Shown here one piece after another: positions 1-64,000 of a DNA stretch of 64,000 nt; the first letter of the stretch is position 1, and each line of letters opens with the position of its first letter. The DNA lies in assembly GCA_011050465.1 (NCBI GenBank), contig DRFQ01000001.1, positions 37,225 through 101,224 of the forward strand, given 5' to 3'. The DNA is from Candidatus Nealsonbacteria bacterium. Lineage in GTDB: Bacteria > Patescibacteriota > Minisyncoccia > Minisyncoccales > RBG-13-36-15. Both the position numbers and the translations under genes were made by a program. Below the pieces are notes generated by a model. That model was not told the origin of the DNA. It saw only the letters and a list, made by a program, of their open reading frames with translations, and made no database searches.

Positions 1-387
1 CACGGCCGGAGAAACTTCTTTGACAACTTCGATTACCGTCTTTTCGCCTAGAGTTTGAGGAAGATATGGGGAAGTTTCTTCTTTGTCGGTTGTTTGAGGC
101 TGAATTTTATCGGGTCGAAAAAATCCAATATTGAACTCTTGAAGGTAATCTTTTAATTCTGAAGAAAAAAAACTTCCTGATATGGCTCCAGCTAAAAAAC
201 CAAATATTGAAGAAATAAATATACTTAAAATAACCATCCAGAAAATTTGGTTTTTCCAGAATTTTATTTTATGAAATGAAGTCTTATATTTTTTAATTCC
301 GTTAGAAATCCCCGTTGATTTTTTTTCTTTGGATTTCTTCAAAAAATTTCTAACGGGGTTAAACTTTGGTAATTGATAAAATGACAT
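1..387 (-). CDS. partial CDS (N-terminal part, runs off the window start): membrane-anchored protein, possibly HtrA/DegP-type serine protease
   Basis: My own minus-strand translation from the ATG at 385-387 gives MSFYQLPKFNPVRNFLKK..., one TM helix (IFWMVILSIFISSIFGFLAGAISG), then ...GEKTVIEVVKEVSPAV, open to base 1. The VVxxVxPAV segment resembles the start of HtrA-like protease domains. Absent from the ORF track because it is truncated. Confidence 0.4.
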   Translation of the reverse strand, partial: MSFYQLPKFNPVRNFLKKSKEKKSTGISNGIKKYKTSFHKIKFWKNQIFWMVILSIFISSIFGFLAGAISGSFFSSELKDYLQEFNIGFFRPDKIQPQTTDKEETSPYLPQTLGEKTVIEVVKEVSPAV

Positions 388-429
388 AGATTTTTGAAAT
401 TAATTTTTTGGACAATTTAAAAATTTATT

Positions 430-1149
430 TCAAGTTTTTTTTAAATTTTGGTGGTTTTTATCAGATTTGTGGTATTTAAAGATGTCTGATTTAAATTTGG
501 CAAAAAAAAGCATATAAAGACCAGTAAGAAGAAATATTGAATATGTCTTAAATCTTCCTTCCCTCTCAAATCTCCGTACAGAAGTTAAAACTGAAGGCAC
601 TTTTGTTAAAAAACCAAACTTACCATGTTTTGCTCCTTCGCGAGCATAAGCATGATCTTCACCAATGGTTATACTTTCATCAAAGCCACCGATTTGTTGG
701 TGGATTTCTTTTTTAATTAAAATGGTTTGGGTGACATGGGGCAGAAATCTCTGAGTTGCCCAGGCAAAGCAATTATAGATACCGTATAAAATTTTATCTA
801 TTATATTCCCCTGAGGATAAACTGGATAAGAAGCTAAGTCTAATTTTCTTTTTTTAAATTCTCGAATTAATTCGGCAAAAAAATTCGAGGGCAGGACGGA
901 ATCAGCATCAATAAAAAACAATAAATCTCCATGGGCGATTTTGGTTCCTTCGTTTCTTCCTTTGGATGGCGATCCTCCAGAGATCACTTTACAGCCGTAA
1001 TTCTTGGCAATTTCTCGAGTTTTATCTTTAGATCCACCGTCAGCCACAATAATTTCGTACTCTTCTTCAAACTCTTGGCTCTTAATAGATTGTATTAAAG
1101 ATTCAAGGTATTTTACTTCGTTCAGGACTGGAATAATAATGCTTAACAT
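430..1149 (-). CDS. family 2 glycosyltransferase
   Basis: 239 aa. The N-terminus MLSIIIPVLNE...ADGGSKDKT...FIDADS is the typical GT2 (GT-A, DxD) signature. Confidence 0.85.
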   Translation of the reverse strand: MLSIIIPVLNEVKYLESLIQSIKSQEFEEEYEIIVADGGSKDKTREIAKNYGCKVISGGSPSKGRNEGTKIAHGDLLFFIDADSVLPSNFFAELIREFKKRKLDLASYPVYPQGNIIDKILYGIYNCFAWATQRFLPHVTQTILIKKEIHQQIGGFDESITIGEDHAYAREGAKHGKFGFLTKVPSVLTSVRRFEREGRFKTYSIFLLTGLYMLFFAKFKSDIFKYHKSDKNHQNLKKT

Positions 1150-1151
1150 TT

Positions 1152-1820
1152 TTAAGATTTATTTATTTTTTTAACAACAAATAATACCTGCTGAGTTATA
1201 AGGAGCGAGGGATATTTCTTTTTATAAATAACTTTGAGGTTCGCTTTTTCAAAAATTTTTTCCCATTCAGAAATTTTTTTAAAATTAAACGGCATATTGG
1301 TAGTTTCTTTCACGAATTTAGTCAAAAGACAAAACGCCAAATTCGTAACTATATCTTTAAAATAAAGTACGAATCTGCCAAAGCTTAAACTATATACGTC
1401 TTCAATGATAATTATTTTATCTTTTGTTACTCGAGCAGTTTCTTTTAAAACTTCTACGGGTTTTTCACAGTGATGAAGAACGCATATCAAGAAAGACACA
1501 TCGAAATTATCTGCAAGAAATGGTATCTTTTTGCCGTCATAGAGAACCAACTTAAAATCAGTCTGATTGAAATCAATCACATCTAAAAGAGTAATCTTTG
1601 CGTCTTTCCTCTTTTGGAGTTCCCTGCTAATCCATCCTCCTCCCGCCCCAATATCTAAAACTTTTTCTCCTGGTTCGATAAACTCTTCGAAAACATCTAC
1701 TGTTTTCGCGGTCATGTGTTTTATTATTCTATCCAGCAATGATCTCAAAGGAAGATAACGGTAATATTTGTTTTTAAGGGTGAATTCTTTGCTCATTATT
1801 TTTCTTACCAGATAGTGCAC
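1152..1820 (-). CDS. class I SAM-dependent methyltransferase
   Basis: VLDIGAGGGW glycine-rich SAM-binding motif I. The track start at 1820 is a GTG inside a hairpin, so the ATG at 1796 (MSKEFTLKN...) is a more likely start. Confidence 0.8.
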   Translation of the reverse strand: MHYLVRKIMSKEFTLKNKYYRYLPLRSLLDRIIKHMTAKTVDVFEEFIEPGEKVLDIGAGGGWISRELQKRKDAKITLLDVIDFNQTDFKLVLYDGKKIPFLADNFDVSFLICVLHHCEKPVEVLKETARVTKDKIIIIEDVYSLSFGRFVLYFKDIVTNLAFCLLTKFVKETTNMPFNFKKISEWEKIFEKANLKVIYKKKYPSLLITQQVLFVVKKINKS

Positions 1821-1836
1821 TCGCTTCGCTCGTGCA

Positions 1837-2061
1837 CTATCTCCCTTCGGACAGCCCCTTTGTTAAAGAGGCTGGGTCGTCTCGGGTTTTCTCGCCTATC
1901 TGGTCCAGCCTCTCAACTGAAAGTTGAGGGCTGTCGGAATTTGATTTATTCAAATTCCGAGACGAAGAAATAAATAAATTTTTAGCTGCCTCCCAAATTT
2001 CCGGCTGGTTTTGTTTTGTTTTCATCCAGAACCACCATTCGTCGCTTCGTTCCTTAGACAC
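1837..2061 (-). pseudogene. fragment duplicating the C-terminus of the adjacent glycoside hydrolase
   Basis: The 74-aa ORF begins ...DEWWFWMKTKQNQPEIWEAAKNLF. This parallels the end of the upstream 351-aa protein (AEWWFWMKSVQNNSQIWDEARNLF). The 19-nt string CATCCAGAACCACCATTCG is identical at 2023-2041 and 2228-2246. There is no convincing start or SD. Confidence 0.5.
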
Positions 2062-2155
2062 CTTCGGTTTCTAACGGTCGCCTTCGGCGACCTGTTTTTC
2101 CACCACGGGGAGATACCCAATCTCCCCGACCCCCTCTTTGCGAATGGTGGTTCTG
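2027..2155. repeat. structured element, copy A, bounded by a 15-bp perfect inverted repeat
   Basis: CAGAACCACCATTCG (2027-2041) pairs with CGAATGGTGGTTCTG (2141-2155). The interior has hairpins GGTCGCC-TTC-GGCGACC and GGGGAGA-TACCCAA-TCTCCCC. Confidence 0.8.
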
Positions 2156-2158
2156 AAT

Positions 2159-3214
2159 CTATTGTTCTTGGGTAAGAAATAGATTTCTTGCTTCATCCCA
2201 TATCTGAGAATTATTCTGAACACTCTTCATCCAGAACCACCATTCGGCTCCCCATAAATAAAACTCCTTGAAGCCGGTTCTTTTAGCAAATTCAATATTT
2301 TCTTTAAATTGAGTTGGATTCATTGTCTTTTGTTGCTCTTCAATTGGTGAATCATAAAGTAGTTTTTTCCCCCAAGGTTCAGCTTGAAGCTCAATTACTA
2401 TGACTTCTTTGCCAAATATTTTTTTAATAATCTGGGCTTTCCGCCAGTAAAAAGTTGGAGGAAAAGGATAATGTATATACATCCCTATCTGTCTAAACCC
2501 TCCTAAGTTTTTTTTCAAAAAATTTGGGAGGGTAAACCAGACCTTTTTATACATTGTCGTGCCTATGATATCTCCAAATCTGGCAGCTGTAATCCACAGG
2601 GACCCTTCTCCGCTATCTGAAATAATAACCGGCCTCTTTAAACGGTCTATAGATTTTACCAGTTCTATCTCTTTTTTCAAGAACACTTTATCAACCCAGG
2701 GACACTCGCCAAAAGGAAAAAATGGTTCGTTCTCTATTTGCCAATACTTGATGGTTTCTGAATTTTTATATCTATTAACAATTTTTTCTAACATTCTCAA
2801 AATCTTTTTTTGTTGCTGGTCTTTCGTTAGATTTTTTGCCCAATTGGGAGTGTGGCATTCCGGCCAGCGAGGAGTTTTCATGCCAATCGCTAAAAGAATT
2901 TGAGCTTCTCTTTTCTCGGCCTCCTCTATTTGCCAATCTAAGTCTCCAAAATTAAAATTTCCATCTTCTGGCTCAATTGAATCCCAGTGGGCGGCTACTT
3001 TCAAATTTTTTACTTCCAAATCATCAAGTAAGGCCAAATAGGTTTCTTGCCAATCTAATCCTAAAAGACTGGCGTGTTTTTGGGAAAAATTAACTCCCCA
3101 AATAATATCTTTAGCTATTGGCGGCTTCCCGATGAAAAGATAACCGGCAAAGACCAAAAGTAAAACAAAAATTCCCAATAGAATATATTTTAAAATCTTC
3201 TTAAATTTTTTCAT
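2159..3214 (-). CDS. membrane-anchored glycoside hydrolase (clan GH-A / GH5-like TIM barrel)
   Basis: 351 aa with an N-terminal TM helix. It has an ...YWQIENEPF motif (the NEP catalytic acid/base typical of GH-A enzymes). Confidence 0.55.
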   Translation of the reverse strand: MKKFKKILKYILLGIFVLLLVFAGYLFIGKPPIAKDIIWGVNFSQKHASLLGLDWQETYLALLDDLEVKNLKVAAHWDSIEPEDGNFNFGDLDWQIEEAEKREAQILLAIGMKTPRWPECHTPNWAKNLTKDQQQKKILRMLEKIVNRYKNSETIKYWQIENEPFFPFGECPWVDKVFLKKEIELVKSIDRLKRPVIISDSGEGSLWITAARFGDIIGTTMYKKVWFTLPNFLKKNLGGFRQIGMYIHYPFPPTFYWRKAQIIKKIFGKEVIVIELQAEPWGKKLLYDSPIEEQQKTMNPTQFKENIEFAKRTGFKEFYLWGAEWWFWMKSVQNNSQIWDEARNLFLTQEQ

Positions 3215-4122
3215 TTAAAAACCAATATTACTAGCCCTACGGCTATCAATAAAATAGCAGTTATTTTCTGGAAGATAATTTTTTTTGAAATGTCTTCTCT
3301 TATAATTTGGGGAAGTTTCAGGGAAAGAATAATAGTAAAAATTAGTAAAAATACATATTGTGTTCCCTGGAGAGCGCTAATCACGGCAACATAAACTAAA
3401 GGCGCGAGAGCTATCGACCAATTTTGTAATATATTGGCGCTGGCGCCCAGTCCTTGATTGAAAAGGAAAAGGCCCGCCGTTTTTTTTGGGAAAGCCTGTT
3501 TCGTTCTAAAAACCTCTCGTCTAACTTCTTTATAAATAAGAAAAAAAACAGCCGCCGTCAATACTCCCCCTAGTCTTATCAAGATGTATCCCGACCAAAA
3601 GGGCTGAGTTAAATAAACGTATTTTGTTAAAACAAAAGATAAAGCAAAGAAAAAAGCAGCAATAATTGAGATACCCAAACACTTTAAAGGAATTTTTTTA
3701 GCTCCTTCATAGGTTATCAAAATACTACCTGTAATTAGTAATAAAAGAGCTATAAGATCTTTTGGCGCTAAAACCTCTTGTCCCTGAGAAAAAATATAGG
3801 TAAAACCCAGGGCAAATAAAGGCGAGATACCGCCGACAGCCGGTATGATCCGCGAGGCTTCAAAAATCTGCAGGCCCTTAAAGAACCAAAATAAAGAATA
3901 AATAAAAATAGCTCCTGCCAAAAAGGCCAGAATAATTTGGGAAATTGCTGGGACCGAGAAGCCGACAAAGGGCAAAAGTAATATGGCAAGAATTCCTAAT
4001 CCTCCAACATAAAAAGAATAAACCTTTGGGTTGGGTATTTTTTTAACTAAAAGATATTTATCTATTAAAAAGGCGACGGCAAGAATTAAATAAGCTGAAA
4101 TGGCAGTGATTAACCACAACAT
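3211..4122 (-). CDS. polytopic membrane protein, EamA/DMT-type permease-like
   Basis: 303 aa, about 10 hydrophobic helices in two halves. It overlaps the downstream gene by 4 nt (operon coupling). Confidence 0.5.
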   Translation of the reverse strand: MLWLITAISAYLILAVAFLIDKYLLVKKIPNPKVYSFYVGGLGILAILLLPFVGFSVPAISQIILAFLAGAIFIYSLFWFFKGLQIFEASRIIPAVGGISPLFALGFTYIFSQGQEVLAPKDLIALLLLITGSILITYEGAKKIPLKCLGISIIAAFFFALSFVLTKYVYLTQPFWSGYILIRLGGVLTAAVFFLIYKEVRREVFRTKQAFPKKTAGLFLFNQGLGASANILQNWSIALAPLVYVAVISALQGTQYVFLLIFTIILSLKLPQIIREDISKKIIFQKITAILLIAVGLVILVFK

Positions 4123-4157
4123 ATTTTTTTACCCACACACTAATTTTGCGAGAAAAT

Positions 4158-5522
4158 TTAGTACGGGGTCTGCACTATACGTTTGATATTATAAGTTCCT
4201 AATTTTTCTCCTTCTATAAAGCCCTGCATAGCGAACTCGGCAAGATAACCTTTCTCCAGCCAGTCAAAAAGCCACTGATTGGTATAGGCTGGGTTTTCCT
4301 GTAGAATACCAAAGCCCGATTTTAAAAGCCATCTCATATTAAATTCTTCTTGAGAACCGATTGGCGGGGCGATAATTATCGGCAATCCCAGGGCAGAATA
4401 AAAAGAAAGCTCTGATGGCTTTGTCCATAAAATATCGGTCTTTCTTAAGGCACGATTAAAATCTTGGAAATAACCCCCAATATCTTTTTCAAAAATTATT
4501 TCAACGTTTTTTTGTAAATACTCTTTGAGGCCTAATTTTTCTATATTTTTTTCAAAATATTCTCTTACTTTTTCTCTAATACCGGCTGCTAAAATTATTT
4601 TAATTTCATTTTTTTTGATTTTTTTAGCCAGGCTTTGAATAATCTTTATTCCAATTTCTTTTTGAGCTCCGGCTCCGCCAACAACAAACATTATTGTTAA
4701 AGAATGGTCAGGTTTTTCAGCTAATTTACCCAATTTTTTTTCAATTAATATGCTGTATTTTTCGAAATATTTTTTTTGGGGGTCTAAGTTCAGCATTCTA
4801 TATCTCAGGTCGGCTCTTAAAGTGTCCAATTTTACGCCCCCGATATTTTCCGAGGGCAAAGGAAAACCGGTCAAAAAGATATTCTTTGGTTTCACCCCAT
4901 ATAGCTTTAATCTTTCTACTACTCTTGTGGTTGGAGCAAAATACTTAATTTTGCTCGATCTTGGTTTTAAAGAAACCCAAGCCCTGGAAATGTCAGCATC
5001 GCAAATTACACAAAAAATTTCGCCTGGATAATTAAAAAATTCGGCCATAAAAGCTGGAATAAAAAAGGTGCTGATTAGAAAAAGAGGTTTTTGTTTGAGT
5101 CTCTCAATGAAATGCTTCCCCCAGTCTCTTTTGATTAAGGAAAAGACTTGTTTTAGTTGAAAGCTTGGCTTTGATAAATCTCTTTTTGGATAAAAACTAA
5201 GAATCTTCTGAAATTGATCAAAGATAAAAAAAACAGCCCGACCAATTAAGGGAATTCTTTTGAAAATTGAAACAAATTCGTAGAACTTCTTTGTGCTCTC
5301 CCAAATTTTTCGATCTTTCTCCGGAATCCCTTGATAGTCGTTGGCATTAATAATTTTCCCTTCAGGAGATAGTCCCTTTAAGGGGTGGGCTGTTCTCTGA
5401 TGGCCATAGCCCATATTTACAGATATTATCCAGGCCCGCCTAAATTTTTGGGATATTTCCTGATTCCTTATTATTTCTGACGACTTATTCAAAAATTTAG
5501 GTGGGCAGGCTTTTTGCTTCAT
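4158..5522 (-). CDS. putative glycosyltransferase (GT-B, MGDG-synthase/MurG-like); weak call
   Basis: 454 aa. It has an NMGYGHQRTAHPL motif near the N-terminus and a VVGGAGAQKE glycine-rich motif mid-protein, as in GT28-like enzymes. The assignment comes from motif memory only. Confidence 0.35.
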   Translation of the reverse strand: MKQKACPPKFLNKSSEIIRNQEISQKFRRAWIISVNMGYGHQRTAHPLKGLSPEGKIINANDYQGIPEKDRKIWESTKKFYEFVSIFKRIPLIGRAVFFIFDQFQKILSFYPKRDLSKPSFQLKQVFSLIKRDWGKHFIERLKQKPLFLISTFFIPAFMAEFFNYPGEIFCVICDADISRAWVSLKPRSSKIKYFAPTTRVVERLKLYGVKPKNIFLTGFPLPSENIGGVKLDTLRADLRYRMLNLDPQKKYFEKYSILIEKKLGKLAEKPDHSLTIMFVVGGAGAQKEIGIKIIQSLAKKIKKNEIKIILAAGIREKVREYFEKNIEKLGLKEYLQKNVEIIFEKDIGGYFQDFNRALRKTDILWTKPSELSFYSALGLPIIIAPPIGSQEEFNMRWLLKSGFGILQENPAYTNQWLFDWLEKGYLAEFAMQGFIEGEKLGTYNIKRIVQTPY

Positions 5523-5544
5523 AGGTTTATTTTAGCATACTTAT

Positions 5545-5617
5545 CCCCACACCAAATGAGGACTAATTTTGTTAATTCAGGTGTCTCCAGCGTCTTGTCC
5601 TCGTTGTGGTGTGGGGG
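5545..5617 (-). terminator. hairpin of the CCCCACACCA family immediately downstream of comEC
   Basis: CCCCACACCAAATGAGGAC (5545-5563) pairs with GTCCTCGTTGTGGTGTGGGG (5597-5616). It is related in sequence to 52826-52894. Confidence 0.6.
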
Positions 5618-7114
5618 TCAGTAATTTAAAAATCTTAGTTTTTGTTTTTCTTGTAATCGCCAAATAAAATAAACCAAAATTAAATAGGAAATTATCAGCC
5701 AAATCCAAGAGATTTCTAAGGTCAAAGAGGCCAAAGGTATCTGAGAGAACCAATCAACTATTTTTGTCACATAGTTTAGTAGGAACCAGGCTGGCCAGGA
5801 AAGAATCCAGCCCAAGGGCTGCCAAAATATGCCAATTAAAGCAGAAATAAAACCGAAAATCATAATCCAGTAAAGTAGAGGGACAATTAAAATATTGGCG
5901 GAAACCCCGACTAAAGACATTCTGCCAAAATTATAGACCAAAATTGGCAAGGTGAAAATCTGAGCAGAGAGAGTCATAGCTAGAATACTTCTCAAATTAA
6001 AAAATCTCTCTTCGGGAATAAATCTTAACCATTCCCTAAAGATTGGCAAAAGATAAATTATGCCCATCATTGCCAAAAAAGAAAGCTGAAAGCCAACGTC
6101 TAATCTTAAAAGCAAAGGGTTTAGGACTAACATTACAGCCGCAGCAAAGACAATTGTCCGAGAAGAAGTATTCATTCTCCCTACATGTTGGGCCAAGAGA
6201 AAGAGGCCGGCCATAATCCCAGCTCGAATGGCTGATGATTGAAGGCCGGTCATTATAATAAAAAGGGCAATTAAAACTATTGAGAAATAAAATGCTTGTT
6301 GGCGCCAAAAACCGAGACCAATTAATAAAGTCATCAGAATGCTGGCCAATATTGCCACGTGAAGTCCTGAAACAGCAGTAATATGCCTTACCCCAACGAT
6401 ATTTAACTTTTCTTTAAGATCATCTGACATTTTCCTCTTGTCTCCCAAAACCATAGCTCCCAATATTGAGCTCTGGGGAGGAGATAAATTCCGATAAATA
6501 CTTTCTCTTAATTTATTTTTAAAAGATAAAATTTTAGCATAGAGGAAATTTCCTTGATCTTTCTCAATAACTTCAATTTCGGGAAAATACATCACAGAAT
6601 AAATTCCATCTTTCTTTAGATAGTCTTTATAATTAAAATCTTCGAATTGCTGTGGGGTTTCTAATTTCCCGGCAATTTTCAACTTGTCACCATATTCATA
6701 TTCAGGGTATCTACTAATTGTAACCAAAACCTTACCATTAACAAACAGAGGCCCGACCTCTGTTTCGATTGTTAGATTATCTATTGTTAATTTGATGCTT
6801 TTTTCTCTAACATCCGGCTCTGTTGTAATAATGCCTGCTAAAGTGACAGTTTCTTTTCGGTCGTTAAATATTCTCAATTCATTATTCGCAATTTTTAATT
6901 CAACCGCCTGATGTCGCCACGCCCCAGCCACTAAGAATAAAATACAGAAACCGATTATAACGATTTTTTTATGTGTCCAAAAAACCGAGATTAATAGAAT
7001 GCCTAAAATTACAATGCCCAGCATTAATAGCTGGGGAATGTAAATAAGAGAATTAATAAAAATGCCGCCGATAAAAGCAAGACAGAAATAAAAAAAGATT
7101 CTAGATTGCGTCAT
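5618..7114 (-). CDS. comEC: ComEC/Rec2 family DNA internalisation channel (no beta-lactamase domain)
   Basis: 498 aa. An N-terminal TM region and OB-like DUF4131 segment are followed by a competence domain with the VSGLHVAILA motif and many TM helices. Confidence 0.8.
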   Translation of the reverse strand: MTQSRIFFYFCLAFIGGIFINSLIYIPQLLMLGIVILGILLISVFWTHKKIVIIGFCILFLVAGAWRHQAVELKIANNELRIFNDRKETVTLAGIITTEPDVREKSIKLTIDNLTIETEVGPLFVNGKVLVTISRYPEYEYGDKLKIAGKLETPQQFEDFNYKDYLKKDGIYSVMYFPEIEVIEKDQGNFLYAKILSFKNKLRESIYRNLSPPQSSILGAMVLGDKRKMSDDLKEKLNIVGVRHITAVSGLHVAILASILMTLLIGLGFWRQQAFYFSIVLIALFIIMTGLQSSAIRAGIMAGLFLLAQHVGRMNTSSRTIVFAAAVMLVLNPLLLRLDVGFQLSFLAMMGIIYLLPIFREWLRFIPEERFFNLRSILAMTLSAQIFTLPILVYNFGRMSLVGVSANILIVPLLYWIMIFGFISALIGIFWQPLGWILSWPAWFLLNYVTKIVDWFSQIPLASLTLEISWIWLIISYLILVYFIWRLQEKQKLRFLNY

Positions 7115-7189
7115 TTTCTTATTCTATCATAATAAAAAACCCGAGAAAATTATTCTTGGGCAATGGGGAAAACTTAATTCTTAGTTCTT

Positions 7190-7223
7190 AAAAACAAAAA
7201 TGCCTCTGGCTGGTGCCTGAGGC
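7190..7223 (-). terminator. intrinsic terminator after the small 7245-7427 gene
   Basis: Minus-strand GCCTC-(12 nt loop)-GAGGC is followed by ATTTTTGTTTTT. Confidence 0.5.
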
Positions 7224-7244
7224 TTGAGGAAAAATAGCAATTTC

Positions 7245-7427
7245 TTAAGGAGACTTCCTTGTTCCGTCTGCCCTGATGAGTGGGTGGATAAATTGAACTT
7301 CCTTTTTCAGCTCATTGAGAACTGTAGTTATTCTTTTGCTTCTCTTGTTAGTGGCAATTTTCTCATTAAGTATTTCCAAAACTTCGTCTAACGCAGCTAC
7401 TGAAGATATTTCATCCAACATTTCCAC
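7245..7427 (-). CDS. small helical hypothetical protein (~60 aa)
   Basis: The ORF track gives 7245..7463. A strong SD (AGGAGGG at 7434-7440) sits 6 nt before the GTG at 7427 and 12 nt before the ATG at 7421. The gene has its own terminator. No homology recognised. Confidence 0.5.
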   Translation of the reverse strand: MEMLDEISSVAALDEVLEILNEKIATNKRSKRITTVLNELKKEVQFIHPLIRADGTRKSP

Positions 7428-7498
7428 GGAATTCCCTCCTTGATGAAACATGCTATTTACCAATACTTAACCCTATTGCATCCTTAGTTATTTGTCAA

Positions 7499-7600
7499 AC
7501 AAAAAACCGCCTTCTTGGCGATTGATAAAGTTAACTAACAACTAAAAACTATAAACTAAAAACTAGAAAAATGGGTCGTCTAGCGGATGAGATTAGAACC
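7499..7600. repeat. junction repeat J5: terminator module plus AT-rich TAAAAACT-type tract plus T-arm-like fragment
   Basis: 7499-7568 is near-identical to 48031-48100 (CAAAAAACCGCCTTCTTGGCGATTnATAAAGTTAACTAAnAACTAAAAACTATAAACTAA...). 7576-7600 (GTCGTCTAGCGGATGAGATTAGAACC) is related to 8291-8311. Confidence 0.8.
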
Positions 7601-7749
7601 TGTTTTTGTCTATTAAAAATAAAAAAACCCTGACTTCGTTGGAAGTAGAGGCATTAAATGTGCTATTAGAATCTTCTCCTATCGAGAAGTCTTTCGAGAT
7701 TATTGATAAGCATATTGCATCAGCAAGGCGAGAATTTACTCGATACCGA

Positions 7750-8172
7750 TTATCCTATTTCTTCAAATTGTACTTGTCCAGAAGGAAAAATCTTACCAAG
7801 TATCATTTTTACTTTTAGCTGAGGATATTTGCTCAAGATAATTTCTTTAGCTTTTTTCATTTCTGAAGCATGGAATTCGCATTCCTTTTTAAAGGAATCA
7901 AACTTAGAACTTCCTCCATATGCTCCACAATCTGTATGGTTAGATAAAATTATTTCGCTGATCCTGTGAAGATTAACCGAAATATCAATTTGGCTTAAGA
8001 TAAAAGCTCTGTCTGATGAGCTCTTAGGAGAAAGTAATGATTTTACTCCTCCTGCTACAGATACAATATCACAATCTCCTAATGCTCCTTGTCTTTCTAA
8101 GAGCTCTTTTATCGGTTTACCAAGCCTAAAATCCATACAGTGTAGTATAAAAGCTTTACAATGATGTTCCAT
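7750..8172 (-). CDS. beta-carbonic-anhydrase-like small protein
   Basis: 140 aa with HCMDFRL (CxDxR) and HTDCGA (HxxC) motifs. These are the zinc-ligand pattern of beta-class carbonic anhydrases, although the protein is shorter than canonical enzymes. Confidence 0.45.
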   Translation of the reverse strand: MEHHCKAFILHCMDFRLGKPIKELLERQGALGDCDIVSVAGGVKSLLSPKSSSDRAFILSQIDISVNLHRISEIILSNHTDCGAYGGSSKFDSFKKECEFHASEMKKAKEIILSKYPQLKVKMILGKIFPSGQVQFEEIG

Positions 8173-8254
8173 ATGCTTTTACCTCCTTGTCTCAATTCTT
8201 ATATTAACGAAATATTTATAAAAGTCAACCTTATCTAGAATTTAATGCCTTGCT

Positions 8255-8283
8255 AAACAAAAACCCCGCCAATTAAGGCAGGG
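8255..8283 (-). terminator. intrinsic terminator downstream of nrdG
   Basis: Minus-strand CCCTGCC-TTAATT-GGCGGGG is followed by TTTTTGTTT. Confidence 0.55.
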
Positions 8284-8290
8284 TAGGCAG

Positions 8291-8311
8291 GTCGTCTAAC
8301 GGGTTTGAACC
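8291..8311. repeat. T-arm-like fragment J6 (GTCGTCTAACGGGTTTGAACC)
   Basis: Imperfect direct repeat of 7576-7600. The reverse complement reads GGTTCAAACCCGTTAGACGAC, which looks like a T-loop. Confidence 0.6.
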
Positions 8312-8322
8312 TCTCTAAAAAT

Positions 8323-9033
8323 TTACCTTATTTGGCAGATTCCAAAAAATGGAGAAATGGCTTTTTGGATTTCCAAAAGATATTTTTGAGGATAGGGTTT
8401 AACCTTGTCGAATTTAGGATTAATTGTTTTTTCTGGGCGAAAATTCTGTAAAAAATATTTCGGGGAATCCTGAATCCAACGAGCAATCTTTATAATATCT
8501 TCTTTTTTCAGAAGATTGGGAATAATAGTAGTTCGAAATTCAAAATTAATTTTATTCTCTTTTAAAATTATAATGCTTTTTTCAATGTTTTTAATGTTTA
8601 CTGCTTTTCCCGCAACTATTTTATATCTTTCTTTTGGTGCTTTAATATCCATGGCCACATAATCAATCAATTGTTTATCAATCAAACCTTTAAGCATCTT
8701 GGGGTTCGAGCCATTGGTGTCAAGCTTGACTAAATAACCTAACTTTTTAATTTTTTTTATAAAACTTGGCAAATCTTTATGGATAGTTGGCTCTCCACCG
8801 CAAATAACTACTCCTTCCAAGAGTCCTTTTCTTTCTTTCAAAAAACTAAAAAATTCTTTTTCTAGAATTTTGGGATGGTTTTTAATCTTTTCCGGCAAAA
8901 CAAGCTCTGAAGCATAACAGAAAGGACACCTGAAGTTACACCCGACAGTAAAAACCGTGCAAGATAGCTTGCACGGAAAATCTATCAAGGTTAATTTTTG
9001 TAAACCACCGATTAACAACTGGCAATTAGCCAT
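8323..9033 (-). CDS. nrdG: anaerobic ribonucleoside-triphosphate reductase activating protein (radical SAM)
   Basis: 236 aa with a CNFRCPFCY (CxxxCxxC) cluster motif and GGEPT. It lies directly downstream of nrdD. Confidence 0.85.
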   Translation of the reverse strand: MANCQLLIGGLQKLTLIDFPCKLSCTVFTVGCNFRCPFCYASELVLPEKIKNHPKILEKEFFSFLKERKGLLEGVVICGGEPTIHKDLPSFIKKIKKLGYLVKLDTNGSNPKMLKGLIDKQLIDYVAMDIKAPKERYKIVAGKAVNIKNIEKSIIILKENKINFEFRTTIIPNLLKKEDIIKIARWIQDSPKYFLQNFRPEKTINPKFDKVKPYPQKYLLEIQKAISPFFGICQIR

Positions 9034-9046
9034 TAGTGATGAGTGA

Positions 9047-11212
9047 TTAAAACGGAACCAGTTTCCTTTTGGCTAGCTCACCTTTAGCTAGCTCACTTTG
9101 ACTAATGGCTGGTTTAATTTTGAATTCTTTCCTTTGGTTAAATTCTTCTTGTTTGCCCTTGTTCCACTGCTTAACCGGCCTTAGATATCCAACAATTCGT
9201 GAGTAAACTTCACAAGGTTGTTTAATAATACATTGGGGGCAGTGAAAATGTTCTCCAGCTAAATACCCGTGAGCGGGACAAATTGAAAAGGTGGGAGTAA
9301 TAGTAATATAAGGTAAATAAAAATTATTAAAGGTTTTTTTAATCAATGCTTTAACAGTTTCAATATCAGAAATTCGTTCTCCTAAAAAGAGGTGCAAGAC
9401 CGTACCACCAGTATATTTTTTTTGAAGATTATCCTGAAGCTTCAGGGCCCCAAAAGCATCATCAGTATAATCTACGGGTAATTGTGAACTGTTGGTATAA
9501 TAAGGTACCTCTTTGGTTCCGGCAGTAATTATATCTGGATATTTTTCTTTATCTTTCAGGGCTAGTCTATAAGCAGTTGCTTCAGCGGGGGTGGCCTCAA
9601 GATTATACAAATTTACGCTGTCTTTCTGGTATTTCACTAATCTTTCTCTCATAAATTCTAAGATTTCGCTGGCAAATCTTAATCCCCGTCGGGACCCAAT
9701 GTTTTCTCCAATAAAATTAAGCAGGGCCTCGTTCATCCCAACTAAACCAATGGTTGAAAAGTGATTACCAAAATACTGGCCCCTCATTTTCTTCATTCCT
9801 TCCAGATAACGCTTAGAGTAAGGATAAAGTCCTTTTTCTACAAAATCCTCTAAAGTCTTCCTTTTGATATCTAAACTCTCTTTAGCCAAGTCCATCATCT
9901 TGCCTAATTTCTCGAAAAATTCTCTTTTAGTTTTGGAAAGATAGCCTATTCGGGGCAAATTTATCGTTACCACGCCTACTGATCCGGTTAGAGGATAAGA
10001 GCCGAAAAGCCCTCCCCCTCTCTGGTAAAGCTCTCTATTGTCAAGACGAAGCCGACAACACATACTCCTGGTATCTTCCGGTTTCATGTCTGAGCGAATA
10101 AAATTAGCAAAATAATTAATCCCATATTTAGCCGTAGCTTCCCACATCGGATTTAAATTAGGGTCTTGCCAATCAAAATCTTTGGTAATATTAATAGTAG
10201 GAATGGGGAAATGAAAGGGCCTTCCTCTGGCGTCTCCTTCTAACATTGTCTCGTAAAACGCTCTGTTGAAAACATCCATCTCTTCTTGAAACTCACCGTA
10301 AGTTTCCTTTTGGGACTTGCCGCCGATAATTACTGGCTGTTTAGCCAGGGTTGGGGAAGGTTTAATGTCTAAAGTTAAATTTGTAAAAGGACATTGGAAC
10401 CCTACCCGCGTGGGAATTGAACAATTAAACATAAACTCCTGAATTGATTGTTTGACTTCTCTGTAGGTTAGGCCGTCATATCTAATGAAGGGAGCTAACA
10501 AAGTATCAAAACTAGCAACAGCTACAGCTCCCGCGCATTCCCCCTGAAGCGTATAAAAGAAATTAACTAATTGTCCTAAAGCTGTTTGAAAATGCTTGGC
10601 CGGTTTGGATTCTGTTTTGCCGGTAACTCCGCCAAATCCCTTTATTAATAAATCATAAAGATCCCAACCCATGCAATATGGGCCCAAGGTATCTAAGTTG
10701 TGCAAATGGAAGTCGCCCGATTCGACAGCTTCTCTGATTTCTCTTGGATAGATTTTGTTTAACCAATATCTTTTAGTAATATTTGAAACCCCGTAATGAT
10801 TTAAGCCCTGTAAAGAATAAGCCATATTAGCATTTTCTTGAACCTGCCAGTCAATCTCTTCGATATATTTATCTAACATTTCTACCGATTCATCTACCAT
10901 TCCGACTGCTTCTCGAATTATTCTTCTCTGCTCTCGGTATAAAATATAGGCCTTGGCTGCCTCAACTAATCCCTCTAAAATTAAAATCTCCTCAACGATA
11001 TCCTGGACTTGTTCAACGTGAGGGATTTCTTCGGCTTTAAAGCGACGATTTAAAATTTGAACCATTTTATTAGAAACTCTTTTTGATTTCTTTCCGTCGC
11101 CCTGGCCGGTAGCAGTTATAGATTTAAAAATAGCATCCGTAATTTTTTTTTGCTCAAATTTTACAATTGTATCATCTCTTTTTTTAATTTTTGTAATTTT
11201 ATTGCGGAACAT
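9047..11212 (-). CDS. nrdD: anaerobic ribonucleoside-triphosphate reductase, class III, with N-terminal ATP-cone
   Basis: 721 aa. It has an ATP-cone-like N-terminus (VKFEQKKITDAIFK), a C-terminal Zn-ribbon CPAHG...CPQC, and the glycyl-radical region RIVGYLRPV. Confidence 0.95.
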   Translation of the reverse strand: MFRNKITKIKKRDDTIVKFEQKKITDAIFKSITATGQGDGKKSKRVSNKMVQILNRRFKAEEIPHVEQVQDIVEEILILEGLVEAAKAYILYREQRRIIREAVGMVDESVEMLDKYIEEIDWQVQENANMAYSLQGLNHYGVSNITKRYWLNKIYPREIREAVESGDFHLHNLDTLGPYCMGWDLYDLLIKGFGGVTGKTESKPAKHFQTALGQLVNFFYTLQGECAGAVAVASFDTLLAPFIRYDGLTYREVKQSIQEFMFNCSIPTRVGFQCPFTNLTLDIKPSPTLAKQPVIIGGKSQKETYGEFQEEMDVFNRAFYETMLEGDARGRPFHFPIPTINITKDFDWQDPNLNPMWEATAKYGINYFANFIRSDMKPEDTRSMCCRLRLDNRELYQRGGGLFGSYPLTGSVGVVTINLPRIGYLSKTKREFFEKLGKMMDLAKESLDIKRKTLEDFVEKGLYPYSKRYLEGMKKMRGQYFGNHFSTIGLVGMNEALLNFIGENIGSRRGLRFASEILEFMRERLVKYQKDSVNLYNLEATPAEATAYRLALKDKEKYPDIITAGTKEVPYYTNSSQLPVDYTDDAFGALKLQDNLQKKYTGGTVLHLFLGERISDIETVKALIKKTFNNFYLPYITITPTFSICPAHGYLAGEHFHCPQCIIKQPCEVYSRIVGYLRPVKQWNKGKQEEFNQRKEFKIKPAISQSELAKGELAKRKLVPF

Positions 11213-11253
11213 GGAAAAAAAATAAAAAAATACTTTAGAAATAAAGATTATTT

Positions 11254-11282
11254 CATTTTAAACCAATAAAAAAATTGGGTCA
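11254..11282 (-). promoter_or_regulatory. candidate sigma70-type promoter for nrdDG
   Basis: The minus strand reads TTGACC-17 nt-TAAAAT, about 40 nt upstream of the nrdD ATG. Confidence 0.35.
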
Positions 11283-11333
11283 AATCCTTTCTCAAGTCAA
11301 AGTCTGTGGATAACTTCGAGTAAAACGAGAACC

Positions 11334-11357
11334 GAGCACATAATACGTTATGTGCTC
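11334..11357 (-). terminator. perfect 10-bp hairpin between ftsZ and nrdD (terminator or operator)
   Basis: GAGCACATAA-(4 nt)-TTATGTGCTC. On the minus strand it is followed by GGTTCTCGTTTT, a weak U-tract. Confidence 0.4.
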
Positions 11358-11427
11358 AGTTTCGCTCCCCCGCCATCGATTAAACGAGGAAAAATTCATT
11401 AAAAGGCTAACTTAAGGGCGGGATCGT

Positions 11428-12360
11428 TCAAAATCCAGTAATAATGACCATTATTTTCACCTCTCCTTCGATTAAGTCTTTATTCTGAACTGCTCCAAAA
11501 ATTACCTTAGCTTCTGGATCAATAAAATCTCTGATCATCTGAGCGGCTGTGTTGACTTCGGTCATTGTTAAATCTTTTCCTCCGCTCACATTAAAAAGTA
11601 CCGCCTTTCCTTTTTTAAAAACGGTGTCGTCAAGCAAAGGCGAATGAAGAGCCAGATTAAGGGCCTTTTCGATTCTTTTCTCTCCGCTCGCTCTCCCCAC
11701 CCCCAATAGAGCAGGTCCCGCATTCTTCATGATAGATCTCAAATCAGCGAAATCAACATTAATAATTCCTGGCAAAGTAATTAAGTCAGAAATTCCTTGG
11801 ACAGCTTGTCTCAAAATTTCATCGCAAAACCAGAAGGCAGAAAAAACTGAAGTTGTGGGTTCTACTATTTTTAATATTCTGTCATTGGGAATAACCAAAA
11901 GAGTATCAACTTTGTTTCTTAAATTCTCCAGTCCTCTCTCTGCAATTTTCTTTCGAGGAATTCCTTCGAAAGAAAAAGGCTTTGTTACCACGGCCACTGT
12001 TAGAGCTCCGTCTTTCCTGGCAATATCGGCCACAACGGGAGCAGCTCCTGTTCCCACTCCTCCTCCCAGGCCACAAGTAACAAAAACCATATCTGCTCCT
12101 TTTAAAATTTCTCTGATCTCTTCTTTACTTTCTTGGGCGGCCATCTCTCCTATTTTGGGGTTCATGCCGGCTCCCAAACCTTTGGTGGTTATTTTTCCAA
12201 TCTGAAGTTTGAAATCTGCCCGAGCTTTCTCTAAGTCCTGAACGTCGGCATTAATAACAATTAAATCCACTCCTTGAATTTTGACAGCAGCCATCCGAGA
12301 GATAGCATTTAATCCTGATCCCCCTACTCCCACTACTTTAATTTTTGTTGTAGATTGCAT
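11428..12360 (-). CDS. ftsZ: cell division GTPase FtsZ (core only, no C-terminal linker or tail)
   Basis: 310 aa with GVGGSGLNA and GGGVGTGAAP tubulin signature motifs. It ends right after the globular core (...VIITGF*). Confidence 0.95.
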   Translation of the reverse strand: MQSTTKIKVVGVGGSGLNAISRMAAVKIQGVDLIVINADVQDLEKARADFKLQIGKITTKGLGAGMNPKIGEMAAQESKEEIREILKGADMVFVTCGLGGGVGTGAAPVVADIARKDGALTVAVVTKPFSFEGIPRKKIAERGLENLRNKVDTLLVIPNDRILKIVEPTTSVFSAFWFCDEILRQAVQGISDLITLPGIINVDFADLRSIMKNAGPALLGVGRASGEKRIEKALNLALHSPLLDDTVFKKGKAVLFNVSGGKDLTMTEVNTAAQMIRDFIDPEAKVIFGAVQNKDLIEGEVKIMVIITGF

Positions 12361-12463
12361 ATTTTTTGTTTTTATTGTTAACCTAAAAAATCAACTGTAC
12401 GGGAACTGTTCCCGGATATATTATTCGTGTAAATTCATGCCGAGATTAGTGTTTTATTGGTGG

Positions 12464-13669
12464 TTATGGAATAAAAATTTTAAATATTTTTTTAATTTTG
12501 GTGGTAAACTTTTCGCCAAAGACTGGCTGCTCTTGTTCAGAGTCTAATCCGCTCAAAACCAAACCAGCAACCAAAGCAAAAGAAGGATCTTGCTCCAGGC
12601 CTGCAATGCCTTTGGGATAACCAATCTTGCAGGACAGCTTTAGTTCTTTCTTGGCCATCTCTCCTATTTTGGGTAATTTCGCCCCTCCACCGGTTAAAAC
12701 AACACCTGCGGGAAGTTTACCTTGACGAGCAATTTTTTTAAGTTCTTTGTTGGTTAGGTCAAAAATTTCTGAAATCCTAGCTTCAATAATCTTTCCTAAC
12801 ATTTTTAGAGAAAAAACTAAAGGCTCTTCTTTGTGGATGTTTTTAATCTTTTCTTTCTTTTTTCCGCTATGAAGAAAACAAGAACCATACTCCAGTTTTA
12901 TTCTTTCAGCAGTATCTATGTCACACCTTAACCCAATGGCAATATCATTAGTAATATGGCCGGAGCCAATTGGAAAAATAGAGGCCTGAATCAGGTCTCC
13001 TTCTTCAAAAACAGCCAGGCTGGTTGTACCCGCCCCTATGTCCAAAAGAACAACTCCCAGTTCTTTCTGCCTGGGGGTCAGAACTGCTCTCGAGGAAGCC
13101 AAAGGAGAAACAAAAATATCTTGAATCTGAAGGCCGGCGTTTAGAACGGTATCAGTTAAATTCTTAATATAAGGAGAGAATCCACAAAGAGCTAAAATTT
13201 CTGCTTCCAGCCTTATGCCCTTCATCCCCAAGGGTTCTTTAATGCCTTTTTCTCCATCAATAATAAATTCTTTAACAATAGTATCTAAGACTTCTTTATT
13301 AGAGGGTAAAGAAAATGTCTGGGCAGCCTGAAGCACTCTATCAATATCTTCCGGAGAAATCTTCTGATCAGCCCTCGAAACAGCAATTACCCCCCGAGAA
13401 GGAGTAGAAAAAATGTGGCTACCACTAATATTTACAATAGCTGAATTAATTTTTTGCTCAAATGAATTCTGAAATTCTTCCAGGGCCGAACGAAGACTAT
13501 TAGAGGCTTGTTCAACATTAATTATTGTTCCTTTCCTAATGCCCTCTGACGGAAAACGAAAATATTTTAAAACTTCGGGCTCTGAATCGCCTTTTCTTTC
13601 TTCCACTACTAAAATCTTTATGTTTTCTGACCCGATATCAAGACCAGTGATGAATTTAGCCTTCAGCAT
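12464..13669 (-). CDS. ftsA: cell division protein FtsA
   Basis: 401 aa, actin-like ATPase (GLDIGSENIK, DIGAGTTS, LTGGGAKLP) with a C-terminal amphipathic helix KIKKIFKIF. Confidence 0.9.
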   Translation of the reverse strand: MLKAKFITGLDIGSENIKILVVEERKGDSEPEVLKYFRFPSEGIRKGTIINVEQASNSLRSALEEFQNSFEQKINSAIVNISGSHIFSTPSRGVIAVSRADQKISPEDIDRVLQAAQTFSLPSNKEVLDTIVKEFIIDGEKGIKEPLGMKGIRLEAEILALCGFSPYIKNLTDTVLNAGLQIQDIFVSPLASSRAVLTPRQKELGVVLLDIGAGTTSLAVFEEGDLIQASIFPIGSGHITNDIAIGLRCDIDTAERIKLEYGSCFLHSGKKKEKIKNIHKEEPLVFSLKMLGKIIEARISEIFDLTNKELKKIARQGKLPAGVVLTGGGAKLPKIGEMAKKELKLSCKIGYPKGIAGLEQDPSFALVAGLVLSGLDSEQEQPVFGEKFTTKIKKIFKIFIP

Positions 13670-13737
13670 ATAGATTAAAATTTAGAAATGAGAAACGAAA
13701 AACTATAATTAAAAATTTTGAACTTTATACTATAACC

Positions 13738-14280
13738 TTATGCTTTTACGCTTCTGCGCTTTTGGGAATTTGTGAGTTGGAAAAGATAACGCCTTTCTTT
13801 CTTTTGCATTTTCTTAGCCTTCTGTTCATCTTCTTCGTGGTCGTATCCTAAAAGATGTAAAATACCGTGAATTAAAACCTTTGTCAGTTCTCTTTTAAAT
13901 GCTGAACTGAACCCTGTTAGAGATTTGCTCTCTTTATGTTTCTTCCTTGCTTCTATGGTCCCTAATGGGGTAAATCTTCTGGCGTTTTTTTTAACCTCAT
14001 TTGGACAAATAACTATTTCACCCAAGTTCTGAATTCTTTTTCTTGGCCCTACTTGAAATTTTGTTCGTAAATCTTTCGGCTCTGAGAAAGATAAAACGTC
14101 AGTTACCCTATTTTTGCCTCGATATCTTTTATTGATTTCCTTTATTCTCGTGCGCCCCACGAAAACGATTGATAGTTCTACTTCGCCCTTTATCTTCGCC
14201 TCTTTTAGGGTTTTTTTGGCGATTCCCAATAGTAATTTTTTATCAAGGAAAACGGCAGTAAGATTATTAATCTCAATCAC
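13738..14280 (-). CDS. ybeY: rRNA maturation endoribonuclease YbeY (with internal insertion)
   Basis: 180 aa with the HGILHLLGYDH zinc motif. About 30 extra residues precede it. Confidence 0.85.
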   Translation of the reverse strand: MIEINNLTAVFLDKKLLLGIAKKTLKEAKIKGEVELSIVFVGRTRIKEINKRYRGKNRVTDVLSFSEPKDLRTKFQVGPRKRIQNLGEIVICPNEVKKNARRFTPLGTIEARKKHKESKSLTGFSSAFKRELTKVLIHGILHLLGYDHEEDEQKAKKMQKKERRYLFQLTNSQKRRSVKA

Positions 14281-14399
14281 AATATAAAAATATAGCCTTT
14301 TTAGATAATATCACAGATTTAAAAAACCAGAAATCCCCTCGAAATGGTGAAATTAGTAACTTAAGTTAACCCCCCAAAAAAAAGAAAACTTTCAATTTC

Positions 14400-14900
14400 C
14401 TACGGGGCAAGTAATTCTTTTACTATTTGACTGATAAGACTGCCCTCGGCCTTTCCTTTAACTTTGGGTATTAATTCTCCTATTACCTTGCCCATATCTT
14501 TTTGGCCGGAAGCCCCAATCCTATCAATGGTTTCTTTGGCTAATTTCTTGATTTCTTCTTTTGATAGCTGTTCTGGCAGATATTTTTTTAAAATCTCTAA
14601 TTCTTTCTGTTCTTTTTCTGCCAAGTCTTCTCTTTCGCCTTTTTGAAACCCTGCTATCGCTTCTTTTCTTTTCTTAGTCTCAGAAAAAACGGCTTCAATT
14701 ATCTCTTCTTCGGTCAGCTGGCTTTCTTTTTTTAGCTCTTCCTCATTTATCTCCTTCTTCTTTTTGGCTAATCTATTTCTTTTCTCTTTTTCTTTATTTA
14801 AAATCTCGGCTAAAAGCTGCCTCAAAACCGAAACTTCGGTTTCTTTCTTCTCTTTTAAATATTCTTTTAAATTAATTGTAATTTCTTCCTTGATAGACAT
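14400..14900 (-). CDS. GatB/YqeY domain protein
   Basis: 166 aa, Lys/Glu-rich, with the YqeY-like pattern ...VSVLRQLLAEI...GQKDMGKVIGEL. Confidence 0.75.
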   Translation of the reverse strand: MSIKEEITINLKEYLKEKKETEVSVLRQLLAEILNKEKEKRNRLAKKKKEINEEELKKESQLTEEEIIEAVFSETKKRKEAIAGFQKGEREDLAEKEQKELEILKKYLPEQLSKEEIKKLAKETIDRIGASGQKDMGKVIGELIPKVKGKAEGSLISQIVKELLAP

Positions 14901-14957
14901 ATACTGAAAATACGAATAATTTTAAGCGAGGTGGCGAGTACCACTTCTTGATCTTTT

Positions 14958-16169
14958 TTATTTAAAAATTATCTTAGTAAATCTTCGGGGACCAATTTGT
15001 AGAATTATCTCTTTTCTTGGGTCAATCTTTTCATAAATATTGTCAACTTTTTTTTGATTAATTTTAACTCCTCCCTGCTCGATTAATCTTTTGGCCTCGT
15101 TTTTGCTTTTTACTATATTTATCATCACCATCAATTGGGGCAGAAGAATTTCCCTTTTTCGAATCAAGATATATTCTGGTATTTTGCTGGGAAGTTTCTT
15201 CTTTTGAAAAACAGTTTTAAAATATTCTAAGGCCTCCGCGGCTTTTTTGCTTCCATGATAAGTCCTAACTATTTCAAAAGATAGCTTCGACTTAAGATCT
15301 CGAGGATTTATTTTTCTTTTCTTTAATTCTTTTTCGAACCTATCGATGGTTTTTGAATCAATATTGGTACAAAGCCGAAAATATTTTATCATCAAACTGT
15401 CGGGAATAGACATTATTTTCCCAAACATATCAGAGGGTTCATCGACCAAACTAACATAATTCCCCAAGCTCTTTGACATCTTCTCTTTGCCGTCAATTCC
15501 CTCTAACAAGGGCAATAAAAGGCAGCATTGAGGGGGCTGATTATAGGCTTTTTGAATATCTCTACCGACTAAAAGATTGAATTTTTGATCAGTCCCTCCA
15601 ATCTCGATATCGGCTTTTATTGCTACCGAATCATACCCCTGTAATAATGGGTATAAAAATTCATGGATAGCAATTTCAATCCCGCCCTTGTATCTTTTTT
15701 TAAAGTCTTCCCTTTCTAACATCCGGGAAACATTATAGCTGGCTGTCAATTTTATTATCTCTCTGAGAGCCATTTTCTCCAACCATTGGCTATTGAATAA
15801 TATCTTGGTTTTGGCAAGATTAAGGATTTTCGAAAACTGATCAATATAAGTCTTGGCGTTAGACAAAACTTTTTCTTTTGACAAAGAGGGTCTTGTCTTG
15901 GATTTTCCGCTTGGATCTCCTATTTGAGCGGTAAAATCACCGATAACAATCATAACCTTATGGCCCAACTGCTGGAATTGCTTTAACTTTCTCAAAGAAA
16001 CCGCCAGGCCTAAATGTAAATCAGGGGCTGTTGGATCAACCCCTAATTTTACCTTTAAAGGTTTTTTCCGTTTAAAAGAAAGAGTAAGTTTTTCCTTCAA
16101 GGCATTGGTCGGCAAAATTTCTACCACTCCTTCAGTTAAGATTTTCAACTGCCCAGAAATTGACTTCAT
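14958..16169 (-). CDS. tyrS: tyrosyl-tRNA synthetase
   Basis: 403 aa with a class I HIGH-like PDLHLGL, KMSKS, and a C-terminal S4 domain (SKNEAKRLIEQGGVKIN). Confidence 0.95.
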   Translation of the reverse strand: MKSISGQLKILTEGVVEILPTNALKEKLTLSFKRKKPLKVKLGVDPTAPDLHLGLAVSLRKLKQFQQLGHKVMIVIGDFTAQIGDPSGKSKTRPSLSKEKVLSNAKTYIDQFSKILNLAKTKILFNSQWLEKMALREIIKLTASYNVSRMLEREDFKKRYKGGIEIAIHEFLYPLLQGYDSVAIKADIEIGGTDQKFNLLVGRDIQKAYNQPPQCCLLLPLLEGIDGKEKMSKSLGNYVSLVDEPSDMFGKIMSIPDSLMIKYFRLCTNIDSKTIDRFEKELKKRKINPRDLKSKLSFEIVRTYHGSKKAAEALEYFKTVFQKKKLPSKIPEYILIRKREILLPQLMVMINIVKSKNEAKRLIEQGGVKINQKKVDNIYEKIDPRKEIILQIGPRRFTKIIFK

Positions 16170-16185
16170 AATTATTTTACATTAT

Positions 16186-16551
16186 TCAAGAAAGATACTC
16201 TGTGATTTTTTTAACCAAGGCTTGGGGAGTAAAATCAGTCTTCAATAAATAAGCTTTGACTCCCAGGCTCTCTGCTTCTTTTCTTGTCTTGGGTTCATCG
16301 TAATTAGAAAAAGCTATCACTGTAATCGATGAAATTTCTGGTTCTTGTTTTAATTTTCTTAAAAAGCTAATTCCGTTTTCTTTCGGTAATAAAATATCAA
16401 GCAAAATTAAATCTGGATTTTCTTTTTTGGCCAAATCTATTCCTTCTTCGGAGGTAGAGGCTAAAACAACCTGAAATCCCTCTTGAGAAAATCTATCTTG
16501 ATACATTTCAGCTAAAATTTTTTCGTCCTCTACAATAAGAATTTTTTTCAT
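16186..16551 (-). CDS. stand-alone response-regulator receiver domain
   Basis: 121 aa with MKKILIVEDE...DLILLDILLP...K in CheY-like spacing. Confidence 0.85.
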   Translation of the reverse strand: MKKILIVEDEKILAEMYQDRFSQEGFQVVLASTSEEGIDLAKKENPDLILLDILLPKENGISFLRKLKQEPEISSITVIAFSNYDEPKTRKEAESLGVKAYLLKTDFTPQALVKKITEYLS

Positions 16552-16587
16552 AGAAATAAATTGCTAAACTGTTACATTATTAAATTG

Positions 16588-16884
16588 TTATTTCTTGGCG
16601 ACAACTCTATTTTTAATTTTTACAAAGATGAAATAGATGAGGCAGGAAATAAGATAATAATAAGGTATGAGCAAGATAATCCCTATAGATACCATAACGA
16701 AGTCGTACAGCCCGCGTGTGGCGTAAAACCATCCTAGATCACCAGACCTTTCAAATAATATGAAGGGCAGGGCAAGCAATACGAAAAGATATGCGTAAAG
16801 CTTTTGGATTGTGGGTAAGGCGCCATCTTGAAATAAGAAATACCCAAATACGAAATTAACCAAAAATAGGCACGAAATAAGCAC
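16588..16884 (-). CDS. small membrane protein, hypothetical
   Basis: 98 aa with three hydrophobic helices. No homology recognised. Confidence 0.4.
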   Translation of the reverse strand: MLISCLFLVNFVFGYFLFQDGALPTIQKLYAYLFVLLALPFILFERSGDLGWFYATRGLYDFVMVSIGIILLIPYYYLISCLIYFIFVKIKNRVVAKK

Positions 16885-16960
16885 CTTTCACCAATTCGGT
16901 TTTAGAAATTCTTTAAGAAACTTAGCCATTTAGCAATGTAACAATTTAACAATTTAAGTC

Positions 16961-17182
16961 TTATCTGCCTAATTTCCCCAATTTTTTTAATTTTTCGTAT
17001 TTTTTCTTTAGTTCTTGCTTTCTTAAGGCGGCTGATTTTTTAGCGTAATGGCTTCTCTTGCGTTTTCGAAAACGAATCTCTCTTGCCCGAAGCAAAATCC
17101 CGCTTCCTCTAATGCTTTTTGAAAAACGGTGAATTAAACCCTGGCTGGTTTCTTTAAATTGACGTTTAACTTCAAGTGCCAT
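16961..17182 (-). CDS. rpsU: ribosomal protein bS21
   Basis: 73 aa, very basic. HRFSKSIRGSGILLRAREIRF parallels the RRFKRxxxKxGxLxExRxRExY pattern of bS21. Confidence 0.65.
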   Translation of the reverse strand: MALEVKRQFKETSQGLIHRFSKSIRGSGILLRAREIRFRKRKRSHYAKKSAALRKQELKKKYEKLKKLGKLGR

Positions 17183-17361
17183 AATAAATTTTAAATCCTA
17201 ATTTCTAATATCTAAATGCTAAACCCCATAGGTATAACTCGCTTCGCTCGTTAACTACGGGGCAGGCAATATCTAAATTTTGGAATTTGCTGCGCCCCGG
17301 ACTTAAATCCGAATGATTTATAGTTCTGGGGTTTCGGATTTCGAATTTCGAATTTCTTTAC

Positions 17362-17694
17362 TTAGGGCATTTCTTCTATTGCCCCTCCTAATAGATGTAG
17401 GTGCAAATGATCAATCAATTGCCCTCCCTCTTTTCCAACATTAATCGCCAGTTTGTAGCCCTTTAGGTCTTTTTCTTTTGCTATTTTCTGGGCTACCAAG
17501 AAAAGATCGCCTATCAAATTCTTATCCTCCGACGTTAAATGATTAACTGATAAAATGTGCTTTTTAGGTAGAATTAAAATGTGAACAGAAGCTTTAGGAT
17601 GGGTATCTTTAAAAGCAATTGTTTCTTCTGCTTCATAAACAATTTCTGAAGGTAGCTCTTTGTTTATAATTTTACAAAAAAGACACTCTTCCAT
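17362..17694 (-). CDS. HIT-family (histidine triad) nucleotide hydrolase
   Basis: 110 aa with CLFCKI and the HLHLHLL triad. Confidence 0.9.
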   Translation of the reverse strand: MEECLFCKIINKELPSEIVYEAEETIAFKDTHPKASVHILILPKKHILSVNHLTSEDKNLIGDLFLVAQKIAKEKDLKGYKLAINVGKEGGQLIDHLHLHLLGGAIEEMP

Positions 17695-17710
17695 AAATAA
17701 CTGTTTATGG

Positions 17711-19012
17711 CTATTTCTTCAAACGTTTTTTCATTTCTTTTATTATTTTTTCTGACTTTATCACTTCTTGTTTTCCGGTTTTCATATTTCTTATCAAAAC
17801 CACTTCCCCCAGAGCTTCTTTCTGGCCAATAATTAAAGTGTATTCGACTCCCATTCTATCGGCTAAATAAAGTTGGGCCTTTAAAGAATCTCTTCCAAAA
17901 GTTTCAGCTAAAGGAATTTTAGCCTTTCTAAACTCTTCGAAAAGTTTAAGTCCTTTTTTTTTGGCTAGTTTCCCTAGTTGAGCCAGAAAAATTTGCTTTT
18001 TAACTTCAACGGGAGGCTTCCATGTTTTTTCTTTCATTAAATTCACAATCCTTTCTACTCCGGCTGCCCCTCCCATACCCGGCGTATCTTTGCCCCCTAA
18101 AAGTTTCACCAAGACATCATATCTCCCGCCAGCAACTATTGCTCCCTGTCTTTTTCCTTCTTCGCCTTTATCAAAGATCTCAAAAACTGTTTTAGTATAA
18201 TAATCAAGTCCTCTTACAAGATAAGGATTAAGATAGTAAGGTAGCTCTAGTTCATCCAAGAATTCTAAAACTTCTCTAAAGTGATTATGACATTCCTGAC
18301 AGAGATGATCAATTATTTGAGGGGCCTGGTTTTTAACTCGTTGGCACTTTTCTTCCTGGCAATCTAAGATTCTGAGGGGATTTTCTCTAATTCTTCTTTG
18401 ACAACTATGACACAAACTCTCGGTTTTAGATTTTAAATAGCTTACTAAAAGTTTTTTATAATAAGGCCGGCATTGACTATCTCCTATACTATTGATTTCA
18501 ACGGTCAAATCTTCGAAACGAAGCTCTTTTAAAATATTATAAAAAATTTGGATAATCTGAGTATCAACAACTGGACTTTGTTCTCCGAAAACTTCAAAAC
18601 CAATTTGATGAAACTGACGAAATCTGCCAGCCTGTGGTCTCTCATAGCGAAAAAAGGGGCCAGAATACCAAAACTTTACCGGCTGAGGACGATTAAACAT
18701 CCCATGTTCAATATAGGCTCTAACCACGGACGGGGTCCCCTCTGGTCTGAGGGTCAACCAATCTCCTCCCTTGGTTCTAAATGTATACATTTGTTTCTGG
18801 ACAACATCGGTGCTCAACCCTGTTCCTTTTTCAAAAAGTCCAGCTTCCTCTAAAATCGGAGTTTCAATAAATCTAAAACCATAGAAATTGGCAATATTCT
18901 CAGCTATATTATAAAGTTTCTGAAAGTACTTCTGGTCTTCAGGAAGAATATCGTGCATTCCTTGGGGAGATTGATACCCTCTTTTTCTTTTTTTGGAAAT
19001 ACTTGAATCCAT
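17711..19012 (-). CDS. hisS: histidyl-tRNA synthetase
   Basis: 433 aa with class II motifs (LRPEGT, FRYERPQAGRFRQFHQ, GGRYD). Confidence 0.95.
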   Translation of the reverse strand: MDSSISKKRKRGYQSPQGMHDILPEDQKYFQKLYNIAENIANFYGFRFIETPILEEAGLFEKGTGLSTDVVQKQMYTFRTKGGDWLTLRPEGTPSVVRAYIEHGMFNRPQPVKFWYSGPFFRYERPQAGRFRQFHQIGFEVFGEQSPVVDTQIIQIFYNILKELRFEDLTVEINSIGDSQCRPYYKKLLVSYLKSKTESLCHSCQRRIRENPLRILDCQEEKCQRVKNQAPQIIDHLCQECHNHFREVLEFLDELELPYYLNPYLVRGLDYYTKTVFEIFDKGEEGKRQGAIVAGGRYDVLVKLLGGKDTPGMGGAAGVERIVNLMKEKTWKPPVEVKKQIFLAQLGKLAKKKGLKLFEEFRKAKIPLAETFGRDSLKAQLYLADRMGVEYTLIIGQKEALGEVVLIRNMKTGKQEVIKSEKIIKEMKKRLKK

Positions 19013-19154
19013 GCCCCGTAGTGAAATTTCGACTTAAATCAATGAGATGAAATCTCGGTTTATAATTTATATGTTGAATATCTTTTTCTCTCTTTTATGC
19101 CCCGTTTTACCTTGTTCGCCCTTCGGGCGAACTGTCGAAATTCTACTACGGGGC
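19013..19154. repeat. 142-bp intergenic element bounded by 21-bp inverted repeats (MITE-like or hisS leader)
   Basis: GCCCCGTAGTGAAATTTCGAC (19013-19033) matches the reverse complement of 19134-19154 (GCCCCGTAGTAGAATTTCGAC) at 19/21 positions. An inner hairpin GTTCGCCC-TTC-GGGCGAAC is present. Confidence 0.8.
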
Positions 19155-19161
19155 ATGTCTT

Positions 19162-19716
19162 CTAAGGGGTTTTATAAATGGGAGTGATAATTTTGGCAAT
19201 AGCTGTTGGGGGCCAAGCCCTGAAAAGAACTCGACCAATAATATAATTTTCTGGTAAAGATCCCCAACGTCTCGAGTCAGAAGAAAAAGCCCGGTTATCT
19301 CCCAAAACAAAGTATTTATTTTCTTCTAAAGTAACAAGAAAGTCTCCGAGGGTAACCGATGGCTCAAAAAAATAGAACGATTCATCTAACATGTAGGCTT
19401 CTCCGTCTTCTGAAATAAATATTTGACCTTCTTTTATCTGAATTGTTTCTCCGGGAAGACCGATAATTCTTTTAATATATCGTTGAGAAGGATCCTGAGG
19501 ATACTTGAAAACTATCACTTCACCTCTTTGGGGTTCTCGGAATCTATAGGAAATTTCATCGATAATTAAATAGTCCCCACTATTAAAACTAGGCTCCATC
19601 GAGGCTCCCCTAACAATAAAGGGCTGAAATAAAAAATAACGGACAGGCACCACTATTAATAAAGCGATAATAACTATTTTTGAGATCTCCCAGAGAAAAG
19701 ACAATATATTTCGCAT
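19162..19716 (-). CDS. lepB: signal peptidase I
   Basis: 184 aa with GASMEPS (catalytic Ser), RIIGLPGE and GDNRAFSSDSR boxes. Confidence 0.9.
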   Translation of the reverse strand: MRNILSFLWEISKIVIIALLIVVPVRYFLFQPFIVRGASMEPSFNSGDYLIIDEISYRFREPQRGEVIVFKYPQDPSQRYIKRIIGLPGETIQIKEGQIFISEDGEAYMLDESFYFFEPSVTLGDFLVTLEENKYFVLGDNRAFSSDSRRWGSLPENYIIGRVLFRAWPPTAIAKIITPIYKTP

Positions 19717-19866
19717 AACTATTCTATTGTAGCTAAAATTTTTTCATCTGGCAAGCCGACGCACCAAGCGAGGATGAGGCACAGAAAGCATCTAAATTAA
19801 CAAAATAATCATCGTTTGGCGTGGGGGCAAGAGAAATGATATAATATTATTACGAACAAATTTATT

Positions 19867-20433
19867 ATGATTTTCATTATTGGACTGGGTAATCCAGGAA
19901 AAAAATTTCAAAAAAGTCGCCACAATATTGGCAGGTCAATAGTTAGTTGCTGGCAGGAAGTCATTGGTTTCCCTAATTTTAAACTGCAAAAGAAATTTAA
20001 CGCTTTGATTTCGAAAGGAATTTACGAAAAAAAAGACGTGATCCTCATTCTCCCTGAAACTTTTATGAACTTATCTGGAAAGGCAGTCAAAGCCCTATCT
20101 GTCTACTACAAACTGCCAACTACTAATGTCTGGATTATTCATGATGATATTGACATTCTTTTGGGCCAAATCAGGATCGTCAAAAATCGGGGATCTGGCG
20201 GTCATAAAGGAGTGGAATCAATAGTTAAAGAATTAAAAACGAAAAATTTTATTAGATTTAGAATAGGAATTCAGTCGAAAGACGGAAAACCCAAAAATGT
20301 TGAAAAATATGTTCTTCAGAAATTTGGTAAAGCAGAAGAGAAAGTTGTTGAAAAAACTGTTGAAAAAACTTGTTTAGCAATTACAATGGTTCTCAAGGAA
20401 AATCTAGAAAAAACAATGACCCAGATGAATTAA
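19867..20433 (+). CDS. pth: peptidyl-tRNA hydrolase
   Basis: 188 aa with IIGLGNPG...RHNIG...HDDID motifs. Confidence 0.95.
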   Translation: MIFIIGLGNPGKKFQKSRHNIGRSIVSCWQEVIGFPNFKLQKKFNALISKGIYEKKDVILILPETFMNLSGKAVKALSVYYKLPTTNVWIIHDDIDILLGQIRIVKNRGSGGHKGVESIVKELKTKNFIRFRIGIQSKDGKPKNVEKYVLQKFGKAEEKVVEKTVEKTCLAITMVLKENLEKTMTQMN

Positions 20434-20542
20434 GCAAGGTCTTGTGTGAAAAATGAGCTTTTCAACGGAAGTTTTTTAAAATTTCTATTTCCCGGTTGAA
20501 TCCAACATAGTTCGTGCGGGCCAATGTAAAAATATAACCGAT

Positions 20543-20566
20543 AAAAAAATTGGCCAGCTGGCCAAT
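20543..20566 (-). terminator. perfect 18-bp palindrome with a U-tract only in minus orientation
   Basis: ATTGGCCAGCTGGCCAAT (20549-20566) is preceded on the plus strand by AAAAAAA. This reads as hairpin plus TTTTTTT on the minus strand. Confidence 0.5.
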
Positions 20567-20613
20567 TAGCACTCTTGCCGATCCCTGCTCCTTTCTTCTT
20601 TCTAAAGAATAAA

Positions 20614-20749
20614 CTTTACCCTCCAGTCCACCTATCAGCGCCAGGGACTCAAAAGATAACCTTCAAATCCCTAGACTTTCGGCTACTTCAGGCTTAAGGA
20701 GGGATTGCCTAGAATTTCACCGCTGATAGGCAGGCTGGAGGGTAAAAAG
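20614..20749. repeat. long GC-enriched hairpin (22 bp of closing stem); candidate structured sRNA or MITE
   Basis: TTTACCCTCCAG (20615-20626) pairs with CTGGAGGGTAAA (20735-20746). CCTATCAGCG (20631-20640) pairs with CGCTGATAGG (20721-20730). Inner pairing AATCCCT/AGGGATT is also present. Confidence 0.7.
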
Positions 20750-20761
20750 GTAGAATACGGC

Positions 20762-20791
20762 TTGACTATCTTGTAAATATTTTATTATAAT
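20762..20791 (+). promoter_or_regulatory. candidate sigma70-type promoter of mfd
   Basis: TTGACT (20762-20767), an 18-nt spacer, then TATAAT (20786-20791). The mfd ATG at 20800 would be at or near the transcript 5' end. Confidence 0.35.
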
Positions 20792-20799
20792 TCAATCGA

Positions 20800-22794
20800 A
20801 TGAAATTGTCAAGGGAAGCTACCGATAGAGTTTTGATTGTCAGTCTCATCCCCTATTTTTTGAATAAGGGAAATTTTTGGTTTGAGGAGAATTTTTCAAA
20901 GATTTTAGCTGCCAGAAAAACCCAATCATTTTTCGAGAGCAATACTCTATTTTTAGAAAAAGGGCAAACCCTTAATCTCTCTCAATTTTTAAGAAAGTTG
21001 GATGAAATGGGCTATGAGAAAGTATTGAAAATTGAATATCCGGGAGAATTCTCCCAACGAGGAGGTTTGGTTGAGGTTTTTCCTCTAAATTCAAATCAAG
21101 CTCTATTGTTTGAGTTTTTTGGTAATAAAATTGAGAATATTGAAAAATTAGAAGTAGTAATCGAAGATGAGAAAAAATCAAAAGAGATTTTGAAAAAAAA
21201 GCTAAAATCTCAAAAAATATTTTCTGATTTAAAAGGAATTAAACCCGGAGATTGTTTAGTTCATCTAGATCATGGTATTGGCATTTATGAACAACAGTCA
21301 ACTGTCACGCTGTCTGTCAACGGAGAATCAGATAATAAGCAATATTATGTACTAAAATACGCTCAGGAAGATAGGTTATATGTTCCCTTGGGCCTAGAAA
21401 GAAAACTTTCACGTTATATTGGTTTTGGGAAACCGCAAATTGCTCGATTAGGTAGTTCACTCTGGCAGAAAACAAAAAGAAAGATAAAAGCAGAAACTGA
21501 GAAATTGGCTAAAGAGCTTTTAGACATTGCGGCCAGCAGAGAGATAACCACTCGCTCTCCTTACTTACCAGAAGACGAAATAGACCTTCAGTTAGCTTCT
21601 GATTTTCAGTACCTTGAGACTCCCGACCAAAATGAAGCGATCGAAGAAATAAAAAAAGATTTAGAAAATAATCGGCCAATGGATAGAATCTTGTGTGGCG
21701 ATGTTGGTTTTGGTAAAACAGAAGTGGCAATAAGGGCAATGATAAAAGTGGTGAAATCCGGCTACCAGGCAGTAATGATCTGTCCAACCACTATTTTGGC
21801 TTATCAGCATTTCCATAATTTTAGAAAAAGATTAAAAAATCTTCCCGTAAAAATTAGATTGCTTTCTCGCCTTCAAACAAAAAAAGAACAAAAAAAAATT
21901 GTTGAAGAATTAAATGCCGGTAAAGTTGATTTTGTTGTTGGCACCCATCGATTATTATCAAAAGATGTTACCCCCCACCCCTCTCAAAAAGGTGGAGGGC
22001 TGGGGCTTTTAATTATTGATGATGAACACCGATTTGGGGTTAAACAAAAAGAAAAATTTAAAAAAATCAGGGCTAATCTTGATATATTATCACTTTCTGC
22101 AACTCCAATTCCCAGAACCCTTTATTTGGCTCTCTCATCCCTGAAAAAAATAAGTTTAATTACAACACCTCCTCCCGGCAGGCTCCCGATTAAAACTTTT
22201 ATTGTCCATTTCAAGAAAAAAATAATCAAACAGGCTATTGAAAAGGAAATTTCCAGAGGAGGACAGGTCTATTTTCTTTTTAATCGAATTCAAGCAATTG
22301 AAAAAATGCGGGAATTTTTAGAGAAATTATTGCCTAAGGTTAAAATTGGAATCGCCCATGGAAAATTGGCAGAAAAAGAACTAATTAAAACAATACAAGA
22401 TTTCCAACAAAAAAAGATCGATGTTTTAGTTACAACGACAATAATTGAAAATGGAATTGATCTACCCAATGTTAATACTTTAATTGTCGCAGACGGCACA
22501 AAACTCGGGCTAGCCCAAGCCTATCAAATAAGGGGAAGGGTTGGCAGGTCTCATATTCAGGCTTTTGCTTATTTTCTATACTCTAAAAGAATCTCCTCTT
22601 TGGCCAGAGAAAGGCTTCAGGCCCTAAAAGAAGCCGAAGCCTTGGGTTCTGGCTATCAAGTTGCTTTAAAAGATTTGGAAATCAGAGGAACGGGGAATAT
22701 TTTGGGAAAAGAACAATCTGGCAATATAAATCAAGTAGGACTGAACCTCTATTGCCAAATGCTCTCTGAAGCTGTTGAGAAATTAAGAAAATAA
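20800..22794 (+). CDS. mfd: transcription-repair coupling factor Mfd, compact form
   Basis: 664 aa. It has a UvrB-like piece (PGEFSQRGGLVEVFP...FFGNKIENI), a CarD/TRCF RNAP-interaction domain (KPGDCLVHLDHGIGIY), and SF2 translocase motifs (GDVGFGKTEVA, DDEHRFGV, RGRVGRS). Confidence 0.85.
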   Translation: MKLSREATDRVLIVSLIPYFLNKGNFWFEENFSKILAARKTQSFFESNTLFLEKGQTLNLSQFLRKLDEMGYEKVLKIEYPGEFSQRGGLVEVFPLNSNQALLFEFFGNKIENIEKLEVVIEDEKKSKEILKKKLKSQKIFSDLKGIKPGDCLVHLDHGIGIYEQQSTVTLSVNGESDNKQYYVLKYAQEDRLYVPLGLERKLSRYIGFGKPQIARLGSSLWQKTKRKIKAETEKLAKELLDIAASREITTRSPYLPEDEIDLQLASDFQYLETPDQNEAIEEIKKDLENNRPMDRILCGDVGFGKTEVAIRAMIKVVKSGYQAVMICPTTILAYQHFHNFRKRLKNLPVKIRLLSRLQTKKEQKKIVEELNAGKVDFVVGTHRLLSKDVTPHPSQKGGGLGLLIIDDEHRFGVKQKEKFKKIRANLDILSLSATPIPRTLYLALSSLKKISLITTPPPGRLPIKTFIVHFKKKIIKQAIEKEISRGGQVYFLFNRIQAIEKMREFLEKLLPKVKIGIAHGKLAEKELIKTIQDFQQKKIDVLVTTTIIENGIDLPNVNTLIVADGTKLGLAQAYQIRGRVGRSHIQAFAYFLYSKRISSLARERLQALKEAEALGSGYQVALKDLEIRGTGNILGKEQSGNINQVGLNLYCQMLSEAVEKLRK

Positions 22795-22818
22795 AAAAGA
22801 GGCCATGTCTCTGGCCCC

Positions 22819-23088
22819 TCAATAATTGGCGCGGATTGCTAGAAGGATTGGCATTTGCTCTTTTGCAGTTTCTCTGGCTATTCGCTCGATTTCGCCTCTT
22901 TCAGACGGCGCTAAATCGTTTACTGATACGTCGAAAAACGAACGAAAAACTTCCTCAACAGTTTTTATCATCCTATCTTTTAGAACATCCTCATCAATTT
23001 CGCTTCCCTCTAGGTCATTTAACAATCTTTCTTTTTGTTTATCCAATAGGTAGGTCGCCTCTTGAATTATCTCCTCAAAACTCTTCAT
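22819..23088 (-). CDS. small acidic helical hypothetical protein (~89 aa)
   Basis: The track gives 22819..23118. The SD AAAGGAGG lies 5 nt before the ATG at 23088 (MKSFEEIIQE...). It is the only minus-strand gene inside the plus-strand block. Confidence 0.5.
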   Translation of the reverse strand: MKSFEEIIQEATYLLDKQKERLLNDLEGSEIDEDVLKDRMIKTVEEVFRSFFDVSVNDLAPSERGEIERIARETAKEQMPILLAIRANY

Positions 23089-23242
23089 TTCCGCCTCCTT
23101 TTGGTTGTTTAAGTACAAGCCCTCCGTTTAAAAAATAATATACGGAGTCGAAAAAGTCAATCTTTTGACAAGCTTAGGATTAATGTTGAACTTATTAAAA
23201 CATCGAATTTCTTAATTTTTAAAAATCGTGCTAAATTAAAAA

Positions 23243-24109
23243 ATGGAAGAAATAAAAGAGATTAATATTAATAATAAAGATTATCCAGAACTTCTTAAAA
23301 AAATTAAGAATCCGCCAAAGGTTCTTTATGTTAAAGGAAATATTTTTCCAGATGAGCCCTGCTTTGCTATTGTTGGAACAAGAAGATTTTCTTCTTACGG
23401 AAAACAGGTAGCCCTGGGAATTGCCGGCGATTTAGCTGAGGCCGGTTTAATTATTGTTTCAGGATTAGCACCCGGCATTGACACTTTTGTCCATCAGGCA
23501 ACAGTTGAACGGAGAACACAAACAATTGCTGTTTTAGGAACGGGCATTGATGAAAAAAGCATTTATCCTCAATCAAATCTGAGGTTGGCCCAAAAAATTA
23601 TTGAAAAAGGTGGAGCTTTAATTTCTGAATACAGACCTGGTACTCGAGGGACTCAATTTACTTTTCCCCAAAGAAACAGAATTATTGCCGGACTCTCTTT
23701 GGGAGTTTTGGTGGTTGAGGCTAAAGAAAAGTCAGGGGCTTTAATTACTGCTCACTATGCTCTCGAGCAGGGCCGAAAAGTCTTTGCTATTCCTGGTTCA
23801 ATTTATTCTTCTAATTCTCGAGGTTCCCACAATTTAATAAAGAAGGGAGCAAAATTAATTGAGAATGCTAACGATATTTTAAGAGAATTAAATTTACCCA
23901 TTAAAAAGAAGGCTAAAACAACAACGGGAAAAACCAAAGAGGAAAATCTAGTTTTAGAAGCATTAAGAGAAGAGTCTTTATATGTTGACAAAGTTATCGA
24001 AAAAACAAAATTACAAGCATCTGTCGTTTCCAGCACTCTCTCGACATTGGAAATAAAAGGAAAAATAAGAAACTTGGGAGGAAGCATATATGCAATTAGT
24101 AATAGTTGA
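23243..24109 (+). CDS. dprA: DNA processing protein DprA/Smf
   Basis: 288 aa with a Rossmann-like DprA core (AIVGTRRFSSYG, SGLAPGIDTFVHQ, VVEAKEKSGALITA) and a C-terminal winged-helix. Confidence 0.9.
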   Translation: MEEIKEININNKDYPELLKKIKNPPKVLYVKGNIFPDEPCFAIVGTRRFSSYGKQVALGIAGDLAEAGLIIVSGLAPGIDTFVHQATVERRTQTIAVLGTGIDEKSIYPQSNLRLAQKIIEKGGALISEYRPGTRGTQFTFPQRNRIIAGLSLGVLVVEAKEKSGALITAHYALEQGRKVFAIPGSIYSSNSRGSHNLIKKGAKLIENANDILRELNLPIKKKAKTTTGKTKEENLVLEALREESLYVDKVIEKTKLQASVVSSTLSTLEIKGKIRNLGGSIYAISNS

Positions 24110-26210
24110 ATCACCAATTAAATCTCGAACTATCCAGCAATTTTTAGGCCGAAATTACAAGGTCTTATCTTCTTATGGCCATGTTAGAGATCTGCCAAAA
24201 AGTAAACTTGGGATAGATATAGAAAACGATTTTAAGCCAAGCTACATAATCATTCCAAAAACCAGAAAAATAACTCAGTTATTAAAAAAAGAAGCTAAAA
24301 AAGCAACATCTGTAATTTTAGCTACTGACGAAGATAGAGAAGGAGAATCCATTGCTTGGCATCTTGTCCAGTTGCTTAATCTGAATGGTTTAAAGCCTTA
24401 TCAAAGAATAGTTTTCCACGAAATTACAAAAAGAGCAATTGAGAAGGCTTTAAAAAATCCAAGAAAAATTGACATGAATTTAGTTAATGCCCAACAAGCC
24501 AGAAGAATTTTAGATCGCATTGTTGGCTATAAATTATCACCTTTTTTATGGGATAAAGTGGCTAGGGGGCTATCGGCAGGAAGAGTCCAGTCGGTAGCAG
24601 TAAGATTGATAGTTGAAAGAGAAAGAGAAATTCAGAAATTTACTCCCAAAGAATATTGGAGCATTGAGGCATTACTTAAAAAAAATAAAAATACAAAGGT
24701 AGAATTTAAGGCTTCGCTAATTAAGAAAAATGGAAAAACTATTCCAAAGCTTGCAATTGCAGCCAAAAAAGAAGCTGATAAAATTATCGAAGATCTAAAA
24801 GGGGCTGAATATAAGGTAATTGATATTGAAAAAAAAGAAGTAAAAAGAAATCCTCTTCCTCCATTTACAACAAGTACTTTGCAGCAAGAGATTTATCGAA
24901 AATTAAGATTCTCGGCAAGAAAAACCATGTTTATTGCCCAGCGGCTTTATGAAAAAGGGCATATTACCTATCACCGAACCGATTCTCTTAACCTTTCTGA
25001 ACAATCTTTATTGGCGGTTAAAAAATTCATTATCGGAAATTACGGTAAAAAATATTGGGCAGGTTTTCTGAAAAAGTATAAGGCTAAAGGTAAGACTCAA
25101 GAAGCCCATGAGGCCATTAGGCCAACTTATCCTGAAAATACTCCAGAAAAACTGAAAATAGAGGCAAAACCCGACGCCGGAGCGAAGCCCAGCACCAGAG
25201 CCGAGCACGGTGCCGGACCAGCCCCGAACCGAAACAAAGTTTCTGGTGCGGGGTTAGACGACGACCAGTTCAAACTTTATGATTTAATCTGGCGAAGATT
25301 TATTGCTTGCCAGATGAATCAAGCCATTTTCGACTCGACTACTATTGATATTTCAGCTAAAACATATCTCTTTCGGGCCACTGGCCAAATTTTAAAATTC
25401 GAAGGTTTTTTAAAAATATATCCCATTAAATTTGAAGAAAACGAACTACCATTATTGAAAAAAAATGAAGCCTTAAAGCTTATAAATCTCATATCTTCTC
25501 AGCATTTCACTCAGGCTCCCCCCAGATATACCGAAGCAACTTTAATTAAGACCCTGGAAGAAAAAGGGATTGGCCGGCCTTCAACCTATGCCCCGACATT
25601 AGCTACAATCCAAGGAAGAAATTACATTGAAAAAGATGCAAATAGACGGTTTCAACCAACCAGAATTGGTTTTATAGTAAACGATCTTCTGGTTAAAAAT
25701 TTTCCGAAGATTGTTAGTATTGATTTCACGGCCACGATGGAGGACGATTTAGATAAAATTGCTCAGGCAAAAGTAGGGTGGGTCACAATTATAAAAGAAT
25801 TTTATACTCCTTTTAATGAAAACTTAGAAAAAAAGCGTCAAAAAGTTTCAAAAAAAGAATCAATTGCAGAACTAACTAACGAAATTTGCCCAGATTGTGG
25901 AGCCAATTTATTAATTAGGATAAGCAGATTTGGAGAGTTTTATACTTGCTCCAATTTTCCAAAGTGTCGATACAAAAAAGATATCCCTAAATCTTTAGAT
26001 ATTAAATGTCCAAAATGTAAGAAAGGAGAAATGGTTGAAAGAAGGACAAAAAATAAGAAGATTTTCTATGGGTGCTCTCTCTGGCCGGACTGTGATTTTG
26101 CCTCTTGGGAAAAACCGATTGGAAAAAATTGTCCAAAGTGTGAATCAATCCTAGTTATCACTAAATGGAAAAAGATAAGGTGTTTTAATAAAGACTGTAA
26201 ACCCCGTTAG
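24090..26210 (+). CDS. topA: DNA topoisomerase I
   Basis: 706 aa with Toprim (VIVESPIKSRTI, ATDEDREGE), the active-site region ITYHRTDS, and four C-terminal CxxC...CxxC zinc ribbons. It overlaps dprA by 20 nt. Confidence 0.95.
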   Translation: MQLVIVESPIKSRTIQQFLGRNYKVLSSYGHVRDLPKSKLGIDIENDFKPSYIIIPKTRKITQLLKKEAKKATSVILATDEDREGESIAWHLVQLLNLNGLKPYQRIVFHEITKRAIEKALKNPRKIDMNLVNAQQARRILDRIVGYKLSPFLWDKVARGLSAGRVQSVAVRLIVEREREIQKFTPKEYWSIEALLKKNKNTKVEFKASLIKKNGKTIPKLAIAAKKEADKIIEDLKGAEYKVIDIEKKEVKRNPLPPFTTSTLQQEIYRKLRFSARKTMFIAQRLYEKGHITYHRTDSLNLSEQSLLAVKKFIIGNYGKKYWAGFLKKYKAKGKTQEAHEAIRPTYPENTPEKLKIEAKPDAGAKPSTRAEHGAGPAPNRNKVSGAGLDDDQFKLYDLIWRRFIACQMNQAIFDSTTIDISAKTYLFRATGQILKFEGFLKIYPIKFEENELPLLKKNEALKLINLISSQHFTQAPPRYTEATLIKTLEEKGIGRPSTYAPTLATIQGRNYIEKDANRRFQPTRIGFIVNDLLVKNFPKIVSIDFTATMEDDLDKIAQAKVGWVTIIKEFYTPFNENLEKKRQKVSKKESIAELTNEICPDCGANLLIRISRFGEFYTCSNFPKCRYKKDIPKSLDIKCPKCKKGEMVERRTKNKKIFYGCSLWPDCDFASWEKPIGKNCPKCESILVITKWKKIRCFNKDCKPR

Positions 26211-26264
26211 AAAGGGCGAGGCTTTAGACTCCGTTAGAGGTAAATCTCTAACGGAGTAAATAAC

Positions 26265-28010
26265 ATGCTGAATATCTTGAAACAAATTAAACAAAAAAGC
26301 GATGACCCGGTTTTGATTGAAAAGGCTTTTAATTTTGCAAGAAATGCCCACCAGGGACAAAAAAGATTTTCTGGTGATGATTATATTATTCATCCTTTAA
26401 AGGTGGCTTTAATTTTAGCCGGTAGAAACCTTGATTCCAAAACTATTGCTGCAGCTTTATTGCATGATGTACCCGACGATACCTCGGCGTCTTTGGATGA
26501 AATCGAAAAAGAATTTGGCAAAGAAGTTGCTTTTCTGGTTGACGGAGTAAGTAAATTAAGCAGGCTTCGTTATCCTAAAGTGTATAATCTTCCCCCTATC
26601 TCTATCTTTTCTGTTAGTCCTCAAGTAGAGAACCTAAGAAAAATGTTTTTTGCTATGGCTGAAGATTTAAGGGTGATTTTGATAAAACTGGCTGATCGTC
26701 TTCATAATATGGAAACATTAAAATATATGCCTAAAGAAAAACAGAAAAGATTTGCCTTAGAAACTTTAGAAATTTTCGCTCCAATAGCTGACAGATTAGG
26801 AATGGGCGAAATAAAAGTCCAGCTTGCAGACCTGGCTTTTCCTTATCTTTATCGTAAAGAGTACGAATGGTTAATAAAAAATGTAAAAGAAAAATATGAA
26901 AAAAGAGAGGGTTATTTGAAAAAAGTAGAGCCAATTATTAAAAAAATCTTAGAGAAAGAGGGAATAACTCCTTTAAATATCCACTCTCGAGTTAAATCAT
27001 ACTGGAGTCTTTATCAGAAGCTTTTAAAGCATGGCATGGATTTTGAAAGAATTTATGATCTAGTAGCTTTAAGAATTATTGTAAAAGATTTAGATTCTTG
27101 TTATAAGACCTTGGGAATTATACATAAACATTTCAAACCGCTTATAGGCAGAATTCAGGACTTTATTGCTCTTCCCAAGCCAAATGGCTATCAAAGCCTT
27201 CATACTACTTGCTTCTGTTTGGAGGGAAAACTAACTGAGCTTCAGATTAGAACTCCAAAAATGCATAATCGGGCCGAAAATGGAATTTGTGCTCATTGGG
27301 CTTATAAAGAAAAAGTAGATCTAAAGGCTCAACAAAATAAATATATTTGGATTCAACAATTAAAAGACTGGCAACAAAAAATTCACAGAACAAAAGAGTT
27401 TTTTGAAAGATTGAAAATTGATTTTTTTAAAAGTAGAATTTTTGTCTTCACGCCCAAGGGAGATGTGATCAATCTTCCCGAAGGAGCTTGCGCTATCGAT
27501 TTTGCCTACCATATTCATACTGAAATCGGAAACCATTGTGCCGGAGCGAAAGTCAACGGAAAGATAACTCAAGTATCAGCTCCGTTGAAAAATGGAGATG
27601 TGGTGGAAATTCTGGTTGATAAAAATAAAAAACCAAGCCGAAATTGGTTAAGATTCGTTAAAACCAATTTAGCCTACTCTCATATCAAAAAAGAGTTTAA
27701 AAATGGCTTCTTGGAATCTATTAGAGAGAGGTTTTTACCAAAAAGAATAACAAGACAAATATTTAAAAAGCCAAAGTTATTCGTTAAGCCCGGAATAAAA
27801 AAACCCCCTCAAATTATCTTAATCGGCGGGGAAACCGGTATTTCTTTTGCTCTCGCCAAATGTTGTGATCCTCGATCAGGAGATAACATCAAGGCTATCA
27901 TTGCAAAAACTAAAAATGCCTCTGTTCACAAAATTTCCTGTAAAAACTTAAAGAAGGCTCAATTACAACATCCTCAAAAAATTATTGAAGCTTCTTGGAA
28001 AAGACCCTAG
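26265..28010 (+). CDS. relA: bifunctional (p)ppGpp synthetase/hydrolase, RelA/SpoT family
   Basis: 581 aa with an HD domain (HPLKVA...LHDVPDDT), a synthetase domain (YQSLHTT), a TGS domain (VFTPKGDVINLPEGACAIDFAY) and an ACT-like C-terminus. Confidence 0.9.
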   Translation: MLNILKQIKQKSDDPVLIEKAFNFARNAHQGQKRFSGDDYIIHPLKVALILAGRNLDSKTIAAALLHDVPDDTSASLDEIEKEFGKEVAFLVDGVSKLSRLRYPKVYNLPPISIFSVSPQVENLRKMFFAMAEDLRVILIKLADRLHNMETLKYMPKEKQKRFALETLEIFAPIADRLGMGEIKVQLADLAFPYLYRKEYEWLIKNVKEKYEKREGYLKKVEPIIKKILEKEGITPLNIHSRVKSYWSLYQKLLKHGMDFERIYDLVALRIIVKDLDSCYKTLGIIHKHFKPLIGRIQDFIALPKPNGYQSLHTTCFCLEGKLTELQIRTPKMHNRAENGICAHWAYKEKVDLKAQQNKYIWIQQLKDWQQKIHRTKEFFERLKIDFFKSRIFVFTPKGDVINLPEGACAIDFAYHIHTEIGNHCAGAKVNGKITQVSAPLKNGDVVEILVDKNKKPSRNWLRFVKTNLAYSHIKKEFKNGFLESIRERFLPKRITRQIFKKPKLFVKPGIKKPPQIILIGGETGISFALAKCCDPRSGDNIKAIIAKTKNASVHKISCKNLKKAQLQHPQKIIEASWKRP

Positions 28011-28149
28011 GTTGATAAAAACCGGAATCTTTGTTAAATTAAAATTGGACCTTGGCCAGGTTGGCTGAGTTCTCCATAGTTTATCGCAAGAAATAAGCAA
28101 AAGTATATTCTTTCTGTACTGGTGATTTTAACCCAACTAACTCTAACTG

Positions 28150-28233
28150 GCCGCGGTGGCGGAATTGGTTTACGCGTACGACTCAAAATCGTATGACCGA
28201 AAGGTCGTGTGGGTTCGAGTCCCACCCGCGGCA
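28150..28233 (+). tRNA. tRNA-Leu (anticodon CAA), type II with long variable arm, CCA not encoded
   Basis: Manual fold. Acceptor GCCGCGG/CCGCGGC, anticodon stem TACGA/TCGTA with loop CTCAAAA, variable arm GACC-GAAA-GGTC, T-arm GTGGG-TTCGAGT-CCCAC, discriminator A. Confidence 0.95.
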
Positions 28234-28245
28234 CTGATTTTAAAA

Positions 28246-28490
28246 ATGAAGTCCTCGAGAAAAATAGAAAAAATCCGAAAGAAAGCTGAAGAAAAGATGA
28301 TTACTTTAATCTTGGTCGGATTTGAATTGGTAGCGGCTCTGGCCTGGAATGATGCCATTAGACCCCGTTCAATGTTCTCTTCCTAAAAGGAAGAGGAGTG
28401 GCCGGAAAGTTTATGTATGCCGTGCTCATTACGGTGATTGCGGTTATTATTTCTTTACAATTAAAGAAAATTTCCGAAAAGAAAGAATAA
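28246..28490 (+). pseudogene. small membrane protein gene (LAWNDAI-motif family, DUF5654-like from memory) split by a frameshift at a C-run
   Basis: Frame 1 gives MKSSRKIEKIRKKAEEKMITLILVGFELVAALAWNDAIRPRSMFSS*. A -1/+2 frame continues ...FNVLFLKGRGVAGKFMYAVLITVIAVIISLQLKKISEKKE* (a second TM helix). The switch is at CCCC, 28363-28366. Confidence 0.45.
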
Positions 28491-28968
28491 TCAAAAGAGC
28501 TGAGAGGATACCAACGATTGCCCCAGCCAAAATATCTGATGACCAATGAACTCCGGTGAAAATCCGAGGAATAGTAATTAAAAAGCTGGCCATAAAGAAC
28601 AGAAGGCCGGCCTTTTTGTTATAAAAATAGATAATTGTAGCAATGGCAAAAAAGAAGGCAGCATGGCCCGAAGGAAAGGCGGATTGATTCAGACGGTCTA
28701 AAAGTAAATTAATATGATTGTCAACAAATGGTCTTGGTCTTTCCCAAAACAAACGAATAGTATCTACAATAATGAACCTTGCCAAAATCGCGGATAAAAA
28801 GGACAAGGTTACCATCTGACGATATTTTTTAAAATTTTTAACTAAAAATAAAAGTAATAAAAAAACTAAAATATAACCAAAGTATTTGGCGAAAAAAATA
28901 GTCAAAACGTCCAACCAAAACCATCGTAAAGCAAATTGATTAATTTGTTGAAAAATAAATAAATCCAA
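28447..28968 (-). CDS. PAP2-family phosphatase (undecaprenyl-diphosphatase-like)
   Basis: 173 aa with PAP2 motifs WERPRP, PSGHAAF and RIFTGVHWSSDILAG. Confidence 0.8.
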   Translation of the reverse strand: MDLFIFQQINQFALRWFWLDVLTIFFAKYFGYILVFLLLLFLVKNFKKYRQMVTLSFLSAILARFIIVDTIRLFWERPRPFVDNHINLLLDRLNQSAFPSGHAAFFFAIATIIYFYNKKAGLLFFMASFLITIPRIFTGVHWSSDILAGAIVGILSALLIILSFRKFSLIVKK

Positions 28969-29101
28969 ATTGTGTTGCGAGAATTTAAATTTTTAAATCT
29001 TCGCTAGCAGGACAATTCAATTCTAACAAATTGGAAGATAAAAAGAAAAGATATCCCATTACCATTTTTATGTTTATGTAGTCAAAAGTAAAAAGGATAA
29101 T

Positions 29102-29129
29102 ACTACGGTTCACATATATGTGAACCGTA
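29102..29129 (-). terminator. perfect 28-bp palindrome downstream of the 442-aa gene
   Basis: CTACGGTTCACATATATGTGAACCGTAG. On the minus strand it is followed by TATTATCCTTTTT. Confidence 0.55.
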
Positions 29130-29192
29130 GATGCAAGCTGCAGGGTTCTGACTTCTGCAGTTTAGTTATTTGAAGATTCTTATCTTTCTCTT

Positions 29193-30521
29193 TTACCGAC
29201 CTAAAATATCGTTAATCTTAGCTCGGGTAGTTGAACCAACAAAACCAGTACCTTCCGTTAATCCCCAAGGAGCTAAGATATCTTCAGCATATTTTTCCTG
29301 AAAGCGAATTACTGCCTTCTTAGTTAAAGGACCAAACCAACCAGACACTATGCCTTCAGGATAAATCTCAGGACCTTGGGCTTTTAAGAAGATCTGTAAG
29401 TATCTGACGTCATCATTTGTCTGGTCATATTTAAGATTAATGGTGAATCTGTAATTAGTTGGGATTTCTTCAGTGACCTCCTTTTCCAAAAGTTGTTGAA
29501 GCTGAACTTTTAATTGGTTAATCTTTTCTGAAATTTCAGCAATCTTTTGTTTAAGTTCCTCAACGGTCATCTCAACAATTGGTTTTTCTTTTATCTCTCC
29601 CATTAGGGCAAACAAAGTAAAGTGGATGGTCTGGGCAGTGACAGTGTTAGTTAATGTGTTAACTTCGCTTTTCAATGGTTTCCAGCTTTTAGTAGTTTTA
29701 TCCCACCAGTAAATCTTGAGAGTCTTTTCATCAACCCCGACTTCTTTTACTTTTGCATCTGTATAGGTAAAAGTAATCGCCACTACTCCCTCAAATTTTT
29801 CTAATTCTTCTCCTCCAGAAAGAGCTGTAAAATCAGCTACTAAGTCACCAACTATTTTAGTATTTTTAGGTAAGGGATTGGTTTTAATTGCCTCAACTTT
29901 ATCTTTTGGCTCAATTTTAACTACCACTGTTCCCTTAATGCTGTAGGAAGGAAAAACTACTTTAGCTAACTCTCCAGATTCAAAGGTTTTTCTAACCTCT
30001 CCTCCTAAATTTTGATAAACATTACCTTGACCGGTAGTGCTGACTGGTGGAGAAATAACTCCACCACCACCAGTAACAACAACTGTTTTTCTCCAGCTTG
30101 TATTAATATTGCAATTAGCACAACTAAAACTAATCCAGCCCACATTTTCTCCCCAGGCATAACCTGAAAAATCACCGGTTGAACCATCAATAATTACCTG
30201 AGAACCAGTGGGATTGAAATTTATCCAACCAACATTCTCGCCCCAGGCATATCCTGAAAGATTACCCTGACCGTCATTGGTTACCCCGCCATAAGTAGGG
30301 TTGAGATTAATCCAACCAACATTTTCTCCCCAGGCATAGCCAGCAACTGCGCTATTTGTTACCGTTACCCCCTCGCCCTGGCTGGGATTAAAGTTGATCC
30401 AGCCCGCGTTTTCTCCCCAAGCGTAACCCGTGGTGTTTCCGGCAGCCCAAACTGGAAAGGCGAAGAAAAATCCTACCCATAAAATGACGGCAAGGAGAGT
30501 ATATTTTGTATTTTGGAACAT
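29193..30521 (-). CDS. secreted repeat protein with C-terminal peptidoglycan-binding domain
   Basis: 442 aa. It has a signal peptide (...FAFPVWAAG), four GYAWGENxGWI(N/S)F repeats, a coiled-coil segment, and a C-terminal PG_binding_1-like motif (VRYLQIFLKAQG...GWFGPLTKKAVIRFQEKY). Confidence 0.7.
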   Translation of the reverse strand: MFQNTKYTLLAVILWVGFFFAFPVWAAGNTTGYAWGENAGWINFNPSQGEGVTVTNSAVAGYAWGENVGWINLNPTYGGVTNDGQGNLSGYAWGENVGWINFNPTGSQVIIDGSTGDFSGYAWGENVGWISFSCANCNINTSWRKTVVVTGGGGVISPPVSTTGQGNVYQNLGGEVRKTFESGELAKVVFPSYSIKGTVVVKIEPKDKVEAIKTNPLPKNTKIVGDLVADFTALSGGEELEKFEGVVAITFTYTDAKVKEVGVDEKTLKIYWWDKTTKSWKPLKSEVNTLTNTVTAQTIHFTLFALMGEIKEKPIVEMTVEELKQKIAEISEKINQLKVQLQQLLEKEVTEEIPTNYRFTINLKYDQTNDDVRYLQIFLKAQGPEIYPEGIVSGWFGPLTKKAVIRFQEKYAEDILAPWGLTEGTGFVGSTTRAKINDILGR

Positions 30522-30853
30522 ATAACCTGGAATTTATAACTTATAACTTTCTTAGAATGCCCAATACCATCTGCTCCAACGTCTTCAGTTAATTCCATTG
30601 CTCTTCCATAGTTCTTTTTAGATACATAATTTTCGACCAAAGAAAAATGTAATAGATATTTGGCTTTCTTAAGTGATCCGTACGAGGTTTCTAAAAAATT
30701 CTTGTAGACATTATCCATTTTTCTGGCATAACCTTCAATGTAGTCTAAGACTATCGAAAGAGCAGCTCTTCGTAACTAAGAAGTTACTCCGTATAATTCA
30801 TCTCTGGGAAAATCTTTAGTAATTTTATAAACCAAATGAGCAAACTCATCCAT
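30473..30853 (-). pseudogene. four-helix-bundle protein (23S rRNA-IVS protein / DGR Avd family) with in-frame TAG
   Basis: My translation from the ATG at 30851-30853 gives MDEFAHLVYKITKDFPRDELYGVTS*LRRAALSIVLDYIEGYARKMDNVYKNFLETSYGSLKKAKYLL... The TAG at 30776-30778 replaces the conserved Gln of the ...SQLRRAAxSI...EG motif. The track only lists the downstream 81-aa part. Confidence 0.65.
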
Positions 30854-30926
30854 TTTAAATTACAAATGACTATGAAATTGGATCATAAATTCACGGGTTA
30901 CAGGTTAAGATACAAATTACAAGATT

Positions 30927-32636
30927 CTACCCGCGGACGCAACGGACATACAAAAGAAAAGTATCCTTATCGTAGCCGTCCACGCCGCCGGTGCCGAAGA
31001 ACACGACCCAGGCGCCGGCAGGGTTACCGACGAAGGTAGAACCCGACCAATAGTAGCTAGACTGAGTAGCGGGGAAATAAGTGGTGTTAATAGCTGGGCT
31101 AACATTTTGGTAATTAACAATGCTTTGCAGTTCTTTTATATTGGGCAATCTCCAGTCAGTCTGGCCGGCAAAATTAAGTCCTTCGCAGTACGAAGGAGCA
31201 GCTGCCCAATAATTAGTTTCAATCGTACCGGTGGTGCAAGTTGAGCCGGAAAGGCCTTTTGAACATTTCTGCCACATTAAATTAGTGTTGTTATCGGTGA
31301 TGGTCTCGTCTCCGTTGTCAGTAAATGACGGATCGAGGGTCCCGGAGTTTGCAGCAGTGTATTCAGCATCCTGCCCCGCTGGAGCATCACCGCAGGTTAT
31401 TGAGCCTCCCGTTGTGTTCCAACAGCCGGTTTGACCAGTATCGGGAAGAAGCCTTTTAAAGGTTCCGGCCACCCCAAATATGGAAATTCCGCTTTTAATG
31501 TTGCCTGCAGTCAGATCAGCATCTCCTTCAGCATAACCAGTGCCATTGTGATAACCTTGGGTAATGGTCAGGTTAGTAGTCGAGGGAGTAATAGTCTGCT
31601 GACCGACATTAGTCATTGTGCCGGTTAAAAGAGCGCCGGCTTTTGTCCAGGCCTCAAGTCCTGAGAGGATGTTGCCAACCACAGCGTCACCAGCCCCAGT
31701 ATCCCCGGGTAGAGCATAAGTGGCCGAAGGATAATCGCCGGTTAGTCCTACGCCAAAAAGAGTGTCTTTTTTTACCGTGCCAACAGTAAGATTGGCCGCG
31801 TTGTAAGTTCCGGCTCCGGCAGCCGTAGTTAAAACCGTGCTCTGGATTGTATCGCCGTAAGGATAACCGGCTGTAACGGTTCCGGCGATTCCAAAAATGG
31901 TTTTCCCGCTCAAAATATTGCCTGCTATCAAATCAATATCCACCGCGTCCAATGTTGTCGCGCTGTAATAGCCGGCGCTTACAGAGGTAGTGGCGGCTGA
32001 TAAAGTTTGAGTCGGCATTGTGCCGGTGATAAGCGCGCCTGCCTTGCTCCAAGCTTCCAAACCGCTTAAAATATCTGCGGCAGTACTGTCAGCAGCCGCG
32101 GTATCCCCGGGCAGAGTATAAGTGGCCGAAGGATAATCGCCAATCACGCTGAAAAGATCTACCCCGCTTTTTATCTTGCCCACAGTCAAATCAGCATCTC
32201 CTTCAGCATATCCTGTCCCATCGTGATAACCTAAGGTAATGGTCTGATTGGTTGTAGTGGGAGTAATAATCTGTTGTCCTACATTAGTCATTGTGCCAGC
32301 TACTCCCAAATAAGAAGTGCCAGAAAGCACTTTAGCAGCATCAATGGTGGGGATAGCTTCGTAAATCTGGGTGAGAGTATACATTGAGGAAGCTGGTGAG
32401 ACTGAAGGAGAAAATGAATGATCGCCTTCAGTGGAAGTAGCGTTGGTAGTTAAACGGGTATAGATATTTGAAAGGGTATACATAGTGGCTGCCGGCGAAG
32501 CCGAGGGTTCAAGATTGCCGGCTTTGACGATAACGAAGACAATGGCTACAGAAATGATGATGGTGACAAAACTTAGGAAAATTGTCCTGAATCTGTTCAT
32601 AGTTTTACGCAAAAATACAAAGTATTTCTTTTGCAC
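30927..32636 (-). CDS. membrane-anchored surface protein with internal duplications and a C-terminal DUF1566/C-type-lectin-fold domain (DGR-target type)
   Basis: 569 aa with an N-terminal TM anchor and repeated modules. The C-terminus is ...DWRLPNIKELQSI...YYWSGSTFVGNPAGAWVVFFGTGGVDGYDKDTFLLYVRCVRG*. The gene is visibly more GC-rich than its surroundings. Confidence 0.7.
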   Translation of the reverse strand: MQKKYFVFLRKTMNRFRTIFLSFVTIIISVAIVFVIVKAGNLEPSASPAATMYTLSNIYTRLTTNATSTEGDHSFSPSVSPASSMYTLTQIYEAIPTIDAAKVLSGTSYLGVAGTMTNVGQQIITPTTTNQTITLGYHDGTGYAEGDADLTVGKIKSGVDLFSVIGDYPSATYTLPGDTAAADSTAADILSGLEAWSKAGALITGTMPTQTLSAATTSVSAGYYSATTLDAVDIDLIAGNILSGKTIFGIAGTVTAGYPYGDTIQSTVLTTAAGAGTYNAANLTVGTVKKDTLFGVGLTGDYPSATYALPGDTGAGDAVVGNILSGLEAWTKAGALLTGTMTNVGQQTITPSTTNLTITQGYHNGTGYAEGDADLTAGNIKSGISIFGVAGTFKRLLPDTGQTGCWNTTGGSITCGDAPAGQDAEYTAANSGTLDPSFTDNGDETITDNNTNLMWQKCSKGLSGSTCTTGTIETNYWAAAPSYCEGLNFAGQTDWRLPNIKELQSIVNYQNVSPAINTTYFPATQSSYYWSGSTFVGNPAGAWVVFFGTGGVDGYDKDTFLLYVRCVRG

Positions 32637-32819
32637 TGAAAAGCAGATATTTTGTATTTAAGCGGTTAGTTTTATTATGTTTTATTTCTCTTAAAGAGAG
32701 ATTGTGTGTTGCATTTTGCATAGTTTCTTATATTATTGTTCTTATTCTAATAATATCATAGCACAGAGAAAAAAAGGAAGTTCAATCCTCATTCTACTTG
32801 CTCCTAAGATTTAATACTC

Positions 32820-33644
32820 CTATTTGTTAAGGTTTACTAAATTTTTAATTACAAAGGCTACTGTAAGCGGACCAACCCCTCCTGGCACTGGAGTGATATA
32901 ACTTGTTTTTTTGGAAACACTTTTAAAATCTACATCTCCTACTAACTTTCCCTCCAGATAACTTGAGCCACAATCAATAACTATTACTCCCCTCTTTGTC
33001 ATCTTGGCAGTGATGAGATTTGATTTCCCAACGCCGGAAATTAAAATGTCAGCTTTTTTGGTAAACGAAGAAATATTTGGGGTAAATTTATTAATAACTG
33101 TCAAGGTTCCCCCCTTTTTTAAAATCCATAGGGTTAAGGGTAAGCCGGTCAATTTCCCTGAGCCAATTAGAACCACATTCTTTCTTTTAATTCTTAAATT
33201 ATAAATTGTAAAAAGATAAGAAATTGCCTTAACGACGGGAGGTAAAATTTTTGAAGTTCCTTGATAAAATCTTCCCAAACTCTCAGTTGATAAAACATCA
33301 ACATCTTTGCGTGAAGGAATTAGATTTAAAACTTTATTTGTATCTATATTTTTCGGTAAGGGGAGTTGAATTATTACTCCCGAATTTTTTGAGTTCTTAC
33401 TAATTCTTCTAACCTCTTTTTGAAGTCTATTTTGGCTGATTTTTTTTGGGAAATTATATAACCTAAAATTAACTCCAGTATTTTCACAAAACTTTTTCTT
33501 TTGGCTGATGAAAATTTTAGAAACAGGTTCTTCTCCCACTAAAACTACGGCTAATCTTAACCTCAGATTAGATTTTTTAATCTCTTTTCTAAGAACATCG
33601 GAGATTTTTCCTGCTAATTTTTTGCCATCTAATATTTTGGTCAT
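32820..33644 (-). CDS. folD: bifunctional methylene-THF dehydrogenase / methenyl-THF cyclohydrolase
   Basis: 274 aa with ILDGKKLA..., VIIQLPLP and TPVPGGVGPLTVA motifs. Confidence 0.9.
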   Translation of the reverse strand: MTKILDGKKLAGKISDVLRKEIKKSNLRLRLAVVLVGEEPVSKIFISQKKKFCENTGVNFRLYNFPKKISQNRLQKEVRRISKNSKNSGVIIQLPLPKNIDTNKVLNLIPSRKDVDVLSTESLGRFYQGTSKILPPVVKAISYLFTIYNLRIKRKNVVLIGSGKLTGLPLTLWILKKGGTLTVINKFTPNISSFTKKADILISGVGKSNLITAKMTKRGVIVIDCGSSYLEGKLVGDVDFKSVSKKTSYITPVPGGVGPLTVAFVIKNLVNLNK

Positions 33645-34909
33645 TATAGTAGAGGAAATTTCTTACACAATTTTTTTATTTCTCTTTTCACCCGCCTAAG
33701 TTTTGCTTCGCAAAATTTTGGCGGGTTAATTTTTGAACTTTCAATAACTTCGTTAATCCAATAAGCTATCTTTCGCATCTCCTTTTCCTTCATCCCTCGG
33801 CTGGTAAGAGATGGCGTTCCAATTCTTAATCCCGAAGGGTCAAAAGGCTTTCTCTGGTCGTAGGGAATTCCATTTTTATTGGTTACTATCCCAACCTTTT
33901 CTAATAAATTCTGGGCTTCTTTGCCCGAAAGTCCTTTATTGGTTAAATTAATTAGAATCAAGTGGTTATCGGTTCCTCCGGAGATTAAATCGAAATTGTA
34001 TTTCTTGAGTTCTTCAGCCAAGACTTTAGCGTTTTTCACTATTTGTTGAATATATTTCTTAAATTGCGGTTTTTGGGCTTCTTTTAGCGCAACACCAAGA
34101 GCGCAAATTGTGTGATTATGTGGTCCTCCTTGAATTCCGGGGAAAACTTTCGGAAAAATCTTTTTCCGTAATGCTTCCCTGCAGATAATTATTGCTCCTC
34201 GCGGCCCCCTTAGAGTTTTATGTGTGGTTAAAGTCACAACATCTGCAAAAGGAAAAGGGCTGGGATGTACAGAGCCTGCAATTAAACCTGAAATATGGGC
34301 GATATCAGCCATTAAGTAAGCTGTAATCTTATGGGCAATCTGGGCGAATTTTTTAAAATTTACTTTTCTTGGATAAGCGCTGTATCCTGTAATAATTAAC
34401 TTTGGTCGTTCTTTTTTAGCTAATTTTTCGATTTCTCTATAATCTAAAAATCCTTTTTTATTTACAAAATAATTAACAACTTTGAAATCCTGGCCGGAAA
34501 GAGAAACTTTTGCCCCTTGGCTTAGATGGCCGCCATGACTCAAGGCCAGGCTCATAATTTTATCGCCAGGATTTAAAAGTCCTCTTAAAACTGCGTAATT
34601 TGCCAGACTTCCAGAATAAGGCTGAACATTTACTGCCCATTTTTTTGGACTTATCTTAAAAACTTTTTTTACTCTTTCTTCAACTAACGTCTCTAATTCA
34701 TCAATAATCCTTGTCCCCCCGTAATATCTCTTATATGGCCTCCCCTCAGAGTATTTGGCAATAAAGAGCGAGCTTAGAGCCTCTCTGACAGCTGTCGAAG
34801 CATAGTTTTCAGAAGCTATTAAATTCAAAGTCTCTTCGTGCCTTTTTCTTTCTTTGTCAATAAGAGCTGCAATTTTAGGATCTTTCTTTCGAATAATTTT
34901 AATGTCCAT
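33644..34909 (-). CDS. glyA: serine hydroxymethyltransferase
   Basis: 421 aa with LIASENY, the PLP-lysine region TLTTHKTLRGPRG, and GGPHNH. Confidence 0.95.
   Translation of the reverse strand: MDIKIIRKKDPKIAALIDKERKRHEETLNLIASENYASTAVREALSSLFIAKYSEGRPYKRYYGGTRIIDELETLVEERVKKVFKISPKKWAVNVQPYSGSLANYAVLRGLLNPGDKIMSLALSHGGHLSQGAKVSLSGQDFKVVNYFVNKKGFLDYREIEKLAKKERPKLIITGYSAYPRKVNFKKFAQIAHKITAYLMADIAHISGLIAGSVHPSPFPFADVVTLTTHKTLRGPRGAIIICREALRKKIFPKVFPGIQGGPHNHTICALGVALKEAQKPQFKKYIQQIVKNAKVLAEELKKYNFDLISGGTDNHLILINLTNKGLSGKEAQNLLEKVGIVTNKNGIPYDQRKPFDPSGLRIGTPSLTSRGMKEKEMRKIAYWINEVIESSKINPPKFCEAKLRRVKREIKKLCKKFPLL
33690..33726. repeat. 37-bp palindromic element inside glyA coding sequence
   Basis: ACCCGCCTAAGTTTTGCTTCGCAAAATTTTGGCGGGT, translated in-frame as PPKFCEAKLRRV. 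A homologous copy lies at 35378-35414. Confidence 0.85.
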
Positions 34910-34913
34910 AAAA

Positions 34914-35108
34914 TTAGTGTTTAAAACATCTAATATTAGTTAGCGCCATTGGAACTTTATATTTATTACAAAGATTAATTGTCTCTTTATTACGAATAGA
35001 ACCACCCGGCTGAATAATTGCTTTTACTCCTGCCTTAATTAAAATTTCAGGGCCATCCGGGGATGGAAAGAAACCATCGGAGGCAGCCACTAAATTCTTA
35101 AGAGACAC
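34914..35108 (-). pseudogene. purH: C-terminal remnant of PurH (AICAR transformylase end)
   Basis: The 64-aa sequence ...[58 protein letters not shown] matches the extreme C-terminus of PurH. About 270 residues of the transformylase domain are missing, and the frame differs from the upstream part. Confidence 0.65.
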
Positions 35109-35721
35109 TTTTGAAAAATTTAGTTATATTTTTATCGTATTCGGCTGTTCGCTGAAAGACTTTTTTGGCTAGTTCTAATCGAATTTTCTCTGGAATCTCT
35201 TTCTTCTGTTTTAGGACCTTTATAATCATACCATAATCTTCCGGGTCAATGACTACTGCTACATATTTATAATTTTTAGCTGCGGCTCTAATCATTGTTG
35301 GCCCGCCAATGTCGATATTATCAACGGCTTTCTCAAGAATGTAATCTTTTTGAGTAATAACTTTCTCAAAAGGATAAACCCGCCTAAGTTTTGTTTTACA
35401 AAATTTGGGTGGGTAAAGGTTGCAAACTACCATATCAATTGGCTGAATACCCAATTTTTTAGCCTCTTTCTGGTGTCTTAAATTTTTCCGGTCGTAAAGC
35501 AATGCTCCTTCAATCTGGAAAGAAATTGTCTTCATTCTTCCGTCGAAAGCTTCCGGATTCCTGGTAATTTTTTCGATTGGAATTATTTTAATCCCAGTTT
35601 TTTTAAGAATTTTGGCCGTCCCGCCAGTTGATACTATTTCCCAACCTAATTTAGTCAAATTTTTAGCAAAATCGGCTATTCCTATTTTATCCCAGACACT
35701 AATCAAAGCTCGTTTTTTCAT
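35098..35721 (-). CDS. purH: IMP cyclohydrolase (MGS-like) domain of PurH, stand-alone after internal deletion
   Basis: 207 aa with [15 protein letters not shown]...STGGTAK...DGRMKT...NLYP[insert]FEKV...[15 protein letters not shown]. Confidence 0.75.
35378..35414. repeat. 37-bp palindromic element inside purH coding sequence
   Basis: ACCCGCCTAAGTTTTGTTTTACAAAATTTGGGTGGGT, translated in-frame as [12 protein letters not shown]. It interrupts the conserved NLYPF motif. Confidence 0.85.
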
Positions 35722-36908
35722 TTTCTTTTAAATTTTGACGGCTCCTCCAGTAACATAAAACCTAAAGAAAATATTGCAGCTATTATAAAAGCTATATTAA
35801 TTTTGGGAACAAAAAAGAAGAATATTGCTAAAACTAAAAATAAAAAAAATCTAGAAATATTTATAATTATTTCTCGATAAATTATGAATTCATCGGTTTC
35901 TGCTCCTTTCAGGGCTGCTTTTTCATAAAACAGGGTCTGGAAAGGAATTCCGGCTGTGGTTCGGGAAATTCTATAAAGAGTGTGGGACAGGAAGGCGCCG
36001 AAAGGGGTTACCACAAAGTATTTTATTATCCAGGCCACAGAGGTTAAAAAGGAGCCAATGTTTAAAAGTCTGGGCCGGTTAATGGTGTCAGTCATTTTTC
36101 CCATATATAGAGTAAAAAAGGCTGAAAATCCCAAAGCAAAAGAGGTGATTCCTCCCATAACTGAATATTGGATGGCTAAAATAAACATAAAAATAGGCCA
36201 CAAATAAGCATTCATCGCCACTTCCATACCGTTAAAAGCGAAGGCTAAAGAAGTTTTTCGATTTCCTTTTTTGAAAATTCTGCTCCAGGCCTTTTTATAA
36301 GAATCGGTGTAAATTTCATGAATTTCTTTGGAAAGAAATAAAGGAATGGCAGAGGCAAAAAGGATAATTAACACTACCATAAATAAAACCGGATAGTTAA
36401 AGGCAGTTAAAATCCATCCTCCAATAATTGGACTGACAACGACGGGGACCAACATGGCAATGTTCATTTTCCCTACCTCCATTCCTCGATGATCTTTTTC
36501 CGAAAAACGAGCAAAATCAGTATGAAAGGCTGGCCAAAAAAGAGTCATTCCTAAGACTTTTAAAATGATAGCCAAAGGTATGAATAAAAACGATCGATAA
36601 AGAAAAAATAGGCAGAGATAATATCCAAAGAAAAAAAAGTGACTAAAAAGCATGCTGTGTTTTAACCCGATTTTTGCCATTATTTTTCCTCCATAAACTA
36701 CCAAAATCCCATAAAGACCATGAATTACTCCAAAGAATAAAAGGGTAGAGGGAAGAGATCTCTCAAAATAAAGATAAAGATAAATCGGCTCAAATATTAA
36801 AACCATTCCCAGGGCTAAATAACGGATAGCAACGCTGGCGAAAAACTGACTAGCCTCTCTTTTTAGGAAATAATGTAAAAAATAAATTGGAGAGTAGTGT
36901 ATGGGCAT
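35718..36908 (-). CDS. MFS-type transporter-like polytopic membrane protein
   Basis: 396 aa, about 12 hydrophobic helices in two halves. Overlaps purH by 4 nt. Confidence 0.5.
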   Translation of the reverse strand: MPIHYSPIYFLHYFLKREASQFFASVAIRYLALGMVLIFEPIYLYLYFERSLPSTLLFFGVIHGLYGILVVYGGKIMAKIGLKHSMLFSHFFFFGYYLCLFFLYRSFLFIPLAIILKVLGMTLFWPAFHTDFARFSEKDHRGMEVGKMNIAMLVPVVVSPIIGGWILTAFNYPVLFMVVLIILFASAIPLFLSKEIHEIYTDSYKKAWSRIFKKGNRKTSLAFAFNGMEVAMNAYLWPIFMFILAIQYSVMGGITSFALGFSAFFTLYMGKMTDTINRPRLLNIGSFLTSVAWIIKYFVVTPFGAFLSHTLYRISRTTAGIPFQTLFYEKAALKGAETDEFIIYREIIINISRFFLFLVLAIFFFFVPKINIAFIIAAIFSLGFMLLEEPSKFKRK

Positions 36909-36964
36909 GTTTCTTGATTGTATTTAGTCGAATGAAAAATTAAAAATAAAAAAAATATTTAACT

Positions 36965-38203
36965 TTAAATTTTGAGATTGGCATTGGCCTTTATTCCTTT
37001 CCAGTTTTTTCTCTCGCCCGCTTTCCGGTGGGAACAAGCAGCCCTTGCTATCATTGCTGCATTATCAGTACAGAATTGATTGTCTGGCATTAAGTACCCA
37101 GTGCTTGGTATTTCTTGTTGAATTTTCTCTTTAAGCTGTTTTCTCAACTCTTTGTTCGCCGCCACTCCTCCACTTAGTAATATTGTTTTTACTTTATAAT
37201 GCTTAGCTGCCTTTAGGGTTTTTTTAATTAAAACGTCAATTATTGCTTGTTGAACTTCGACACACATTGCCCGAATAAAGTTCTTATCTTTTCTTTCTTT
37301 GGGTCTTTTGTCTTTGACTTTATACAATACGGCGGTTTTTAATCCAGAAAAACTGAAATCATAATCTTTAGTATAAATCATCGGTCGGGGAAGTTTAATT
37401 TCGAATGCAACCCTACGGGGAGTCCTCTTCGAGTCCAGCAGATTTCGTGCTTCGGATTTCCATCGCCGAGCAAGCTCGGCTATGGCCGGTCCTCCCGGAT
37501 AGCCTAATCCCAAAATCTTAGCCACCTTATCAAAACACTCACCAGCCGCATCATCACGAGTTTCCCCCAGTAATTTATATTCGACCGAAGGGAGAATATC
37601 TCTGGAAGCATATTTCCCAATACTTTCGATTAGAATCAACTGAGTATGGCCGCCAGCAACTGATAAACAAATAGCTGGAAATATATCTTTTTTCTGAATC
37701 TTAATTTCTTCTCTAATAAAGTTGGCAAAAATATGTCCTTCTATATGATTAACCGATATAATTGGCAACTGCCAGTAATAAGAAAGGGCTCTTGCAAAAT
37801 TGATTCCTACCCATAAAGCAGGCTCTAACCCCGGACCTATTGTTATTGCAATAGAATTAATTTTTGGTTTCTTATAATTTGCTAAAAATTTTTCTAACTT
37901 TTTATAGAGATGCTCTTCTCTTGTTAATATTTCTTTAAATTTTTCGAATTTTTTCTTTTGGGCTCTTGATTTATCTTTGACTTTCACTAACATACCGGCT
38001 TTTTTTAATGCTCTTTTTAGAACTGGCACTAAATTTTTCTGATGCTCTCTTTTAGCTAAAGTCGGCACCACTCCTCCCCATTTTTGATGAATCTTTATTT
38101 GGGAGGAAATGATATTAGACAAAATTCTAAAGCGAGACTTCTGACACTTAGCCAAGGCAATGGCTGTTTCATCACAAGAAGTTTCAATAGCAAGAATAAT
38201 CAT
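36965..38203 (-). CDS. tsaD: tRNA N6-adenosine threonylcarbamoyltransferase TsaD (with insertions)
   Basis: 412 aa with ILAIETSCDETA, HIEGH, GYPGGPAI, FSFSGLKT and LSGGVAAN motifs. Confidence 0.9.
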   Translation of the reverse strand: MIILAIETSCDETAIALAKCQKSRFRILSNIISSQIKIHQKWGGVVPTLAKREHQKNLVPVLKRALKKAGMLVKVKDKSRAQKKKFEKFKEILTREEHLYKKLEKFLANYKKPKINSIAITIGPGLEPALWVGINFARALSYYWQLPIISVNHIEGHIFANFIREEIKIQKKDIFPAICLSVAGGHTQLILIESIGKYASRDILPSVEYKLLGETRDDAAGECFDKVAKILGLGYPGGPAIAELARRWKSEARNLLDSKRTPRRVAFEIKLPRPMIYTKDYDFSFSGLKTAVLYKVKDKRPKERKDKNFIRAMCVEVQQAIIDVLIKKTLKAAKHYKVKTILLSGGVAANKELRKQLKEKIQQEIPSTGYLMPDNQFCTDNAAMIARAACSHRKAGERKNWKGIKANANLKI

Positions 38204-38207
38204 ATTT

Positions 38208-38837
38208 TTAAGACCTGATAATTTTTGGCGGGGAAGTGGTTAAATCCAAAACTATAGACGGCTTGCTTTTGGCCAAATTTCCAGCATCAATAATTAAATC
38301 TGGCTGATGTTCCTTTCTCTTAAATTGCCGTAAAACTTCTTTAATATTGCCAGAAGCCGGTTTTCCAGAAATATTAGCCGATGTACCAACGAGAGGTATG
38401 TCTAGTTTTTTTAATAGAAAATTCATTGGTTTAAGGTCTGGAATCCGAAGAGCAATCGTATTTTTAGCTACTCCGTAAATTCTCATTTTTGTTTTTTTAT
38501 TGCCCCGCACCGAATTTTTGCTGGTGCGGAGTCTTTTTAAGACAACTGTTACTCTTCCTGGCCAGACTGTTTCTAAGAACTTTTCCTGTACCTTGTTTAT
38601 TTTGGCTATTTTCTTGGCTGCCTCAATATTCTTGACAAATATGGGAATTGGATTCTTCGGGGAACGTTGTTTTATCTGAAAAACTTTTTTTACGGCTTTC
38701 CTGCTCGTAGCATCGGCTACTGGAATATATACGGTATCAGTGGGGAAAATAATAACCCTACCCTGTTTTAATAAATTAATTACCGAAATCAGCTTTTCTT
38801 TTTCTATCTTCTTAAGGTTAATCTTTATTGTCTGCAT
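38208..38837 (-). CDS. tsaC: L-threonylcarbamoyladenylate synthase (YrdC/Sua5 domain)
   Basis: 209 aa with IIFPTDTVY...GTSANISGKP motifs. Confidence 0.85.
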   Translation of the reverse strand: MQTIKINLKKIEKEKLISVINLLKQGRVIIFPTDTVYIPVADATSRKAVKKVFQIKQRSPKNPIPIFVKNIEAAKKIAKINKVQEKFLETVWPGRVTVVLKRLRTSKNSVRGNKKTKMRIYGVAKNTIALRIPDLKPMNFLLKKLDIPLVGTSANISGKPASGNIKEVLRQFKRKEHQPDLIIDAGNLAKSKPSIVLDLTTSPPKIIRS

Positions 38838-39786
38838 CTTCTAAGAATTCTAAGGCCAACTTAATTGCTCCTATTGCTGGAATTTGCCTTGGCCGAATAA
38901 ATTCAACTTTTGGGGCTATTTTTCTAACTTCTTTTTTTATTTTATTTAAAACAACCGGTGACTTTAAAGTGCTACCCACTAAAACTAAAGGAAAATTCTC
39001 TTTTTCAAAATTCAATTTTTTTATAACCTGGGCTGCAGCTAAGGCTAATTCTTTTCCTCCTTCAATTAAAATATCTTTAGCAATTTTATCTCCTTTCTTG
39101 GCAGCTCTATTGATTAATGGAGATAATAAAGAAATCTGTTCGACAAAATCTTTTTTATAATCAAAGTAAACTCTTTCCATCAATTTCTCTTTTCCCCTGA
39201 TCTTCCATTTTTGAAAAACTAAATCAGTGAGCTTGGTTTCTTCTCCTCTGCCATCGAGCTGTCGGCAGACCATTCTTAAGGCTCTACGACCCAACCAGAA
39301 ACCCGAACCATCATCTCCTAAAAACCAGTCCCAACCGCAAGCCATTTCCTCCTTTCCTTTTTTCCAGCCCATGGCCACAGAACCGGTCCCAGAAATTAAA
39401 ACCACCCCCGCTTTTTTATCGGTACCAGATCTAAAAGCTGCCAGTTGATCCCCCTCAATAATTATTTTTTTATCAGAAAATCGATTAAATTCCGGATATT
39501 CAAGAAGGTTTTTTTTAATTATTGTTTTTTTCTTTTTATCTTTCTCTATACCGGCAGCTAAAGCAAGATAAATTATGGCAATTCTTTCTTTCTGATATTT
39601 TTTTAAAATATTTCCAATCGCCTTTCTTATATTTAAAACCGCTATTTTCATCCCAACCTTTAGAGGATTAGAAGAACCTGTTTCAGCTTTAATCAGAACC
39701 TTACCCCTCAAATTAGCTAGGGCGGCAATTGTCTTTGTTCCTCCTCCGTCTATCCCAATAACATATTGAATTTTTTTTTCTTTCAT
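38818..39786 (-). CDS. BadF/BadG/BcrA/BcrD-type ATPase, N-acetylglucosamine-kinase-like
   Basis: 322 aa with the IGIDGGGTKT phosphate-1 motif, SGTGS and GWDWFLGDDGSG. Confidence 0.7.
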   Translation of the reverse strand: MKEKKIQYVIGIDGGGTKTIAALANLRGKVLIKAETGSSNPLKVGMKIAVLNIRKAIGNILKKYQKERIAIIYLALAAGIEKDKKKKTIIKKNLLEYPEFNRFSDKKIIIEGDQLAAFRSGTDKKAGVVLISGTGSVAMGWKKGKEEMACGWDWFLGDDGSGFWLGRRALRMVCRQLDGRGEETKLTDLVFQKWKIRGKEKLMERVYFDYKKDFVEQISLLSPLINRAAKKGDKIAKDILIEGGKELALAAAQVIKKLNFEKENFPLVLVGSTLKSPVVLNKIKKEVRKIAPKVEFIRPRQIPAIGAIKLALEFLEDADNKD

Positions 39787-39824
39787 TGGCTTTTTTCAGT
39801 ATATCATTTTTTCAGCAACGATAA

Positions 39825-39845
39825 GAGCCCCGAAAAATGGGGCTC
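39825..39845 (-). terminator. hairpin downstream of the nucleotidyltransferase gene
   Basis: GAGCCCC-(7 nt)-GGGGCTC, with a weak U-tract on the minus strand. Confidence 0.4.
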
Positions 39846-39868
39846 ATTGTTGTTAATTAAAAAAGAAA

Positions 39869-41131
39869 TTACTTTCTCTTTTTGACGTTTTTTCTAAATT
39901 GACTATAGAAAATTTGATTATCGGCAACATTTTCCATTACTAAGGAATGGGGGCCAATAATACAATCTGACCCAATTAGAATACCGGGCATTAAAGAAGT
40001 ATTAATTCCTATTGTAACATTTTCTCCAACAATCACTCCCAAAGACTTCAAACCAGTAGTTATCTTCTGTTTCTTGTTTTTAATTTTTATTTCTCCTCGG
40101 TCAATTCTGGCATTGGCGGTAACTGTTCCAGCCCCCACCTTACAACCCCGACTGAAAATAGAATCTCCGAAAAAACCTGAATGAATATGACAATCTTCCT
40201 GAAAAATTGAATTTTTAATCTCGGCTCCTCCTCCAACCAAAGTATTCTCTTCCAAATTAGTATATCCCCTAATCAAAGAATTAGTTCCAATAATGCAATC
40301 TGACCCTATATAACAAGGACCTTTAATTGCAGCTCCTTCAAAAATTTTCACACGTTTACCAATATAAACCTTTCCCTCAATTGTCGCTTTTTTTGAAATT
40401 TTGGCTGTATTATTAAATTTTTTATTTAAAAACTTATCGAAAATACATCTCTCTATTTGAAACAAATGCCAGGGGTATTTTAGGGGAGGAGCAATTTTTT
40501 CGATAACAATTACTCGGATATTGTTTCTTTTGGCGTACAAAGATAAAGCATCTTCAAAGTCGTAGATATTTTTTTTAACCTTCTGATAAACTATAAAAAA
40601 ATCCTGAGATAAAAGATAAACACCAACTACTTTTATATTTGAGAGTGTTTTGCCTCTCTTCGGTTTTTCCACAATATCTACAATCTTGCTGCCTTTGAGT
40701 TTCATTATGCCGTAAAGTTCGGGCTGATCAGTTTTTTGACCGGCTAAAACAGTTTGAATATTAAATTTTTTGCTCGTTGATTTTAATTTTTTAACTATCT
40801 CTCCTCCGTCAACTCGTTCAGCGTTCAAAACAAAAAAAGGACCAGAGATCAAGTTCCTGGCCTGCCAAAGAGCATTGCCCATTCCTTTTGGTTGTTTCTG
40901 ACAAAGATATTTTATTTTTAACCCGCCGAAAAGCTGATAAAGAACAAGTTCCTTTTCAATATCTCTTTTTGGCCCCTGAATAATAATTAAATCTTTTATT
41001 CCTGCTTTTCTTAAGCTTTCTAAAGTATACCAAATCAAAGGCTTGCCCATTATTTTAACGAGACTTTTATGTTTTCGATTTAAGGGCCAAAAACGGGAAG
41101 ACCCGCCGGCAGCTAAAATTACAGCCTGCAT
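39869..41131 (-). CDS. sugar-1-phosphate nucleotidyltransferase with C-terminal left-handed beta-helix (GlmU-like)
   Basis: 420 aa with [15 protein letters not shown] (the NTP-transferase G-x-G-x-R motif) and hexapeptide repeats in the C-terminal third. Confidence 0.75.
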
Positions 41132-41143
41132 AAAAAAATTAAA

Positions 41144-42139
41144 TTAAGAATCAAGGATTTTTAAAAGAGTTTTAGCCAGTTTATTGGGATCGTGACGAAC
41201 AAGCCCATTTTTCCTTAGAAAGTTTCCTTTCATAACCTGGATTTTTCTATTTTTAAGATTATCTTTGCTGCATTTAACAAAAGTTGCTCCTTCTCTTTCA
41301 TACTTTACTACTCTTACCGGTGACGGTCTTTTGTTATTGAAAATAACATAATTTAAAAACTTTCCTCGGACAACATCTCTCCTCTTACGGGAAGGATGAT
41401 CTGACCAACTTAAATATTTCTCAACTTCATCGATAAAATCTGAGCCAGTGAAATTATTTGTTTCTCCGAGCTTAGTCATTAAATTACAAATGTAAACTTT
41501 TTTAGCTCTACTTTTACGAATTGACCTTGATATACTTCTCACTAGAAGGTTGGGGATAATACTTGTATAAAGATCTCCTGGACCAATAACAATTAAATCA
41601 GCTTTCAAAATAGCTAGTCTTGCTTTAGGATTTATTTTAACGTTTGGTTTTAAATAAACTTTTTTAATTTTTAACCTAGCATCGTGTTTGGGAACATCAA
41701 TATTATCCTCACCTTTAATGACCTGGCCGTTTTCCAAGACGGCGTGAAGGTTAGTATCTTGCAAGGTTACCGGGATAACCTCTCCTTTAATATTTAAAAT
41801 TTTTCCTGCCTCCTCAATTGCCTTTTCAAAGTCTCCTTTTATCCTTTCCAGGGCAGTAATGAAAAGATTGCCGAAACTATGACCGGCCAACCCTCCCTTT
41901 TTGAAGCGGTAATTAAAAAGGCTGGCTAATACTCTTTCTGATTGGGAAAGAGCGACCAAGGCTCTTCTAACATCGCCTGGAGGTAAAATGCCAAAATCTT
42001 CTCTTAAAATCCGAGAAGATCCCCCATTGTCAGCCATTGTCACAATAGCTGAAAGGTTAACCGGATATTTTTTTAAACCAGAAAGAACCGTATACACTCC
42101 TGTCCCTCCTCCGATGACCACAATATTTTTTTTAATCAT
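41144..42139 (-). CDS. yvcK: YvcK/CofD-family (UPF0052) gluconeogenesis/cell-shape factor
   Basis: 331 aa with VVIGGGTGVYTVLSGLK...MADNGGSS...GHSFGNLF motifs. Confidence 0.85.
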   Translation of the reverse strand: MIKKNIVVIGGGTGVYTVLSGLKKYPVNLSAIVTMADNGGSSRILREDFGILPPGDVRRALVALSQSERVLASLFNYRFKKGGLAGHSFGNLFITALERIKGDFEKAIEEAGKILNIKGEVIPVTLQDTNLHAVLENGQVIKGEDNIDVPKHDARLKIKKVYLKPNVKINPKARLAILKADLIVIGPGDLYTSIIPNLLVRSISRSIRKSRAKKVYICNLMTKLGETNNFTGSDFIDEVEKYLSWSDHPSRKRRDVVRGKFLNYVIFNNKRPSPVRVVKYEREGATFVKCSKDNLKNRKIQVMKGNFLRKNGLVRHDPNKLAKTLLKILDS

Positions 42140-42149
42140 ATTTTAGCTT

Positions 42150-43022
42150 TTATTTAAACTCGTTGGTAACGGCCTTCCACTCTATTTTCCTTTTAACGGT
42201 ATGCCAGGGTTTCTTAAAATGAGGCCATTGATCTTCGAAAATCGCTCTTTCTTTTTTATAAAAAACGCCTATTGGCACTCTTTTATTTTTATCAAATCCG
42301 TAATCCCATTCCTTGGATTTCTTTAAGGCCTCTCTGAGATTTTTAGAATCGTGATTTTGGCTTCCTATCTTATAAATATTTTTTTGAAAATACGGAATAA
42401 CGTTATGAAAAATTATACAAGGCTGCAAGACGTCAATAAAAGAGAATCCCTTATGGTTTATTGCCTCTTTTATAAGATTCTTCAAGTGAAGAATATCTAA
42501 AGCGTAGCCTCTGGCAACAAAACTTGCTTGACTTTCAAGGGCCATGGCAATGGGGTTTAATGGCGTTTCGGCTACACCAAAGGGGGTTGAAGCTCCGGTG
42601 AATCCTTTCTCTGAAGTTGGAGTGGCTTGACCGGTAGTTAAAGAAAAAACCTGGTTATTGTGAACAATCATTGTAATATCTGTATTATAACGGCTCGCAT
42701 GAATAAAATGGGAAATGCCTTCAGCATAAGTGTCGCCATCTCCGCCAAAACCAATAACCGTTAACTGACGATTAGAGATTTTAGTTCCCAGGCAAACCGG
42801 TAAAACCCTGCCGTGAATTCCGTAAAAACCATTTACATTAATGTAATCATAAATTTTGGCATGGCAGCCAATACCGGTTACAATCACCACATCTTTGGCT
42901 TGGATTTTTCCTTCATTAACTAAATCAGCCATTGCCTCTCTGGCAGCGCTAAGAATTCCATTGTCCGGACATCCCGGACACCAAGTAATTTCTTCTTTTG
43001 TTTTTAAATTTTCAGCTTTCAT
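42150..43022 (-). CDS. 2-oxoacid:ferredoxin oxidoreductase, beta (TPP-binding) subunit
   Basis: 290 aa with WCPGCPDNGIL and GFGGDGDTYAEG TPP motifs. Confidence 0.9.
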   Translation of the reverse strand: MKAENLKTKEEITWCPGCPDNGILSAAREAMADLVNEGKIQAKDVVIVTGIGCHAKIYDYINVNGFYGIHGRVLPVCLGTKISNRQLTVIGFGGDGDTYAEGISHFIHASRYNTDITMIVHNNQVFSLTTGQATPTSEKGFTGASTPFGVAETPLNPIAMALESQASFVARGYALDILHLKNLIKEAINHKGFSFIDVLQPCIIFHNVIPYFQKNIYKIGSQNHDSKNLREALKKSKEWDYGFDKNKRVPIGVFYKKERAIFEDQWPHFKKPWHTVKRKIEWKAVTNEFK

Positions 43023-44659
43023 GATTTTTGTTTTATTTCTTGAACCAAAATATCAGGAGTAAAAGGTCGGCCATCGTATTTGAGAACCTTATTTTGAACA
43101 ATTAGGCCTGTTTGTTCGGTAATTACGTCGGCCAAAAGTCCCGTGACGCTGTTTTCAACTAAGAAAACTTTTTTAGATTTCTTCATTTCTCTTGCCACCG
43201 CCTCTCTCGGAAATGGATCAATATAAGAAACCTGTAAAAATCTAAAATCCTTTAATCTGGGTAAAGCATCAATTATTGCGCCTTTGGTTGAACCCCAGCT
43301 AATCAATAAATTTCTTCCTTTACCGTATAAAGAAACAGGCTTCATTGCTCTGATTTCTTTAACAAAATAATGATTTTTTTTGAGACGATTATCACTCATT
43401 TTAATAATTGAATCAGGGTCTTCAACAGTATGACCATATTCGTCGTGTTCATAGCCTGTAGCCCGGCTAACTGGACCTTGCCCCGGAACAGCTCTAAGAG
43501 ATATCCCCTTTTTAGTAATCTGGTAGCTTTTATATTTTCTCCCCGGATTTTGAAGAATAAATCTTCGGCTGCTTATCCGACTTTTCTTCATTTCATCAAA
43601 ACTATAATTGCTTTCCCCTAAGTGTTTATCTCCTAAAATTATTACTAAAGCTCTGTATTTTGACGATAAATAAAAAGCTTCCTGGATTCTTATTATAGTC
43701 TCTTGGGGGTCGCCCGGGGCAACAACAATTTTTGGAAATTCGCCGTGCCCACAGTTTAAGGCGAATTTTAAATCACCCTGACCCGTGTAGGTTGGTACTC
43801 CGGTTGAAGGAGCTGTTCTTTGTGCCAAATAAACCACCAGCGGCAGCTCTGCCATTCCAGCTAAGCTTAAAGTTTCGGTCATTAAAGCAAAACCGCCCCC
43901 CGAGGTACCAACCATCACCTTGGCTCCGGCAAAGGAAGAACCTAAAGCCGCATTAACCACTCCAATTTCGTTTTCTAACTGAGCCACTAAAATATTATAT
44001 TTTAATTGTTTCTTAGCTAAAAAGTGCAAAACGGGGGTAGCCGGAGTCATTGGATAGGCCAAATAAATATCCATTCCAGAGGCTAAAGCTCCCAGAGATA
44101 TTCCTTCGTTTCCTGTAAAAAAATATTTCCGGGGTCCTATCTTTTTGACATTTTCTCGCTTTTTGGCCAAATTACAACCTTCTTCTATTGCTTTTTTTAT
44201 TAAACCGTTTTTCCCTTTAAATTCTTTTTCTGCAGCATCAAATAAAACTTGCTCGTCAACTCCCAGATATTTTAAAAGATAACCTATGAAGATATCGTTT
44301 CCTAAAATCTTGGGGCCTTTTATTTTGTTTAGAATTGTCTCAATATCAAGCGAATGCATCCTTTTTCCTTTCAGACCCTTGCTTCCGATAACGAAACCCT
44401 CTTTATTAAGGTTTTTCTGGTGTAAATTTATGGTATTTTGATCCAAGGCCAGAATAATGTCATATTTTTCTCTGTGGGAGTAAACTGGTTTGTCAGAAAT
44501 TCTTAAAATATTAAAATTATGCCCTCCTCTTATTAAAGAAGGGTAATCCCGATAATTAAAAACATAATAACCCAAATTACAGAATACTTTTCCTATAAAA
44601 TAGGAAGTGACGGCTGAACCTTGGCCGGCTTTTCCTCCAATTAAAATTATTTTTTCCAT
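43019..44659 (-). CDS. 2-oxoacid:ferredoxin oxidoreductase, fused gamma-alpha subunit
   Basis: 546 aa. An N-terminal gamma-like domain (GGKAGQG) is followed by the alpha domain (YPMTPATP). It overlaps the beta subunit by 4 nt. Confidence 0.9.
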   Translation of the reverse strand: MEKIILIGGKAGQGSAVTSYFIGKVFCNLGYYVFNYRDYPSLIRGGHNFNILRISDKPVYSHREKYDIILALDQNTINLHQKNLNKEGFVIGSKGLKGKRMHSLDIETILNKIKGPKILGNDIFIGYLLKYLGVDEQVLFDAAEKEFKGKNGLIKKAIEEGCNLAKKRENVKKIGPRKYFFTGNEGISLGALASGMDIYLAYPMTPATPVLHFLAKKQLKYNILVAQLENEIGVVNAALGSSFAGAKVMVGTSGGGFALMTETLSLAGMAELPLVVYLAQRTAPSTGVPTYTGQGDLKFALNCGHGEFPKIVVAPGDPQETIIRIQEAFYLSSKYRALVIILGDKHLGESNYSFDEMKKSRISSRRFILQNPGRKYKSYQITKKGISLRAVPGQGPVSRATGYEHDEYGHTVEDPDSIIKMSDNRLKKNHYFVKEIRAMKPVSLYGKGRNLLISWGSTKGAIIDALPRLKDFRFLQVSYIDPFPREAVAREMKKSKKVFLVENSVTGLLADVITEQTGLIVQNKVLKYDGRPFTPDILVQEIKQKS

Positions 44660-44700
44660 ATTAAGGCAATAGCATCACAAATATTGGGGCTAATTACAGT

Positions 44701-46581
44701 TTATTCTACGGTCACGCTCTTTGCGAGATTGCGGGGTTTATCAACATCGCAACCTCTTAAAACTCCCATATGATAAGCAAAGAGCTGCAAAGGAATGACG
44801 CTTAAAATTGGGGTTAACATTTCAAGGGTCTTTGGAATATAAATTACGTCATCTGCTAAATCTTTTATCTTTCTATTCCCTTCGGTAGTTAAAACTATCA
44901 CCTTTCCTTTTCTGGCTTTGATTTCTTCGATATTAGAAATCATCTTTTCATAAACTGAATCTTCTGGACAAATAGCCATTGTTGGGAAGTCTTCGTCAAT
45001 CAAAGTAATGGGACCGTGCTTCATTTCGCCCGCAGCGAATCCTTCTGCGTGAAGATAAGATGTTTCCTTTAGTTTGATAGCGCCTTCAAGAGCAATGGGA
45101 TAATTATATTTTCGTCCTAAATAAGCAAAATTATTATACTTAGAATATTTTATAGCAATTTTTTGAATCTTATTATTCGTTTTTAAAATTTCTCTCGCTT
45201 TCTCCGGAATAAGTGCTAATTCTTGAGCAATCCGCCGACCTGTCGCTAAAGACATGTCACGTTGTCGTCCCAAAAATAAAGTCAAAAGAGCCAAAACAAC
45301 TAACTGAGAAATGAAGGCTTTTGTTGAAGCTACAGCAATCTCTGGTCCAGCGTGATTATATATACCGGCATCCGTTTCGCGGGCAACCATACTTCCCACT
45401 ACATTAGTAATACCCAAAGTAAGAATATTTTTCCGCTTAGCTTCACGAACTACTGCCAAAGTGTCGGCTGTCTCCCCGGATTGGCTGATAGTTATTACGG
45501 CCGTAGAAGGATCGAGAATGGATTTTTTATAGCGGAATTCTGAACCATAGTCTGTCTCAACAGGAATCCCGGCATACTCTTCAAGCATATATTCTCCCAC
45601 TAACGCGGCACAGCGAGCAGTCCCGCAAGCTCCGATAATGATTCTTTGGATTTCACGTAGTTTATTTTCCACCCCCGCTATCCCTCCTAATCTTGCCAGT
45701 CCCTCTTTCTTAATCAATCTTCCCCGTAAAGCATTTTCAATTACTTCTGGTGCCTCAAAAATTTCTTTTAACATAAAATGAGGGTAGCCTGATTTTTGGG
45801 CCTTTTCTAAATCCCAATCTATTTCTTCAACCCGTTCGGTTTTACTCGGGGTTGATCCCGAGTTTATTGAAAGATTAATTGGTTTTTCCTTTTTGTTTTG
45901 AGAAAGATCGGTAATAAAAAAAATCTCGGGAGTTAAAACGGCAACCTCTCCATCATCAAGATAAACCACCTTTTTCGTCCTGCCAATAATGGCTGAAGGA
46001 TCTGAAGCAACGATGTATTCTTTCTCTCCCAAGCCAATCAAAAGTGGTGAAGAGTTTCTGGCTACGACAATCTTTTCTGGATCATCCCGGGAAATTATTG
46101 CCAAACCATAGGTTCCTCTAATTAATTTCAGAGCTTTTGTTACTGCTTCTTCTAAATTACCATTAAAAAATTTTTCGATCAAATGAATTATAACTTCAGT
46201 ATCGGTCTTTGATGAAAATTGATGCCCCTCTCGGGTAAGTTTTTTCCGCAGAATCTTATAATTTTCAATAATTCCATTATGGACAAGATAGATATTTTTT
46301 TTGCAATCTAAATGTGGATGAGCATTTTTCTCGTTTGGTTCCCCATGCGTGGCCCAACGAGTATGAAAAATTGCTGGACTTCCAGAAAAACCAGATTGCT
46401 TGATTTTTGCCTCCAATAAATCAATCCGGCCAGCCACTTTAATCAAATGGATTTCTTTTTTAGCTGAATCGAAAATAGCCATACCTGCCGAATCATATCC
46501 TCGGTATTCTAAACGCTTTAGGGCTTCAAGCCCAATCGATAAAGTATTCTGTTTTCCGATATAGCCAACTATGCCGCACAT
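44701..46581 (-). CDS. glmS: glutamine-fructose-6-phosphate aminotransferase
   Basis: 626 aa with the MCGIVGYIG N-terminal nucleophile, two SIS domains, and a C-terminal ...KSVTVE. Confidence 0.95.
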   Translation of the reverse strand: MCGIVGYIGKQNTLSIGLEALKRLEYRGYDSAGMAIFDSAKKEIHLIKVAGRIDLLEAKIKQSGFSGSPAIFHTRWATHGEPNEKNAHPHLDCKKNIYLVHNGIIENYKILRKKLTREGHQFSSKTDTEVIIHLIEKFFNGNLEEAVTKALKLIRGTYGLAIISRDDPEKIVVARNSSPLLIGLGEKEYIVASDPSAIIGRTKKVVYLDDGEVAVLTPEIFFITDLSQNKKEKPINLSINSGSTPSKTERVEEIDWDLEKAQKSGYPHFMLKEIFEAPEVIENALRGRLIKKEGLARLGGIAGVENKLREIQRIIIGACGTARCAALVGEYMLEEYAGIPVETDYGSEFRYKKSILDPSTAVITISQSGETADTLAVVREAKRKNILTLGITNVVGSMVARETDAGIYNHAGPEIAVASTKAFISQLVVLALLTLFLGRQRDMSLATGRRIAQELALIPEKAREILKTNNKIQKIAIKYSKYNNFAYLGRKYNYPIALEGAIKLKETSYLHAEGFAAGEMKHGPITLIDEDFPTMAICPEDSVYEKMISNIEEIKARKGKVIVLTTEGNRKIKDLADDVIYIPKTLEMLTPILSVIPLQLFAYHMGVLRGCDVDKPRNLAKSVTVE

Positions 46582-46606
46582 AAAATTATTTTTAATTCTA
46601 CATCTT

Positions 46607-46665
46607 ATTTCAAAAAAAGAAAAGAGGCCGCTGACCCGGAGGTGAAATTTCCGAGCTAGCGGCCT
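46607..46665 (-). terminator. intrinsic terminator after the GC-rich surface-protein gene
   Basis: The minus strand reads AGGCCGCT...AGCGGCCT followed by CTTTTCTTTTTTT. Confidence 0.6.
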
Positions 46666-46694
46666 TTGTCTACTATTAGTCAGTTTAGGTCAAT

Positions 46695-47435
46695 TTATTT
46701 TAGATGACGCCAGGTTAGGTGTCCTGCAATGGCGATTAATAATAATTCTCCACCCAGAAAAGTCTTCCAGAAAGGTGATTCCTCCTCTCTGGGTAATTGG
46801 CCGCCAGTTGGTGGCTGACCACCAGTTGGTGGTAGCATCTTAGGAACTTCGGCCATTGGCGTCTTATGAGCCTCAAGCGTCAGCGTCGGCGAAGGGATTG
46901 GTGTGGGTGTCGACGTTGGTGACGGTGATGGCGCCAGTGTTGGCGTGGACGTGGGCGTTGATGTCGGTGTCGGTGTTGACGTAACCCTCAGGCACGGAGG
47001 GAAGCTTTCGCTTTTCTCCGGATTAAGAGCGAGATTAACATTTATGTCCACCTCCACCCGAAGCGCGTTGGCCCGGGAGTCGACGTTGACCGTCAACAGA
47101 GGATCATACTCGAATTCCAGGACCGCGCCGCCAGCCAAATTCACGTCAACGCTCGTCATTACACCAGGGACGGGCTGGAACTTAGGGTCTCCTCCCCGCG
47201 ATGGTGGAATATGCTGCGCCAGCATGAGCGGTACGCTGTAGCTGACCTTCTTATTCGTCAAGTTCTTGACCGTGATCAGACCGAACACGTTACCGTCCGC
47301 ATCGCAACTCGCAGCGACAAGAGTCACGCGAACCGGAGCCGACGAATACGCATCGCTCTTACTGATCTGAAAAATGCTGACTACTATCAGCAGCAAAACT
47401 ACTAACAGTGAACTAAAAAAGACCCCTCTGTTCAT
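46695..47435 (-). CDS. GC-rich secreted protein with Pro/Thr linker and LPxTG-like sorting signal
   Basis: 246 aa. It has a signal/TM N-terminus, a TSTPTPTSTPTSTPTLAPSPSPTSTPTPIPSPT linker, MLPPTGGQPPTGGQ, then a hydrophobic segment and a basic tail (WRHLK). SD AAGGAGG is present. Composition is clearly GC-richer than the flanks. Confidence 0.6.
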   Translation of the reverse strand: MNRGVFFSSLLVVLLLIVVSIFQISKSDAYSSAPVRVTLVAASCDADGNVFGLITVKNLTNKKVSYSVPLMLAQHIPPSRGGDPKFQPVPGVMTSVDVNLAGGAVLEFEYDPLLTVNVDSRANALRVEVDINVNLALNPEKSESFPPCLRVTSTPTPTSTPTSTPTLAPSPSPTSTPTPIPSPTLTLEAHKTPMAEVPKMLPPTGGQPPTGGQLPREEESPFWKTFLGGELLLIAIAGHLTWRHLK

Positions 47436-47552
47436 TACTACGCCTCCTTGATACTAGGGGAGCCTGCTAACCATTAGGTTAGCTTCGCTACCAATTAGAC
47501 ACTATAACAAAGTATTCAAAGAAAGTCAAGCCCGAATAAGTCTCAGGCGGAT

Positions 47553-47620
47553 ATCAAAAAACCGCCTTCTTGCCTACCTAAATTTCGAAGAAACTTTGGC
47601 GGGCTTGGCGGTTTTTTGAT
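47553..47620. terminator. 14-bp-stem hairpin, junction J4
   Basis: ATCAAAAAACCGCC...GGCGGTTTTTTGAT is a perfect inverted repeat with A/T tracts on both sides. Its left half equals the CAAAAAACCGCCTTCTTG motif of the other junctions. Confidence 0.65.
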
Positions 47621-47641
47621 TAGATTAAACTAGAATTTAAA

Positions 47642-47929
47642 TTATTGCGGTAATGCAGATGCACAAGCGGGTATCTGCATAAGTTGTTGCAATGTTTGTT
47701 GACATTGTTGCACTGTGGCTTGTATTGTTTCCGCACACTCTGCTTGAGCCGCTGCTGTTAATTGGGGTATAACTTGGGTATCTATATTTGCTTTGCATTC
47801 TGCTTCTGCTTTTTTAGGAACACTCACTGTAAGTGTATAATAAGTCCAACCAGCCAAAGCAATTAAAATTACAATTAAAACTACAATAATGATATTTTTT
47901 GAATTGCCCATGTTTAAACTTGTTATCAA
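47642..47929 (-). CDS. small membrane-anchored Cys/Gln-rich hypothetical protein
   Basis: 95 aa (or 89 from MGNSKN). It has one TM helix, then a helical region with 4 Cys (AECKAN...AECAET...QQCQQT...PACAS). Confidence 0.45.
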   Translation of the reverse strand: MITSLNMGNSKNIIIVVLIVILIALAGWTYYTLTVSVPKKAEAECKANIDTQVIPQLTAAAQAECAETIQATVQQCQQTLQQLMQIPACASALPQ

Positions 47930-48029
47930 TATTTTAAAAAAAACCGACCTTTATATTTATATAATTATTCTATCATTAAATCGTTTTTTTAGAAATCAAC
48001 TTAATAAAATTGTATCTTTTCTTATTATA

Positions 48030-48143
48030 CCAAAAAACCGCCTTCTTGGCGATTTATAAAGTTAACTAATAACTAAAAACTATAAACTAATAACTGAAAA
48101 TTACTTTGTAATTTTTATTGGCTCCGCGGGTAGGAATCTCACT
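48030..48143. repeat. junction repeat J3: terminator module plus AT-rich tract plus tRNA-3'-end-like fragment
   Basis: 48031-48100 is near-identical to 7499-7568. 48122-48143 in reverse complement reads GTGAGATTCCTACCCGCGGAGC(CA), which resembles the T-arm/acceptor 3' half of the tRNA-Leu at 28211-28233. Confidence 0.75.
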
Positions 48144-48145
48144 GC

Positions 48146-48288
48146 TCGCTTCGCTGCGCTTTAGACACCCACGGCACTTCGTCCTGAGCTCAGTATCGAA
48201 GGATTTCTAACGTTTTCGCCTCAACGGCGAAAGCCTGTTTTCCTACACGGGAAAACACCCAGTTTTCCCGACCCCTTTCTGTGGTTCT
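48146..48288. repeat. structured element, copy B (homologous to 2042-2154)
   Basis: It shares the blocks TCGCTTCG, TTAGACACC, TTTCTAACG, a CGCC-loop-GGCGA hairpin, CCTGTTTT, CACGGG..hairpin..CCCGACCCC and TGGTTCT. Hairpin stems differ by compensatory changes. Confidence 0.75.
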
Positions 48289-48478
48289 CATCCTCCCCCT
48301 CCGCAATCATCACAAATCAAAAACACCCATAAAGGGTGTCTTGATTTTGGGAGCTCCCCCTATTGGACGCGTTTAGAACCATTGATTGGAGAAAGATGAG
48401 GGAAGAATTAGATAAATTAGCTCCTTTGGTTGCGGGACTTGGACGGTGTTAGAAGCTGTTTATTGTAGAGTATTTAAA

Positions 48479-48997
48479 CTATTTCACTTTAGCAAATAAC
48501 AAATGATCCATCAGTTTATTGTCTTTTAGGACATCTTTTCTCAATCTCCCTTCATATTTATACCCTGCTTTTTCTAAAACTCTTACCGAGGCTTTATTGA
48601 ATGGGAACACATCAGCGTATACTCTTTTTAATCCTAATTTAGTAAAGGCATACTTTGTTACCAATTTTACAGCAAAGGTCATAATTCCTTGTCCCCAATA
48701 CTTTTCTCCTAACCAGTAACCTATTTCTGCTTTATGGACTTCGATCTTATCAAGACCAATACCTCCTATAATTTTTCCATTTATATCAATAGCAAAATTA
48801 ATTTCGGTTCTCTTTTTTTTCTTTTGTAATTTTAAATTGTGGTTAATCCAAAAACGAGCATCCTTTTTCTTATAAGGATAAGGGATTCTTAAGGTATTTC
48901 TTGCTATTTTCTTACTGTTTATATTCTTTGTTAAAGACTCCTCGTCTCCTTTTCTAAGGGGCCTTAATATAAATTGTTTTGAGTGAATAGTGGGCAT
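48479..48997 (-). CDS. GNAT-family N-acetyltransferase (RimJ/RimL-like)
   Basis: 172 aa with IGYWLGEKYWGQGIMTFAVKLVTKYAF (acetyl-CoA binding motif A region). Confidence 0.85.
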   Translation of the reverse strand: MPTIHSKQFILRPLRKGDEESLTKNINSKKIARNTLRIPYPYKKKDARFWINHNLKLQKKKKRTEINFAIDINGKIIGGIGLDKIEVHKAEIGYWLGEKYWGQGIMTFAVKLVTKYAFTKLGLKRVYADVFPFNKASVRVLEKAGYKYEGRLRKDVLKDNKLMDHLLFAKVK

Positions 48998-49026
48998 AAT
49001 TATTAGCGTTTTATTTTTCTATTCTA

Positions 49027-49090
49027 TCAAAAAATCGCCTTCTTGGCGATTTTCTGAAGCTAACTCCCCCTACAGGACGCATTCAGAACC
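49027..49090. repeat. junction repeat J2
   Basis: TCAAAAAATCGCCTTCTTGGCGATTTTCTGAAGCTAACTCC... matches 50177-50218 at 38/42 positions. It is followed by CCCTACAGGACGCATTCAGAACC, related to 48355-48380. Confidence 0.8.
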
Positions 49091-49198
49091 TTAGATTGGG
49101 GTAAGATTAGGGAAAGCCTTAGAGATTTGGAACCCCTTATGGCTACTTATCTAAATCCTCTGGCTAAACGGTGTTATTAAAGACCGTTTGAGATAAAC

Positions 49199-49231
49199 AA
49201 AAAGGCCTCGATACTCTATTGAGCCGAGGCT
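49199..49231 (-). terminator. intrinsic terminator of the two-gene cassette
   Basis: Minus-strand GCCTCG-(14 nt)-CGAGGC is followed by CTTTTTG. Confidence 0.6.
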
Positions 49232-49241
49232 TTATTCCCTC

Positions 49242-49613
49242 CTATTCTTGAAGACTATCGAGAAGATTAGCAATGTTACGCACAAGACCCATTGTTGGTA
49301 TGATTTCGTCAGCTTCTGGAAAGTTAAATCTACTAACAGTGTTAACGACCACTTTGGCTCCAACTGCTTTAATCTGTGGAATTATTTTGTTTGCATCACC
49401 TGCTGGTATATCGCCAAAGTGTAGTATAACTACATCTACTCCTTTGGCAATATCAACAACTCTTTCTACGTCTGGCCCGTGGCCGAAGCCATAGCGTTCG
49501 AGATTGGTCCAGCTAACATCTAATATTTCAAAACCTTTTCTTCTTAGTAGTTGTTCAACTGACCCCCAAAGAAAAGCAAGTTTGTCTTCGTAATCAACGA
49601 TTAGAACTTTCAC
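49242..49613 (-). CDS. hypothetical protein, flavodoxin/receiver-like fold suspected
   Basis: 123 aa. It starts MKVLIVDYED... as a receiver domain does, but the usual phospho-acceptor position reads VDVVILHFGD (His, not Asp). No confident family. Confidence 0.45.
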   Translation of the reverse strand: MKVLIVDYEDKLAFLWGSVEQLLRRKGFEILDVSWTNLERYGFGHGPDVERVVDIAKGVDVVILHFGDIPAGDANKIIPQIKAVGAKVVVNTVSRFNFPEADEIIPTMGLVRNIANLLDSLQE

Positions 49614-49633
49614 GGTTAGCTCTCCTTTAAGCC

Positions 49634-50059
49634 TTAGAGGCCGGCTTCTGCCAGCTCACGGAACCAACAGGCTGCAGCAAGCAGAAAGACGAGCTGCTCA
49701 GACCTATCCGTATTATGTGGAAGATAAAGAATCCATTCCTTGTCTTCTTTAATCATATGCTCCCATTCATTGTGGGACGGGTCAAAACCACAGGCATTTC
49801 CTGGACAATTCCAGGAACGAAGTCCGTGTTCATTGTCTATATGAACATTGAATTCGAATTCTAATGCCGTTTCCCCAAAGTATTGCTTTCCTGCGGTAAC
49901 AAGACGCTGCTGAATTCTCTCTATCTGTTCTCTGGTTAGCGTCTTAAAGAAACGAACCACACTAATGTGGAAATAAATGTTAGCACTTGCACTATAGTTA
50001 CCTTTCTTTGGGAAAGAAACTTCTACTCGTAATTTCTCAGTATGATCGTGTAGCGGCAT
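49634..50059 (-). CDS. hypothetical protein
   Basis: 141 aa with a Cys/His-containing segment WNCPGNACGFDPSHNEWEH. SD GGAGG is present and a TTGACT -35-like box lies upstream. No family recognised. Confidence 0.45.
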   Translation of the reverse strand: MPLHDHTEKLRVEVSFPKKGNYSASANIYFHISVVRFFKTLTREQIERIQQRLVTAGKQYFGETALEFEFNVHIDNEHGLRSWNCPGNACGFDPSHNEWEHMIKEDKEWILYLPHNTDRSEQLVFLLAAACWFRELAEAGL

Positions 50060-50176
50060 TTCTTCTCTCCTCCGTTCGTGGCTGTTCTTGGCAATCCTTA
50101 TTCAATTGAGAAAGTGCGAAACTCTCTCTGTTAATTTTATATCTTAACGGCTTCCGAAAATAAGTCAAGTCTACTA

Positions 50177-50236
50177 TCAAAAAACCGCCTCTATGGCGAT
50201 TTTCTGAAGCTAACTCCGGGAGTAGGACTCGAACCG
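50177..50236. repeat. junction repeat J1 abutting the leuS stop codon
   Basis: Terminator module TCAAAAAACCGCCTCTATGGCGATTTTCTGAAGCTAACTCC plus GGGAGTAGGACTCGAACCG. The reverse complement CGGTTCGAGTCCTACTCCCGGAG corresponds to T-loop, T-stem 3' strand and acceptor 3' strand. Confidence 0.8.
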
Positions 50237-52777
50237 TTAAATCACGATATTGATTAATTTTCCCGGGACGAAGATCACTCTCTTAATTGTTCTACTTTTT
50301 AACCATTTTTTTACTTTTTCCAGGGAAGTTGCCAATTCTCTGGCTTTTTTTTCTGAAATACCAGCTTCAACATCAATTTTATCACGGACTTTACCATTTA
50401 TCTGAATAATCATCACTATAACCTTTTCTTTAATTAATTTTGGGTTATATTTTGGCCAAGGTTGATTATGAATGGAGTTTCGTATATTAAAATGTTTATC
50501 CTCCGACCCTCGTCGGCCGTAGCCGACTTCGGTCGGCGAAGGCCGAAGCTTTCTAGTCAAAGAGGACCAGAGCTCTTCGGTCAAATAAGGAGTGAAGGGC
50601 GATAAAATTTTCAAGAAATTTTTAAAATCCTCTTTTCCTAATCCATCCTTTCCTTCTATTTGCCAGGCATTACAAAATTCCATTAATGAGCTAACAGCTG
50701 TGTTAAATTTTAAAGACTCAATATCTTCTGAAACTTTTTTAATTGTTCTGTGGAGTATTTTTTTCAAATCTAGGGAGCCTTGAGATTCTGGAGCAGCAAG
50801 AAATTGTCCGGCTAATTTCCAAACTCTTTCCAAAAACCTTTTAGATCCCTTTACTCCTTTCGTGTCCCAGGCAATCATTTGTTTAAAGGGCCCCATAAAC
50901 ATCTCGTAAATTCTCAGAGTATCGGCACCATATTCTTCTATAATTTGTTCAGGACGTATAACATTGCCTTTGGACTTGGACATTTTAATTCCTCCCTCGC
51001 CAAGAATTATTCCGTGAGAAGTTCGTTTTTTGTAAGGTTCTGAGCCAAGAGATTTTGGTACAGCCCTGATATCCCACAAAAATTTATAGATAAAACGAGA
51101 ATATAATAAATGTAAGGTGGTATGCTCCATGCCCCCATTGTACCAGTCCACCGGCATCCAATATTTAAGTAATTTCTGATCGGCTAACTTTTTTTCGTTT
51201 TTAGGGTCGCAATAGCGAAGGTAATACCAATTGGAACCTGCCCAGTTTGGCATAACATCGGTTTCTCTCTTAGCTTTGCGGTCGCATTTTGGACATTTAG
51301 TGTTCACCCATTTCTCAAGGGCTGCCAACGGAGATTCGCCGGTCTCGGTGGGCTGATATTTTTCAACAAGGGGGAGTTCAACCGGTAAATCCTTTTCTGG
51401 TACAGACACCCAGCCACATCCTTCACACCTAACCATTGGAATTGGCTCTCCCCAATATCTTTGGCGAGAAAAAATCCAATCTCTTAATTTATAATTGATC
51501 GTTTTTTTTGCCAGACGCTTGCTGGCTAGCCACTCAATAATTCTTTCTTTTGCCGCCCCGGATTTCATTCCATTAAATCTGCCAGAATTAATTAATATCC
51601 CTTCTCCTTCATAGGCCCTCTCCTTGAGTCCACCTGAAACGACCAAAGAAGCTCTTTTTGAAGTTGACCTTGAGGGCTGCGCAGGGTGGATTACCTCAAT
51701 TATTGGCAGGTTATATTTTCTGGTAAAATCAAGGTCTCTTTGGTCGTGAGCAGGTACTGCCATAATGGCTCCGGTACCGTAGTGAATTAAAACATAATCT
51801 GCTATAAAAATTGAAATTTGCCGATTGTTTATTGGATTAATGGCTTTAACTCCCCTAATTTCTACTCCAGTTTTTTCTTTAATCTCGCTTAGTCTTTCTT
51901 TTTCAGTTTTCTTCTTGGCTTGTTCAATATATTTCTTAACGCTTTCTAAATTCTCAATTTTTGATTCTAATTGTTCAATTACCGGATACTCCGGAGATAA
52001 AACTAAATACGTACAACCAGATAAAGTGTCTGGCCTAGTGGTAAATACGGAAATCTCGTGTTTCGTGCTTTTAATTTTGAATTTTATTTCTGTTCCTTCG
52101 GATTTTCCTATCCAATCTCTTTGTAACGTTTTGACTCTTTCTGGATAATCAATGTTATCTAAATCTTTAATCAATCTCTCGGCGTATTTGGTGATTTTTA
52201 ACATCCACTGTTCTTTTTCTTTTTTAATAACTTTTTGACCGCAGCGTTCACAGTGACCATCGACTACTTCTTCATTGGCCAAACCGATCTTGCACGAGGG
52301 ACACCAATTGATTGGTATCTCGGCTTTATAAGCCAAACCCTTTTTAAAAAGTTGGACAAATATCCATTGGGTCCATCTGTAATAAGCCGGGTCGGTAGTG
52401 TTAATTTCTCGGCTCCAATCAAAAGAAAGTCCTAGTCTTTTTTCCTGACGTTTAAAAAAAGCGGCGTTTTTCTCGGTAACGGTTCTTGGATGAATCCCCG
52501 TCTTGACGGCGTAGTTTTCGGTTGGAAGCCCGAAAGCATCCCAACCCATCGGGAACAAAACATTAAACCCCTCCATCCTTCTTTTCCGAGCAATAATGTC
52601 TAAGGCTATATAACTCCGGCAATGTCCTACGTGCAATCCTTCACCCGATGGGTAAGGAAATTCAACTAAAATATAGCTTTTTGGTTTTCTAAGCAAGTCT
52701 TTGGCTAGATAAAAATCTCTTTCTTCCCAAATCCTCTGCCACTTCTTTTCAATTTTTTGCGGATTATATATCTCCAT
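50237..52777 (-). CDS. leuS: leucyl-tRNA synthetase
   Basis: 846 aa with the HIGH-type motif EGLHVGH, KMSKSKGN, a CP1 editing domain and Zn-binding CxxC pairs. Confidence 0.95.
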   Translation of the reverse strand: MEIYNPQKIEKKWQRIWEERDFYLAKDLLRKPKSYILVEFPYPSGEGLHVGHCRSYIALDIIARKRRMEGFNVLFPMGWDAFGLPTENYAVKTGIHPRTVTEKNAAFFKRQEKRLGLSFDWSREINTTDPAYYRWTQWIFVQLFKKGLAYKAEIPINWCPSCKIGLANEEVVDGHCERCGQKVIKKEKEQWMLKITKYAERLIKDLDNIDYPERVKTLQRDWIGKSEGTEIKFKIKSTKHEISVFTTRPDTLSGCTYLVLSPEYPVIEQLESKIENLESVKKYIEQAKKKTEKERLSEIKEKTGVEIRGVKAINPINNRQISIFIADYVLIHYGTGAIMAVPAHDQRDLDFTRKYNLPIIEVIHPAQPSRSTSKRASLVVSGGLKERAYEGEGILINSGRFNGMKSGAAKERIIEWLASKRLAKKTINYKLRDWIFSRQRYWGEPIPMVRCEGCGWVSVPEKDLPVELPLVEKYQPTETGESPLAALEKWVNTKCPKCDRKAKRETDVMPNWAGSNWYYLRYCDPKNEKKLADQKLLKYWMPVDWYNGGMEHTTLHLLYSRFIYKFLWDIRAVPKSLGSEPYKKRTSHGIILGEGGIKMSKSKGNVIRPEQIIEEYGADTLRIYEMFMGPFKQMIAWDTKGVKGSKRFLERVWKLAGQFLAAPESQGSLDLKKILHRTIKKVSEDIESLKFNTAVSSLMEFCNAWQIEGKDGLGKEDFKNFLKILSPFTPYLTEELWSSLTRKLRPSPTEVGYGRRGSEDKHFNIRNSIHNQPWPKYNPKLIKEKVIVMIIQINGKVRDKIDVEAGISEKKARELATSLEKVKKWLKSRTIKRVIFVPGKLINIVI

Positions 52778-52812
52778 AACTAAATCTGATTATTCAATTT
52801 ATCATAAAAAAA

Positions 52813-52901
52813 CAGCTTTCTCAAACCCCCACACCATAACGAGCATAAATTCCATTTATTTGCGCAAAGCGCAATGCTCGTTATGGTGTGGGGGAAAGCT
52901 G
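52813..52901 (-). terminator. very long hairpin (20-bp perfect core) plus U-tract downstream of tatD; member of the CCCCCACACCA hairpin family
   Basis: CCCCCACACCATAACGAGCA (52826-52845) pairs with TGCTCGTTATGGTGTGGGGG (52875-52894). The stem is extended by CAGCTTTC/GAAAGCTG. The minus strand is followed by TTTTTTT. Confidence 0.7.
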
Positions 52902-52922
52902 CTATTTTTTAAAAAAATTATG

Positions 52923-53846
52923 CTAAATATTAAATAATTTTTTAGTATTTTGGCAGGTTATCCGAGTTACTTCTTCAAAAGTTATATTTTTAATTCTTGC
53001 AATTTTTTGAGCAACATATTTAATATAAAGAGGTTCATTCCTCTGGCCTTCGTGGGGGGGCGGAGTTAAATAAGGAGCATCAGTTTCAATTAAAATTTTC
53101 TCTAAGGGTAATTTTTTTACTATTTCCTGCCAATCTGGCGCTCCTTCTATCTTTTTAAAAACTAAGCCATTGAATCCAAAATAAAGGCCCATTTCTAGAT
53201 ATCTCTGTGCCTGCCTTTCATCTCCGGTAAAACAATGAACAACCCCGTTAATTGCTGAAATGTTAGATTGTCTAATTATCTGAATAAGGTCATCGTGAGC
53301 CATTCGACAATGGAAAATTACTGGCAAATTTAGTTCTTTGGCCAAATTTAATTGTTGACAGAGGACGGACCTCTGTTTTTCTTTAAATTGTTCCAGCTTT
53401 TTTTTAGTTTTGGGTTTGTAATAATAATCTAAGCCAATCTCGCCAATGGCTACCACCCGCCTCCTCGGCGGGTCGCCGATGAGGCGACTTTTTTCATCTT
53501 GGGCCAAATCTTTAATTTGAGCGGAGCGAAAATCAAGGTTCTTGCCAAGGGCAAGGTTCTTATACTTTTCGTAGTCAAATTCTTCTATCCGAGTTTTAAA
53601 GATTGTCTGAGAATCTACTTCTGAATGATCGACTTTTCTTTCTTCCAGATGAATTGGATGAAGGCCAATGGCAGCAAAAACTCCGTTGTCATATCTCTTG
53701 GCAATTTCAACTGCTCTCCTGCTCGTTGAATATTGAGAACCAACATTTATCACCCAGACATTATTCTCTAAAGTCCGCTTAATGACTTCGTCAACATCAT
53801 CTTTAAAAGCATTAAAATTCAAATGAGTATGAGAGTCAATTAACAT
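52923..53846 (-). CDS. tatD: TatD-family metal-dependent DNase/hydrolase (with long insertion)
   Basis: 307 aa with MLIDSHTHL, VVAIGEIGLDY, VIFHCR and ETDAPYL motifs. Confidence 0.9.
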   Translation of the reverse strand: MLIDSHTHLNFNAFKDDVDEVIKRTLENNVWVINVGSQYSTSRRAVEIAKRYDNGVFAAIGLHPIHLEERKVDHSEVDSQTIFKTRIEEFDYEKYKNLALGKNLDFRSAQIKDLAQDEKSRLIGDPPRRRVVAIGEIGLDYYYKPKTKKKLEQFKEKQRSVLCQQLNLAKELNLPVIFHCRMAHDDLIQIIRQSNISAINGVVHCFTGDERQAQRYLEMGLYFGFNGLVFKKIEGAPDWQEIVKKLPLEKILIETDAPYLTPPPHEGQRNEPLYIKYVAQKIARIKNITFEEVTRITCQNTKKLFNI

Positions 53847-53850
53847 AATT

Positions 53851-55326
53851 TTAGAAATCCGGCCAAGGGGCCAGTCGGGGAAAAAGAGATTTTCCCTTTT
53901 CGGGTTTAAATTTTCTCTTTTTATCTTTTATATCAACGCCGAGTTGTTGAAATATTTTCTCTGAAGTTTCTGGTAAAAATGGCTGTAAAAGAAAAGCGAT
54001 GCTAGATAAAGTAAACAGTAAATCTTGTATAACTTTTTGATTTTTATTCTCCCAGGGTTTTTCTTTTTCAATATATTTATCGCAAAAGCTAATTAACTCC
54101 CAAACTGAAGACAAGGCTTTATTAAATTTAAATTCATCTAAAGATTTTTTATAACTTTGCCGGATTTCATCAGTTTTAAGTTGAATGGCTTGGAGGGGAT
54201 AGGCTTTTATGTCTATTTTCTCAGCAAGAGTTAATATTCTGGCCACCAAGTTCCCAAGACCACTTGATAAATCAGCATTATATCTTTTCTCAAATTTCTC
54301 ATAAGTAAAGTCGCCGTCTTCGGTTGGTGGAATTTCCTTTAAAAGAAAATACCTGACAGGGTCTGTACCGTATTTTTTTACCAGTTTGAAAGGATCGATA
54401 ACATTACCCAAACTCTTTGACATTTTTTGGCCTTCTACCGAAATGAAACCATGAACAAAAATATTTTTTGGCAACTCTAATCCCAAAGAAAAAAGGATGC
54501 CTGGCCAAATTGCAGCATGAAACCTCAAAATATCCTTGCCAATACAATGAATATCAGCTGGCCAATATTTTTTAAATTCTGATGAATTTTTATCATAACC
54601 AAGAGCAGAAATATAATTGGTTAAAGCATCTGTCCAGACATAAATCGTTTGATTTTTATCATCTGGCACTGGAATCCCCCATTTTAAGTCTTTTCTCGGC
54701 CTAGAAAAACTAACATCTTTCAAGCCCTGTCTAATGAAACTTAATATTTCATTTTTGCGGACCCCTGGAATAATTTTCATTCTGTCTTCTTTTATAGCTT
54801 TTTCGATTTCTTTTGAGTACTTTGAAAGCCTAAAAAAATAATTTTCTTCTTCTATAACTTCTGGCTTCTGTTTATGTAGAATGCATTCGCCATTTATCAA
54901 ATCCTTTTTAGTGATAAAAGCTTCGCAGCCCGAACAATAAAATCCTTTATATTTCTTTTTATAAATATCGCCGTTCTCTTTTAATTTTAGCCAGACTTTT
55001 TTAACTGTTGGCCAATGTTTCTTTTGGTCGGTGGTTCGAATAAAATCGTCGTTAGACAAATTTAAGGTTTTTTTTAATTCTTTAACTTTTTTAACAATCT
55101 GATCGACGAACTCTTCTGGGTTTCTTTTCTCTTCTTCTGCTGCTTTAACTACCTTTGCCCCGTGTTCGTCAGTTCCGGTCAAAAAGAAAACCTCCTCGCC
55201 CAAAAGCCGGTGGTAACGAGCGATAACATCGGCCTGAATTGACTCAAACGCAAAGCCTATATGAGGAAAAGCATTAGTATAAATGATACTAGTGGTAATA
55301 TAGAATTTTTTTCTTTGATTTAACAT
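53851..55326 (-). CDS. metG: methionyl-tRNA synthetase (short form)
   Basis: 491 aa with PHIGFAFE (HIGH-like), the CSGCEAF Zn knuckle and KMSKSLGN. Confidence 0.95.
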   Translation of the reverse strand: MLNQRKKFYITTSIIYTNAFPHIGFAFESIQADVIARYHRLLGEEVFFLTGTDEHGAKVVKAAEEEKRNPEEFVDQIVKKVKELKKTLNLSNDDFIRTTDQKKHWPTVKKVWLKLKENGDIYKKKYKGFYCSGCEAFITKKDLINGECILHKQKPEVIEEENYFFRLSKYSKEIEKAIKEDRMKIIPGVRKNEILSFIRQGLKDVSFSRPRKDLKWGIPVPDDKNQTIYVWTDALTNYISALGYDKNSSEFKKYWPADIHCIGKDILRFHAAIWPGILFSLGLELPKNIFVHGFISVEGQKMSKSLGNVIDPFKLVKKYGTDPVRYFLLKEIPPTEDGDFTYEKFEKRYNADLSSGLGNLVARILTLAEKIDIKAYPLQAIQLKTDEIRQSYKKSLDEFKFNKALSSVWELISFCDKYIEKEKPWENKNQKVIQDLLFTLSSIAFLLQPFLPETSEKIFQQLGVDIKDKKRKFKPEKGKSLFPRLAPWPDF

Positions 55327-55343
55327 AAATTTAAGAAATGGAG

Positions 55344-56021
55344 CTATTTCTTTTTCACAATAATTGTGAATTCGCCTTTTATTTTGTCTTTCTTGATTTT
55401 CTCAATAACTTCTTCGATATCTCCTCGATAAGTTGTTTCAAATTTCTTGGTTAATTCTCGACAAACGACTATTGTTAATTGTTGATTACCAAGGGTTGAC
55501 TGTAACTCCTTTAAGGTTTTGATTATTCGGTAAGGCGATTCGTAAAAGATAACTGGATATTTTGACTTTACTACTTCTTCAAAAAATTTTCTGCGTTTCT
55601 TTTTTTTTGGCGGGAATCCCAAAAACAAAAATTTATCCATCGACAAACCAGAAATTGAAGCTGCGGCTATCACCGCCGAAGATCCAGGGATAGGAATAAC
55701 TTTTACTTGATCACTTAATAGTTCGATTACTGTTTTAACTAATTCGTTTCCTGGATCTGAAATTCCTGGCGTTCCGGCATCAGAAACTAAAGCTAAATTC
55801 TTGCTACTTTTTAGAAGTTGAATTATAGAATTAACTCTCTGAAGCCTTGAATGCTGATGATAGCTTAAAGTAGAAGTTCTTATATTGTAGTGGTTAAGCA
55901 ATCTTTTGGTCACCCTGGTATCTTCGCACAAAATTAAATCAGCCTCTTTTAATACTTCTAGAGCTCGGAGGCTGATATCCTTAAGGTTGCCAATTGGGGT
56001 TGCAACAATGTATAAATTCAT
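55344..56021 (-). CDS. rsmI: 16S rRNA (cytidine1402-2'-O)-methyltransferase
   Basis: 225 aa with LYIVATPIGNLKDISLRALEVLKEADLILCEDTR, the tetrapyrrole-methylase-fold RsmI signature. Confidence 0.9.
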   Translation of the reverse strand: MNLYIVATPIGNLKDISLRALEVLKEADLILCEDTRVTKRLLNHYNIRTSTLSYHQHSRLQRVNSIIQLLKSSKNLALVSDAGTPGISDPGNELVKTVIELLSDQVKVIPIPGSSAVIAAASISGLSMDKFLFLGFPPKKKKRRKFFEEVVKSKYPVIFYESPYRIIKTLKELQSTLGNQQLTIVVCRELTKKFETTYRGDIEEVIEKIKKDKIKGEFTIIVKKK

Positions 56022-56072
56022 TGTCTCATTGTTGAATGGTTATATTGTCAAATTGAAAAGCAATTTAGCAAT

Positions 56073-57101
56073 TTATAACACTATTGATTCCTCTTCCTTC
56101 TTTTTTGCTAAAAAATCTTTTAGAAATTCAGACAGAATTCCAGCCAGAGGAATTGCAAATATTGCCCCTAAAATCCCAAGCAATTTCCCGCCAATAACCA
56201 GAGAGATTAAGACAATAACCGGAGAAAGCGCAACAAACCTCTTGGTCAACAAAGGAGTCAGGATGTTATTTTCGATCTGTTGAACCAGGGTAAAGGCAAC
56301 TAAAGCGAAAATTGCCCTCAAGGTACTATCCAGAGAAATGATTACAAAAATCAGAATACCGGTCACAATCGGGCCAATAATAGGAATAAAGTTCAGAACT
56401 CCAGCCAATAATCCTAGGGTCAAAGGATATTTTACATTAAGAATTAAGAAAGCGACATAAACAACTCCGCCAACAAAAATACTGGCTAAAATCCTACTGA
56501 GAAACCAACCGCTTACTTTCCTCTGGCATCTTGCCCAAAGGTGCAAAACATAGGTTTCATATTTTTTAGGGAATAACAGTGATAATGATTTCTCCACTCC
56601 TTTTTCTTCTAAAGAAAGGAAAATAGCAATAGTGACAACATAGATAGTGGAAAAAATACCGCCAAAAATGGCTGATACGGCTCCTAAAAAGCTAGCCGCT
56701 ATTGTCTCCACTGATTTATTAAGCAACCCTATAAAACTTTCTATATCCTCGAAGGCTTCTACTCCCAGGCTTTTCAGGGGAGGGGAAATTGTTTCAAAGT
56801 ATTCAGGGAGACCTTGAGAAAATTTCTGGATTTCAACGAAAAATAAAGAAGCAAGAGAATAAATCAATAGGCTTATTAGACCGAAAATTCCGATATAAAC
56901 AAAAATAACTGCCAATACCCGCGGGATTCTTTTTCTTTGGAGGAAATCGATTATCGGATTAAATAGAATAGAAATAATTAAGGCGAAAATCGAGAGAATT
57001 AAAATATCCCTAATCAAATAAATTATGTAGAAAAGGAGAGCAATAAACGCTATTTTAAAAATTGTTCCCAAAGATATGTCTAAAACACGGCTTCCGTTCA
57101 T
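56073..57101 (-). CDS. AI-2E family transporter (PerM/YdiK-like)
   Basis: 342 aa, 7-8 TM helices, with the NFIPIIGPIV motif. Confidence 0.8.
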   Translation of the reverse strand: MNGSRVLDISLGTIFKIAFIALLFYIIYLIRDILILSIFALIISILFNPIIDFLQRKRIPRVLAVIFVYIGIFGLISLLIYSLASLFFVEIQKFSQGLPEYFETISPPLKSLGVEAFEDIESFIGLLNKSVETIAASFLGAVSAIFGGIFSTIYVVTIAIFLSLEEKGVEKSLSLLFPKKYETYVLHLWARCQRKVSGWFLSRILASIFVGGVVYVAFLILNVKYPLTLGLLAGVLNFIPIIGPIVTGILIFVIISLDSTLRAIFALVAFTLVQQIENNILTPLLTKRFVALSPVIVLISLVIGGKLLGILGAIFAIPLAGILSEFLKDFLAKKKEEESIVL

Positions 57102-58453
57102 ATCTTTAATAGTTTTTTGAATTTATTTTTATCTTGAAAAGGCCCAATAAAGGCTAAATTTAATTTTTGCGGTTGAAATATTTCTTGAGCAACCAATTGA
57201 ACATCTTCGACCGTTACTTCATCAATTTTCTTTAATTGCTCTTTTAAGGTTAAAATTTTTTCTTCTAATATCTCTTGTCCAGCATAAAAGCTCGCCTGAG
57301 TATCAGAAGATTCTAAAGATAAAATCGAGTTCCCTTTTAGATAATCTTTGGATTTCTGCAGCTCTCTCTTATCTACTTTTTTATTCTTTAAAGACTTATA
57401 CTCTTTTAAAATCAAACTTATTGCCTTCTCTGTATTTTTATGATCCACCCCGCTTTGAGTCACTAAATATCCAGTGTCTGGATTATTCTCAGAAGAAGAT
57501 CTGATATAATAACATAAGCCTGCCTTCTCTCTAACTGATATAAAAAGCCGAGAGCTCATATTCCCACCCAGAATAGTAGTTAACACTACTTGGGCGTATT
57601 TTTTAGGATGAAATAAACCATAAGCCCTAACCCCTAAGCAAAAATGGGTTTGGTCGGTTTTTTTAAAATGGAACAGACTCTGGGGACGATTTTGCTTTTC
57701 AGTCACTTTCAATCTTTTTTCGGGAATTCCAGTTCTTATCTTTTTAAAATATTTTTTAATTTTCTTCTCGATGGCCTCTGGATTAATATTGCCGGCCACA
57801 CAAACAATAGTGTTTTTTGCCAAATAATGATTTTTGAAGTAATCCAAGAGTTGGTTTCTTTTTATTTTGGCGATAACTTCTTTTTCACCGGTTATCATCC
57901 AACCAGCCGGTTGATTTCCGTAAAGCAGCTTTTCCCATAAATCATGAATATAGCTCATAGGTGTGTCCAAATACATATTTATTTCTTCAATGATCACTCT
58001 TTTTTCTCTCTCTATTTCTTGCGCTTCAAACTTTGAATTCAGGAGGATATCTGAAACCCAGTCTAAGGCCAAATCTAAATGTTGGGAATCAATTTTCGCC
58101 CAATAACCGGTTAATTCTTTCGAGGTAAAAGCGTTGTACATTCCCCCTACTCGGTCAAGGGTTTCAGCGATCTTGAGGGTGCTTGGTCTCTTTTTTGTTC
58201 CTTTAAAAAACATATGCTCCAAAAAGTGAGAAATGCCGTTGATTTCTTTTGTTTCATATTTCGAACCCGTCCCAACTAACACCAAAACAGTTACTGTTTT
58301 GGTGTTTTTCAAAGGAACAGTAATAACCCGAAAACCATTTCTAAAAGTAGTTTTTTTGAACATCTTTAAAGGCCTGGAATTAGAGCAAGACTCTTCATAT
58401 TTCAGTTTATCAAATTTTTCATTAAAAACAAAATCCCCACCACTTTTTATCAA
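57098..58453 (-). CDS. M16-family zinc peptidase (pitrilysin-like)
   Basis: 451 aa with the HFLEHMFFKGT inverted zinc motif (HxxEH). Confidence 0.85.
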   Translation of the reverse strand: MIKSGGDFVFNEKFDKLKYEESCSNSRPLKMFKKTTFRNGFRVITVPLKNTKTVTVLVLVGTGSKYETKEINGISHFLEHMFFKGTKKRPSTLKIAETLDRVGGMYNAFTSKELTGYWAKIDSQHLDLALDWVSDILLNSKFEAQEIEREKRVIIEEINMYLDTPMSYIHDLWEKLLYGNQPAGWMITGEKEVIAKIKRNQLLDYFKNHYLAKNTIVCVAGNINPEAIEKKIKKYFKKIRTGIPEKRLKVTEKQNRPQSLFHFKKTDQTHFCLGVRAYGLFHPKKYAQVVLTTILGGNMSSRLFISVREKAGLCYYIRSSSENNPDTGYLVTQSGVDHKNTEKAISLILKEYKSLKNKKVDKRELQKSKDYLKGNSILSLESSDTQASFYAGQEILEEKILTLKEQLKKIDEVTVEDVQLVAQEIFQPQKLNLAFIGPFQDKNKFKKLLKI

Positions 58454-58503
58454 CTAAACCTGAACAAGCAAATTATACAAAAAATGGTGGGGGCTTTTGG
58501 TTA

Positions 58504-59850
58504 TTACAATTTTTGCCTTAGAACCTCAACTAAATCATTAACTTTTACTCTCTCTTGCTTCATCGTATCACGATCTCTAATGGTCACATCGTTTTGTTTT
58601 AAAGTCTCAAAATCGATCGTAACTGCGTACAAAACTCCGGTCTCGTCCCCCCTACGGTATCTTCTGCCAATTGAACCCAATTCATCGTATTGAGTAATAA
58701 AATGAGGTTTTAATATTTGATAAACTTCTTTGGCTTTTTTAACTAATGCTGATTTATTCTTAACCAAAGGCAGAACTGCTATTTTTATTGGCGCTAAAGA
58801 TTTATGAAGTTTAAGTAAAATCTCGGTCTCTTTGACGGCTTTAGTGGTTTTAGTCCTGCCGCCTTTTATTTCTTGATAGCTATCTATCAAAAAAGCAAAA
58901 AGAGATCTTTCCACTCCAACCGATGTTTCAATAATATAAGGAAAGTATTGTTCTTTAGTTTCTTCATCAAAATATTTCAAGTCTTTTCCTGAATATTTTG
59001 AATGGTTAGATAAATCCCAATCTCCCCGATTATGAATTCCCTCAATTTCTTTCCACCCAAAAGGAAATTTATACTCAATATCTATTGCCCGCTTGGCATA
59101 ATGGGGAAGTTCAGATTCTGAGGCCTCTTTTATCCTTAAGTTTGATTTTTTGATTCCCAAGCTTAAATACCACTTCATTCTCTCTTTCTTCCAAAAATCA
59201 AACCATCTGGCTGCTGTTTTTGGGTGGCAAAACCACTGCATTTCCATCTGCTCAAATTCTCGAGTTCGATAAATAAAGTCTTTTGGAGTAATTTCATTTC
59301 TGAAGGATTTTCCAATCTGAGCTATCCCAAAGGGGATTTTCAACCTCATTGAATTTAAAACATTTTCGAAATTCACGTAAATCCCCTGGCAGGTTTCGGC
59401 CCGCAAATAAGTCTGGGTAGCTTTTTCTTCAACCGCTCCAACAAAAGTTTTCATCATTAAATTAAATTTCCGGGGCTTGGTTAGCTGACCACCGCATTCA
59501 AGACATTTTGAATCTTTTGACTCATCTAACCGAAATCTTTTATGACATGATTTGCATTCAACCAATTCATCTGCAAAGCCGGCCGTCAAGTGGCCGGAAG
59601 CCTGCCAAACTTTAGGCGACATTAAAATAGCTGCATCTAAGCCGACAATATTGTCATGCAATCTTATCATTTCGTTCCACCAAGCTTTTTTAATGTTGTT
59701 TTTAAATTCTACTCCCAAAGGCCCGAAATCATAACAAGACCTAAAACCGCCATAAATCTCAGATGACGGAAAAATAAAACCCCGCCTCTTTGCGAGACTG
59801 ACTATTTTTTCCATTAAATTAGATTGATCTTTTAAATATTTTTCTTTCAT
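58504..59850 (-). CDS. glyQS: glycyl-tRNA synthetase, dimeric (alpha2) type
   Basis: 448 aa with class II motifs (FRNEITPKDFIYRTREFEQMEMQWF, GVERS) and a C-terminal anticodon-binding domain. Confidence 0.95.
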   Translation of the reverse strand: MKEKYLKDQSNLMEKIVSLAKRRGFIFPSSEIYGGFRSCYDFGPLGVEFKNNIKKAWWNEMIRLHDNIVGLDAAILMSPKVWQASGHLTAGFADELVECKSCHKRFRLDESKDSKCLECGGQLTKPRKFNLMMKTFVGAVEEKATQTYLRAETCQGIYVNFENVLNSMRLKIPFGIAQIGKSFRNEITPKDFIYRTREFEQMEMQWFCHPKTAARWFDFWKKERMKWYLSLGIKKSNLRIKEASESELPHYAKRAIDIEYKFPFGWKEIEGIHNRGDWDLSNHSKYSGKDLKYFDEETKEQYFPYIIETSVGVERSLFAFLIDSYQEIKGGRTKTTKAVKETEILLKLHKSLAPIKIAVLPLVKNKSALVKKAKEVYQILKPHFITQYDELGSIGRRYRRGDETGVLYAVTIDFETLKQNDVTIRDRDTMKQERVKVNDLVEVLRQKL

Positions 59851-59867
59851 TTAACGGACAAAGAGTA

Positions 59868-60005
59868 AAAGAGGCGCCCGCTCCGACTCGCCCGCTCCGA
59901 CTCGCCATCTTCGGCAAGGCTGGGCGGAGACGAGGCGAGAGGCTCGCCCCCAACGGGGGCGGCCCGTCGCCTGCCTCGTAGGCCGAGTACACAAATTTTA
60001 TGTAC
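59868..60005. other. GC-rich, strongly structured intergenic segment with a tandem 15-mer
   Basis: CCCGCTCCGACTCGC occurs twice in tandem (59877-59906). Hairpins are GCCCCC-AAC-GGGGGC, nested in GAGGCGA...TCGCCT, and CCGAGTACA-(10 nt)-TGTACTTCGG. GC is far above the local background. Confidence 0.7.
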
Positions 60006-60069
60006 TTCGGTCCTGTGGGGTTTAACTAGTGATGCGATTTTTTACATGAAACCATCCATGTTTTAATTT

Positions 60070-61710
60070 CTACTGGACAATGCCTTGTTGGTTAGAAATC
60101 GTTGGATCATCTGGTAAGTTTGTTTTAATTACCGAGTCTTCCTCTCTAATGATGAATTCTGTCCAGGTATCTTCGCCTATTATTCTAGCCCCGGGAATAA
60201 GATCTACAACCTTTCCTTTCTGGGTTGGTTTAGGCGTAAATTTAATTTGGAAATTAATTTCTTGGCCTTCTTTCCCTGCCAAAAGATCTCCAATGTCCCA
60301 AACGATTTCTCGGCTGCCTGGATCAAAAGATAATTTTGCTTCTTTGACCTCAATTTCTCCGGTTAACCATACTGTTGAAGGCAAGGTTGCTTTAGCTTTT
60401 ACATTTTTAGTGTCATTATAAAAACTTTTGACCTGCCAGTATATAGTATAAGTCGTAAAAGAACCTACTTTAGGAGGGATAGAACCTGTATTTTGAAACG
60501 GCCCTTGGTTGAAAAAACCTTTTTGGGAAATAACAAGTTTTGAATTAATCTTAGTAATAATCTCTTCTTTTGCTTGGTTAAGGTTAATCTTTGCTTTAAT
60601 CACGGGATTCCTCAGGCCAGAAGAAAATTCTTTTTTCACCTGAACCCAAAATTCAACTTTTCCTTCTTCCAAAGATGGTAAAAGACGAAGCTGAGGAACC
60701 ATTATTTGATCCCAATAGATAGTTCCAATTTCTTTCTGGAATTTACCAGAACCCGGCTGTAAATTATCGAAATCTAAAGTATCTCCTTCTAATTTCACTC
60801 TTAAAAATAAATTTTCCAGGGCGGTTTCGCCAATGTTCTTGAAAGAAATTTCATAATGCAAATAGTCATCGGGATTAGCCGTATATTGAGGAGAGCCATT
60901 TACTTGCCAATAAATATAGATTGAAGGCTCAATTAACTCTAAACCCTTGGCAATCTCTTTTAAAACAATCGCATTATCTTGGTGCCAAGAAATCAACCGA
61001 GCTCGAAAAATTTTCCGCGAAAAAACTTCACCGGCTAATTTTCCCTCAATCTCTATTCTTCCTCCTTGGGCTTTATTTAAAAGACTAATTTCCCATTCAT
61101 TCTCAGCTAAACCTTTTGGTTTGCTGTTTATGAATTCAAAACCTTGAGGGTAATCAATTTCTATTCTTAGATTAGAAAGAGGGAAATCAACGTTTGAAAA
61201 ATAGTTAAGCCTTATTTTAATATTTTTACCAGCTTCCAATTTGGAAGAAAAATCAAATTCAAAAGTTAGGGGAATAAATTGTATTAAGGCAGTGTGAGAA
61301 GTGCTCAATTCAAAACGAGTATTTAAATTTTTAACCCTATAACTCAAAGCAACTTTGGCTTTCTTGGCTTCGTTTTCTTTCCCTAAAAGCCTCGCTTTAA
61401 AAGAAAGGGTCTTTTCTTCGCCCGGATAAATGTTTTCAAGGTCCATCTCTTGCCTTAAGGATTTTCCTTCTTCAATTACTGCCCCTTCGGGATATTCGAA
61501 AATAAGCCTTGGCTCCTCTATAGTAAGGTTGCCATTGTTTTTATATTTAACTAAATACTCAATCTCCTGGCCTAACTCTATTTCAGTAAGGGCTAAAATT
61601 TCTAACTTCAAAATTCCTTTCGAAAAAAAGTTTTTTTGGTAATACCAGACCGCTGATCCTATTAGTAAAATAACTAAAATGATAAATATGGTAAGAATTT
61701 TTCTACGCAT
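60070..61710 (-). CDS. membrane-anchored hypothetical protein with Ig-like/DUF11-type repeats
   Basis: 546 aa with an N-terminal TM helix, then beta-rich repeats of about 100 aa (..Y.V.YKN.G...). No catalytic motifs. Confidence 0.45.
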   Translation of the reverse strand: MRRKILTIFIILVILLIGSAVWYYQKNFFSKGILKLEILALTEIELGQEIEYLVKYKNNGNLTIEEPRLIFEYPEGAVIEEGKSLRQEMDLENIYPGEEKTLSFKARLLGKENEAKKAKVALSYRVKNLNTRFELSTSHTALIQFIPLTFEFDFSSKLEAGKNIKIRLNYFSNVDFPLSNLRIEIDYPQGFEFINSKPKGLAENEWEISLLNKAQGGRIEIEGKLAGEVFSRKIFRARLISWHQDNAIVLKEIAKGLELIEPSIYIYWQVNGSPQYTANPDDYLHYEISFKNIGETALENLFLRVKLEGDTLDFDNLQPGSGKFQKEIGTIYWDQIMVPQLRLLPSLEEGKVEFWVQVKKEFSSGLRNPVIKAKINLNQAKEEIITKINSKLVISQKGFFNQGPFQNTGSIPPKVGSFTTYTIYWQVKSFYNDTKNVKAKATLPSTVWLTGEIEVKEAKLSFDPGSREIVWDIGDLLAGKEGQEINFQIKFTPKPTQKGKVVDLIPGARIIGEDTWTEFIIREEDSVIKTNLPDDPTISNQQGIVQ

Positions 61711-61775
61711 AGTCTTATAAGATCGATCTTATTATTAATATCAAGATTAATCCTAAGATTAATATAACAAAGAGG

Positions 61776-62513
61776 TTAAGGGCTCGGAATGACTGACCTT
61801 GCAGAGCAAGATAAATACAAATCGGAAATTCCGTTGAGAAGTTTTAGGTCGTGATCTGATGCTTTGAGGCGTGAAATCGTCTTCCAGTCTTTTATCAAAA
61901 TGAATCTTAATATTTTTGTAGTGTCGGGAGAGATCTCTTCGCCTATTTTTGATTTTTGAAAACAATTATTGCAGATTACTCCCCCTTCCTGAGGATTAAA
62001 AAATAACAGAGAAGGAATTAACTTTTTCTGACAGATTAAACAGTTATAAAGTTCCGGTTTATACCCTAAAATAATAAGAAGCTTCCAAAAAAAATAGTGA
62101 TAAATTAACTGAAAGTTCTTTACTGATGACTGATGACTATTTAAAATTCTAAAAGTTTTTAGGAGTAAGCTCCAGATCATTTCTTCTTTTTCTTCAGTTC
62201 CTGCTAAAACGTCTAATGACGCTGCGATCTTGCCGGCAATAATTAATTTTCCCAAATCCTTTTGTATCTGAGGGAATTTCTCAATAAGAATAGCGTCAGT
62301 TAAGGTTTTGTGGATTTTCCCCCGAATAAATTCAATATCAGAAAGATAGAAAATATCAGCCCCAGATCTTAATTTCGATTTAATTTTTCTTATCGCTTTC
62401 CCCAAAATTTCAACTTTCCCATAATCTTTTGTATAAACCGTAAAAAATTGATTAGCTTCGCCACGATCTATTTTTCTTAAAATCAAACCTTGAGTCCGAT
62501 AATGAATAAACAT
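61776..62513 (-). CDS. recO: DNA repair protein RecO
   Basis: 245 aa with an N-terminal OB fold (TQGLILRKIDRGEANQFFTVYTKDYGKVE...KSKLR) and the Zn finger CLICQKK...CNNC. Confidence 0.8.
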   Translation of the reverse strand: MFIHYRTQGLILRKIDRGEANQFFTVYTKDYGKVEILGKAIRKIKSKLRSGADIFYLSDIEFIRGKIHKTLTDAILIEKFPQIQKDLGKLIIAGKIAASLDVLAGTEEKEEMIWSLLLKTFRILNSHQSSVKNFQLIYHYFFWKLLIILGYKPELYNCLICQKKLIPSLLFFNPQEGGVICNNCFQKSKIGEEISPDTTKILRFILIKDWKTISRLKASDHDLKLLNGISDLYLSCSARSVIPSP

Positions 62514-62551
62514 ACATTTCTCGACTACTTCCGTAATTTAATGATCTAATA

Positions 62552-64000
62552 TTAATTAATTTTTTTTATAGCTATTCTGGTGTTATCGCCATCACTTTTA
62601 ATTTCTTCTTCATGGTCGAAGCTCTTGTCGGCTTCGCCGCCTATGCTAACTACTTCAGACAAAGTTTCTTTGGCAATGAAATCTTTGTTTTTTTCTAAAA
62701 TTTCATTTACGGCTTTGGATGAGGAATTATATAGAACAACAATTTTATCTTCAGGTTTTAGATTTAATTTTTTTCGTATTTTATTACTATGACGAATAAT
62801 ATCTCGGATTATTCCCTCTTCTGCTAACTCGGGGGTAATCTCGGTGTCAAGCTTAAGCTGATTTTCTAGGTCTTTGTTGAAAACCACCTCTTTAACATTA
62901 ATTTCTTCTCTTATTAAATCTACCAATTCCTCCCCCGGTCTTTCCTCTTTTACTTCTATTTTTTTTAATGGCTGACGCACTTTAATGCCGGCCTTTGCTC
63001 TTTCCGCTAAAGCCAGATTAACGATTTCTCTGGTTTTTTTCATCTGTTCTTCTAGTTTCTGGTTAATTAAATTATTGTCTAATTTAGGATAAGCTACCAG
63101 ATGAACCGATTCTTCTTCTTGACTGTTTAATGTTTGGTATATTTTTTCAGAGATGAATGGACAAAAAGGAGCCAAAAGTTTAGACAGTTCCAAGAGCACA
63201 TAATAAAGAGTTTGGGAAGCTTCTTCTTTCTCTTCTCGTTTTACGGGTCTCTGGAACCTCCTTCGAGAACGCCGGATATACCAATTCGATAAATCATCGA
63301 CAAAATTTTCAAATAATCTTGCTGCTCCCACTATATCATAATTATCCAAATTTTTAATTACGTGAGATTTTAAGGTTTCGAGACGAGAAATCACCCAATT
63401 ATCAAGCAAGTTAGCTGATTGGAAGTTTTTGATCGGCTGAAATTTTTCATCGATATAAATTGAAAAAAATGTCTGGCTATTGTTTAAAGTATCGAAAAAT
63501 TTTCGATACAATGTCTGGATATCTTTGAGGTCAAATTTCTTAGGCTCGGCAATAGGATTGGCGGTATAGAAATAAAATCTGGCAACATCAGCTCCGTATT
63601 GATCAATAATATCCTTGGGCCAAACCAAATTGCCTTTTGATTTTGACATTTTTTGACCTTTAGCATCCAAAACAATACCATTGGAAACAACGTTTTTATA
63701 TGGATTTCCCAAATTTAAAAGCGTTGAAACTGCTAATAATGTATAAAACCACCCTCTTGTCTGGTCAATCCCCTCACAAATATAATCCGCCGGGAAAGAA
63801 ATCTTCTTGTCAATCCGATCTTTATTCTCAAAAGGATAATGCCATTGAGCAAAAGGCATACTTCCTGAATCAAACCAACAATCAATTACTTCTATTGTTC
63901 TGCGCATTTTTCCGCCACATTCACATTTAAAAATAATTTTATCGATGTGGGGCCGGTGTAAATCTTTTATTTTTTCTCCTGATTTGTTGGTTAATTCTTC
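62552..64000 (-). CDS. ileS: isoleucyl-tRNA synthetase, C-terminal part (gene continues beyond the window end)
   Basis: It has DCWFDSG and KMSKSKGN motifs. The minus-strand frame stays open from 63907 to 64000 (…KDLHRPHIDKIIFKCECGGKMRRT…), so the Met at 63907 in the track is internal. Confidence 0.95.
   Translation of the reverse strand, partial: EELTNKSGEKIKDLHRPHIDKIIFKCECGGKMRRTIEVIDCWFDSGSMPFAQWHYPFENKDRIDKKISFPADYICEGIDQTRGWFYTLLAVSTLLNLGNPYKNVVSNGIVLDAKGQKMSKSKGNLVWPKDIIDQYGADVARFYFYTANPIAEPKKFDLKDIQTLYRKFFDTLNNSQTFFSIYIDEKFQPIKNFQSANLLDNWVISRLETLKSHVIKNLDNYDIVGAARLFENFVDDLSNWYIRRSRRRFQRPVKREEKEEASQTLYYVLLELSKLLAPFCPFISEKIYQTLNSQEEESVHLVAYPKLDNNLINQKLEEQMKKTREIVNLALAERAKAGIKVRQPLKKIEVKEERPGEELVDLIREEINVKEVVFNKDLENQLKLDTEITPELAEEGIIRDIIRHSNKIRKKLNLKPEDKIVVLYNSSSKAVNEILEKNKDFIAKETLSEVVSIGGEADKSFDHEEEIKSDGDNTRIAIKKIN

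What the first reader, a model, noticed from the sequence alone, without database searches (positions are those of the whole stretch)
46590..50236. Accessory island between glmS and leuS built from self-contained cassettes separated by a recurring junction module with tRNA-3'-end-like fragments
The 3.6 kb between two core genes holds four modules: the LPxTG-like protein, the 95-aa Cys-rich protein, the GNAT, and the 141-aa plus 123-aa pair. Each has its own SD and terminator, none is a housekeeping function, and composition differs from the flanks (46.7-47.4 kb clearly GC-rich, 49.2-50.1 kb intermediate). The modules are separated by the same sequence module. The terminator core CAAAAAACCGCCTTCTTGGCGATT occurs at 47555, 48031, 49028 (variant) and 50178 (variant), and also at 7500. 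J1 (50177-50218) and J2 (49027-49068) match at 38/42 positions. Each terminator is preceded, in minus orientation, by a T-arm-like fragment. Directly after the leuS stop codon the minus strand reads CGGTTCGAGTCCTACTCCCGGAG, which is T-loop, T-stem 3' strand and acceptor 3' strand. I count 17/23 identities to the 3' end of the tRNA-Leu gene at 28211-28233. A degenerate copy ending in CCA is at 48121-48143, and related copies are at 49064-49090 and 48354-48380. Cassettes bracketed by imperfect direct repeats of a tRNA 3' fragment are the classic footprint of repeated site-specific integration (tandem accretion at an att site). No integrase or other recombinase is present in the window, so either the mobilising enzyme is elsewhere or this is an uncharacterised cassette-capture arrangement.
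Basis: partly seen in the sequence, partly recalled or inferred. Interest (0 to 1): 0.7.

Follow-up and report, generated by a model that had tools for sequence, protein, structure and literature searches.

The report
Fossil integration hotspot with serine-integrase scars
The stretch between leuS and glmS in this Patescibacteria genome is a small accessory-gene island whose junctions are decayed attachment sites of mobile elements that use a large serine integrase to insert into the end of the tRNA-Asn gene. It is a known kind of island, made by an integrase family I did not find described in four full-text literature searches.

Summary
The repeats are real and far above chance. They consist of two separable things.

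1. **A hairpin terminator fused to a promoter** (AATCGCCAAGAAGGCGGTTTTTTGGTAGAAT). The exact 20-nt core occurs in more than 119 metagenome contigs, also in front of housekeeping genes. It is a general transcription-boundary module of this clade, not a recombination scar.

2. **The "tRNA-like" pieces.**
   - Two pieces (50214-50236 and 48121-48143) are 3' ends of tRNA-Asn, not tRNA-Leu.
   - Two others (49064-49180 and 48354-48452) encode, on the opposite strand, the last ~33 codons of a large serine recombinase (LSR).

In 68 reference-genome loci, mostly from Patescibacteria, this recombinase family was found. In 31 of them its gene ends inside or next to a tRNA on the opposite strand (23 tRNA-Asn, 7 tRNA-Gln, 1 tRNA-Arg). 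One Levybacteria locus shows two such elements in tandem at tRNA-Asn.

I read the leuS-proximal half of the island as: truncated tRNA-Asn | 141+123-aa cassette | attR | GNAT cassette | attR | native tRNA-Asn downstream flank.

The 95-aa and 246-aa genes show no such scars. No recombinase body is present in the window.

The parts
50214..50236 (-). tRNA-Asn 3' fragment (T-loop, T-stem 3' strand, acceptor 3' strand, discriminator G). It starts directly after the leuS stop codon. I read it as the remnant of the target tRNA (the attL/attB left half).
   Evidence: The sequence is. It matches the genome's own tRNA-Asn at 19/23 (L131). It has the same downstream flank, TTAGCTTCAGAAA plus hairpin, as intact tRNA-Asn genes in L092 and L042.
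50177..50213 (-). Flank TTAGCTTCAGAAA plus hairpin terminator (J1, right half).
   Evidence: It is 91% identical to J2 over 44 nt.
50141..50168 (-). Promoter-like site (TTGACT, 16 nt, TAAGAT) in front of the 141-aa gene.
   Evidence: consensus match only.
49634..50059 (-). 141-aa cargo gene, no known family.
49242..49613 (-). 123-aa cargo gene, no known family. It forms one unit with the 141-aa gene.
49064..49180 (+). Remnant B: the last 38 codons plus stop of a large serine recombinase gene (LPLQDAFRTLDWGKIRES...). Its first ~27 nt are the tRNA-Asn-like core read on the other strand (GGTTCTGAATGCGTCCTGTAGGGGGAG). I read it as attR of the 141/123-aa cassette.
   Evidence: A profile built only from recombinase-linked tails scores it at E = 2.7e-5. 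It is the best of 3139 six-frame pieces.
49027..49057 (-). Hairpin terminator overlapping the promoter (TCGCCA, 17 nt, TGATAGAAT) of the GNAT gene (J2).
48479..48997 (-). GNAT acetyltransferase cargo gene.
   Evidence: Pfam Acetyltransf_3, E = 3.4e-31..
48354..48452 (+). Remnant A: the last 32 codons plus stop of a large serine recombinase gene (LPLLDAFRTIDWRKMREELDKLAPLVAGLGRC*). I read it as attR of the GNAT cassette. A second copy of the core motif overlaps its stop codon (48427-48456).
   Evidence: E = 3.7e-5 with the independent tail profile..
48145..48350 (-). Block X: about 205 nt of non-coding DNA starting with a hairpin terminator (48320-48342). It is a paralogue of the sequence that directly follows the genuine tRNA-Asn in the same genome.
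   Evidence: 196 identical columns in a 309-column alignment with L131 15380-15665. That alignment also spans the att pieces on either side of X. nhmmer E = 1e-91 and 1e-96. Three compensatory pair changes in one hairpin. No Rfam match.
48121..48143 (-). tRNA-Asn 3' fragment ending in GGAGCCA. It is the distal repeat that closes block X.
   Evidence: 15 consecutive bases identical to the own tRNA-Asn. L131 has the equivalent fragment in the same position.
48035..48120 (-). AT-rich spacer plus hairpin terminator/promoter (TGGTATAAT) in front of the 95-aa gene. The same 65 nt occur at 7500-7564.
47642..47929 (-). 95-aa membrane-anchored Cys/Gln-rich protein. It has no att remnant of its own.
47553..47620 (-). 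Long hairpin containing half of the terminator core, followed by a GGGCTTGACTT promoter-like site (47501-47529).
   Evidence: (inverted repeat I6).
46695..47435 (-). 246-aa GC-rich secreted protein with a Pro/Thr linker and an LPPTGG motif. It is an old resident next to glmS, not a recent cassette.
   Evidence: The homologue is in the same position, next to glmS, in L008 (14633-15325). Its terminator looks homologous by eye. GC is 0.53 vs 0.58.
7500..7600 (-). Outside the island: a solo copy of the att core motif (7574-7600, ACAGGTTCTAATCTCATCCGCTAGACGACCCA), plus the same spacer and terminator as at 48035-48120.

Best explanation
**What it is.** The leuS-glmS interval is an accessory-gene island. 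Its leuS-proximal half (50236 to 48121) is a fossil integration hotspot for mobile elements that insert into the 3' end of tRNA-Asn using a large serine recombinase (LSR).

**The recombinase, as shown in relatives.**
- The LSR gene points towards the tRNA. Its own 3' end runs through the attachment site.
- In the free or attP form, the protein ends ...W-L-x-x-W-D-D-F-R-T plus about 25 more residues.
- After integration, the gene body ends inside the tRNA gene instead (...W-L-P-R-V-D-S-N...stop, the antisense of CCA, acceptor and T-loop).
- The displaced ~33-codon tail, joined to the tRNA-like core, is left at the far end of the element as attR.
- New elements enter the restored tRNA and push older ones outwards.

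**How I read the window (inferred).**
- J1 is the truncated target tRNA.
- The 141+123-aa pair and the GNAT gene are two integrase-less cargo units. Each ends in an attR (remnants B and A).
- Block X plus the 48121 fragment is the native sequence that follows tRNA-Asn in this genome.
- The two units are now immobile, or movable only by an integrase supplied from elsewhere.

**The terminator.** The recurrent hairpin is a separate, clade-wide terminator/promoter that bounds transcription units. It happens also to follow tRNA-Asn genes.
For: 1. **Identity of the tRNA pieces.** J1 and the 48121 fragment match the genome's own tRNA-Asn (19/23, and 15 consecutive bases). They carry the same flanks as intact tRNA-Asn genes in L092, L042 and L131.

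2. **The motif is coding on the opposite strand.**
   - Changes among copies fall at third codon positions and are synonymous or conservative.
   - A profile search of 1.84 billion proteins returned 277 hits. Among the 150 listed, most are ORFs under 100 aa and a few are longer proteins that carry the match at their C-terminus.
   - Six of those longer proteins align to recombinase-family proteins that have Pfam Recombinase and Zn_ribbon_recom domains, with E from 1e-82 to 6e-6.

3. **The window fragments are such tails.** A profile built only from those recombinase tails finds exactly the two island fragments: E = 2.7e-5 and 3.7e-5, with the next hit at 0.8.

4. **The recombinase targets tRNA-Asn.**
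   - In 31 of 68 loci with this recombinase in reference genomes, the gene's 3' end overlaps or abuts a tRNA on the opposite strand: 23 Asn, 7 Gln, 1 Arg.
   - ORFs of 487-502 aa end inside the tRNA. Two of them (L154, L143) have Resolvase, Recombinase and Zn_ribbon_recom domains. The 529-aa L173 recombinase has Resolvase and Recombinase.
   - Sequence-level overlaps are shown.

5. **Tandem accretion seen directly.** L173 (Levybacteria) reads: rpoD, tRNA-Asn, 529-aa LSR with a MerR-type HTH gene, about 6 kb of cargo, then a second (frameshifted) LSR that still has its tail.

6. **The same genome has a primary site.** Its rpoD-tRNA-Asn locus is followed by about 10 kb of small accessory genes with two more tail remnants. 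L042 shows at least 7 single-gene units after rpoD-tRNA-Asn.

7. **The interval is variable in relatives**.
Against: - No intact tRNA-Asn lies at this island, and relatives have no tRNA after leuS. How tRNA-Asn-derived junctions came to lie here is not shown.
- No recombinase body is in the window or in the 17.7 kb at the true tRNA-Asn locus. The rest of the genome was not searched.
- All seven contigs of this population are 100% identical across the island. No presence/absence polymorphism or excision was seen.
- The exact crossover point and the extent of attP and attB are inferred, not determined.
- The acceptor-like part of many motif copies differs from the host's own tRNA-Asn (L042). This fits a crossover at the extreme 3' end of the tRNA but was not tested.
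- The distance between the motif and the hairpin varies (5-15 nt), so the hairpin is probably not part of the site.
Confidence: 0.75

Rival explanations
1. The junction similarity is nothing more than a ubiquitous terminator family, and the tRNA-like strings are chance T-loop look-alikes.
For: - The exact terminator core is in more than 119 metagenome contigs.
- 84 of 125 copies are followed at once by a TGnTAnAAT-type -10 element, with a median of 7 nt to the next ATG.
- Only 27 of 125 copies have an att-like piece upstream.
- The module also precedes an engB-like housekeeping gene.
Against: - The fragments match the genome's own tRNA-Asn and share its flanks.
- Two fragments encode recombinase tails at E of about 3e-5, against 0.8 for the next six-frame piece.
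- Block X after remnant A is a paralogue of the sequence after the real tRNA-Asn.
Confidence: 0.04
2. No integration ever took place between leuS and glmS. Instead, a segment of the rpoD-tRNA-Asn hotspot, with its scars and cargo, was copied or moved here. The mechanism would be homologous or illegitimate recombination between dispersed copies of the terminator/promoter and att modules, possibly after DNA uptake.
For: - There is no intact tRNA here, and relatives have none.
- J1 starts exactly at the leuS stop codon.
- Block X and its closing fragment duplicate the true tRNA-Asn flank.
- Blocks of homology the size of one gene are shared between otherwise unrelated contigs. Their ends often lie within about 70 nt of a module.
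- L055 and L109 share 4.1 kb at 91% identity. The homology breaks at a shared terminator, after which the two carry different cassettes.
Against: - J1 plus its flank is about the size of a minimal serine-integrase attB, so it could itself have served as a secondary site.
- The order (tRNA-type left half at J1, then tail-type left halves at B and A, then native flank) is exactly what successive integration predicts.
Confidence: 0.17
3. It is an integron-like array: cassettes with attC-type sites and the integrase missing (a CALIN).
For: - There is an array of short one- or two-gene units in one orientation, each ending in a conserved site, and no integrase nearby.
- The core GTTCTAAC resembles the RYYYAAC box of attC sites. 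This is from memory and was not tested.
Against: - The site has no partner inverted repeat. It is asymmetric, with no R''/L'' to L'/R' pairing in the sequences.
- The units carry their own promoters.
- No tyrosine recombinase was found in 777 kb of such loci, using queries that passed a positive control.
- The site is explained as the end of a serine recombinase gene.
Confidence: 0.02
4. The ~33-codon units are functional small genes or RNA elements kept by selection at the 3' ends of genes, rather than dead scars.
For: - There are hundreds of copies with a protein-like substitution pattern.
- 11 of 21 long copies have TTG, GTG or CTG directly before the conserved Leu.
Against: - The reading frame across the upstream hairpin is not conserved, and no ribosome-binding site is shared.
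- Many copies have a stop codon at that position. Most copies are cut to 10-15 codons.
- The same peptide is the C-terminus of complete recombinases.
Confidence: 0.07

Closest known systems
Genomic islands built by successive integration at tRNA genes, as in the tycheposon islands of Prochlorococcus (bioRxiv 10.1101/2020.12.28.424599)
   Same: - A streamlined genome.
- Islands at fixed sites next to a tRNA.
- New elements push older ones further into the island.
- Partial tRNAs and fragmented integrases lie scattered through the island. The paper says this in its own words.
   Different: - There, 910 of 937 elements carry a tyrosine recombinase. Here the enzyme is a large serine recombinase.
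- The host is a Patescibacteria lineage.
- The island in the window has lost the intact tRNA.
- Each cargo unit here has its own terminator/promoter module.
CIMEs (cis-mobilisable elements) and the accretion-mobilisation model of streptococcal integrative elements (from my own knowledge; no paper read here)
   Same: Cargo segments flanked by att sites but lacking an integrase, sitting in tandem with or next to related elements at one target site.
   Different: - Those elements use tyrosine integrases.
- Mobilisation in trans has been shown experimentally there. Here it is only inferred.
SSV-type integrases of archaeal fuselloviruses, where attP lies inside the integrase gene and integration splits it (from my own knowledge)
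   Same: The attachment site lies within the integrase reading frame and mimics the target tRNA. Integration therefore separates part of the gene and leaves gene fragments as scars.
   Different: - SSV integrases are tyrosine recombinases and are split into a short N-terminal and a long C-terminal part.
- Here the enzyme is a serine recombinase, and only the last ~30 codons are exchanged. The integrated gene stays nearly full length (487-529 aa).
Large serine integrases of phages and mobile elements (phiC31, Bxb1, SPbeta, CcrAB type)
   Same: The domain set of Resolvase, Recombinase and zinc ribbon. A MerR/HTH gene lies next to the integrase in L173.
   Different: The well-studied members that I know of target protein-coding genes or intergenic sites rather than a tRNA 3' end, and their attP does not overlap the integrase's own 3' end. 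This is from my own knowledge. Two of my four full-text searches addressed this and found no description.

Membership tests
tRNA-targeted integrative-element island (tandem accretion) | Inserted segments are bounded by direct repeats derived from the 3' end of the target tRNA. | tested here: met
   J1, B, A and the 48121 fragment all align with the tRNA-Asn 3' end plus its flank.
tRNA-targeted integrative-element island (tandem accretion) | An intact target tRNA lies at one end of the island. | tested here: not met
   Only a 23-nt fragment follows leuS. ARAGORN and Rfam find no tRNA there. The feature is met at the genome's other locus, rpoD-tRNA-Asn.
tRNA-targeted integrative-element island (tandem accretion) | An integrase gene, or its remnants, lies inside the island. 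| tested here: met
   Remnants only: two C-terminal tail fragments. No gene body is present.
tRNA-targeted integrative-element island (tandem accretion) | Content differs between related genomes while the flanks are conserved. | tested here: met
   L010 has an empty site and L008 has different genes. Within the population itself there is no variation.
tRNA-targeted integrative-element island (tandem accretion) | Excision or circular junctions, or empty sites, in the population. | not testable with these tools
   This needs read-level data from SRR1555743, SRR1555744, SRR1555748 and SRR7787142.
Large serine recombinase element | The integrase has Resolvase, Recombinase and Zn-ribbon domains. 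| tested here: met
   Met in relatives: L154 and L143 have all three domains, and L173 has Resolvase and Recombinase. In the window only the last 32-38 codons survive.
Large serine recombinase element | Short attP and attB sites (about 40-50 bp) with a central crossover dinucleotide. | tested here: inconclusive
   Comparing the attP-form and integrated-form C-termini places the exchange near the GGAGCCA end of the tRNA. The exact site was not determined.
Integron / CALIN | attC sites with paired inverted core sites forming a hairpin. | tested here: not met
   The motif has no inverted partner, and copies are asymmetric. This rests on reading the sequences. No attC model was available.
Integron / CALIN | An IntI tyrosine recombinase and mostly promoterless cassettes. 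| tested here: not met
   No tyrosine recombinase in 777 kb of such loci (with a positive control). The units carry their own promoter-like sites.
SSV-type partitioned integrase | attP lies inside the integrase gene, so integration separates part of the gene. | tested here: met
   The gene ends inside the tRNA in integrated copies. The tail is found separately, or in the tandem junction of L173.
SSV-type partitioned integrase | The enzyme is a tyrosine recombinase. | tested here: not met
   The Resolvase catalytic domain is present instead.

The most novel reading that the evidence does not exclude
Patescibacteria carry a widespread family of large serine integrases aimed at the 3' end of tRNA-Asn or tRNA-Gln, a family I did not find described.

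- Their attP lies inside the integrase's own last ~30 codons, so integration swaps the enzyme's C-terminus. This could act as a built-in directionality switch.
- Around them, integrase-less one-gene units have accumulated, each with its own terminator/promoter and tail-plus-core site.
- These units would be mobilised in trans. That would give these reduced genomes an integron-like way of collecting and shuffling accessory genes at rpoD-tRNA-Asn and at secondary sites such as leuS-glmS.
Probability: 0.3. Interest if true: 0.75.

Novelty: new variant of a known kind. Interest (0 to 1): 0.55.

Why it matters
**Gene acquisition in Patescibacteria.** These bacteria have tiny genomes, and from my own knowledge little is established about how they gain genes. 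This island, together with the arrays at rpoD-tRNA-Asn in the same and related genomes, points to one concrete route. That route is serine-integrase elements that target tRNA-Asn and leave stacks of small accessory genes.

**Annotation.** The scars are easy to mistake for tRNA fragments or for small ORFs. Hundreds of ORFs, most under 100 aa, in public databases are in fact integrase tails.

**Tools.** An integrase family with a conserved, universal target (the end of tRNA-Asn) and a C-terminus that changes on integration could also interest people who develop serine integrases for genome engineering.

**Transcription signals.** The clade-wide 30-nt terminator/promoter module is a useful landmark for annotating transcription units in these genomes.

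Tried and rejected
- **Known RNA families.** Rfam finds only tRNA-Leu in the window at gathering threshold. At E up to 10 it gives nothing credible in 46500-50400. tmRNA, RNase P, SRP, 6S and riboswitch readings of 48100-48470 and 49060-49230 were considered and dropped.
- **A small ORF in block X.** The reading frames differ between the two copies, so it is not coding.
- **Riboswitch before GNAT** (aptamer, terminator, ORF). Dropped once the segment proved to be coding on the other strand.
- **DNA uptake sequence.** Copy density is too low: 5 copies in 64 kb.
- **REP/RAYT or IS200/IS605-type hairpin repeats, and IS110 bridge RNA.** No such transposase was seen, and the hairpin is explained as a terminator/promoter.
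- **Tyrosine integrase.** None in the window or in 777 kb of related loci. The queries were valid.
- **My first serine-recombinase query failed.** That part is void. I repeated the test with real family members.
- **Search for a full-length gene.** The first search with the tail peptides found only short ORFs. The exhaustive profile search was needed to find the longer proteins.
- **attR copies in the 68 recombinase loci.** The tail profile found few. Most elements probably extend beyond the 10-kb flanks.
- **Literature.** Four full-text searches gave no description of this integrase family, or of such arrays, in Patescibacteria.

Full report
**Organism and layout**

The best-named LeuS homologues are from Patescibacteria/Parcubacteria. 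All genes from leuS (50237-52777) to glmS (44701-46581) lie on the minus strand.

Between them are five genes:
- 141 aa (49634-50059)
- 123 aa (49242-49613)
- a GNAT acetyltransferase (48479-48997)
- 95 aa (47642-47929)
- a GC-rich 246-aa protein (46695-47435)

There are also about 370 nt of non-coding DNA at 48100-48470. Only the GNAT matches a family above its cutoff.

**Check of the observation**

- The 24-nt terminator core occurs at 7500, 48031, 49028 and 50178. None is expected by chance. A half copy sits in a longer hairpin at 47553-47620.
- J1 and J2 share 44 nt at 91%. 48354-48404 and 49064-49114 share 51 nt at 82%. 7500-7564 and 48031-48095 share 65 nt at 95%.
- The composition shift is real.
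- The window holds one tRNA gene, Leu-CAA, at 28150.

**Variability of the interval**

Seven contigs from several samples carry the identical LeuS and the identical island, 100% over 3.8 kb. They represent one population and say nothing about older events.

Relatives with 71-73% LeuS identity differ:
- L010 (GCA_022574775.1) has leuS and glmS 475 nt apart.
- L008 has a different set of genes between them. It does include a homologue of the 246-aa protein, again next to glmS and again GC-rich (0.58).
- L009 and L011 have leuS followed by POR genes and no glmS at this position.

So the interval is a variable spot. The 246-aa gene, however, is an old resident.

**The hairpin is a general terminator/promoter**

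Read in the direction of the genes, it is AATCGCCAAGAAGGCGGTTTTTTGGTAGAAT. That is a hairpin with a T-run, which overlaps a promoter-like site (-35 TCGCCA or TTGCCA, a 17-nt spacer, TGnTAGAAT).

- Of 125 copies with full flanks, 84 are followed at once by such a -10 element.
- The median distance from the -10 to the next ATG is 7 nt.
- In L027 the module precedes two copies of a gene I read as engB. Genes I read as typA and obg lie close by. These names come from the N-terminal sequences and were not checked against a family library.

The module therefore marks transcription-unit boundaries in this clade and is not itself a recombination scar.

**The tRNA-like pieces are tRNA-Asn**

In other contigs the same hairpin, with the same short flank (TTAGCTCCAGAAA), directly follows intact tRNA-Asn(GTT) genes: L092, L042 and L022.

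The window's own genome has its tRNA-Asn just downstream of dnaG-rpoD, at the other end of the same 385-kb contig (L131 15621-15693). Its 3' end is GGTTCGAATCCTACCCGCGGAG.
- J1 matches it at 19/23, against 17/23 for tRNA-Leu.
- The 48121-48143 fragment shares 15 consecutive bases with it.

**The second kind of piece is the end of a recombinase gene**

Upstream of many hairpins lies a conserved motif, AAACAGGTTCTAACATCGTCC-N7-GGAGC. I counted 88 copies in 777 kb.

Its variation has a period of three. On the strand opposite to the cassettes it reads D-D-V-R-T. Longer copies read L-(A/P)-L-x-D-(D/A)-F-R-T-x-x-W, then about 20 residues, then a stop. The changes between copies are synonymous or conservative.

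The window has two long copies:
- 49064-49180: LPLQDAFRTLDWGKIRESLRDLEPLMATYLNPLAKRCY*
- 48354-48452: LPLLDAFRTIDWRKMREELDKLAPLVAGLGRC*

How the protein was identified:
- A word-indexed search found only ORFs of 30-78 aa.
- An exhaustive profile search of 1.84 billion proteins found 277 hits. Among the 150 listed, most are ORFs under 100 aa and a few are longer proteins with the match at the extreme C-terminus.
- Of those longer proteins, P0246, P0331, P0356, P0261, P0248 and P0244 align to proteins that carry Pfam Recombinase and Zn_ribbon_recom domains.
- A profile made only from these recombinase-linked tails picks out exactly the two island fragments among 3139 six-frame pieces of the window: E = 2.7e-5 and 3.7e-5, with the next at 0.8.

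**The recombinase family targets tRNA-Asn**

A scan of one genome per species returned 68 loci. Most are Patescibacteria: Parcubacteria, WWE3, and the Roizman-, Beckwith-, Levy-, Shapiro-, Gottesman- and Saccharibacteria. Some are Dehalococcoidia, and distant relatives occur in Brevundimonas.

- In 31 loci the 3' end of the gene overlaps or abuts a tRNA on the opposite strand: 23 tRNA-Asn, 7 tRNA-Gln, 1 tRNA-Arg.
- ORFs of 487-502 aa end inside the tRNA as ...WLPRVDSN...*. TGG is the antisense of CCA, and D-S-N is the antisense of the T-loop.
- L154 and L143 carry Resolvase, Recombinase and Zn_ribbon_recom domains. The 529-aa L173 enzyme carries Resolvase and Recombinase.
- The tail-bearing form ends ...WLAGWDDFRT plus about 25 residues.

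So attP lies inside the last ~30 codons of the gene, and integration exchanges them.

L173 (Levybacteria) shows the whole process:
1. rpoD, then tRNA-Asn.
2. A 529-aa recombinase with a MerR-type HTH gene.
3. About 6 kb of cargo.
4. A second, frameshifted recombinase that still has its tail.

That last junction is the attP-like joint expected between two elements in tandem.

**Reading the island**

In gene direction the order is as follows.

| Position | Element |
|---|---|
| up to 50237 | leuS stop codon |
| 50236-50214 | J1, a tRNA-Asn 3' fragment, followed by flank and hairpin |
| 50059-49242 | 141-aa and 123-aa genes |
| 49180-49064 | remnant B (tail plus core), followed by the same flank and hairpin as J1 |
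| 48997-48479 | GNAT gene |
| 48452-48354 | remnant A (tail plus core) |
| 48350-48145 | block X |
| 48143-48121 | tRNA-Asn 3' fragment ending GGAGCCA |

Block X and its closing fragment are paralogous to the sequence that directly follows the real tRNA-Asn in L131. There are 196 identical columns in a 309-column alignment, which also spans the flanking att pieces. nhmmer gives E = 1e-91.

The order is the one successive integration predicts: tRNA-type left half, cargo, tail-type site, cargo, tail-type site, native flank. This reading is an inference. What is shown is the identity of each piece.

The 95-aa and 246-aa genes have only terminator/promoter modules.

**The same genome has a primary hotspot**

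Downstream of rpoD-tRNA-Asn in L131 lie about 10 kb of small accessory genes. They include three more hairpins and two more tail remnants, at 7581-7754 and 13096-13206.

L042, from another Patescibacteria contig, shows at least 7 single-gene units after rpoD-tRNA-Asn. Most end in motif, hairpin and promoter.

Blocks of homology one gene long are shared between otherwise unrelated contigs, and their ends often lie near a module. Two contigs with 91% identical flanks carry different units beyond a shared gene.

**What is missing**

- No tyrosine recombinase is present in the window or in 777 kb of hairpin-bearing loci (the queries were validated).
- No body of the serine recombinase is in the window or in L131. 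It was detected in 2 (L087, L130) of the roughly 120 hairpin-bearing loci.
- No intact tRNA lies at the island.
- There is no polymorphism within the population.
- The crossover point has not been determined.
- Whether the junctions arose here or were copied from the rpoD-tRNA-Asn locus cannot be decided.

**Comparison with known systems**

The closest description is the building of islands by repeated integration at tRNA genes. In Prochlorococcus tycheposon islands, partial tRNAs and fragmented integrases are scattered through islands and incoming elements push older ones inwards.

Integrase-less units between att sites correspond to CIMEs. An att site inside the integrase gene recalls SSV-type integrases. 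Both of these comparisons come from my own knowledge.

The differences here are:
- a large serine recombinase,
- a tRNA 3' end as target,
- exchange of only the C-terminal tail,
- a Patescibacteria host.

Integron membership fails on site structure, on the integrase and on promoterless cassettes.

**Verdict**

The thing in the window is a decayed footprint of a known kind of process, carried out by an enzyme family whose behaviour I did not find described in four full-text searches.

Noticed in passing
window 48145-48350 (-), window 2036-2154 (-), L131 15380-15620 (-): Block X is a structured non-coding element with three copies in this genome. It has three hairpins, one of them with three compensatory pair changes, and no Rfam match. 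The copy at 2036-2154 is bracketed by a 15-nt inverted repeat (CAGAACCACCATTCG / CGAATGGTGGTTCTG) and by a duplicate of the 3' end of the upstream gene (EWWFWMK). It may be an RNA gene or a small mobile repeat.
   Followed up: partly
window 48024-48055, 49021-49057; L012-L130: A roughly 30-nt module, AATCGCCAAGAAGGCGGTTTTTTGGTAGAAT, is conserved to the base in more than 119 contigs. It combines a terminator hairpin with a promoter. The start codon follows the -10 element by a median of 7 nt, which suggests many leaderless or near-leaderless mRNAs. Why the hairpin sequence itself is so conserved is unexplained.
   Followed up: partly
window about 48165 (L005, L006 and L007 contig ends): Three independent assemblies of this population end at the same point inside block X. 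The cause may be the repeat, or structural variation at this junction.
   Followed up: no
window 47940-47960; L016, L092, L099, L101, L102, L124: A short leader motif, AAAGGTC(R)nATA, recurs about 10 nt after the -10 element. It is followed by 30-40 AT-rich bases before the ATG.
   Followed up: no
L008 13780-13830, 14440-14545, 15460-15550; window 47529-47548, 50160-50170: A GC-rich repeat ending in GGTTGCCTCGGGCTTGACTTATT precedes three genes in the L008 island. Shorter forms (GGGCTTGACTT) precede the 246-aa and 141-aa genes in the window. It looks like a second shared promoter module.
   Followed up: no
L010 12660-12800: The 'empty' leuS-glmS spacer of the relative contains a long GC-rich imperfect hairpin (GGCCAAGAGGGAA...TTCCCTCTGGCC). 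It has no Rfam match at gathering threshold.
   Followed up: partly
L154, L143, L139, L135 and others; L173 11121-11255: Integration replaces the last ~30 residues of the recombinase with residues encoded by the antisense strand of the tRNA. The integrated enzyme stays nearly full length. This could be a built-in switch between integration and excision.
   Followed up: partly
L168-L172, L175 (Brevundimonas isolates): Cultured Brevundimonas strains carry a distant homologue of the recombinase (31-32% identity), 40-75 nt from a tRNA-Asn gene on the opposite strand. This offers a culturable system in which to test the target preference.
   Followed up: no
window 46695-47435; L008 14633-15325: The GC-rich 246-aa protein has a signal/anchor, a Pro/Thr-rich linker, repeated PPTGGQ and a C-terminal hydrophobic stretch. 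It is conserved next to glmS in a relative with 73% LeuS identity. Its high GC is therefore a property of the gene and not a sign of recent transfer.
   Followed up: partly
L186 5042-5075 vs 10294-10366: A 34-nt partial tRNA-Asn repeat (88% identity) lies 5.2 kb from the tRNA-Asn that overlaps a recombinase remnant. It appears to be a delimited decayed element of about 5 kb.
   Followed up: partly
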